From assembly GCA_010405405.1 (NCBI GenBank), contig MU004230.1:3630627-3688741 (forward strand): a stretch of DNA of 58,115 nucleotides, given 5' to 3'. The DNA is from Microthyrium microscopicum. Taxonomy: Eukaryota. The position numbers were made by a program, and so were the translations under genes. Positions within the stretch are counted from its first letter, which is position 1; every line of letters starts with the position of its first letter. Under the pieces are notes generated by a model that saw only the letters and a list, made by a program, of their open reading frames with translations, made no database searches and was not told the origin of the DNA. Of this stretch, positions 1-58,115 are shown piece by piece.

Positions 1-13440: not shown

Positions 13441-14580
13441 TTATCATCTCAGCCTTGTCGACGTCGCCTCGCGCAAGGCGACGTTGATAAGGCTGAAATG
13501 ATTATCAACGAACAAGAGATCTCCATGACTACCCCCACCAGCTTCCAACTCCATGTTCTATCGACTGTCAAGTCCAAGAGTTTGTTCACACCGCAATTAG
13601 ATGGATTCGAAGCTTCATCAACGAACAAGAGATCTCCATGACCACCCCCACCAGCTTCCAACTCTGTGTTCTATCGACTGTCAAGTCCAAGAGTTTGTTC
13701 ACACCGCAATTAGATGGATTCGAGGCTTCATCATCGAACAAGAGATCTCCATGACCACCCCCACCAGCTTCCAACTCCGTGTTCTCTCGACTGTCAAGTC
13801 TAAGAGCCTGTTTACGCCCGCAATCAGAANNNNNNNNNNCGAACAAGAGATCTCCATGACCACCCCCACCAGCTTCCAACTCCGTGTTCTCTCGACTGTC
13901 AAGTCTAAGAGCCTGTTTACGCCCGCAATCAGAAGAGCCTGTTCCACGCCGCAATTGAATGGATTCGATGATCATCACCAAACAAGAGATCTCCATGACC
14001 ACCCCTACCAGCTTCCAACTCCGTGTTCTCTCGACTGTCAAGTCTAAGAGCCTGTTTACGCCCGCAATTAGAAGAGCCTGTTCCACGCCGCAATTGAATG
14101 GATTCGATGATCATCACCGAACAAGAGATCTCCATGACCACCCCCACCAGCTTCCAACTCCGTGTTCTCTCGACTGTCAAGTCTAAGAGCCTGTTCACGC
14201 CCGCAATTAGAAGAGCCTGTTCGCGCCGCAATTAGGTGGATTCGAGACTTCTTCGTTCTTGGTACGTTACTCTCTCTAGTAACAGGCCGTAATCTGATGC
14301 TAACGATAGTTAGGAAGCCAAACCAAAAAGCCAGCCTCTCATCCAAATCGACATCCCGCCTGTACGTTCTCTTAGTAAGTCTTTTCTCCACGCCAAAACA
14401 CTATGTTATTGTTCTTCCGCTGACGAAGTTCAGGAGAATACTGAGCCAAATATCAAGCCTTCTGCCAAAATCAACATCCCACCTGTTCATGCGACCAAAG
14501 TTTCTACCACAATTGTCAACCAACCTGTTAAAATACTGGATCAGGATTGGACCTTTTTGCCAAATCAGCATCCCGCTTCT
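13441..14580 (+). pseudogene. Inverted, fragmented copy of exons 2-3 of the DUF3712-like gene at 17464-20315
   Basis: Encodes AQGDVDKAEMIINEQEISMTTPTSFQLHVLSTVKSKSLFTPQLDGFEAS (47/49 aa identical to exon 2) and ENTEPNIKPSAKINIPPVHATKVSTTIVNQ (exon 3). No exon 1, frame-shifting repeats, short introns 14262-14313 and 14375-14433. Confidence 0.85.
13511..14260 (+). repeat. Tandem array of at least 6 units (113 and 139 bp) derived from a coding exon; spans an N gap at 13830-13839
   Basis: The anchor aacaagagatctccatgac recurs at 13511, 13624, 13737, 13842, 13981 and 14120. Confidence 0.9.
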
Positions 14581-15224
14581 TTATACCACTTACATTCTAA
14601 TTTTAAGCCAATACAAGTACATGTTTAATGCTTCCTAGTCTCATGTAGTCATTGAGTAATTTATCTCCAACGACGAAGTAAAAAACTTGCGGAAGATGCC
14701 CGCTATGATGCGGAACTGTACCGCATTGCACCTCCCACACGCATTCCCCTCGCCTGACATTTCCAGAACAACTTTTGCTTTTAGAGAAGAGAATTGATTC
14801 GTAACTGCATCAGTCGATGGATTAACTTGGAGCTCTGTAGATTACTATTTTTGCTAACAAATAGTTCGGTTGCGCAGGAGGTAAAATACCCTTTAAAGTA
14901 AAAAGAGAACCTCTTTGAGTTGTGGTAACGATACACAAAGGGGGACTTCGTTCCGCGCAGCTTACACATCACTGCTCAGCACGCCGTTCTGTTCAGCGAT
15001 GCAACTCATCAAGACCCTGTGGTGACAAATTTCAGCTCCACTTTGTAATTCTGTCATGTGGAGTAAGGAGGCACCGTACTTGGCAGGCAGGTGTTACCTA
15101 CATCTATAAAGGCTAGGACCGTTGCTACTTCTTCAAGATACTCACAACTTCACCTCTCTAGCTTGAACATTATACACTCACTACCTCATTCAATTTCCAC
15201 AAGAAAACACAAAATCTGCTCATC

Positions 15225-15997
15225 ATGGCTCCTAAAATTGCCATTGTCTACGTAGGGATCTCCTCGAACTAAGAATCCCAACAACTCTATCGCTAACAAC
15301 AGCTCTAGTACTCGATGTATGGCCACATCAAGCAAATGGCCGAAGCAGAGAAGAAAGGTATCGAGAAAGCTGGAGGAACAGTAACTCTATACCAGTACGC
15401 TCGACATATCCGCTTCGTGCTGAGCTGAATGATTGACGGTGTCTTAGAGTCGAAGAGACGCTTCCCCAAGAAGTATTGACAAAGATGCACGCCCCTGCAC
15501 AAGACAGCTCAATCAAAATTCTAAGCGACCCCAATGAGCTCCTCCAGTATGATGCATTTCTTCTCGGAATCCCAACTCGCTACGGCAACATGCCAGCACA
15601 GTGGAAGACCTTCTGGGACAAAACAGGAGGCATCTGGGGAAGCGGAGGCTACTGGGGCAAACATGCCGGCCTCTTCATCAGCACTGGATCTCCGGGTGGT
15701 GGACAGGAGAGCACTGCTCTCGCCATGATGAGCACCCTTACTCATCACGGAATCATTTACGTTCCGCTCGGATACGCAAAGACATTTGCGCAGGTCACCA
15801 ACTTGTCCGAGGTTCATGGTGGATCACCTTGGGGAGCTGGAACCTTTGCTGTAAGTGCATGAACTCCGCTATGTGTATCCTAGCTAATGAATGAATAGGG
15901 TGGGGATGGATCTAGACAGCCAACTCCTTTGGAGCTTGAGATTGCGGAGCTCCAGGGCGAGGCATTCTACAACACTGTTGCTAAGGCTCACCCATGA
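15225..15997 (+). CDS. PST2: Flavodoxin-like NAD(P)H:quinone oxidoreductase (WrbA/Pst2/Ycp4 family)
   Basis: [62 protein letters not shown]; introns 15252-15308, 15395-15447 and 15851-15898; TGA 15995-15997. Confidence 0.95.
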
Positions 15998-16144
15998 CTA
16001 GATGACAAGAAAGTAGAACCCAACTCGAGCTCGAATGGACAGCAAGATCAAAAAGTTACAAGAGTTATGGAACCGAAAGATGAAGAAACGACAAAAAAAG
16101 AAAAGGGGTTGTGTGGCCTGCCGATAAAGTGCTCGATCATGTGA
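15995..16144 (+). other. Putative stop-codon readthrough extension ending in CaaX (CSIM)
   Basis: TGA CTA G context, then open in-frame LDDKKVEPNSSSNGQQDQKVTRVMEPKDEETTKKEKGLCGLPIKCSIM and TGA at 16142-16144. Confidence 0.8.
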
Positions 16145-17463
16145 ACACAATCGTTTAGCATGCAAGAAAATGAATAGGCCTTACTGAGATCTAAGCCGTG
16201 TGTTATATACTGATACCGAAGTCTGAATCTATAATTGCCAAACGTGCAAGTGCCCGGACCTGCTGGGAAAACATGAACTACAATCGCATCAACAGACGAG
16301 AGACTTGCTAGATTTCGACCAGTCCTTTGAGATTAGAAATTCCGAACTGCTCGTCATTGGCTGTCAGATCATGCAATTGATACCCAGGGCTCCTTCGGAA
16401 AACCTGGAATGAAGCTTTAATGATCCAACGTTGATCGCTCATTCTCAATTAGACTCGGAAGATGATTCTGAATCCATTCGCTGGGTGAGGAACGGGCGGA
16501 CGGTTAGCTTCAAAGTGTTTTCTAGACGGTACGGGAGATGATGACGAACCAATGGCCAAATACCGTCAATTCGCCAGTCTAAGGAGGTATTCCATTACTC
16601 GTTCTATCTGAATGGTCCTTTTATTGGAGCTTTTCCCATAACCGGTCAATCTTGAAGGTCAAAAATACGTGGGACACGTGCAAACTTGAAACGGACTGCT
16701 CAGGCTGTGAACAGAAGCTTTTTTGTAGCCATCAAGAGCTTAAGCTATTTGTTTATTGCTTACAGCAAATGTGGATCATGAGACGGAACACGGCCAAGAG
16801 ATGGCTACCAAAATCAAGATGTTATCGGTTATGGTCGGGGAGTACTGGCGCTGGGTTTGCGCAATATTTCACAACAAAGAGCAGAATCACGTTTGGTTAG
16901 GCGAGCAGATAGGAAAGAAGCGAGATAGAAGATGGACGATGAATTTGGCAAGGACTGTTCTCGATTTCCCTGTTCACATTTCCGATTTCAAGGTCTTTTC
17001 GTCCCAAATTAAACCAGCTGGTTCTTCACCATGACGCCAAATCGACTGACGTAAATATCTTGATGGCATGCGCCAGGGCGATAATGATATTTTGCAAATC
17101 GTGTGTTAATGACGCAAGAATCTGACCTAATGGTTGTCAATGGCTGTAGGCCTGGTCTGCATGTTCAGTGTGTGTTCACTGTTGACCTAGAAGTGAGTGT
17201 ATGAGACCCAATTTTACAGCTTTTATACGATTTGATTTTGCATTATTCAACCCTGCCCGGTTTCTACTTTCTAGAGATCCATTAAGATATGAACCCGTGG
17301 ACGATAGACGATAATGAAACGTCAAGTGTAAAATTCCAGGTGTCTCACAACTACACCATTAATAACCAATAGGTGCCATAAAAATAGTAGGCAGTAAAGA
17401 GGATGAAAGACAAGAAACAGATATCATAATCCCCAAGGCAACCCCAACTCCCTCGAGACCCAT

Positions 17464-20315
17464 CTACCTGAAAATCTGTTAGTATAAGATTACATTATCG
17501 CGGCTGCTCTGACAAAACCATGTGATCTTCGGGGTAAGATCACTTGGCGTGCTTTGGAAATCATCTAATGCTTTGCGAACCACCACATACCATCGCACTA
17601 CCTTTGGTAATCATAATACTCAGGAGATTCTGAGGTCTCTTGTTGAATCTGATCAACTACGATGGTAGCCATGGAATGCGATGGGAACCAGCAGATGTGA
17701 TGGCAATTTCCACCGAAAGGGGTGAAGGTCCTGTGTGAGGGATTATCTTACCGGCTTCGTCGCATATTCATGCCGGCCATGTCTCCGGCTGCGGACGAGG
17801 AGGGTTTGGCTGCAGCTGCGGAAGAGGCCTCAGGAGCGGCAGTTGCAGATGAAGATGCGCTTGATGAGGAAGAGCTGCTGGAGCCAGAATCGACACCACC
17901 GCCGGTGCCGCTTCCAGAATCACCAAACAGAGAGCTGAGCCCTATCGCGGTCAACGGGGCCTTGAGATCGAGGTTGAGATTGACTGGGGCAGCAGCCTGA
18001 AATATGTTAATATAAGTTCTCAAAGAGTGTCATTGCATAACATGATGGAGGAGGCTAAATCATGTTCTTGCAAGAAATGTATAGAGCACTCTAATAGCCA
18101 TCGAACGCGAAAAAAGCCATCGAGTGCGAAAAAGGCCATCGAGTGCGAAAAAAGCCATCGAGTGCGAAAAGAGCCATCGAGTGCTTTGGGGATTACAAGA
18201 TGTCGCCAAGCATTATGATATAGTGCAGGAAATTCTTACCATCGCAGCCTCGAAGTACGGCAGATGTTGACCGGCCTTGTTCGTCACGGAAATCGTTTTG
18301 GCTGTGATTGGGAGAATGCCGCTCTTGGTCTTGTCGGCAGAAAGGATAGTGATAACAGCGGCTTGGTCGGAGCTGGACGCCATTTCGAAGTAGTTCTTGC
18401 CTAAACATTGTCAGTATGAAATCGCGATTTTCAAATCAATATCGATCGAAATTCATTCATCTGTTTGTGGCAAAACCCCATGACACTTTATGGCTCCCAT
18501 CGCACGCGATGGGAGCCATTGAGTGCTGCAGAGAAATTTCGCCAAACCAGGCCAGTTGGACTTTTTGAAGAAATGAACGAATCCATGGAGACCGTCACAT
18601 CAAATGAGGGCCCCAGTATGCGATCAGCAATGTAGTAGTTGGCTGCCATCCAATGGGATGTCCGCCACCAGATATCGTGGTCGGTATCAGATGCGATGGA
18701 AAAATTGGGGGTTGGCATAGGAGCATCTTACCTGGCCTGAGAACGACATTGTTGATAGTAGTGTTGCCGATAGGGGTGCCGTTGGAAGAAATATCTTGAA
18801 CAAGGTCGCCAATTTCAAGGGTCATCACGCTAGGATTGGGGATCATGATCCTGCCTTGCATGTTGCTGCCGTCGGGGAACTTTGTGAGGGAAACGTTGAT
18901 ATTGGAAACCTCGATTCCAGAAAGTTTGTTCAGACCATCCAACTCAGGAGCCTTGTTGAAGTCGACGGTTGTAACTGGCAAAGCACCTAAAATTGGTCAG
19001 AATCAGATTACAATCAGAGCTGACACGCCTGAAACGACCAAATGGTCTCTTTGTGGTGAAATCGTGAAGCTGCCATCGCATTCGGTGGGAGCCACAGCAT
19101 TCGGTGGGAGCCACAGCGCTCGATCGGAATTTATTTGCATGGGAAAATCTTACCTAGGTGCAACTTTGTTCTTCCTCGAAGTCCCATACGGAAGTGCTTG
19201 GCAGTAGCCACCAGGATATTGTATCTCTTGAATTGTTCCTGGTCAAGGATTTCAACATGTTGATTAACAATTGTGGTAGATACTTTGGTCGCATGAACAG
19301 GCGGGATATTGATTTTGGCGAAGGGCTTGATGTTAGGCTCAGTGTCTTCCTGAAAGCTGTTAGTGTACTATTTTTGAAAACTTATTGGATGATAGCCATC
19401 GAATGCCATGGCAGTCATCGAATGCCATGACAGCCATCAAATGCCATAACAGCCATCGAATGCCATAACACCCATCGAATGCCATAACACCCATCGAATG
19501 CCATAACACCCATCGAATGCCATAACACCCATCGAATGCCATAACACCCATCGAATGCCATAACACCCATCGAATGCCATAACACCCATCGAATGCCATA
19601 ACACCCATCGAATGCCATAACACCCATCGAATGTCATGACAGCCATCGGATGCCACGACAATCACCCCGTGTCGTTGGAGGCAGTTGAAGGCATAGACTT
19701 GACGATTGGGGGTCTTACCAGGAACAGTGAAGCCTCGAACCCATCTAATTGCGGCGTGAATAGACTCTTTGACTTGACTGTGGAAAGGACTCGAAGTTGG
19801 AAGCTAGTAGGGGTGGTCATGGAGACCTCTTGCTCGTTTATGATCATTTCAGCCTTGTCGACATCGCCTTGGGCGATTCTTGGTAGGCCAACGTAGGTTC
19901 TAATATCTGGTCAACCATAATTCTCGTTTCTCCGCTCTTAGCATTCGCAATACATGTGATTTCAGAAACACAGGATTTTGCTAGAGCTCACCGTTTAATC
20001 AGAGCCGCACCAGACACCATGTAGACACTGTGGGGACTGCAACTCTCGGTCAAACACCATCCCGGGTTGTACTCTCACCGTGTCCTGGAATCGAGAACTT
20101 TCGGACGAGTAAAATATAAAAACTTACAAGAGTAATGAGAGTAGCAGAGTGCCGATGACGAAGTTGAGTAGGTGTGCCCACCAATACTTCCTAAAGTGCT
20201 GTTTGAATTTGCTCTGTTGTGGGACCGCCCTGGTTTGAGTGTTGGCGGTGTTGTCATTATATTCGACGGTTTGTGGTTTATACCCTTTGTTATCATTGTA
20301 GCCTGGTTCTGCCAT
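17464..20315 (-). CDS. DUF3712-like type II membrane protein
   Basis: Exons 20315-20128, 19899-19719, 19349-19154, 18986-18732, 18400-18240, 17996-17752 and 17467-17464 splice in frame. N-terminal TM (KYWWAHLLNFVIGTLLLSLLL); IPNPSVMTLEIGD and NVVLRPGKNYF motifs recalled as typical of the family. Confidence 0.78.
18097..18184. repeat. 19-bp minisatellite (GCCATCGAGTGCGAAAAAA, ~4.5 units) in intron 5
   Basis: Read directly from the sequence. Confidence 0.9.
18490..18519. repeat. Perfect 14-bp inverted repeat in intron 4
   Basis: ATGGCTCCCATCGC-ac-GCGATGGGAGCCAT. Confidence 0.9.
19072..19128. repeat. 19-bp minisatellite (3 units) in intron 3
   Basis: gccatcgcattcggtggga / gccacagcattcggtggga / gccacagcgctcgatcgga. 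Confidence 0.85.
19394..19659. repeat. 19-bp minisatellite (ACCCATCGAATGCCATAAC, 14 units) in intron 2
   Basis: 266 bp = 14 x 19 bp; homogeneous core with diverged end units. Confidence 0.95.
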
Positions 20316-22162
20316 CTTGTCTGAAGTGTGAGAACCCTCTCTGAGACACTCTTCGCGATTCGAGGGGAAGGAATAATAAAGACAAAGGAGAAGAATAGTA
20401 ATGAAATATTTAGGAGGGTGCGAGGGTATGGGTTCAAAAATTTGTTCAAAGTGTCCTGTCCAGATCTGACAAGTAGGTCCGGATTAATGCAAATAGTCTA
20501 TGAAGACCGCTCTAGCACATGCCCCCAGCGGCCACAGGCGATCTCAAGCTGTAGGACCGGGAACCAAAGCCTGACCGAGGGACAATCACAGGATTGAACG
20601 TCATTCGACGATATGAAGAAGTGTAATATGTGAGCAGGGGTCGATTGCGAGAGAAAATTCATGGGTAGTGACAGGGCACTCTTACAAGGCCAATTAGAAG
20701 ATCACGGCCGAATTGGGGTACGTCCCCGTTACATACTGAGGATAACGAAAGGAAAGAAGCATTGCTTCAGTACATTGACAGTGGAAGTAACAGGAGTGTT
20801 CTTTTGGTTTGTAAGTCCTGCTAATGTCGACTTGACAGGTAGTGGCAGTGCTGGTTGGGTCCAGCAGGAGAAATTTGTTTCGATCTTCGATAGCTGATCC
20901 CAAATTTTCCAATGGTTTTGCAATAGCGCCTACCTGGAGTAATACGGTCCTTCCTGGAGTACCTGGGTTGGTTGTTTGCACGATCCGCATTGGAGACACC
21001 ATTCAGAGCAAGTGGCGGGGAGGGTTGAGCGCAAATAACTTGGCCATTGAAATGATATGGGCCTGGGATCAGGCAGAATGGGGAATTCAGTTAGATTTCA
21101 TGCCCTATATGTTAACAAGGCCAAAGCGATTAAAGCGAGTAATGTAGGTTGAGACACGCAGTTGCATCTTGGGCCGTGCTTGATCCCACTGATCACACCT
21201 CTGGCAAAAGTACGAAGCGCAATATATTTGACGGAGACCATCGCGTTCGCCAAAAGTGAGAACCATAGTTGGTCTGTACTACTGCTTGGATGAAAGAATG
21301 GTACGGACGAGAGCCGTCATGTATCCAGATCTCTAGCGTAGCAATACTATCTCCAGCAGTCGTGCGACGTTGTGTGTCCAGCAAGGGTCGAAGATATAGA
21401 TTTGATCTTTAATTTACATCGACAAGCTCGTTGAGGTTGATGGAATACGTAGCTTGCGCGATGAGGAGCGAACCAACACCAACATGTTCATGAGGGCAGA
21501 TATCGAAGAATGCGGTCTGAGGTGAAGTCAAGTCAAGGTTCTGTTCATCGCAGCAGCTTCGCAAGAGTGTGGGGACTCCGCTCTGGGGAGAGACGCTAAG
21601 GAACTCCACTCAGCTCCACTCGATAATCTCTGATCTCTGGTCCTCGAGCTGTCAAAAACTCTGTAGGGTGCGGGCATAGAACGTTTGAAGAAGCAGTCGG
21701 GCCGAGCAAGGCAAGGGTATCGCTGATAACTGGTGCTCATGCCTCTGCGTATTGTTCCTGCGCTATGCATGTACGCCTGTGAAAAGCATGGAAGATTCGC
21801 ACAGTATACGGAGCGCTTCTGCGCTCTCATACCTGGAAATCCTACAGACGGATATTTGGCCGAATCAATGGAGACCATCCCTTCTTTATGCATATTGATG
21901 AAGAAACAAATCAGTCCTGACAGGATCAGGATAGAAAAGGATGGTGTAACATCACGTGAGGCGTTGGTCAGGACTACCCTGCATGAAAACTAGTGTTGTT
22001 TCCATCAGTCGTACCTTCCCCATTGGTAAATTTGCAAAGTCACCCTCCAACTACTCTTTGAAATGGTTCGCCAACGACTACACTAACCATTGCCCGAGCG
22101 AGTGTTCTTTTGGCAAGTTTCCCGCTCATGCGTTTCACCCGTCTTTAGCACCGCTTACTGCC

Positions 22163-23199
22163 ATGGCGCCGAAGAAGAACAACCCAACAAGCGGTGGTGG
22201 CGGTAACCAAGAAGATGCCGAAGACGATTACATGAACATGACCTTTGCCGAGCCCGAAACAAAGATCGAAACGTCCGTGCAAAAAGCAGCACGCCGCAAG
22301 AAAGAAGTAAGTGCGCGAACCCTCCAAACCCTATCTTCTGCGTGACCCACACTCATCTTGTCTTTTCTTGCTCACAGGGCGAATTGCGCGGTCGCGTAAA
22401 ATCAAAACAGGAGCGCGAAGAAGAAGAAACCCGTGTCCGTGATGCCGCCCTTTCAAAGTCCCTCGATAGCTCCAACAAGGGCTTCAAGATGTTGTCCAAG
22501 CTGGGCTACAAGCCTGGCACCGCGCTGGGCAAGACGGGCTCTGGTGTGGCGGAGCCTATCACAGTGACTATCAAGGACGACAAGGGCGGCATTGGGCGCG
22601 ACTCTGAGCGCAAACGCAAACTCGAACACGCGGTAGAGAGTGCAAGTAAGCGCGCACGCGAGACTGCCGAGGAATACCGCGATCGCGTGCGTGCTGAGCA
22701 CGAGGAGAAGCGCCGCCAGGGACAGCTATTTGGGGCGCAAAAGATTGCAGAGAAGTTCGATGTACAAGCGGATGAAGAAGACGACGCTGAGGGCAAGGGC
22801 GAAACAATCAATCCGAACCTGTCAAAGCTCCGCCTTCTCTCCGCAACCAACGTGCTATGGCGGGGAATAGCACGTGAGCGGTTATTGAAAGAGCGTGAGA
22901 GACGGATGCGTCATGATCTACTTCAAAGCGGTCCGCGACTCGGGACCTTTGAAGATCCCGATGAGAACGAAGATGACAAGCTTGCTCTAGGTAATAGGGA
23001 CACTTTAGCCGAGGAGGAGCTTGAGGTGGACGATGATGAAGAGCTGGCAGAGTTTGAAAGTCTTCCCGTGGAAGATCGTCTGCTCAAAGTGGTCGAGTAT
23101 CTTCGTGGAACTCATCACTACTGCTTCTGGTGCAAGTTTGAGTATCCAGATAAGGAGATGGAAGGATGCCCAGGGCCAAACGAGGACGACCACGACTAA
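22163..23199 (+). CDS. G-patch domain protein (GPATCH11/DUF4187-like)
   Basis: EDDYMNM N-terminus, G-patch SNKGFKMLSKLGYKPGTALGK...GGIG, C-terminal YLRGTHHYCFWCKFEY...CPGPNEDDHD; intron 22307-22377. Confidence 0.9.
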
Positions 23200-23503
23200 T
23201 ACCCTGTCACTTGCCACGATTCCATGGGTATGCCATGTGCGTACTGCATATCCTCTTACATCACCGTTGTGGGGCAGACTGTCAGATCCTTACGTCCCGA
23301 AATGATGGGGATGGAAGATGCAACTACTACTTGGCGCCATTTAACCACTGATGCAGCTCAAGAGTGCAGACTAGTCGTTAACGTCTCAAAGGTGCTAGAT
23401 TCTATGTACCTTGAAAGCGCATATGCTAGGTAAACCAACATGCAAAACGCCTATTTGGACAACAAGATATCTACATACCTAGCCAACAGACCCAAATCCT
23501 TCC

Positions 23504-24715
23504 CTAGAGGTTTGCTTTGTTGCCCTTTAGCCTTTCAATAAGAGACCACGCCGCTTCAGCATATGGATTCAGTTGCTTGGCATAGTCTAGCGCTTTTGCG
23601 CTGCTGGCTACTCGCATGGCGTATCGAGCAGCAATGCCTTGGATAATGATAGTTCCTCGGTAAAGAGCAAAGGCATCGCCCCAACCGATAACCGGCGCAG
23701 GATCCCATCCAGCAACTTCACGATACCATGCAATAGCTTGTTCCTTCGTTGGGAGACCTTCTAAAGCACCTGGACGGAAGTTGGTGTTTACTCGGGAGTT
23801 ATCCTCTCCGAATCCAAGCTGTGCGGTTGTATATGGAGTGAGTAGATTGGAGAGATCCGCAAGTGGGTGACCGATTGTTGCCATTTCCCAACTAGCACTA
23901 CTGTTAGTCCTCATCAATGCTGCCAATGGAATTCGCGGCTTACTCTAGAATACCAATGACTCGTGGTTCTGTCTTGTGGAAAACGACATTGTCGATCTTG
24001 TAATCGCCATGTACGAAAGTACTGCGATCTTCAGGCTGTGTCTTTGGGTTGCCAAAGAAAGCAACCATATCATCAAAATGAAGAATCTTGCCCACCGGCA
24101 CATCAGTATCCTTATCCCGTGCTTTTGACTGTGCATCCTGAATAGCATTAAACGTCTTGAGCTGTCTGTTATAAAAGCCATTTGCTCGTCCAAAGTCCGT
24201 TAAGCCCACACTTGCGGGAGATACTGTATGAAATTTGGCCAAAGTTTGCACAGCAGATTTCCACCTATAACCATGTTAACATCACAACTCACCCAAACGT
24301 GTTTCGACAATCAATCTTACAATTCAGTCCTCTCAGCCGGCGAAACACCAGGAAAATGAGCATCCTCAAATATCCTCCCATCCAAAAACTCCATAATATA
24401 AAACGGCGTTCCCACTACACTAGAATCCTCACAAAGACAATACGCCTTTGGAACCGGCACGTTCGTATTCTCCAGCGCGTGGATTATGCGATACTCGCGC
24501 TCGACTTGATGTGCTGTCTTGCTCAGCAGCTGTCCGGGTGGTTTCTTGCGCATCACATAGCGTTTTCCTGTCGCGTCGGTGAGCTGGTAGGTTGGATTTG
24601 ACTGGCCATAGCCGAACTGCTTGACTTGCAGCGGTGTCTTGATCTGTGGAACGGTTTTGGTGATGTATTGGCTCAAGGCCTCGATGTCAATCGGTTGGCG
24701 GATTGCGCCGGCCAT
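23504..24715 (-). CDS. APH/phosphotransferase-family protein (similar to the ACAD10/11 N-terminal domain)
   Basis: [68 protein letters not shown]; ends in PTS1-like ANL; two introns. Confidence 0.9.
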
Positions 24716-26891
24716 TGTTGGGTGAGTGGGTGGTGCTTGGCCAGGCTGGATTGGGGGAGATGGATATTGTGAGTTTTGGGAGATGTTTTTTGATGTTTCG
24801 ATATTGGGGATTGGGGAGTTTGCCGAGGTAGGTCGGTTTATGCATGGTGGGCAATGTGCATTTGCATCCAGGGTTCGGCTGTACTCTACTCTTAGGTTGT
24901 GCTAAGATAGCTCTTGATTCTCACTTGAAAATTGACTTGGAGAACATATTTACAGGCATTTTTTTGGTGGTCGACATCTTCTTAGTGGTTTTGGAAACAA
25001 TGTCATTGTGCCTCTGAAGTTGATTTCGCATATCAATATGGGGAGATGTCAATAGAATACCCATTGACGATAACTAGTACTACTACATCTATATAGAGAA
25101 TAGATAAGTTTCACGAGAGTCAAAGTAACTGAACATCTTTCATTCCCTATCGGAATGTTAGGTTATCGTTGGACATAGTAGACTAAACGAGGACCAAGTC
25201 GTACCAAACCAGCCCCTTCTTGGGTTTTTCGAGCCGACACTTATGATTTTGAGATCGATTAAAGAGATACCTAGAAGAATATCAAGTAACTTTTCTTTTA
25301 ATCGTGTTCCTTCCTCGTGCTTACGAAATACTTAAAATTGTTTGTCGTCAAAATGTCGATTGCTTCGTGGCGTCAAACGAAGCGACTCGTTTATGGGCAG
25401 TCTTTTAGATGACCTATAATCCGCGCATATCAACTACGATGTCTATCCATCTACCACATATTTCCATGAAATAGATGTTATTTAACTCAACTCACTCCAG
25501 TATCAAATTGAACAAAGCAGTAAGGCTACTCCACCCAGAAATGCACGAGTCCAATCAAGCTATCGCCCAAAAGGGTTGTGTGGACCCCTTGACCCCTGGA
25601 TATCAGTTTGGCAAATCAGCAGTCAGAGGAGCTTTGAACATGCATCAAAAAGCTCCGGACCGTCCAGCAACCAGGAAGGTCAAATTTCTTTCTTCGCGGC
25701 AGACGGGTAGGTGCGATCCAGCTAGTTTGGTTATGCTTTTTGCATCATGGTTCAGTAGTTTGGAGCGCGGAGTTCTACGACCTTGTGCATTGGTGCTGGG
25801 AATATAATATCTAGAGATTCTCAACAGATAGACGTTTGGGTCATATATTCAGTACTGGGGGGAGTTCCAGCTCAAATCTTTCGACCCCTAGTACCTTTTA
25901 GGATGAACGCTTAATCTTCCGAAGAGCCGTGCGGTGACTGCGAACGGGTGGGTGATTGTGTATGTCGTGTCTATTGGACGCTTTTGATATGTATAGTTGT
26001 CAAACCTCGAAAAGGGATATGCATGACGAAGACTAAGAACCTGGATATCTGCGCATTGCTGAAGGCTTTTGTCGGCGTTGCACTGGCTACTGGAGGTACA
26101 GGTGCATCTGTGGGTTGCAAAATGATAATTTCGCGCATACTACTGGATGCTTGACGAACCAATCCAGCGAGTTGAGCCGCAAGAAAATGCATCGAGTTTA
26201 CTCCAGAGTATGAGTGGATGATTCTGATAGATCCACGTAGACGTCGTGTCGACCAATCGACGGGATGAAATGGCGCGTTCTCATAACTAAGGCTTCTCCC
26301 ATCGCACTGCCTAAAGGAAATTTACTTTGATTCTCAGCGCATTCAATAGGGAGTGGAACAATGTAGGCATCCAATAGGAAATAAAGCATTTGGTCCTAGA
26401 AGGTAGCAGATGGTAGACAGCGCACTTGATGGGAGGGCGCGATTATTCTGTTGACAACTTGACGGGTTGTGGTGAAGATGGTGGCTTTTATTAAAATGGA
26501 ATGGACGCCAATAGTGTCGAGGTTGCTCTTCCCCTTTGTGACACTCACAATGTCCAAGTCTTCAACCTGCACCTTTCCTGTCTCAATCTCTCCACTGTCC
26601 CACCACAAATCTTCTCGATAAAACTATCATCCAAAAGCATATCCTGGCTTAACCTCATGCAATCCTGGCTTCCTGGCGCTACTCCCTGTGCATCCCCTTG
26701 CATGTTGTTGCTTGCTTGTTGCTTGCTACCCAAGGATTACCAGATCACCCTAAGGCCCAGACAGGTACAGTAAACAAGCGAGCAAACTCGATCCCGAAAT
26801 TCAATACCAGTCCCAGTCTGTAGACAATACAGCCGACTCGGGCAATTTACAGCGTAACTTTGTTTCAACTGTCCACTACTTGCAAGCCGCC

Positions 26892-29464
26892 ATGGCCCTG
26901 TCTACTCCCCATCGCCTCGATCAGCGACCCCCCGGTCTTCGCCCTTCGTTTGCATCCTCAAACATAAACACCGCCTCTCATCCCAACCTCAGTGTCGCTG
27001 CCTCTACTGCTATCGCTCGCAAAGCCTCCCTCAATGCTCTAACTGCCGGACAGAAAGACTCTCCTAATCCACTCGCCAACGCCAGAATGCTGGGTGGAGA
27101 CGGTCGCCCCATAGCCGTCGGCGACGCCGTCGAAGTCCCGGGTGCTATGCATGGTGTCGTCAAGTTTATCGGATCTGTTGCGGGCAAGAAAGGCGTTTTT
27201 GCTGGTGTGGAATTAAGTCGCGAGTTTGCGCCGCGTGGAAAGAACGATGGTGATGTGGATGGGTAAGTTTGCTTTGTTTTCATTTTCATCTTCACATCGC
27301 ACATGTACCTCGTACCGTTGCCATATGATCAACCACTGCTGTGCAACGAGTCGCGCTACCTTGTATTACCCGTGTTTGAAGACTAATATAAACTTTTCAT
27401 AGCATCCGATATTTCACTACTTCCATACCAGGCTCTGGTATATTCCTCCCCATAAATCGAGCTGCCCGCCGTTCCTCTGCAACCTCATCCGACTTTCCTC
27501 TCACACCTTCTACTCCCGGCTATCCTGATGGCGCCGGCACGCCTCAAACAAAATCCATAGCAATGTTTTCACAATCAGTCGGCCCAGGAGCTCGACCACC
27601 TAGTCCGTCGTTCAAGCCCAAGGGCCGACAGTCTCTTCCACGACCTGGATCACCCCTACGAAAAGGACCCGTTTTAGCTCCCCCTTCTCAGCTGCGCGGA
27701 CCATCACTTGGACCGTCCTCTCTCTCGAAGAGTCAAATGGGAGCTCCACGATTTACACCGAGTCCTGCTCCGAAAGCACAACCAATCGTCAAAACACCAC
27801 AACCTCCACGAACATATTCAAGAACAAACTCACGCTTGGGTAGTCGGATATCAACGGACCCTAGCAACGATGTTACACCAACTGGCCCAACGAGAAGTAG
27901 CGATGGATCAGGGGTTGGGTCAAACAGTTCCGGCTCTGGATTTACCCCAATAGCTCGACGATCTGTGGATGATACCCAGGCACAGGAAGAGATCGAACGT
28001 CTTAGGAAGCAAATGGAAGAAAGAGACAAACAACTCAAAGAGCAGGCGGTAAGCTTGGCGGATATGGAGAACAGTCTCATGGAATTGTCCAACCTGATGG
28101 CCGAAAATGGACACGGCCGATCAAGAAGTGGCGATTCACAAGACGATGTTGATGCAGCTCAGCTTCGAGCTATCGTACGGGAAAAGAACGATAAGATCAA
28201 CATGCTCATCGCAGAATTCGACGCGCATCGAGCGGATTTCAGGAGCACAATCGATACTCTCGAATTGGCCAGCACTGAAACAGAGCGAGTGTACGAAAAG
28301 CGGGTAGAAGAGCTGCTAGGAGAAATTCGCGACTTTCAAGATAGGACTGAAGACGTGGACACTGTGGCCCGCCAGCTTAAGCAGCTAGAGGATCTGGTGC
28401 AAGAACTTGAAGAAGGCCTTGAAGATGCTCGTAGAGGTGAAGCAGAAGCTCGTGGTGAAGTTGAATTTCTTCGAGGAGAAGTTGAACGAACACGAGCTGA
28501 GCTTCGCCGAGAACGGGAAAAGTCAGCGGCTGCGCTCCACTCTGCGGAGGAATCAGTCAAGGGCAATGAAGGTTCGCGAGATATCGAGCAGCGCGATGAT
28601 GAAATCCGAGGTCTCAAGGCTATAATTCATTCCTTGTCGTCAGGTCCGGATCTATCGGAGGCCTCTAATAGAATGAGCCTTCAACGGAGCGTCACAATGC
28701 CTGGTCCAGGAGGAGAAGAGCTCGGAAGGATGCAGTCGTCCATCGAACGTCTTGAGCGCGAGAAGAAAGAGCTACAAGGTCTGGTCGAGCGCAAAGCATT
28801 CCGTGAAGAAGAACTGGAACGAGAACTCGAGAAGCTCCAGCGCGTCTCTGTGATCAGCAACGCATTCTCGGATCGTACCGCAACCCAAGAAAAACGAAGC
28901 TCTGGTCGCGACTCGAAAGGAACCGTTCTGGAATGGCGCGGCAGTCGAGATGTGAAGCCAATGACACCAATGGCGGAAGCTGATAGTGCTAGTAGTACAG
29001 CCGGCAGCGCCATCCTTTGGTGTGAAATTTGCGAGACTGGTGGCCACGACATTCTGACTTGCCCCAACATTGATACCAAGAAGGAAGAGGATGCCACCGC
29101 TGGAGCTCTTCCAAAAGTTCATGTAAAGAATGCTTCCATCTCTAGTCAAGATCCGGATAAGCCAAAGCCCTTGACAATGGGTAGGAAATCCAGCCCACAT
29201 GTTCGCTCTCGCTCATCACTTCCTCCTCCACCTGGAGCCGCACCAACTGGACCGCTACCAAACCCAATCTCATCTCCTTCCTCTGCGTTGTCCACACCCA
29301 CTCCACGACCCACTCCCGCTCCAGTGGTCATATCATCGCCTGCGAACTCTTTCTCCTCCCTCGTCCCAGGCAAAGATGGATCGAAAGACGCATCGAAATG
29401 GTGCGCCATGTGCGAGCACGACGGGCATGATAGCATGAACTGCTCGCTAGACGACCAATTCTAA
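26892..29464 (+). CDS. CAP-Gly microtubule plus-end protein (CLIP-170/Bik1/Tip1-like)
   Basis: CAP-Gly GKNDGDVDG|IRYF, Ser/Pro-rich region, long coiled coil, two CCHC knuckles (WCEICETGGHDILTC, WCAMCEHDGHDSMNC), acidic-aromatic tail DDQF; intron 27263-27402. Confidence 0.9.
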
Positions 29465-30129
29465 AGCTCTTGTTGATACCCTTGACTTGGCCTGCGAGTT
29501 GCCAAGTCATGAATTTGTTTTCAAATCATTTCTCATGTGTTCCGAATCAGCGTCTTTGCAGCACCAATGTCATGATACCATGTACTACTATCGAGTCTTT
29601 TCTTCTTTCAGCACAGCATGGGGTTAACGGGCTGTGGGTTTGGGGATATACTGTTTCTTAGCGTTCTTGTAAGATTTTGTTTGAGAGTGCTCATGTTAAT
29701 ATTGCGACGAGCATGTTGAACTGGTTACTGGGTTGTGCATACCTCTGGATCATGGGAATGGGCTTGTTATTTTGGCTCCATTTTCTCCTGAAGACTATTA
29801 GACTTTAATTAATGATTACTTCGTCCTGGCATGGAAACCCCAAGTGTTAAACAAGCATAAAATAATCGAATAACCTCATAACTCTCAATGGTTGGCACAT
29901 TCATACATTGATCAAGTATGCAGTCACGTGATGCGGATCGCGACTCCCAAAAAAGTTGTCGTTCGAATCCTTACTTTCCAACATCTAAACACCCAACTGT
30001 CACCATTTACAAACGATACCAACGAGGCCTTAGCTCTTTCGTACACCTGTTACGCCTGCTTCTACGCTCAATTGACTCGTTGGGACCCCTGGATCGCCGC
30101 CAGCTACTTTTGAACATCGTGATGCTGTT

Positions 30130-31282
30130 ATGAGCTACCGCATACCATCGAGCCGGCTGGTTCGTCCAAGTTCGTACCAATCGCACCAAACGTCTCATTG
30201 TCTGTCGCTAACTATGCTACAGTCACGTCCCTTACTTCCATAACCATCCCGATCCGCCTACTTCCTCATCATGCCCGCCGCTATGCCACCAAAAACGAAA
30301 ATATCCTCATGGAGCGATGGCTCCAGAACCGCGGAGAAATGCCCAATCAAAAAGATCTTCAGCAAGCAGCCAAGGAAAATCTGCAGCGGGGTCAACTACA
30401 CCAAAACTCCATCTTCATTGACGCGGAGAGAGGCTATGCTGCTGATGAGGGAGACATAGTCGATGAAGAAATCAGGCCTATGAGAAACGAGTACAAGGCT
30501 TCCTCCCCCGTAGCCTTGAGCGCCGAGGACGCTGCGATTCAGGCTCTTACGAAAGACGGTGAACGCGATGTAGATCTCCTGAGACGGCGGCTGGATATGG
30601 ATCCTGAGACTCGGTTTAAGGCTGAATATCGACGGACGGTCAAGATGATGAGACGGGGCTGGACGATTACTAGAGAGCAGCATATTAAGCGTAGTGAGCG
30701 TCAGGTTCGGATGAAGAGCCCGTGGCTTAAGACGTCGACGAAGAAGTTGGGGCTGATTGCGAGACAATTGCAGGGCAAGACGGTGGATGAGGCATTACTG
30801 CAGTTGCGCTTTAGCAAGAAACGTACTGCGGGCGAGGTTGCTAGACATTTGGAGCATACGCGAGATATGGCGGTTGTGAAATGGGGCATGGGCTTGGGAC
30901 AGGTAGAAGGGACTGCTGGTGAACCCATGAACATTCGCGTTAACAATGGTACGAAGCTTGGGAGGAAGAAGCTTATTACTGATCGTACGGAGATCTTTGT
31001 GGAATCAGCCACGGTTGGCAGAGGGCCAATGCAAAAGGAGCCGGAGTTTCGAGCAAGAGGAAAGACTAATATCCTGAAGCATAGGTGGAGTTGTAAGTGT
31101 TTGCATTATGCGTTGACTTATCTTTGCTAATCCTTATCTTAGGTATAATATTCGTGCTGAAAGAAGAGATAAGTAGAATTCGACAACATGAGGACAAGAT
31201 GCGGTTGGCGGCACAGAAGAAACCAAGGATTCCGTTACCAGACAAACCAATTCCTCAACAACGACAATACGTCTTATGGTAA
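30130..31282 (+). CDS. MRPL22: Mitochondrial ribosomal protein uL22m
   Basis: Arg/Ser-rich presequence; KTSTKKLGLIARQLQGKTVDEALLQLRFSKK, VGRGP...EFRARGKTNILKH; introns ~30170-30222 and ~31093-31142. Confidence 0.9.
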
Positions 31283-31477
31283 GGTCATCTTCAGACATCA
31301 CCAAATCTGTACACTATCATCATTGTATAAACTCTTTCATCGACTATACCAAATTCAATGTTATGTAGCACAATGCATACACATAGAATAATTCCACAGC
31401 CTTATACTCCTTCATCGTATATCATTCAGTCATCGCCGAGTAAAGTATAAGTACAGTAGCTAGGTACTTCTAATCTC

Positions 31478-32439
31478 TCATGGTAGCTTTGGGAGCCTCG
31501 AAAATCCTTCCTTTGGCGGTTGAAGCCAATTCCTCTCGTCGTACGTTTTCTTCCCCTCTATTATATGGAACGTATCTGCGACCACATTAGTTCTCACCTC
31601 AAACAATATCTTCCAACCGCAAACTTACAAATAAACCGACTCCTAGCACTCAAATTCTTCTCGCTCTTATGCAAAATATTCCCATGAATCAACACCAACG
31701 ACCCAGCCTCAACCGGTCCCATCGTATACTCTACATCACCCACATCCTCCTCCCCTCCCTCCAGCCCAGCCGGAAAGCGTGATCCATCATTCTCCACCAT
31801 CGCCGTCCCGCCCTCATCTACCCGCACAAACCGCGTGTTCACCGCCGCCTTCTTATGACTGCCCGCCGCAAAGCTCAAACACCCATTCTCTGCTGTGGCA
31901 TCTTCAAGCGCATACCAGAAGCCGACTGCACTAGGTGGTTCCGTATACAAAAACGTACTGTCCTGATGTGGTGGCACGGCACCGCCGATTTCTGGCTGCT
32001 TGCATATCACCATGCTCTGTAGACAGCGAGCATCTTGATATCCTAGACTGCGTGCTATAGCTGCGTTGCGGGTGCTTAGGGTGGCGGTCTTGAATGGTGG
32101 TGATTTTTCATGCAGGTAGTGGCCTATTTTGTTGATGGCGCGCTCTTTGGGCTTGGCTAAAGTGCCGTTTGGAGTGAATGCATCTTCTTCGAAGAAAAAG
32201 CGGACTTTGTCGCCGGATGTTAGGAAGTAGTCGTCGCCTACATGGGCATCTTTGGAGGAGCCGGTGGTGAATTTTGTGAGCGGGTGGTTGGTTAGGTCGA
32301 AGTTGTTGAGGAGGTTGTGTGTTTCGGAGAGCAGGGATTTTACTGTGTCGGGGGAAAGTTCTTGGGGGATTATGAGATAGCCGTTTGTGTTGAAGAAGGT
32401 TAGTTGGTCGGAGGTTAGACCGGGTGGCGAGGGTGACAT
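31478..32439 (-). CDS. Phytanoyl-CoA dioxygenase-family (PHYHD1-like) 2OG-Fe(II) oxygenase
   Basis: NKIGHYLH, QSMVICKQPEIGGAVPPHQDSTFLYT, ALEDATAENGCL, LIHGNILHKS; one intron near the 3' end. Confidence 0.92.
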
Positions 32440-34129
32440 TATCCAGTGGGCTCCGAGTAAGCTGTAGTCTTCTATTTCTTCAGAAAATGGCCCTGGTTCT
32501 GGTGGTATAAAGATTCCTGGAGAATGGAAAGCTACATTCGGAAATTGTCTATCGTGTTTGTAGTTGAGTTGGTTGATTGAGTCAAGTGAAGCTATCGCTG
32601 GCCCCGCTGGCAGGGGCTGTAGCTGGCATTTCGCCTCCACGTCCCAATATGGTCCATTTTGATGTGAGAAGAACTGGAGTGGCTCGACACTGGGGATATC
32701 TTCAATTCGTATTTTGAACATTGAAGCTTTTGCCATGACTTTTGGCATCACGATGTCGTCGATCTGTCCAGTTGCGTTGTTTGAATGTCACACTATCAGC
32801 CTCGCTTAGCTTCCAATCGTGTACCATCAAATGATTCCACATATTCCTGGGGGTTTGGCAAACTTTTTCGCTCTGTTCGCTTCACTCGTGGATATCCCCA
32901 GACGGGCTCTTCCGCCTCTAGTCAGCCTCACTGGACATGATGTGCTCGTCTCCATCCCTGGAACGGCGGTTGCAGACTAGTACACATCACTGAATTGTAT
33001 CAAGAGGATAGAGTTGCTCCTCATATTACGATTAAGACTAACTACAATGTTACACACCCTCTGGACATTGCTGGACAAAACGTCTAACGGAGAGGTCCCT
33101 GGAGTGATGTCGGTATGGTAGGAAAGGTACCATATACTCTCTTCATCGTCGTTTGGAGCAGACCAGCAACCGCCAGCTCCGTCGTGTAGCTAAACTAATT
33201 GTCCCAAATGATCTTTACTTGTCCTTTATCGAGGTTTACTCGTTTTCAACGTCATTGTCGAGCACAAGGATATCCATATAAACTTAAAATCTCGCTCTCT
33301 GCTCCCCACCATGACGGCTAAGCCCACCCTCTTGCATGCTGTATGAAGTTTTTGAGGACGGGTGCCACGATATATTCAGCGTGCTAGGGCTTCATTTGAT
33401 TCTCTTACTCGATCGCGGACGCAATCGTGGGACCGTTTGTGGAGCTAGCACGAGGTTCTGCAAGCATTCAAATGTTGCTAGACATACGATAGCTTTATCA
33501 GATGGTGCGAAATCATGCATCAAGGCTCTCACTTCTACACGAAACCTCCAGTTTGAGCCCAGAAAGTCGAAAATATAAAGTCCAAAGCTAATTGCATTGT
33601 ATTTTACAAATTGTAGCCTTCTATTTGAAAGATCAAATGAACTATCAGAGGTTATGCTGTGCACTTTACAGATCAGTGATCGATGATACAACTATAGCGC
33701 GCTTTTCTGGTAAGAACCTTGAAACAGTTTACAGCTATGGAAAAACTTTCGTCCACGCTTGTGGGGAAGTTCATGCTCGTGCTGCGTTCCCTGCTCGCTT
33801 CGTGCTCTCGATCTCTTTTCCAATACGCTGGAGAATTATGGACTTGGCGACCTAAGTTGCCGTGATAGAGACAACGCTTCCACGACACTTCGAAATGATG
33901 CACTCGAGTCTAGATGTGGTTACTACGTGTTGGCTGAGGGCCCCGCAGAACTTGATCTTCGATTTATGTCAACTTATTGCGTAAACAGTTTTTATAGCAT
34001 CTGACCGATGTGTAGAACCTATAAGAGCTCTACAAGTCCCAGAAACAACCATCTTCTTACCAAGCCACGAGCTACATGAAGACTGTCACAAAAGAAGCCT
34101 CATAAAACCCACAGCAAAATCATATCATC

Positions 34130-35797
34130 ATGCGTTACTCCCTTGTTCTCGCAACCCTCGCGGCCTCGGCCATTGCGACCCCATACATCAACGTAGAAGT
34201 CTCCGAGGCTGGTGAACTGCTCGACCATGAGCGTCACAACCAGCATGATCAGAACAACGATCATCACAACCGCAACCGCCATGACAGGAACCGCAGCCGG
34301 GACCGCAATGACATGGACCACCATCACCGTCGGGGCCGAAATGGCCGAAATGATCGCGATGATCGTGATGGTAATGATGACCAGGACAACAATGGCTGGT
34401 TCTCTAGCTTGTGGCGAAGCAAGAATAATAATAACAACAACCGGAATGATCGGGACAATAACGGCCGCAATGATCGGGATAACCGCCGGGGCCGAAATGG
34501 TCGCAATGACCGTGGGCGTCATGGCCGCAATGATAACCAGGTGGGTGGTGGCTTTTCTAGTGTTCGCGGATAGGGACAGATGTGCTAATGAGTGGAAGCA
34601 GGATGACTTTAGCCCTGCTAACTTGATTGATGATCTCTTTGGATCTGACTATGAGTGCATTATCCAAGCTCAGTCCAGCAAGGACGAGCGCAACAATGCT
34701 CGTGAGTGCTGCCGTGAAGTTGGCGGTGAGCTCTACGACACTCCCGGCCGAGTAAGTCACATTCATTCCATATTATAACCTCTTCTGACCATGATAGTGC
34801 GTCTTCCGAGATGTCTATGAGAACCCTCGTGAGGACTGGCGCGACTGCGCTATGGACCAACGTGGGGCCAGCTTTGCCGACTGCTACACCCGCGAGCAGC
34901 GCGAAGTTGACGATGAGCTAAGCGTAAGATCCTTCTCATACCCATCATCCTGTTTCATCTTGCTGATCCCACCACAGAGCCGTCGCCGCAACAACCAAGA
35001 GCACGAGCGAAGCCGCAACAGCCGGGACAACCGCTCTCGATCCCGCAACGGCGGCCGCCGCGACAGAGACCGCGACGACAATGACCGACGAGACCGCGAC
35101 CGTGACGACGACCGTGACGACAACGACCGCCGCCAAAGCAACCGCAACCGATCCCGCAACGGCGATCGACGAGACCGAGACCGCGACGATGATCGCGACG
35201 ACGACGACAATGATCGCCGCCAAAACAACCGATCCAACCGCCGCAACGGCCGAGACAACCGCGACAACCGCGACCGACGAGACCGTGATGATGAGCGAGA
35301 CAATGATTACGATTCAGAGCGCTCTGGCCGAAACGATCGTGACAACCACCGCAATGGCCGAAATGGCCGTGATAACCGCGACAACCGCGACCGACGAGAC
35401 CGTGATGACCGACGCAACCGTGATGACCGCCACCAACAAGTTTTGAGCATTGGCGACAACAATGGCCGCGATAACAATGGCCGGGACAACCACCGCAACC
35501 GCCGTGATCAGGAGCAATTGCAGTGCGTCGTCTTCCAGGACGGTCAGCAAGATGGCCAGCAGCAGAACCGCCAGGAAATTCTCCAGCAGTGCTGTGAGCA
35601 ACAGCAAGTTGACGGTCGTCTGCAGCACGACAACAACGTCGTAAGTATTCCCAAAGTTCCTCCAGAAGATGTTGATGCTGACGAGATGACAGTGCCAAGT
35701 CCGTGATGGCCAACAGGCTGATGAGTTCTTGCAATGCACTGAGGAGCGAGGCGTTCAGCAAGAGCATGCAGACTGCTATCGTCAAGCTGACGAATAG
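34130..35797 (+). CDS. Secreted protein with Arg/Asp/Asn-rich repeats and two 6-Cys domains
   Basis: Signal peptide MRYSLVLATLAASAIA; introns 34541-34601, 34752-34797, 34924-34977 and 35641-35692 all keep the frame; TAG 35795-35797. Confidence 0.82.
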
Positions 35798-36023
35798 ATT
35801 GCAGAACTTTCTTGGTTCGCAAGACTCCCTGAGCTTTCAAGAGCTCTTTGGTCATTTGTTTGGCCCCCAAAAGTACTGGTTTCTGAGGTGGTTGCCCCTT
35901 TCTTCTTGTACATAGGATAGATGGCCCACAAAAGTAATTAACAGCCGATGAAAATCTCCTGATTCATGTCTCTTTATGATCTTGTGATGTTCGCTGAGAA
36001 TAAGTGATCCAGAAATTGTTCGT

Positions 36024-37685
36024 TCAGCGAATATAGATCGGTACTTCGTCCAAGGGTGATGACGGTCCAGAGGGATGCTCTTCCGTCAGTTCCGGACTGT
36101 ATATGTTGTCGTAGTGGACTGGGGTCTCTGGATATACGATTTGAATCGGCACCGCAAGGCGATATACACTGTCGCCCAGCGAGGACTTGATCTCTACACG
36201 GAGAGACATGCTGTATCTCCGGGCAACAAATGGCGTAAAGAATGAGGGTGATGGGAACGAGCTTTCGGCCACTGGAAGAAGCACAGTGATGTCTTTTACC
36301 CAAGTTCTTGGATCCTTTGGATTTTCCTGCTCCCATCCGTCCACTTGCAGATTGCGAATACGTTTTCCAGAAAACTTACACAGTGCTGCCAGAAACGGTG
36401 ATTCCTGTGATGAAGAGATAGTAGGATGAGCTTTCATCTTCGCCACAGAAAGATACGTCGAAGCTTTCAGCATAGAAATAATCTTGATGTTCAATGGCAT
36501 ATCCTCCGGAGACAAAGAAGACTTCTTCTTCGTCCTCAACGTCAATCGCAAAGGAACCGCCGCCATCGCCAGTCCAGTCTTTGGCTGAATCTCAATAGGC
36601 TGTGGTTCCGACGCCGAAATACTCAAACTAGCCCCCCTAAAGCCAAATCGTCGCAGTCGTTTCTCCTTGGTACACGCATATTCTCCCTTGAAATGCTCCT
36701 GGTGGATTGGCGGTGGACTCGGATTCTCAGTGTCGAAAAGAGCTACAGTCGCGATAGTGCAGTCGACTAGCTCGTCTTTGTCGTCATAGGCAAATGCCTG
36801 CACCTCGTATCTGATCTGCGAAGTAGCGCTGCAACTGAATCCTCCCGTAGGTGCCCGACATCCGTAACCAGTAACGCTGAGTGTGGATGGCAACATTCCC
36901 ATTGAGCTTGTAAAATCTTGCTGTGATTCCCACGGTTTGCGATATAGCGGGAAGTCAAAGGAGAATGCGGCCGATTTCACCTCTGCTTCGGTGAGGGAAT
37001 CTGAAGATGGCCAGTCGTGAGCTTCGACGAGATTTAATATCTTTTTTGAAATCCGTTAGTTTTGCGCAAACTCAGAAGTTATGTCTGCACTAACCGTTTC
37101 AGCGGCAAGAAGTCTATGTGGCTCCAAGCTCGTAGAGCAGTTTGTATGATGTTGTAAAACATTCATCATAGTCCCTGAAAACGATTAGCATATTTTGTAA
37201 AGCTGGTAATAATAAGACCGAATCTTACCTTTGAGAACAATCTTGACCTTGTCGATATTCCGCGAGCTCCCATTATCAACCTTCAGGGAACCTTTGACAC
37301 CCTGGCACCTCAAAAACACCGGACTCGCATTTTCCCTCATGCAGTAAGCATTCTCATACTCAAACTGCAACTTCAAATTCTTCTCCGGTGGTGTAAGGTC
37401 CTGCGTGCTAGAAGCATTCGAAGAATTGGGATACATGGTAAACTGCTCACTAAACTTTTCCAGAAAGCGGCCAAACACCTTCTTTATGCGACAAGATTTA
37501 GATTTCCGATGTGAGACAGGGGGAGCAGATGCTGGTGCATGAATTAGCTCGGAAGCTGCTGGTGGTGGAGCAGATACACCCACACCAGCAGAAGCATCAT
37601 GGCTACTAGTAATCGTAGTACATGTAGTCTCAGACGACTCGTACTTTTGGCGGCACGATTCGTAGCTCTGCACAACCGTACCCAT
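36024..37685 (-). CDS. Arrestin-like (beta-sandwich) protein
   Basis: VKGSLKV...KVKIVLKG N-lobe, FSFDFP...LPST...IRYEVQA, PSFFTPFVARRYSMSLRV...LAVPIQIVY, terminal VPIYIR. Confidence 0.65.
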
Positions 37686-39173
37686 GATTTTTTTTTTATA
37701 CGCTAAACGAATGATTGGGATTGGGCTGCAGATACTCGCGCATGAGTGGGATTTCCAGCCCCAAGGGACAGGAGTAGGAAAAGGAAAACCAATAATACGA
37801 AAGAGTTGTATGGCGACAAAACCTTCTAGACAAGCGTCATACAAGAAAAGTTGATGGAAAAGAAATGCCCCCACGCGACCGCTGTACACCGCAACAAGAA
37901 ACTTGAGATACGAGTCACACACTGCTAAAAGTGTGGATGGGAGGGATATATTTAAAGCATTGAAGAGGATTGACCCTCAGCCTTGCATGCGAATACCCAG
38001 CTGAATTGCTGCCAACATCACCAGATTATGAGTCTTAGACTTGTCTTAATACGTATCGACCGAGATTGTTTTGCAAGCTTCAGCCAACTTCTCTCGCAGC
38101 AGAACCAAGCATCATGCCAGTATGTATGAACTGCCGGATGTAAAAAAGTCAATTGCTATGTGTTGGCAAAGCTCGCAAGATGAATATCCGCGACGAAAAA
38201 AGTGGAGGACGGAGCCGCATAGCAAGTATCCATGCTCCAGAAGCGTGCTCGATAGGGCTGGCACTGTATAATGGGTGGAGTTATGACCCCCAAGGCAATT
38301 GTGCTCGGTATAAGATGTGCAACTAGGATCAAATCCTGGTCTTTCGAGGTTGTTTTCCATTACTACCAACTATTCGATTCGAAACGGTTCAAATATCCGG
38401 CTGGCACTTGGGCTGAGAGTCTGAGACCCAAGAGCGTGCTCGCTTAAAGTCTGCAGTATTCATCCTGATGTTGGCCGAGGACAAGAAAGAAAAAGGCTAA
38501 TCGATGTGGTGGGCTGAGTCTGAAATTCATACCAAGAGCTTCAAAAGAAATGTACGGTAAGGAGGTCAACGGTCTTTTGTGGGTCTAGACAAATAGTCGC
38601 GCTGCATCCCATGTGCAGCCGAAAACCGGAACGCTGGATATCCAATATCTGGGGAGCAGATGGATAAAAAGAATAAAAAGCAAGATATCGATTCTCACCA
38701 TCCAGTAGGATTCAACACCGCGGCGGACCCTTTTGATTTAGTGGCCTGGACATTCTCGTCCTGCATAAACTAGCGCCGCGGATTGTCAGGAACAAATCCC
38801 AAGTGGGGCAGAGTGGGCAGCTTGGGATTGCTGTGATAAAACTTATTTAGTCCTGTATGCAACGCGTGGCAGCTTCTGTAAATAAACTGCCGAATCAGTT
38901 CTGGAGTCTGGATGAACATCGTGATCATTGGCGTCTGGAAACGATCAACATTAATAACTTCAGGTACACAGGCAGAATCCAACTCCTCAAATTTGGAAAA
39001 TGACTTGGTGCCGCGGTAATTCGTACAAAGCCTACGCAGAAACAGAAAGATACAACGAAACAATGGCAAAGGCATCAGATACCCTAATAAAACGATCCAG
39101 TCCAGCGCCTTTCCGTTCAAAAGGACTTTTGCAAGCTTTAGACATCTAAGTGACCGATATAGTTACATCCCGT

Positions 39174-40580
39174 CTACTGGTTCTCGGGTCGGAGTCCACT
39201 ATGTCAAGTTAGCAAATGAAGTATAGGCATGGTTTCATGGAGTCACATACCGCACGGCCTTGCCAGCACGCCAGATCTCAAGTTCACGGATCTCTTGCAT
39301 CTCCTTCTCATACAACTCGCGATAATCGGAACGGCTGTTGTAATCTAATGAGCGCTGGGTTTCTGAGCCGTCTTCCACGCGATCATAGAGCTCGTTGAAA
39401 ACTGGCTTGAGGGTGTCCTTGAACTTTTTGCTCCAGTCGATAGCGCCACGACGAGCAGTGGTAGAGCAAGCGGCATACATATAGTCCATGCCGTTGGCAC
39501 CAATGAGTGGGTACAAGCTCTGGGTGGCTTCTTCAACAGTCTCGTTGAAAGCTTCACTTGGGCTATGACCACGTTCTCGGAGAACCTCATATTGAGCAAG
39601 GAACATGCCGTGAATACCACCCATCAAGCATCCACGCTCGCCGTAGAGATCAGAGAACACTTCCTTTTTGAAAGTAGTCTGGTAAAGGTAACCACTTCCA
39701 ACACCGACACCGAGAGCTACGGCCTTTTCTAGAGCTTGTCCTGTTACATCTTGATAAACGGCAACGGAGGAGTTGATACCGCGGCCTTCCTTGAAAAGGG
39801 AACGCACGGTGCGACCAGAGCCCTTGGGAGCCACGAGAATGACATCGATATCCTCGGGGACATCGACCTTGGTGCGGTCTTTAAATACTGGGGAGAAACC
39901 GTGCGAAAAGTAGAGGGTCTGTACTACGGTTAGTACCAACAATTGAACAAGAGGGATTTGCTTACCTTTCCCTTGGTGAGAAGCGGCTTGATTGTTGGCC
40001 ATGTCTCACTTTGAGCAGCATCACTGAGGAGGTTCATGATGATGGAACCCTTCTTGATGGCCTCTTCTACTTCAAAAAGGTTCTTTCCTGGGATCCATCC
40101 ATCTTGTACAGCGTCTTTCCATGAAGCGCCATTCTTGCGAACACCGATGATCACGTTGAGACCGTTGTCACGGAGGTTTAGACCTTGACCATGGCCTTGA
40201 GATCCGTAGCCGATGAGAGCAAGAGTATCATCCTTGAAGTAATCCTGCCATCATTAGAATTCATTGCGAAACGTCGCACAACTTGTGACTCACGAGGAGC
40301 TTCTCTCTTGGCCAGTCGTCACGTTCTGGTACAAATTAGATAACATGCTCAATCACTAGAGCACAATAGACTTACCGTAGACAGTCTCCTTGGTACCAGC
40401 AAAGTCAATGGTCTTCATGCCACGAGTTTGCTGGACTGGTAGACCAACGGCACCACGAACAGCTGCGGGGGCAGCTCTGGCAGCCACCAACGGCGTCATA
40501 CGGGCGCCATGAATGGTGGAGGACTTGGTCAATTGGCTCAATGCTGAGCGTATAGCTTGAGGAGCACGTCGAGCGGCCAT
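39174..40580 (-). CDS. ILV5: Ketol-acid reductoisomerase, mitochondrial
   Basis: Presequence, MKTIDFAGTKETVY, LIGYGSQGHGQGLNLRDNG, NLLSDAAQSETW, SDLYGERGCLMG, ACSTTARRGAIDW, C-terminal LRPENQ. Confidence 0.97.
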
Positions 40581-40738
40581 GATGAAGAGTGGAGAGGAAA
40601 GTAAAGGGTATTGGGAGTGTTGTTGGAAAAAGTTTGTTATGAGCGGTCAGCAACTGAGAAAGCTTGGTGGAATTTTTTCACAACAGTCAGGCCAAAAAAA
40701 AGTGGTTGGCTGCACATGTGCTGTGGTTTCCCGGATCG

Positions 40739-40764
40739 CCGACATCGGTCCCGAGCTTGACTCA
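40739..40764. promoter_or_regulatory. Adjacent Leu3/LeuB-type (CCGN4CGG) and Gcn4/CpcA-type (TGACTCA) sites upstream of ILV5
   Basis: CCGACATCGG at 40739-40748 and TGACTCA at 40758-40764, about 160-185 bp upstream of the ILV5 ATG. Confidence 0.7.
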
Positions 40765-41463
40765 TTGGATAAGATTAGATCACTTCCATCTTCTCCTTTT
40801 CCTTCTTTAGCTTTAAAGCTTTTCATACAATTTACAACCTTTGTAAACAACGCGGAATGCCCTACAAATTACGCCTCTAGTGCAGGTTATTTGAAGAGCT
40901 AGGATATGCGGAGATCAAGCTGCTATTCCGCGTTCACTGTCTCCCCGCAAAAGAGCCCTGTTACGAAGCTGCCAATGTCGATCTAGCGGTAGAATAGTAC
41001 TCTAGAGTCTATGGTAGATGACCTTCACGTAGGACAAAGTACTTGAAAATAGCGGCAGATATCGCGCGAAATATACCGAAGCTCTGAGCTCACCAGTTCA
41101 ATGCCACCAAAGCACTCTCAGAGCGAGCACGACAATCTTACATGGCCAAATAAGCTTCAAGATCCTAGTTTGCGATTGATACTCCTTGTCCTGACACAGC
41201 TTGGCCCATCCTATGAATAAAGCAAACGAATCTAGTGCAAGGCGAATTGCATAAATCATACATCCTGGAAGTTATAGGGTGACAAGAATGGTAAATGGAG
41301 CAAATGCTGAATAGCATGCCCTGCTGCGCTTCCGCAACCTGGGCAAGTTTAGAAACATCACGAGAAACCTCGAACTCTGATGAGTTGATGTATGTAGTCA
41401 TATTCGCAATCTGAATTCTACTTTCCTTCATCATCATTGTTATCGTTGCAGCATACTCATATC

Positions 41464-43784
41464 ATGGCGAAATCGAAGACAGCGAAATCGAACAAGACTT
41501 GGTTTGGGATGACCGGTGCGAGGCTCACTTTTTGGGTTACTGTAGTGAGTAATCTTCCCAACGGTCTCGTACGATGTCAGAAGAATCTAGATTCTAATGG
41601 ATGGGTGCTTCAGGCTTGTGCTACAGATATGACGCTATTTGGGTATGATCAAGGCAAGTCTACACTTCTCCAAAAGAGTCATCCTTTTGCGTCATACATC
41701 AAGAGATCACCCAAGCATTTTGACTCATTTCTAACATCTTGTAGGAGTTTTTGGTACCAAACTATCTTCCAACTAAAGTGAACACAACTAATACGAAATA
41801 TAGGTGGTGTTGTAGTGACCAAGGACTATCTCAACACATTTGGTTTACGGAACAACCCAAGTTTACTAGGTACCATCACAGCCATCTATGATATCGGCTG
41901 CTTCTTTGGTGCGATTCTGGCCTTCGTGGTGGGAGATCGGCTAGGACGAAAGAAGACGATATTACTCGGTATGTGTAACTCCTTAGCCTCGTGGTATAAA
42001 CTGCAATACCTTACACAAGATATTGATCTTGTGATGTATCAGGTACAACCGTCATGTCTGTTGGCGCAATTCTCCAAATCGTATCATGGTCTGTACCTCA
42101 ACTAATTGTTGGCCGGTGAGTATTGTGTTTCGAGTTTTGGACTTTGATATCTAACAAACACGGTATAGAATCGTGGCCGGAATCGGAAATGGTCTGAACA
42201 CTGCCACTGCTCCAGTATGGCAAAGCGAAACTTCTAAGACCAGTTGGAGAGGAAAGCTAGTCGTCATTGAAATGGTGTTCAATATCTTTGGATTTTGTCT
42301 CAGTAACTGGGTAACCTTTGGCTTTTCATTCGTCGACAGTCCTGTCTCTTGGAGAGTTCCATTGGCATTCCAATTTCTGTTCATCTTTATCTTGTTCGCC
42401 ACTGTACCATGGTTGCCTGAGTCGCCACGGCAAGTCTGCTCTCTGAGGGTAATAAACTTACACAACAATAGCTAACCATGTGTCTACTAGCTGGCTCGTA
42501 TCCCATGGTCGTATCAGCGAGGCAGAAGAAATCCTCGCGGATCTAGAGGATACCGGAATCGACGACCCATACATCATCACTCAATCACGAGAGATCCAAT
42601 GGGCTGCCAACTATGAGCGTGAACATGCCGTCAGGTGGAGAGATCTGCTCCGCGGACGTACAGGTGATGCTGCAGGAACTTCGACCTTACGCCGCATGAT
42701 TCTAGGCATGGGGTACGTATTCTCTACCAAGTGCATACAAACAAATACAAGACTAAACTACCTCCAGAACCCAAGCAATGCAACAGCTGAGCGGTATAAA
42801 CGTAACATCCTACTATCTCCCCACAGGTCCGTTCCCGTGCCCTTCTCACATCTCAGTAGCTAACTCATAACAGTTCTTATCGAATCCGTTGGCCAAACCG
42901 AAACCATGGCCCGATTACTAGCCGCCTGTAACTCCGTCTCCTATCTCCTCTTCTCGCTAATCGGCATACCCAACGTCGAGCGCTGGGGTCGTCGAAAAAT
43001 GATGATGTACGCTGCATTAGGCCAGGGGATCTGCTATCTTATGATAACGATTCTGATTGGTCTCAACGAGACTGAAGGATTCGATTACCAAAAACAGGCA
43101 GCAGAAGCCTCAATTGCCTTCTTTTTTCTCTACTATGTCTTCTTTGGCATTGGATGGCAGGGCGTGCCTTGGTTGTATCCGACAGAGATCAATAGTTTAT
43201 CCATGAGGACTAAAGGGGCGGCAGCTGGGACTGCTACGAATTGGATGTTCAATTTGTAAGTTCAACAATTCTCCTTTCACAAAACTTGATGCTGCTTATT
43301 CTAGTTCCAATGCTGACGGTAATGATCAGCATTGTCGTTGAAATCACACCAATCGGCATCGCAAGTCTGAAATGGCGATTTTACATCATTTGGACTTTAA
43401 TGAACCTCGCTTTTGTTCCAATCGTCTACATTTTCTACCCCGAGGTAACCAACCTTCCTTCCCGTCAACTTGTTGAAAGCCTACTGAAATTTCCAGACTG
43501 CCGACCGTTCTCTAGAAGATGTCGATCGTTTCTTCTCCGAGAACCAGAACGTTTTGGTATTTCGCGATAAAGAGGCTATATCTGGGAGGAGACCGGCTCG
43601 ATATCTAGAACGGGAAGTGGAAGAATATCGTCAACATTCAGCGAACAATTCACGTCGGAACAGCGTGGGGACAATACGGTATAGAAACCATCCCGCTACT
43701 TTGGAGTTGGAAAATACAAATGATGCGGAGGGTGGAAGAGCTGCATTGGGCTCCACTGATGGGGCGAATGGCAATAGAAAATAA
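41464..43784 (+). CDS. MFS sugar porter (STL1-like)
   Basis: LFGYDQGVFGG, GDRLGRKKT, GIGNGLNTATAPVWQSE, PESPRWL, MQQLSGINVTSYY, VERWGRRK, PWLYPTEIN, YPETADRSLE; many introns. Confidence 0.92.
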
Positions 43785-43980
43785 CACGAGGATGACCCAG
43801 CAATGGCCAAATTTGTATCACTACCTGCTCTACACGTCAGATCTTGTAGAGTAGAGTAGTCCCCAAGAATGAAGGCAAGTAGGTTAAAATTATTCTCCAA
43901 ACAACATCGAGGTATCAATTACACCGCAACATATAGGGGTATTCCATCCAACACATAAAATCATAACTCGCGCAAAAAAA

Positions 43981-46872
43981 CTAACGTATCGTCAACATCT
44001 CCAAACAAAACTCTTGAAACTCTCCAGGCTTCAGCCAATCCTCCACATCGTCTTCCACATAATTGTAGTATTTAGCACGATATTCCTCCTTGACGCGCCT
44101 CAAATGGACTTTGTCCCAATGATATCGCACCAGCCGTGATATCAATAGCTCATAACGATCCTTGCGATCTTCTCGCTCGCGTTCCTTTTCCCGCTGCTTT
44201 TCTTTCTCCTTCTCCTTTTCTCGCTCTCGCGTCTCCCGGTTTTCGGTGCTGAAGGGGTTGAGTTTGGTAATGCTAGATCGCGGCGTAGGATCCCTCGAAT
44301 CTGCACCTGACGATTCTGCCGAGGAGCGACGGGATTTCGAGCGTGGTTTGAGATCGAGGAGGGCGTGATATAGCAGCATAGCGTCTCTGGCCGGTCGATT
44401 TATCACACCATTGAGGATATGTGCAATGACTTCGCCCTAAAACAACATTAGCCAAAGCACCTTAGGAACTGATTTGAAGAACTTACCACTAAATTCTCAC
44501 TCCTCTGCAACGCAATCTTCGCAAAATTCCCACCCTCCCTCCGTTCAAACAACCGCAAACACTCCTTCAAATGCCTCTCACTCCGCTGCACACAAATCTG
44601 CAACATCGCCGACTCTCCACCCGACCGTCCTTTAAGCGCACGCACCCATGTATCCACATCCTTCTCCACATACTCTCTCGGAAAACTCTCCTTCTCGTCC
44701 TGCCGTCTCGCTTCCAGCGCCCACATAATCGCCGTACGAAACTTGTCCACCCTCAACTCCTTATCCATGCACTTGACCAAACTATCCCCATAACGTTTGT
44801 CGCGGAAATTTTCTTTGATCTTTTGGACTTCAGAGTTGGGTCGGCCCATTAGCGCTTCGATGAGAAGTTCGCGTTTGGCGACGGCGGATTGGTACCAGTA
44901 GTTTGCCCAGTAGCCTTCCGACTCCCAGCGGCCGAGGGCGGTGACGTAGGCGATTGTGCGGAGATTGCTGGGGACTTTGAGTTTGATGTGTTTGGCGATA
45001 TTGATGCCGCGGCCTTGGTACTTTGCTACGTGTTTATAGGCTGTGTGTAACTCCATGATTTGGTCGTGGCTGAGGACGGGGAGGATGTCGGTGAGGACGC
45101 CAAAGTCGGGCTTGGCTTTGGTGAGTTCGGTGGCGATGTGGGAGGCGTCTTCTTCTGCTTGGTACATGCTGACCGTCTTCTTCTTCGGAGACTTGGAGCG
45201 GCGGCGCGAGAGGGATCGTTGGCGGGAGGAGGCGCGGCCGTTGGTTTTGCTGATGCTGAGGGTGCGGCTTTTGCCGAGACCGATGGAGACGCGCTCTTTG
45301 GAGGTGCGTGGGGAGGAGGGCTCGAGGGGTGAGAGATCGGAGTAGTCGTCGTAGTCATCGTGGGCGCGGATCATGGGGGACGGCATGCCAGGCATGGATT
45401 GCCAAGTCCCGCGGTAAGCTTCGAGGAGAGGACTGGCTGGAGGTAATACACCATGTACGTCTGGCCTGTCACCGCTTACAGATAGACGATCCATTCGGGT
45501 TCGCATACCGCCTCCTGGTGACACGCCTCGAACATCAGGCCGAAGTTGGGATGTCGATAATCGATGCGACTTGGATTTTGACTTTGGCGGAGATATATCT
45601 CTAGGGGCAATATCTTTGATTCTAGCCCCGTCTTCAAAGGCGCGTCCACCAGCTGATATAGGATATTCATCTGGGCCATCAATCGGATAGCCACCCGGCG
45701 TTGAAATGGGAAACCCGGCTGGCGTACTTATTGGATAACCTCCGGGTGTTGAAATTGGGTATGTGTCGGGATGTCCTATAGGTAGGGGAGGCGGTGGAGG
45801 AGGCATACCACCCTGAAATGGTGATCGCGAAGGCGGTGGCATGCTTGGAGGAGGAGGCATTCCACCGAAGAACCCTCCGTTACCACCAGGGTATGGCAAT
45901 GTCGTGACATCTTTATCTTTCTTCTTTTTTGTCGGCTTTCCACCAGGCTCAATTGTCATTGTTGAGTATTGGGTATCAACCACGTCCTCAACCGTCGCAA
46001 ATTGATCGCTCTTCTTCTGTTTCTTTTTCTTCTCATCCAAAACTCTAGGAATTGTAGCATAAGGTGTATGTGGTATCAAGGGCGGAGGTTGCCTGATTGG
46101 CTGTGATGTATATTTGATTTGCGACGGCGGCTTCGCATACTGGTAAGCTCCAGAGGGAGCATTATATCCGTTGACTACTGTCCGCGTAGGCTGTACGGTA
46201 GCCGAAGGGCCTGTTTGTGGATAAGGAGTAAAGGTTGGTACCATGGGCGCAGAATACTGAACGCCCTGGACACCTCCCGGTGGAGTATGATATTGGTTGT
46301 CTGGTTGCGCTTCCATGATGGGAGAATTCATGGATGAGGTAGCTGCCGAAGGTAATGCGCCAGTCATTAGGTAGTCATCTTCTGTTGTAGAAGAAATCAG
46401 TCAGCGTCCAGGAGATAGAAAATAAGATGTATAATGATTGAAGCTTGGGACGAATCGAACTCGAGAGGGCAATCAGATAGTACAAATGCACAACTGCAGG
46501 TATCCGATTCGAGAGCTGCGCGACATGCTGCTACAGGGCAAAGGAGCAGATGACTAGGCCATGCAGCACTTGAAGCGGCGTATGGGTGGGTACAGAGGCC
46601 ACCATCAGGTAACAATGCTTTTGTTTGATGCTGTTTGTTTGATTTGGAGGGATAAACAACAGGGGCGCATCGAGTCTCGAGAATAACAATTGATTTGGTA
46701 GCACCATGGTTTTTCAACGTACGTGTATGTGAGTGTTCCTGTCAACATGTCAAGTTAGCATCTTGTCGCAACAAACGTTTCTAGTGTTTCTTGTTACCTG
46801 TTTGCGACTTGTAGATCTTGAACGTGATCGCGAGCGTGATGTTCCCAAGGAACCAGTTGGGAATAGCGACAT
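43981..46872 (-). CDS. Pro-rich protein with C-terminal annexin-like helical repeats
   Basis: MSLFPTGSLGTSRSRSRS|EHSHT|QDDYLMTG; helical region LPVLSHDQIMELHTAYK, ELLIEALMGRPNSEV, GGESAMLQI, LISRLVRYHWD. The annexin assignment is from recalled similarity. Confidence 0.7.
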
Positions 46873-47615
46873 TTAGGATTTCTAGAGAAAAAGAAAATGC
46901 GACAGATTTTCAGCTCACAGAAGGATGAAGGTTGTAGGACTCATCAAGGCGGAGGATTTGGCGGATCTGACAGTTCCCAGCTTTCAGGCTGTGCCACCAA
47001 CAGTTGTCTGGGGGAATCCACTCTGAGTCTCTGATCCACACCACCAGCGTCAAAAGCGGCTAGCAATCTTCTGAAACATGGCTATTTTGGGGTTAGCCGC
47101 CGGTCAACACCATGTTTGATCAGGCCTCCATCCATTTCTCCCTTCGCTGCCTGGTTGGTCATGATGCTTTTCCTGTCATTCGAAGAGGGCCCGACTCCAA
47201 TTCAAGCATCTTGTTTCGCGCACTTGTTTTCGCCCTTGCCGCCTGTTTGCTGACTTGACTCTCGACATCATAAGCCGATGCTCGCACACTCAAGCTCTCA
47301 ATGAACTATCACGAAGTCCTCTTCTTCATACCAGCATGAGTCGTAGTCTTGTTTACCGTAACCCAGGTAGTGTTGGAGACGAACGGTGGTTGAATGCGGA
47401 AGAGATCAAGCATGTCCTGGCTCATACCCATGAAAGAACCCCTAATGAACAGGATAATCCCCGTTGAACGCATCTACTCGACGTCCCGACCCGAACTCTA
47501 GACATTGAAGCTCTATTTCCCCTCTAGTTCCCAACAACTTCAATCGAGTCAAATAGCAGGGAAAGTGTATCACTGGAATGGTAATAGACGGCATATATCT
47601 CATTAACAACATCCA

Positions 47616-48696
47616 TCAAACACAAGCCTCAAACTCCAAAATCCCCTCATCAACCTCCTTCCCCCTCCCCTTCCAATCCCAACAAACCTCCATATCCTCA
47701 TTACCCCCATCCTCTTTCGAACCAACCGGTAAATTCACCATCCCCTCCCGAAACACAATCACCCGAAATACATTCCTTCCACTACTCTCACCACCATCTC
47801 CTGTAGCTTCCACACCCATGGGCCCATAATACCTGACCTCAAAATCAGCAATAACCCCCTCCACCAAAACCTCCACACCAGCCTCCTTCCTCACCGCAAC
47901 AACATTATACCTCCCACACGCCCGTCGATGAACATGCGTCGTCAATCTCTTCATCCATCTCTCCAATGATGCCGTAGGCCCCACATCGCTGCGAAATGAC
48001 TGTAACACATCATCTGAATTCAACATCTGGCTAGGCAACCATGTAGCCGGAAACGATGCAGATAGCGACGTATCTCGCCCTAAATGTATATTTGATAGGT
48101 AGTTATCCGTCGTGTCTATGGACGTCGGCACATCCAGCGCGTTAAACAATGAAGGTGCGGGAAATGAGGATAGGCGATCGGAGTGCGTTGAGGATGTTGT
48201 GCTTTGTAGCGAGGTATTACTTCGACTGGACGTTGTGCTGCGCGCTAATGATTGTGCTCTCCCGTTCTTCGTCGGCGATACGGGGAAACGGGTTGATATT
48301 CGTGATGTTCTTGTTCCGCGGGATGAAGTTGATGATGGTCGTGGTGTTATACGTGTGCGCAGATGTTTTCGTTGCGAGATCAATTTTGTTGGGCGTGTGT
48401 TCATGCGGAGGGGGTTGGTGGTGTCGTGGTAGGGTGCCCATTGTTCGTTGCGTGGTGGTGGTGTTTCGAGGTCGTCGTGGTAGTCGTGTCTCTGGATGGC
48501 TTGGAGTTTTTGGCGGTGGCGTTTGCGGAGGTAGACGATTGTTTGGAGGAGGGTTAGGCCGGTTATGGAGATTATGGAGAGGATTAGAAGGAGGAGGAGT
48601 GTTAATGATCTGGATCGTCAATAGTTTGATCTTGTGGGATTCTTTCGTCGAAACTTACAACATGATGTATGAGATCCTAGAAGATCTATGGGTCAT
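47616..48696 (-). CDS. Hypothetical protein with N-terminal TM anchor
   Basis: MTHRSSRISYIML|SLTLLLLLILSIISITGLTLLQTIVYLRKRHRQK joins the 262-aa ORF in frame through a short GT-AG intron. Confidence 0.55.
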
Positions 48697-49143
48697 GACA
48701 GAGGCATTTCGTCGTTCGTTTCGGGCATAATGTTAAGCAATAATCAGCTGTAGACTCGGTATGATCCTGCTGCTTCACGACTATGCGAAGTAAGTTGGGT
48801 TTGTGTAGCGTGGTGAGGAATGCTGTTAATGGTTGCCCTGTTACACAGATATCCATAACGAGCACCGCAGCGATGAGCAGAGGGGATTGGATATGCAAAA
48901 TCGATTTCATTGTGAAGCTGTTGCTACTGTTTGAATCACCATACCCCAAAGCTGTCAAGCAAAACTAGTAATAATTAGGAGTAAGAAATGAAACATTATT
49001 CAATAAAATGTCCACGGTGTTCCCTCGAACAAATAACCAACCGCTTCTCAAAACCTGTATGCGTATATGTGCTATGCTCGCAAGGAATCCGAAACTCGCT
49101 AATCGAAAATGCCGCAAGTCGGCAGGCCATGTAATCCCAAACT

Positions 49144-51572
49144 CTACAAACCCGAATCAATTTGATCAGGAATATTAGCGCTCGTCCATGTATCCCACGA
49201 GGCGCAAGTATCTGCCACAACACTGGGAAAGTCCAACTTCATAACGTCGTCAGGACGTTCCAAAATGTTAATGTAAAGTCCACCGCTGACATGCCACGCA
49301 ATACTATAACGTGTTAGCTAAAAGAAGTCACATGGTGGGATAGTACTCACTGGCAATGGAATGGCCAGACTGAAGGATTGTCTTGCGTCCATTGGAGGAC
49401 AATATACGCGGGTGTAGTGGCATCTTGCGCTGCACGAACAAGTTGAACATCTCGTCGTTGCGTATTATTAGGATTCGTTACTACACCGTCCCAAGTTCCG
49501 AAGCCCTCTGCAAGGACGTGGAAGTTATGGCCGTGAAGCTGGAACAGTCAGTGTGTGTCGTGACCACAGGAAGGTGAGAGAAGACTTACATGCATGGGAT
49601 GCGATGAGAATTGGAAAGTGTTTTGCACGATCAATCGAACGGAGGAGTTTGATCCAAAATTATACACATTCCACTCCGCAGGGAAACTCAAGTTGCCTTG
49701 CTTGACATCTTCGAGTACAGGAGAATTGTAGTCTCCTCGGAACGATTCGCCGTTCATGAACCAGATGAAATTGGTGCCGTTGGACTGGAAGACAATGTCG
49801 ATGTTTTGGACGGCTGGTGGAGCTGGGTCTGGAGTGATGGCGCATCGAGCTGTGGTTAGACTCAACGCATCGTTTCCACAGTCTTCAAGTTCTGCGGTTG
49901 TGAGACTAGATGTAGTATTTGGGACCATTGAAGTGTCGGCGTTTTCATAGTAGACGGCGGCAACTGCTTGGGGGGAGACACCGTCGGTGTTTGAACAGCC
50001 GGCTCCAATGGTGCCTAGATCTGAGCGCATCCAGTATGCTGAGCCTGCTGTTCCGTTTGCGAGAACCTGAATATGCTATTAGTAAGGAGGGCAGTCAATT
50101 AGGAACCCTACTTACAATAATATCAGACCGCTGTCCAACGCCTAGGGTAATGACACTAGTGTTGTACGGTGTGATAGGAACAAAATCGTTCGCTACGACG
50201 GTGAAACTATGCCCATCGATGGTAAACTTTTCGATTCCTTCACCGGAAGTGTTAATCACACGAAGGAGGTATTTCTTGCCAGACTGAAACTGAAACTTGC
50301 TGATTCCTGCATTTGGTACGCAAGCTGCGGTGGTATTCTCGCATGGATAGTTCATTTTACCATTGATCTGAAAAATTAATTTGACTCTTTACACCAGTCA
50401 TGGGGTTTGAATGTCTTACCAAGTTGTTGTTTGAGACTGGAGCTCCGCCTTGCATTGTTTCATTCACGAGAGTAAAGTAATCAGAATGATACCAGTCGGT
50501 GACCATAACTGGACCGATGTCAACGTCGTAATCTCCAAGCTTTGGTCCATGGATAACGATGGGCCCAAGGGCACCTCCTGAGTACTGAGCACTGTAATGA
50601 GCTGCGAGATATTAGCGCAAGGCAAGTAAGTTTTCCGGGCTACACTTACAATGATACCATGAGCTGCCGTATTGCTCAGCTTTGAAAGTATAAACCATGG
50701 TGGCACCAGGGGCAATTGGACACTGACTAACAGATGGCACACCGTCGTACCAAGGTGTGCCTACTTGTAGTAGTCCATGCCAATGTAGTGAAGTTCCCTC
50801 GTCAGTGAGGTTATTGTGAACTGTCACTTGAATACTGAAAGTTGGAGTCAGTTTATTCCCATGTCGCAACAAGTCTTTCTGCAAGGACTTACGTATCTCC
50901 CCAATTAGCTTCGATCAATGGACCAGGAAAGCCTCCGTTGATAACAAGCCCATTCTTAACAACACCATCCGGTGCAATGTTTTGATAAGAGACAGTCAAG
51001 TCATAGGATACGGTAACTCCAGTATCTGGTGCTGTGCCGCAAACTTGGCCAGTACCGTTGTTGACGGCCAGTGTGGGATTGTTAATGAGGCCCCATTTAG
51101 AATTGCCGTTCGTGACGGACTGTGGTAGACCTGAAGGGAAGGATTTGGCACCACTTGGAGCCCATCCTGGCGCTTGATATTTGCCAGCACCTGGACCACC
51201 TGAAGGAAATGGCCGGGTGGACGGTTTAGGTGGAGGCTTTTGACCTGATGCGGTAGGCTTTCCTGGCCAGGTGAAAGGTAGCTTGGTGTAATCGTTTGGG
51301 TTAAAGGCCAGACCGTTGGGATTGTAAAACCCAGATGGTACTGCTTGTCCAGCAGTGAGAGTCTGGGATCCGGCAACAGATCCAGTTAGCAACGACCCTG
51401 AAAAGGGCTTTGGCTTTCCTGCTACTGTGAGAGCAGACGCCGCTGCAGTGCTTGTGGTCGCTGCAGTAGAGGTTGCTGCTGCAGAAGTCGTTGCTGCAGG
51501 TACCGCAGAGGCGTAAGGTAGAATCAGAGCAAGGATTATAGATCCTGCGATCACAGAGGGTATTCTGGCCAT
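49144..51572 (-). CDS. Laccase / multicopper oxidase (AA1)
   Basis: Signal peptide; copper motifs [40 protein letters not shown]-terminal DSGL. Confidence 0.95.
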
Positions 51573-52799
51573 GATGGCTGGACCTGTAGAAGAGCGAGAG
51601 TGATTGAATAGACAATAAATAGTTAAGAATGAAATGAAAGAATGAAGAAGCGAGAAATGATTAGGATGTCAACCAGAATGGAATGATTCTTCTTGCAACG
51701 GCAGACATGATGATTGATTTATACCAAAGAGTATAGCCGCTGACAAGGCAGGGTCGATGTCTCAATTGACCCTACATTCCAGCCTCCGAAGCGTAATAAG
51801 ACAGTGAATACGATGGATCCACGAGGTTTACCATGACTCTGGGAATCTCATGCATCCGACCACCAGACGACGTGAACAGTGACGAGTTGTGTACGAATGA
51901 GGCGGACAGCCACAGTCATGAGAATACCATCTTCGAAGATCATCCGAGAGCGGACATGGTGAGGTAAAACAGCAAGCCACGTCTAATTTTGTTGATTGAT
52001 ATCCCGGGGGTTCTACCAGGCTACCTGGATAGGACTCGCAGCCAGAAATTTGGTACTAATGTATCTTTTGAAGATCAAGGCTATACGCATCTATAGCGGT
52101 TAGTTCTCTTAGAGGTATTGAAACACTGAAAGCGCGATGTCACTAAATTTATAGAAGGTGCATTATAATGCCCATACAGACATCATGCTTCAGTGGATTG
52201 CTCGAAGTGATAGTAATATGCTACCAGGAACCAAAAGGCCTAGTTTCCTGGAAAGCCACTGTAGCATTGCTTGAACCAGGTATAGGAGCATTCTCCTTTC
52301 GACTGCGATTACATAGCAGTAAAGATGCGGCTAAAACTCAAGATTAGCAGTGGCGCTTGTTTAATAACTGACTGATCTACATTTCTCGAAATGTTTAACG
52401 CCTCGGGCTTATACATTGGCCGAAACTACGTGTACTCATTGGCAGCAAATCGCCTGTTGAAATGTTTTGAGACAAACACCAGTCATCTTGGCAGACCACG
52501 AGGAGTGAAATTGGCCAGAATCCAGGATTCCAGTCAAGGATTACAGGGAGCTGTTCTTTCCAACGTCCATGGCCTGGGGTGATGGGATCCAGAAACGGAT
52601 TGAGGACAAGGTGAAGGCATGTTGTTCAAGGTTGATGGGTCGCGTGTTCCTAGAGGGTGGTCGTTCGCGTGCTATTGTGTGGCGTTATTCTTGTCATTTC
52701 ATTCGCTAACGAGCTTAAGGGGCAGTTGTTGTTTGGCGAAATTTATCTCAGTGGACTCAGACTCTCTACGGGAAGAAGTCAAACGTTTGTCAAACGTTG

Positions 52800-55700
52800 A
52801 CTAACCCTATTAGGTTAGTTAACTTTTAAAAACGTTTAACCCTCTAAACCTACTAATTATACTATACTAACCTAATTCTTCCTTAAGAGTCTAAGAGGGA
52901 CTTATATATTATATACTATATCTATCTTAGCTTATTCTTAGTTTTATTTATATCTTTAATACGCAAGATCTCTCTTATTATATTTAATTTTATTATCTAA
53001 TTAGTATTTATTACTTTTTAATTACCTATACTACTTACTACTTATTTTTTAATAGTCTTTTTAGCTATTAGTAATATAGTATATTATTATAAAGATTAAC
53101 TTAACTACGCGCCTTATCTACTTACTTATATATTTTATTATAACTATCCTTATAATAATAAATTAGTTATCTTATTCTTTTAACTATACTCTTTCTTCTA
53201 GCTACTTTATATACCCTTTCTTATATAGTATCTACTAATATACTACCTAATAGTACTATATTATTTACTTTAGTACCTACCTCTACTATATTATTAGTTA
53301 TAAATTCTAATCTACTTACTCTTAGTATTTATAATATATTTATAACTAATAAGATACTATATAAGTTTATTTAGTTTATATTAGTTAAAAACGTTTCTTT
53401 TTTATAGTTAATTTATATATTTATTAATTATACTATATATATTAGCAAAATTATTTATATAGAGAATTTACATCTTTATATAGTATAGCTTTAGTATATT
53501 ATACTTATATATACTATAAAGATATTATCTACTTTATTAGCTAAGTATCCTAAGAAAGATTAACTTATTTCTTTTCTTATATTTAAATCTACTCTTAAGT
53601 AAGAGCTCTTCTTTCTTTTAAAAAGGTCTATTTAGTTTAGTAAATTCTCTATAGATATTATTATTAAGGATCTTACTTTCTCTTCTACTATAACTAATAT
53701 AGAAATATATACTTCCTAGTAGATAGTATTCCTTCTTAGGTTAATATGTAATTAGTAATATAATTAGCTAGCTAAAGAAAATACTTTTTATAATGAGATA
53801 ACTACTAAATAAGCTATCTATTATATAATAGTTATAGTTTACTACTTTTAATAGTAATAATAGTTAAATTTTCTTTCTAAAACTCTAAGTATATATCTTT
53901 ATATAACTAGTATAAAGAGATAATTAATAGAATTATTAAATAGAATAGGTATTACGTATAGTTATATTATATCTCTAGATATATTAAATACTATCTTAAA
54001 AGAAGCTAAGGTATATTATTAAAACGTTCCCTTTATCTTATATTTATATATAGCTATTATAAATATTAATATTTAATTATTAGTTACTTTAAAAATATAT
54101 AATTATTTGCTACTACTCTTTAAAACGTTTAAAACATTTAAAACGTTTAACATAATACTAACTCTTTAAATAGTATAAATATTTTAAGAGACTTAAACGT
54201 TTTAAATAATCTTAAATGTTTTAAATAAGTCGTTAAGAAATATTATATAAACTTTATTTCTTACTTTTAAGATATATTATATACTTTCCTTCTTAGTATT
54301 TATTTAGTATTAGCTAATTATATTTTATATCTAGTTATATATATTAATCTTTTTTTAAGCTTTCTTAAAAAGTATAGCTTAAGAAGATAGTAGTTAAGCT
54401 ATAACTTTTAATAACTATAATATATAAAATACTAAGCGTGATAAGGTTAATAATAATATAACTAAATAGCTAAATTTTATAGTAGTAATTCTTATTAAGT
54501 ATTCTTCTATTTCTTAAGAAGGCTTCCTTAAAACTAATTTTAATCCTATTATTCTATTAGATATTAAAACTATATTTAACTTACTTTTTATTTTAAGAAT
54601 TAATATAGATACCTATAAATCTAAATAGTATAGTCTAGTTCTATAATTAGTATTTTTATATAAGTAGCTTTTAGAATAGTATCTAAACCTTTAAAAGAAT
54701 ATATTTAAGGATAATAAGAATAGAGTCTTTACTTAGTTTTTTATAGATATTATCCCTCTAACTACTATTAAATATTTCTAACTTAGTGCTATATATAATA
54801 ATCTTAGTACTAAGGCTAGTACGTATTAGGTATTTTATTAGATATTTTATAACTAATTAGGATTAAAATTATATACTTCTCCTATACTTAATACTAGTAA
54901 GATATTTAACTATTATATTAATACTATATATATAAAAACTAATAAGGATAGACTACCTTTATACCTAATAGTACCTTAGAATATAAGTTATAAAGAGGAG
55001 AATAATTTTTAAACTTATTTATTTCTAGTTTATAGAGATTAGTTATTACTATTAAATAGTTATATTATAAAGACTAAGTAGGTTAAAGCCTATCTATTAT
55101 TTAATTATAAAGATTTTATTCTACTATATCTTAAAAATTAGTATATAGAGTTTAACTATTAATAAGTATTAATATATATATATTTAAGTACTATAAGTAA
55201 TATTTCTTATTTTAATAGAGTTTATATATTAGGTATAAATACTAGTTTCTAAGGACGTTTAATCTCTTTATAAGCTAACCTAAAGTTTAATAAAGTAGGG
55301 CTACTATTACTTTATAGGTTTAGGTTATATATAGAGTCTATCTTTCTATATATTCTTTCTAAAAATAAGTTTTATAAGAGTATTAATAATAACCTAGGGT
55401 TTTATACTAACTAAATTAAGATTAATAATATTATTAATTATCTAACTTTTAATAAGTATATTAGTATTCTTAAGTAAATATAAGATAAGACTTTATCTAA
55501 AGAAGCTTAAAATAGAGGTATATCTTTTATTAGTAACTATAAAGACCTTAACTTTTAAATGTAGTATTAATATCTCTAGGAAGTTTTGCTCTTTCTTTAT
55601 TATAAATAAGTAATTAAAATAAGTAATATTAGTCTATTCTAGTTATTACTTTTATATATAACTATCTTCTTTACTAAGGTAGGCTAATATAAATATATAT

Positions 55701-58115
55701 ATTTTCTATTATACTAGTAATAGTTATTATTACTTAGAGTATATATGCTATAACTTTATAAAGCTATTCTATATTTTACTTTTATTAATTAGAAAGGTAA
55801 TAAAAAGTTATTTAAGATGTNNNNNNNNNNNNNNNNNNNNNNNNNNNNNNNNNNNNNNNNNNNNNNNNNNAGTAATTAATCTAAATAAGAATAAATATAC
55901 TAAGCCTTAGGAGCTTACTATTAGCGCTAGATAGCTATATTTATTACTTAATATCTTTACCTAGTCTAAAGAGAAGCTTTAGGTATTTATTAATAAGTTT
56001 AATAATATCTTTATACTCTCTTTATAGGCTAAAGAGAGTAGGTTTAGACTTCCTAGTAAGAATAATATAGTTAATAATAATATTCCTAGTTTAGATTTTC
56101 TAATATTACGTATAGAGTAACTAGATCTAGATAATAATAATCTTAATACTATAACTAGACCTAATATTAGTAGATTAAATAACTAGATTCTATTTAATCT
56201 TTATATAGAAGAAAATATTAATATAGATAATAATAATAGATTACTTATTAACGTCTATTTTAATAAGTATAATAATAATAGTTTTAAACTTATTAAAGAT
56301 AACCTTAATTATAAGACACTAGAAATTCTTAAGTTTTCTACTCTTAATTTAATAGAAGTATAATATAGAATAATCTAATATCTAGATCCTTTTATAGTAG
56401 TATTATATCTATAGTCTAAATTATATTAGTACTTATAGTAAGGTACGTTTTAGAATATAGTTAGTTAAGACCTATAATAAGATATTAAAGAGGATTAAAA
56501 TTAATATAATACTTTATATATTAGCTCCTTATATTATAATATTTTATAAAACTCCTATAAGTTCTAGTTACTACTATAGTAATTATACTTATATAGTTAT
56601 TTATAAATAACTATCTATTAGCCTTTATTAATATAAGCTAGTTATAGTTTAAAAGTTAATTACTTTAAACTATATACTACTTATATCTTTCTATACTATA
56701 GCGTAGTATTTTTTTTAAGTAGTATAAACTAGTATAAATATTACCTTAGTTATAATTCTTCTACTTACTAATAGTTAGATTAACTTATTAGTTATATACT
56801 AACTATTATTCTTTATCTATATACGCGTAAAGTAGCTATAGATAAGAAATAGTATATAAGTACTTTTACTAAATATATTAGATAATTAGAGCTAATTTAA
56901 TAATATTAAGATACTTTATTTAGTTAAACTATATATATTAAAATATAGATACTTTATTTTAGCTAATATATAGTTTATCCTAGTTTATTTATATATAGAG
57001 AATACCCCTAAGTATTTTATCTATAAACTAAATAGTATAGAAAGATACTTCTTAGACTTTATAATAATTTACTTCTTATTTCTTATTCTTTTTATCCTAA
57101 ACGTTATTACTAAAAACCTTCTTAGTTTTAAGATAATAAAGATATAACTTAAAGGTAGCTAGATAATATTATAATAACTTAATAATATGTATTAAGTCTA
57201 ATATTCTAAACTACCTAGTTATTAAAGTAGTTCCTAATAGCGTAGTATATAGTAAGCTACTCTATTTATTAAGGCTAGTTTTATAGAATTAATTAGCTAA
57301 GTATTAATACTATTAAGATAAATAAAGTATATAGAAAAGTATTTTTTATTCTCCTATTTACTATTACTAATCTATTATTTTTACTAAGTAAATAAACTAG
57401 TTTTAGTACCTAGATAATAAAGCGTCTTTAAGAACTAGTCTTTATTATACTCTTATATAATATTAAACTTATAATATAGGTAAAAACCTTTATACTATTT
57501 ATAGTATAAGACTTAAAATTTATTAACTAAGATCTTAAGAATAAAGTTAGAGTTTATTAGCTTAGAAAGAAACTAGTACTCTTTATAGCTACTATATAAA
57601 GCTAGCTTATTAAATAGCTTTAAGTCTTAAATAATTATGTCTTTACTAAGTAATAATTAAGTCTTACTAGTTTCTTTAGTTGTATTTTAATACTATAATA
57701 AAGCTATTATCTTTAATTAATATAGTGCTTTTAGTTACTTAAGTATCTCTTTATAATCTACTATATAACTAAAAGATCCTAGTTTTATTAAACGTATAGT
57801 AAATAAGAGTTTAAGTTTAGTATATTTAAAATTCTTAATATTAGATAACTAGCCTTAATTAATTTAACTAGGACTATTTTAGCTTATTTATAAACTTATA
57901 CTTAAGGTAGCTAATAATAAGCCTATTCTACTAGGAGCCTATGTTTAAAGTACTTAATAATAAGCCTATAGTAAACTATATATTATTCTTAGAAGTATAA
58001 GGTTTCTATTATTAATTTAGAAGATATTAGTTAGTTAGTATTAGCTAGCTTTTAGTATATTTATAGTTTTTAAAGTTAGTTAAGATTATCTTAAGGAATA
58101 TATTTATAACTATTT
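52800..58115. mobile_element. AT-rich, RIP-degraded repeat block (N gap 55821-55870)
   Basis: Extreme AT content, TpA excess, CpA/TpG depletion, no ORFs; abrupt boundary near 52800. Confidence 0.85.

Follow-up and report, generated by a model that had tools for sequence, protein, structure and literature searches.

A quinone reductase gene with an open frame beyond its stop codon

The window, a 58,115-nucleotide stretch of the genome of Microthyrium microscopicum, carries on its + strand a gene for a WrbA/Pst2-type flavodoxin-like quinone reductase. The gene comprises four exons, beginning with an ATG at 15225, and its introns (15252-15308, 15395-15447, and 15851-15898) were taken from spliced RNA contigs and are all of the GT..AG type. 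Exon 1 (15225..15251) is placed by the sequence and by the RNA joint 15251|15309 in runs X2 and X3, in agreement with the annotated product P0004, and exon 2 (15309..15394) is bounded by the RNA joints 15251|15309 and 15394|15448. Exon 3 (15448..15850), defined by its translation (P0002), Pfam matches, and RNA joints, encodes the main part of the flavodoxin-like (FMN_red) domain. Exon 4 (15899..15994) supplies the final 32 codons of a 204-aa short isoform, as indicated by the sequence, by P0004, and by the RNA joint 15850|15899.

The exon 3 translation matches PF03358 (FMN_red) with an E value of 8.1e-08 (32.4 bits against a cutoff of 24) and PF02525 (Flavodoxin_2) with an E value of 2.2e-06 (28 bits against a cutoff of 27), so the domain that defines the flavodoxin-like FMN_red/Flavodoxin_2 family is present, and homologues at E <= 1e-30 number 6271. 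From this family membership, we predict quinone reductase activity with FMN as the cofactor. The annotated product, named by NCBI "minor allergen Alt a 7 [Microthyrium microscopicum]", is 204 aa long and ends ...TVAKAHP at the TGA at 15995-15997; the best 120 homologues listed are mostly 201-208 aa in length.

The short open reading frame closes with GCT AAG GCT CAC CCA TGA, and CTA G follows on the + strand. Past this TGA, the same frame stays open for 48 codons (15998-16141), which read LDDKKVEPNSSSNGQQDQKVTRVMEPKDEETTKKEKGLCGLPIKCSIM; the tail ends in KGLCGLPIKCSIM (also shown as KKEKGLCGLPIKCSIM), and a second TGA follows at 16142-16144. The predicted leaky stop with its context, TGA CTA GAT GAC (15995..16006, + strand), belongs to a family consensus of TGA CTR SAT GG. 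Behind it, the translation and the homologous linkers, which are also in frame, delimit a variable hydrophilic linker of 38 codons that becomes rich in Lys and Glu toward its end (15998..16111, + strand). The linker leads into a conserved terminal motif, CGLPIKCSIM (16112..16141, + strand), recognized by its resemblance to the family motif and made up of an upstream Cys that is a candidate palmitoylation site and a CaaX box, CSIM (16130-16141). These are the only two Cys residues of the extension, with the second at position -4, and the residue before the first Cys is Leu in the window, compared with Pro in 43 of the 47 sequences considered below. The terminator of the putative long isoform is the TGA at 16142..16144 (+ strand), and an RNA contig extends past it to 16155. 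An earlier note on this DNA had described the ...KAHP-TGA-CTAG end, the 48 open codons, the hydrophilic Lys-rich linker, the extra Cys, and the CaaX end, all of which we find in the sequence. In a predicted structure of one orthologue (L014), the core is a confidently folded flavodoxin-like alpha/beta domain, and residues 206-250 are predicted to be disordered, with pLDDT <50.

The stop in the window, TGA CTA G, has the form of an experimentally defined readthrough motif. UGA CU(A)(G) is reported to be sufficient for readthrough in Ustilago maydis and in HeLa cells, and readthrough falls when UGA is exchanged for UAA or UAG (Stiebler et al. 2014, PMC4207609); the leaky context proposed in the earlier note is this same motif. 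A stimulatory RNA structure 3' of the stop was not found when the fold of 15980-16130 was compared with shuffled sequences (z = 0.23). Because no downstream RNA structure stands out, the rate of readthrough may not exceed the few percent that the motif usually gives by itself, and the short linear context is probably the whole readthrough signal. The gene also departs from the Ycp4 type, in which the extension belongs to a single open reading frame without a stop, in that the TGA at 15995-15997 is present in both the genome and the RNA contigs.

The mature mRNA keeps the stop codon and the extension

A spliced contig from run X2 covers 15609-15850|15899-16155 with 0 differences; intron 3 is removed, and the contig runs on without a break past the TGA, along the extension, and beyond the second stop. 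Across the RNA contigs for this part of the window, there are three intron joints only, none of them near the stop (contigs of this kind can miss rare spliced isoforms). We count X1, X2, and X3 as one source because X2 and X3, although labeled as other organisms, carry the identical sequence at low depth. The mature mRNA keeps the stop and the extension. A poly(A) site before 16144, which would place the extension outside the transcript, finds no support, as the X2 contig reaches 16155 before it ends. Word depth in X1 falls after about 16150-16200, and we claim no 3' end for the transcript because contigs cannot place a poly(A) site. Run X4, a soil metatranscriptome, covers only 15980-16228 with 4 differences; it derives from a relative and is not counted as support.

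Orthologous sequences have the same organization. In 23 orthologous contigs of 1001-1807 nt, an ATG, the TGA, the extension, and a final stop lie in one frame without introns and are followed by a further 26-888 nt. These contigs are likely to be transcripts because they are without the introns that the window's gene carries.

The stop codon, its context, and the tail are conserved among orthologues

We fetched 80 orthologous loci from metagenome contigs; a stop was readable in 79, and 70 distinct loci remained after exact duplicates were merged. In 46 of these 70, a TGA precedes an in-frame extension that has 40 codons or more and a C-a-a-X end; the counts are not phylogenetically independent because only exact duplicates were merged. 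The presence of the extension follows the identity and context of the stop. It is found in 42 of 44 distinct TGA-CT loci (of the other two, L057 runs off its contig and L015 has only 15 codons), in 3 of 4 TGA-AC loci (L032 runs off its contig), and in the single TGA-TC locus. None of the 5 loci with TGA in another context has the extension, and it is likewise missing from all 11 TAA loci and all 5 TAG loci; as a negative control, these last two classes give 0 in-frame extensions in 16. The conservation of TGA-CTA/CTG, of the open frame, and of a terminal CaaX that the earlier note had anticipated is thus borne out in 46 of the 70 distinct loci. Across the 46, the extension is 44-100 codons long (median, 57), and its middle is very divergent, with the frame kept throughout.

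For all counts of context and tail, the window was added to these 46 loci (n=47). The first stop is TGA in 47/47, and the second is TGA in 18, TAG in 17, and TAA in 12, a pattern which indicates that the second stop is unconstrained and that the first stop itself is under selection. Immediately after the first stop, position +1 is C in 43 and +2 is T in 43, so that TGA-CT occurs in 43/47; +3 is A in 31 or G in 16, and +4 is G in 27 or C in 16. Farther 3', +5 is A in 41, +6 is T in 37, +7 is G in 46, and +8 is G in 36, giving the consensus TGA CTR SAT GG, which agrees with the UGA CU(A)(G) element tested by Stiebler et al. The first codon of the extension is CTA in 31 sequences and CTG in 12, and the codons CTC, CTT, TTA, and TTG never occur. 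This restriction to CTA and CTG, without the other Leu codons, suggests that it is the RNA and not the amino acid that is constrained.

Substitution patterns carry a protein-coding signature as well. We compared 47 pairs (which are not independent) by the Nei-Gojobori (NG86) method, 33 of which were measurable, that is, with unsaturated dS; dN/dS in the extension is <1 in 33/33 of these, ranging from 0.10 to 0.85 and mostly from 0.1 to 0.4. The core gives 0.02-0.30 in the same pairwise comparison. By this measure, the extension is evolving under purifying selection, and the locus joins a conserved stop to a conserved in-frame ORF with the signature of coding sequence.

The family tail motif is (E)GPCGLPxKC-a-a-X. 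Every one of the 47 sequences has exactly two Cys residues, six residues apart in 43, and the CaaX Cys lies at -4 in all 47. Position a2 is I in 27 and V in 20, and the X residue is L in 21, M in 11, A in 4, Q in 3, S in 3, V in 3, and I in 2. The textbook CaaX rule accommodates M, S, Q, A, and L at X, whereas V and I, found in 5/47 sequences here, are less typical. Six loci have an acidic a1 (CDIM, CEIM, CEVM), which is unusual for textbook CaaX boxes.

The tail is also found in protein collections. Among the best six matches fetched from 1.84 billion representatives, five read W-L at the position of the stop and have the same tail motif, and three matches align over the whole extension, with E values down to 3.4e-13. 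The gene calls with W-L look as if they had been made under a code in which TGA specifies Trp. A search with only the extension of the L014 readthrough protein returned a single weak match (E 4.2e-3). Three proteins from Penicillium (249-256 aa) and one from Sporothrix (266 aa) have the tails EGPCGLPKKCTIQ, EGPCGLPKNCTIQ, EGPCGLPRKCTIL, and GGPCGLPAKCVVQ, with the same motif as the LCGLPIKCSIM of the window. The annotated Penicillium proteins P0041, P0113, and P0117 carry the tail without a stop, as does the protein P0133; these forms may reflect either a real loss of the stop or the way the gene was modeled. The readthrough-type loci are nearest to Dothideomycetes (Plenodomus, Aaosphaeria, Neofusicoccum), Eurotiales (Penicillium), and Sordariomycetes (Colletotrichum, and Fusarium at 91%), those with a splice donor at the stop (see below) are nearest to Sordariomycetes, and several tail-less loci are nearest to a basidiomycete, a taxonomic spread that is approximate because it is based on the nearest of 51 named proteins.

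How often such an arrangement would arise by chance can be gauged from the window itself. It contains 5664 stop-to-stop intervals, of which 559 have at least 48 codons; 17 of these 559 end in CxxX and 5 in Cx[ILVM]X. By these interval counts, chance alone should produce a few such cases in a fungal genome. There are 40 TGA-CT sites after at least 30 open codons in the 58-kb window, and a CaaX end follows only the one in the reductase gene; no second gene combining TGA-CTA with CaaX, of the kind that the earlier note had proposed to look for, was seen among these 40 sites. Chance is far exceeded because the arrangement is conserved in relatives; the single case alone would not exceed it.

Some relatives have a splice-based route to the same tail

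In six distinct TAA loci (L001, L030, L034, L039, L045, and L079), an ORF encoding CGLPxKCaaX lies downstream, in another frame or behind stops. All six have the sequence TTCG|GTGCGTAA, in which the TAA is part of a 5' splice donor, followed by a GCTAAY branch site and then, 55-140 nt downstream, an acceptor that restores the frame. Five extension-bearing TGA loci (L018, L027, L033, L038, and L049) and the truncated L032 have this donor too, together with an in-frame intron of 63-72 nt. At these donor-bearing TGA loci, either readthrough or splicing would work. One annotated protein shows a joining of this kind: in P0102 of Sporothrix eucalyptigena, ...ATIQG is joined directly to a tail ending in CGLPAKCVVQ. 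Because five TGA loci have the donor and six TAA loci need splicing, readthrough is not the sole route in the family. On these gene structures, the tail is one alternative C terminus, reached by predicted readthrough in the majority of lineages and, in the rest, by intron retention or splicing.

Alternative explanations

These relatives raise the question of whether the extension of the window's gene is itself reached by alternative splicing that removes the stop, rather than by readthrough. The six TAA loci, the five TGA loci with a donor, and the joined tail of P0102 speak for such a route, and several features of the window speak against it. There is no splice donor at the stop in the window (gctcacccaTGActagat, with no GT at or near it), and the only in-frame candidate introns reuse the donor of intron 3 and would remove the last 32 residues of the core. 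No RNA joint lies near the stop, and one contig is unbroken from 15899 to 16155. The window is typical in this respect, as 42/47 sequences, the window included, have no donor at the stop, and 40/47 have no GCTAAY branch site in the first 200 nt. In addition, the frame and the codons directly after the stop (L-D/H-G) are conserved, and an intron would need neither. We therefore consider splicing a very improbable source of the extension here. The earlier note had named splicing in place of readthrough as an explanation that would overturn its proposal; it lacks support in this gene, although some relatives do splice out a stop-containing intron. Readthrough of the first TGA is the reading we retain. 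With regard to other events at the UGA, selenocysteine insertion was ruled out because fungi are described as being without the machinery (PMC4207609), and reinitiation on the extension was ruled out because there is no conserved ATG and the extensions begin with L-D/H-G.

If readthrough does occur, the tail need not be a prenylation signal: CGLPxKCxxx could instead be a two-Cys redox or metal site, or some other sorting or turnover signal. GPCGLP is conserved beyond the usual need of a palmitoylation site, the two Cys residues are invariant in number and nearly so in spacing, a1 is acidic in six loci, and X is V or I in five, all of which would fit such a function. Against this stand the fixed position of the second Cys, always four residues from the end, and the I or V at a2 in 47/47. 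Judged by the enzyme preferences of farnesyltransferase and geranylgeranyltransferase I, a1 and X appear to vary within the set that one or the other accepts. A basic patch precedes the motif, and yeast Ycp4 has an extension ending in CAAX and is reported to be palmitoylated. On this evidence, we regard a function other than prenylation as unlikely, if somewhat less so than splicing. The least probable explanation in our judgment is that the open frame is an untranslated relic of a longer ancestral gene or a chance ORF in the 3' UTR. The annotation does end at the TGA, and, as calculated above, a genome should contain by chance a few ORFs of at least 48 codons ending in Cx[ILVM]X. However, the frame, the tail motif, and the TGA are kept in 46/70 loci despite divergence of the linker and changes in its length, dN/dS is below 1 in every measurable pair, and the uniform TGA of the first stop contrasts with the mixed second stop. 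Extension dN values of up to 0.6 argue against near-identical strains as the source of this conservation.

Proposed mechanism and significance

We infer the readthrough, its rate, the lipid modifications, and the target membrane from this comparative evidence, and we think it likely that programmed UGA readthrough produces a minor, prenylated, membrane-tethered isoform of the reductase. One mRNA would then specify two proteins. Most ribosomes would halt at the UGA at 15995 and release the 204-aa soluble enzyme, whereas a minority, in the UGA-CUA-G context, would decode the UGA with a near-cognate tRNA, presumably inserting the corresponding residue, and add 48 more. The added residues would form a disordered hydrophilic linker, a basic patch, and CGLPIKCSIM. 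As a CaaX box, CSIM would be prenylated on its Cys (Met at X points to farnesyl), the -SIM would be removed, and the Cys would be methylated. Six residues farther upstream lies the other Cys, which is likely to be a site of palmitoylation and may act as a second signal. The long isoform would thereby be held on a flexible tether at a membrane, the place at which flavodoxin-like proteins are believed to maintain ubiquinone in its reduced state and to restrict lipid peroxidation. Because these enzymes oligomerize, anchoring of a few subunits could be enough to keep entire oligomers at the membrane. The earlier note had proposed that one gene makes a short enzyme and a minor readthrough isoform, and the comparative tests all favor that proposal, with readthrough and lipidation as its predicted steps.

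On balance, and with less assurance, we favor a broader interpretation in which the main flavodoxin-like quinone reductase of Pezizomycotina (the "Alt a 7" family) is an ancient two-isoform gene. UGA-CU readthrough or a stop-containing intron would add a disordered dual-lipidation tether (CGLPxK-CaaX), and a tunable minority of subunits would anchor the oligomer at the membrane and regenerate ubiquinol against lipid peroxidation. If true, readthrough-dependent protein prenylation would have its first well-supported natural example, and the yeast Pst2/Ycp4 pair a single-gene counterpart.

Such a case would extend functional readthrough in fungi from peroxisomal targeting to lipid anchoring. Recoding candidates seldom come with conservation of this kind, in which a stop, its context, and a tail persist although the linkers are very divergent. 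Because annotations of these fungi end at the TGA, databases would lack a conserved isoform of an abundant family of stress enzymes and allergens. That one tail can be reached either by readthrough or by intron retention would also amount to a natural experiment on the evolution of dual-isoform genes. In a 2023 preprint, the mechanism by which yeast flavodoxin-like proteins are recruited to the plasma membrane or eisosomes is stated to be unknown (10.1101/2023.04.27.538084), and a readthrough tail offers a concrete, testable answer to how proteins of this class are recruited to a membrane. A speculation put forward by Stiebler et al. is that oxygen influences UGA-C readthrough via ribosomal prolyl hydroxylation (PMC4207609); if so, membrane recruitment of this antioxidant enzyme could, speculatively, be tuned by oxygen.

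Comparison with known systems

The recoding mechanism as such is known. What would be new here is the CaaX tail on fungal flavodoxin-like reductases, for which the comparison of loci and the RNA give good support and which at the protein level is a prediction. Cryptic PTS1 peroxisomal targeting by UGA-CU readthrough or alternative splicing is described in fungi and animals (Stiebler et al. 2014, PMC4207609; reportedly also Freitag et al. 2012, cited in PMC3840789), and our case resembles these systems in its UGA CU(A)(G) signal and in the use of one mRNA for a major short form and a minor, C-terminally extended, retargeted form of a metabolic enzyme. It resembles them also in that readthrough or a stop-containing intron is used depending on the fungus, here TGA-CT loci as opposed to GTGCGTAA loci. 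It differs in its tail, which is a CaaX lipid-anchor motif on a tether of 44-100 residues and not a PTS1 tripeptide, in its predicted destination, a membrane surface instead of the peroxisomal matrix, and in its enzyme family.

The yeast paralogues offer the closest parallel by enzyme family. Ycp4 of Saccharomyces cerevisiae has 49 extra residues and is reported to be palmitoylated (cited in PMC7943015 and 10.1101/2023.04.27.538084; original Roth et al. 2006), and the flavodoxin-like proteins of Candida albicans are located at the plasma membrane, with a proposed role in countering lipid peroxidation through reduction of ubiquinone (PMC4556627). The CaaX-type end that the earlier note had ascribed to the Ycp4 extension is described for C. 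albicans Ycp4, in an extension of ~90 aa with a CAAX box (PMC4556627). Ycp4 of both yeasts and the reductase studied here have in common the enzyme family, a C-terminal extension, and a short form alongside, which in the yeasts is the paralogue Pst2. In the yeasts, however, each of the two forms has a gene of its own, and core and tail are not divided by a stop, whereas one gene would serve for both here. We compare Ycp4 with the CGLPxKCaaX tail through published descriptions of Ycp4.

A farnesylated extension gained by removal of a stop is known from hepatitis delta virus, in which the amber stop of the delta antigen gene is removed by RNA editing and the CXXX box of the resulting extension is farnesylated in the large delta antigen, changing its role. 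As proposed here, removal of a stop adds a short C-terminal extension with a CXXX box that becomes farnesylated; the two cases differ in that the virus uses RNA editing, not ribosomal readthrough, and in that the product is a viral protein, not a cellular enzyme.

A full-text search that covered mainly open-access papers found no literature that links translational readthrough with Pst2, Ycp4, WrbA, or Alt a 7, and within the same scope neither readthrough nor alternative splicing was described as the source of a CaaX tail in any fungal flavodoxin-like protein. The sole paper in which the terms co-occurred, PMC5159543, was set aside, as its subject is transcriptional interference in fission yeast. 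Readthrough extensions with predicted prenylation signals are nonetheless known from elsewhere, in Drosophila Syx17 (PMC3840789, Table 2) and in Arabidopsis MT1C (preprint 10.1101/2021.11.09.467898), and a 2016 review lists only "a potential prenylation signal" for such extensions (PMC4973966). The suggestion in the earlier note that readthrough as a route to prenylation might be undescribed needs correcting in the light of these predictions. Syx17 and MT1C share with our case a readthrough extension with a predicted CaaX-type end. They are single-species predictor hits from ribosome-profiling screens, and the relevant passages of those reports contain no test of the signal; in the reductases, in contrast, many divergent fungal lineages have kept the signal along with the stop and its context, and there is also a splice-based route to the same tail.

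RNA contigs across the extension in the window

The extension contains a run of seven adenines (A7; window positions 16086-16092), within which six contigs of RNA run X1 carry one additional A (word depth, 3450/77818), as does the single contig of RNA run X3 that spans the run. This additional A would cause a frameshift upstream of the CaaX motif; it most likely represents homopolymer slippage, either in sequencing or in transcription. We also observed a separate RNA-run contig, covering window positions 16123-16700, that starts within the extension and extends past 16700. Its word depth is 335, whereas depth across the gene is in the tens of thousands, and it could correspond to a longer 3' UTR form, a neighboring or antisense transcript, or DNA carried over into the library.

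Variation in the tail and in the stop that precedes it

Among the orthologous metagenome loci, the tail is divergent in L022 (ending in SSDKFCGLNCIVA), L067 (ending in SSDKFCGVKCVIV), and L077/L078 (ending in SGSCLPKGCTVI), in which the two cysteines lie closer together, at 4 or 5 residues. Despite this divergence, these loci keep both TGA-CTAGA upstream and a C-a-a-X end. In L015, the stop at 685 reads TGA CTAGATGGA as in other loci, yet the frame is shut after 15 codons, and the next 500 nt hold no tail motif in any frame. L015 may be from a lineage that has lost the extension, or it may contain an assembly error.

Four predicted proteins, P0041, P0113, and P0117 from Penicillium together with P0133, have the family tail with no stop separating it from the core enzyme. 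Compared with the Penicillium-like loci L021, L043, and L058, in which TGA-CTR is present, these proteins lack 3 to 4 residues near the stop position. They reflect either true stop loss, which would make the long form constitutive, or an effect of gene modeling.

Stop codons within splice donors

A further set of relatives (L001, L030/L031, L034, L039/L040, L045, and L079) has a TAA stop located inside a 5' splice donor, TTCG followed across the junction by GTGCGTAA (stop region in L001, 769-901). The predicted intron, which is 55 to 140 nt long with a GCTAAY branch site, fuses the CGLPxKCaaX tail in frame to the core. In these loci, intron retention would yield the short form, and splicing would yield the long form. 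Intermediate forms are found in the stop regions of L018/L023, L027, L032, L033, L038, and L049, where GGTGCG-TGA combines a splice donor with a stop codon, TGA; the candidate intron, 63 to 72 nt in length, is in frame. These loci would therefore produce a CaaX-tailed protein by either route, readthrough or splicing.

Follow-up and report, generated by a model that had tools for sequence, protein, structure and literature searches.

Five of the seven introns of a DUF3712 gene in Microthyrium microscopicum appear to be decayed members of a genome-wide introner-like family whose dyad core also occurs in MITE-like elements

We analyzed a 58,115-nt stretch of Microthyrium microscopicum DNA, referred to here as the window. 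It carries a DUF3712 gene, a partial duplicate of that gene, and a degenerate MITE-like element. The features are listed below in window coordinates, with intron positions numbered as in the comparison with homologues.

17464..20315, minus strand: DUF3712 (PF12505) gene, with Pfam matches on two exons
20230..20283, minus strand: 54-nt intron, in-frame, with no dyad and no canonical branch point; skipped in X5 contigs
19900..20127, minus strand: intron 1 (228 nt), outside the intron family (no HMM match; ends score as background), at ancestral position 44.2
19350..19718, minus strand: intron 2 (369 nt), the most decayed apparent family member (17.4 bits, 0/300 shuffles), position 105.0
18987..19153, minus strand: intron 3 (167 nt), the clearest apparent member (89 bits), position 170.1
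18401..18731, minus strand: intron 4 (331 nt), apparent member with both ends recognizable (31 bits), position 255.1
17997..18239, minus strand: intron 5 (243 nt), apparent member aligned over model positions 1–223, position 309.0
17468..17751, minus strand: intron 6 (284 nt), apparent member (35 bits), splitting the last sense codon, at the stop codon
13460..14550, plus strand: partial copy of the DUF3712 gene, inverted and scrambled, with six exon-2 pieces and one exon-3 piece
26262..26455, no strand assigned: degenerate type B MITE-like element with dyad (HMM matches of 6–7 bits; ends placed by eye)

Removal of all seven introns gives a 391-aa product, or 409 aa with the 54-nt intron left in, and one hydrophobic segment is predicted at the N-terminus. 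The original prediction gave the gene six introns, of 228, 369, 167, 331, 243 and 284 nt. All six have GT..AG ends, and each is skipped in contigs of X5, a single run from one study whose RNA nature is a guess. The count, however, was one short, as the 54 nt at 20230–20283, which X5 contigs also skip, had been overlooked. Translated in frame, this 54-nt intron matches a short N-terminal motif of homologue P0008 and may thus be former coding sequence turned intron (exitron-like). Intron 5 is partly retained in X5, with a depth of 74 for the spliced joint versus 12 for the unspliced contig. A public protein of 317 aa (P0001), identical to the window gene's product and likewise from Microthyrium microscopicum, ends inside intron 5. 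It lacks the Ser/Ala-rich C-terminal part, which is supported by RNA-type contigs and by homologues that align across the intron 5 junction.

Arrays of a 19-bp unit had been reported for introns 2–6. Tandem arrays are indeed present in intron 2 (13.7 copies at 19396–19655, 95% alike, the unit being a dyad plus a 3-nt spacer), intron 5 (4.7 copies at 18096–18184) and intron 3 (2.1 copies at 19078–19117, or 2–3 units), but introns 4 and 6 contain only one or two isolated dyads. The palindrome reported near 18490 in intron 4 was found, with 13-bp arms at 18490–18519, and the dyad of intron 6 lies at 17669–17684. We trained a 19-mer matrix on 176 units taken from other genes, and it gave 43 matches in the window. 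Forty-one fell in introns 2–6, none in the gene's exons or intron 1, and the remaining two, which represent one site, at 26415 (14.9 bits). Dyad matches with at most two mismatches number 9 in the window versus 1.41 expected, a count reached in 0/100 shuffles. Within the long array of intron 2 the perfect dyad has been lost, and a single match at this threshold remains. No known RNA family was detected in the introns, the one sub-threshold Rfam match being outside them. The motif had been described as confined to this gene's introns. It is absent from the exons, as stated, but is present elsewhere in the genome and near 26262–26455.

Genome-wide, exact copies of the dyad number 179, versus 2 for a reversed control, and one-mismatch copies number 854 versus 59. 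These counts rule out a gene-specific motif. Unrelated genes harbor many of the dyads in ∼220-nt introns that are homologous from end to end. From 23 such introns at other loci we built a family HMM of 223 positions, with the window sequence left out. Mean identity among the 23 is 61% and the maximum 80%, with no near-identical pair; best BLAST matches between family copies are 70–89%, over parts. Similarity to the model extends to the donor and the branch point. In the loci examined from the same genome, 72 matches have definable ends and 55 score at least 25 bits. Excision leaves an open frame for 48 of these 55, which include the 23 seed introns of the HMM, versus 39% of random excisions. 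An MFS transporter gene (L025, 3350–6420, G000:C3) illustrates the point: its 536-aa frame appears only after removal of seven family introns and three short ones. The short introns of this gene are 48–54 nt long and those of genes homologous to the DUF3712 gene mostly 46–70 nt; the family introns of the DUF3712 gene, at 167–369 nt, are longer than regular introns. A genome-wide repeat or transposon part, which the original prediction had named as grounds for its refutation, is thus what we found, with the family spread across the genome.

The core of the family consists of four dyad units, arranged D1-3nt-D2-D3-3nt-D4. Accordingly spaced pairs dominate around 147 anchors, at 19 (56 cases) and 54 (53 cases). 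The core therefore carries a built-in 19-bp period, so slippage accounts for arrays in separate introns. We agree with the earlier argument that independent slippage could not give the same core five times; the core was inherited from the intron family. The dyad also occurs in other settings. Several long introns enclose the element body two or three times over, in tandem or nested (L016 4443–4792, L017 3957–4440, L019 4388–4751, L031 and L041), and a near-perfect dyad lies in apparent coding sequence at L020 3740. Tandem units of ∼130–150 nt, each with a dyad pair, are found in intergenic sequence or within a long intron (L018 3860–4660, L023 6730–7650, L024 4230–4600) and look like a satellite-like form of the dyad module.

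Applied to the window gene, the family HMM scored 17–89 bits on introns 2–6, each value reached in 0/300 shuffles, and nothing on intron 1. Matrices for the intron ends, with splice signals excluded, rank introns 3, 4 and 5 above every member of a background of only 54 regex-defined introns and place intron 1 mid-range. Intron 3 has a partly deleted 5′ arm; its 3′ arm is intact and alone scores 36 bits (0/300 shuffles). For intron 4, the matrices exceed 54/54 background introns at both ends, and the arm-only HMM result was reached in 6/300 shuffles. Intron 5 scores 7 bits with the arm-only HMM (0/300 shuffles), and both of its ends again lie above all 54 background introns. The corresponding figures for intron 6 are 1/54 and 0/54 background introns and 1/300 shuffles. 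Outside its units, intron 2 gives no arm-only HMM match, and its ends are weak by the matrices (2/54 and 14/54 background introns). On these sequence comparisons, introns 2–6 are classed as decayed members of a genome-wide introner-like family.

For comparison, we examined intron positions in 45 homologous loci with 27–53% identity, of which 37 were aligned and eight apparent duplicates left out; 28 have at least one intron. The position of intron 1 (44.2) is common to 10 of the 22 homologous loci that span it. No intron was seen at the positions of intron 2 (105.0; 0/24 spanning loci), intron 3 (170.1; 0/27), intron 4 (255.1; 0/28) or intron 5 (309.0; 0/27, with L185 left out). An intron at 187.1 is present in 25/27 homologous loci and absent from the window gene. 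The protein alignment has no gap at the junctions of introns 1–4 and is colinear across intron 5. In 176 kb around the 45 homologous loci of other fungi, the family HMM had no match, and one near-match to the dyad was seen. By this comparison with distant homologues, introns 2–5 appear to occupy gained positions, in 4/4 testable cases. Against gain by insertion, the homologues are only 27–53% identical, so an ordinary intron could have arisen earlier. Runs X6 and X7 yielded just short pieces, with no empty site from another isolate among them, and so count neither way. In the MFS transporter gene, none of the seven family positions is common to nine distant paralogues, although this comparison is weak; the paralogues have 0–3 introns.

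Position 105.0 calls for further caution, because the duplicate fragment has short intron-like spacers there. In this fragment an exon-2 piece repeats with 113- and 139-bp periods, with one 10-N gap, and the spacers at the intron 2 position are 52 nt (14262–14313) and 59 nt (14375–14433). Both resemble family ends (1/54 and 0/54 background introns for one, 0/54 and 10/54 for the other). They may be shrunken family copies, or a sign that position 105.0 predates the array.

Family introns are unevenly distributed among genes. Forty unbiased 10-kb stretches (400 kb) contained one family intron and three MITE-like elements. Yet among 39 loci with a match (loci of 3–10 kb, plus the window), 11 have at least two copies, and the family makes up 5/7 introns of the DUF3712 gene and 7/10 of the MFS transporter gene, so a bias to particular genes is real. 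The nearest relative of a copy lies at the same locus in 6/31 cases (2.0 by chance), and the mean pair score is 46 for same-locus pairs versus 56 for different-locus pairs. Since same-locus nearest neighbors account for only 6/31, most clustered copies are, as judged from their sequences, separate insertions. Local copying as the main source of clustering is ruled out by the same figures.

We propose the following history. The element would have been a ∼220-nt intron with a GTAAGATT start, a ∼60-nt arm, the 70-nt core, a second ∼60-nt arm, a branch point and AG. It would have inserted precisely, whole and in sense orientation, into G|G proto-splice-like sites within coding regions, with five such insertions in the DUF3712 gene and many in other genes. 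After insertion, slippage or unequal exchange would have expanded each copy's own unit variant (to 14, 5 and 2–3 units) as the arms decayed, and the arrays would be by-products, removed by splicing. The arrays themselves are probably functionless. Introns 2–6 are thus most probably old copies of one introner-like element with secondary slippage. We infer both the order of events, insertion before slippage, and repeated independent insertions into an 'attractive' gene. A spreading micro-element had been among the original suggestions. Spread is real, but the unit that spreads is the whole intron, on a genome-wide rather than local scale, and the arrays are secondary.

As for how copies are made, family introns favor G|G insertion sites, and no target duplication was evident at 42 intron junctions (repeats of 2.45 nt versus 2.37 nt for re-paired flanks; 337/2000 shuffles). 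The two arms of the family consensus show an imperfect match to each other, seen by eye and unscored. Two introns were folded in all: the predicted fold of the L040 copy has a z of –2.55, with unpaired ends, and the fold of intron 3 does not surpass that of shuffles (z 0.93). We lean slightly toward RNA-mediated reinsertion, that is, reverse splicing followed by reverse transcription or retrohoming. Movement at the DNA level is a serious contender, if a little short of even.

MITEs are non-autonomous TIR DNA transposons, and intergenic relatives of the family resemble them in size (∼190–240 bp) and in their long inverted arms. Elements of type A are ∼236 bp long, with 5-bp direct repeats (4–5 of 5 matching) in 11/17; those of type B are ∼195 bp long, with termini related to type A. 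Both types have a dyad module in each arm. Type A has the TIRs, TSDs, small size and lack of coding capacity that define a MITE. The terminal motif occurs 55 times in the genome versus 0 in the control (L107–L135). In the MITE arms, the 36 nt that follow the first dyad resemble the intron consensus, with 10/14 arms at ≤9/2000 shuffles, although part of this resemblance is due to internal periodicity. Family introns differ from MITEs in having no target-site duplication at the 42 junctions. One element, L132, looks like a chimera with type A ends and a type B interior.

A larger element at L129 1492–2842 (G000:C3:2831407–2832757) shares its termini with type A and is flanked by no dyad-bearing arms: it has a 5-bp direct repeat but no dyad. 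It is 1351 bp long, AT-shifted and RIP-like, with Tc1-like motifs seen by eye only. Tc1/mariner elements duplicate TA, and a 5-bp duplication would itself be unusual for a Tc1-type element. A transposase is unconfirmed in this element: translation in six frames gave no Pfam match, and BLAST found no match either to 20 DDE_3 loci or to L158, the latter comparison possibly having used the wrong frame. These 20 loci contain neither type-A termini nor dyad arrays. DDE_3 matches in the genome number 35, with in-frame stops in 33.

A tentative and rather doubtful extension is that the introns and the MITE-like families come from one element. The four-dyad module would then be a putative transposase- or nuclease-binding array that passed from carrier to carrier, and an introner of ascomycetes would have arisen from, or been mobilized by, cut-and-paste DNA transposon machinery. 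If true, this would provide a visible DNA-transposon link for an introner group described as having neither TIRs nor TSDs. It would also make gene-level hot spots and 52–59-nt end-products a path to ordinary introns.

The existence of MITE-like relatives suggests another history, in which a MITE or foldback module with the dyad jumped into older, short introns. The same module does occur outside introns, in three of the four elements found in the 400 kb of unbiased sequence. Some host introns hold only the core (L005, L024), the arms of intron 2 are weak, and the duplicate fragment has its short spacers at 105.0. But similarity extends as far as donor and branch point, both in the family and in introns 3–6, and the short spacers themselves resemble family ends. 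Moreover, the four testable positions are all missing from homologues, and the intron that is ancestral, intron 1, is the dyad-free one. We therefore consider this history improbable. Still less probable is that one intron was copied within the DUF3712 gene, by duplication or conversion, to yield five related introns. Introns 2 and 5 are mutual best matches, and same-locus nearest neighbors exceed the chance number; yet the intron 2–5 match falls in the arrays, the copies most similar to introns 3, 4 and 6 lie at other places in the genome, and same-locus pairs score lower than pairs from different loci.

The original prediction had also raised the possibility that the arrays are binding sites or RNA hairpins, here taken as selected, with control over this gene's chromatin or splicing. 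Such a putative role would fit the better preservation of the dyad than of the arms, as well as the partial retention of intron 5 in RNA-type contigs. However, the motif is genome-wide rather than confined to this locus, introns hold anywhere between 1 and 14 units, the perfect dyad is gone from the long array, intron 3 has no stable fold, and the homologous loci lack the motif. As for the retention, the weak branch point of intron 5 may be enough to explain it. All told, control by the arrays is highly implausible, and insertion of an introner-like element followed by slippage remains the reading that we prefer.

Introner-like elements (ILEs) of Dothideomycetes are described as multi-copy spliceosomal introns that are longer than regular introns, have canonical splice signals and novel positions, and decay in sequence and length (PMC3609843, PMC4457414). 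Genes 'very attractive for ILE insertion' are also on record (PMC4457414). Like ILEs, the present family comprises many related introns in unrelated genes, with canonical splicing, great length, gained positions and no TSD. Unlike ILEs, it has no near-identical copies (maximum 80%, mean 61%), for which reason we file it as a decayed ILE variant rather than a plain member. Further differences are its four-dyad core, which slips into 19-bp arrays and is common to MITE-like elements, and its share of the introns of single genes (5/7 and 7/10). Three dyad words had no match in four supplementary files of PMC4457414, where the S3 alignments may be lacking or in image form.

Other systems share some of these features. 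In Hypoxylaceae, sister stwintrons and cropped sister introns likewise have internal symmetry, have proliferated, and occupy seamless new sites without flanking duplications (PMC8469720). In contrast to these, symmetry here lies mainly in the central dyad core, and no nested donor stood out in the window introns on unsystematic inspection. Introners of algae and other protists that descend from non-autonomous TIR DNA transposons provide a similar link between intron-forming and MITE-like elements (PMC9860276, PMC12130899). In those cases, however, TIRs or TSDs belong to the intron itself, whereas the window introns lack TSDs and MITE termini and have only the internal module in common with MITE-like elements. 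In PMC9860276, the families of ascomycete introners count as an outlier without TIRs or TSDs, read as RNA-based. The 14 supplementary files of PMC12130899 that were searched, in which sequences may be lacking, contained none of five motif words.

Our literature search found no paper on introners in Microthyrium or describing this family, and a core common to introns and TSD-bearing elements was found in no paper. Such a core, present in TSD-bearing MITE-like elements, provides a handle on how fungal introner-like elements move. Both Gozashti surveys score Microthyrium microscopicum with zero introner families (supplement rows), which shows that surveys relying on identity overlook old bursts. 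Elsewhere in the window, AT-rich blocks (18–22% GC) lie at 1–1000 and 52700–58115; these are probably RIP-decayed repeats.
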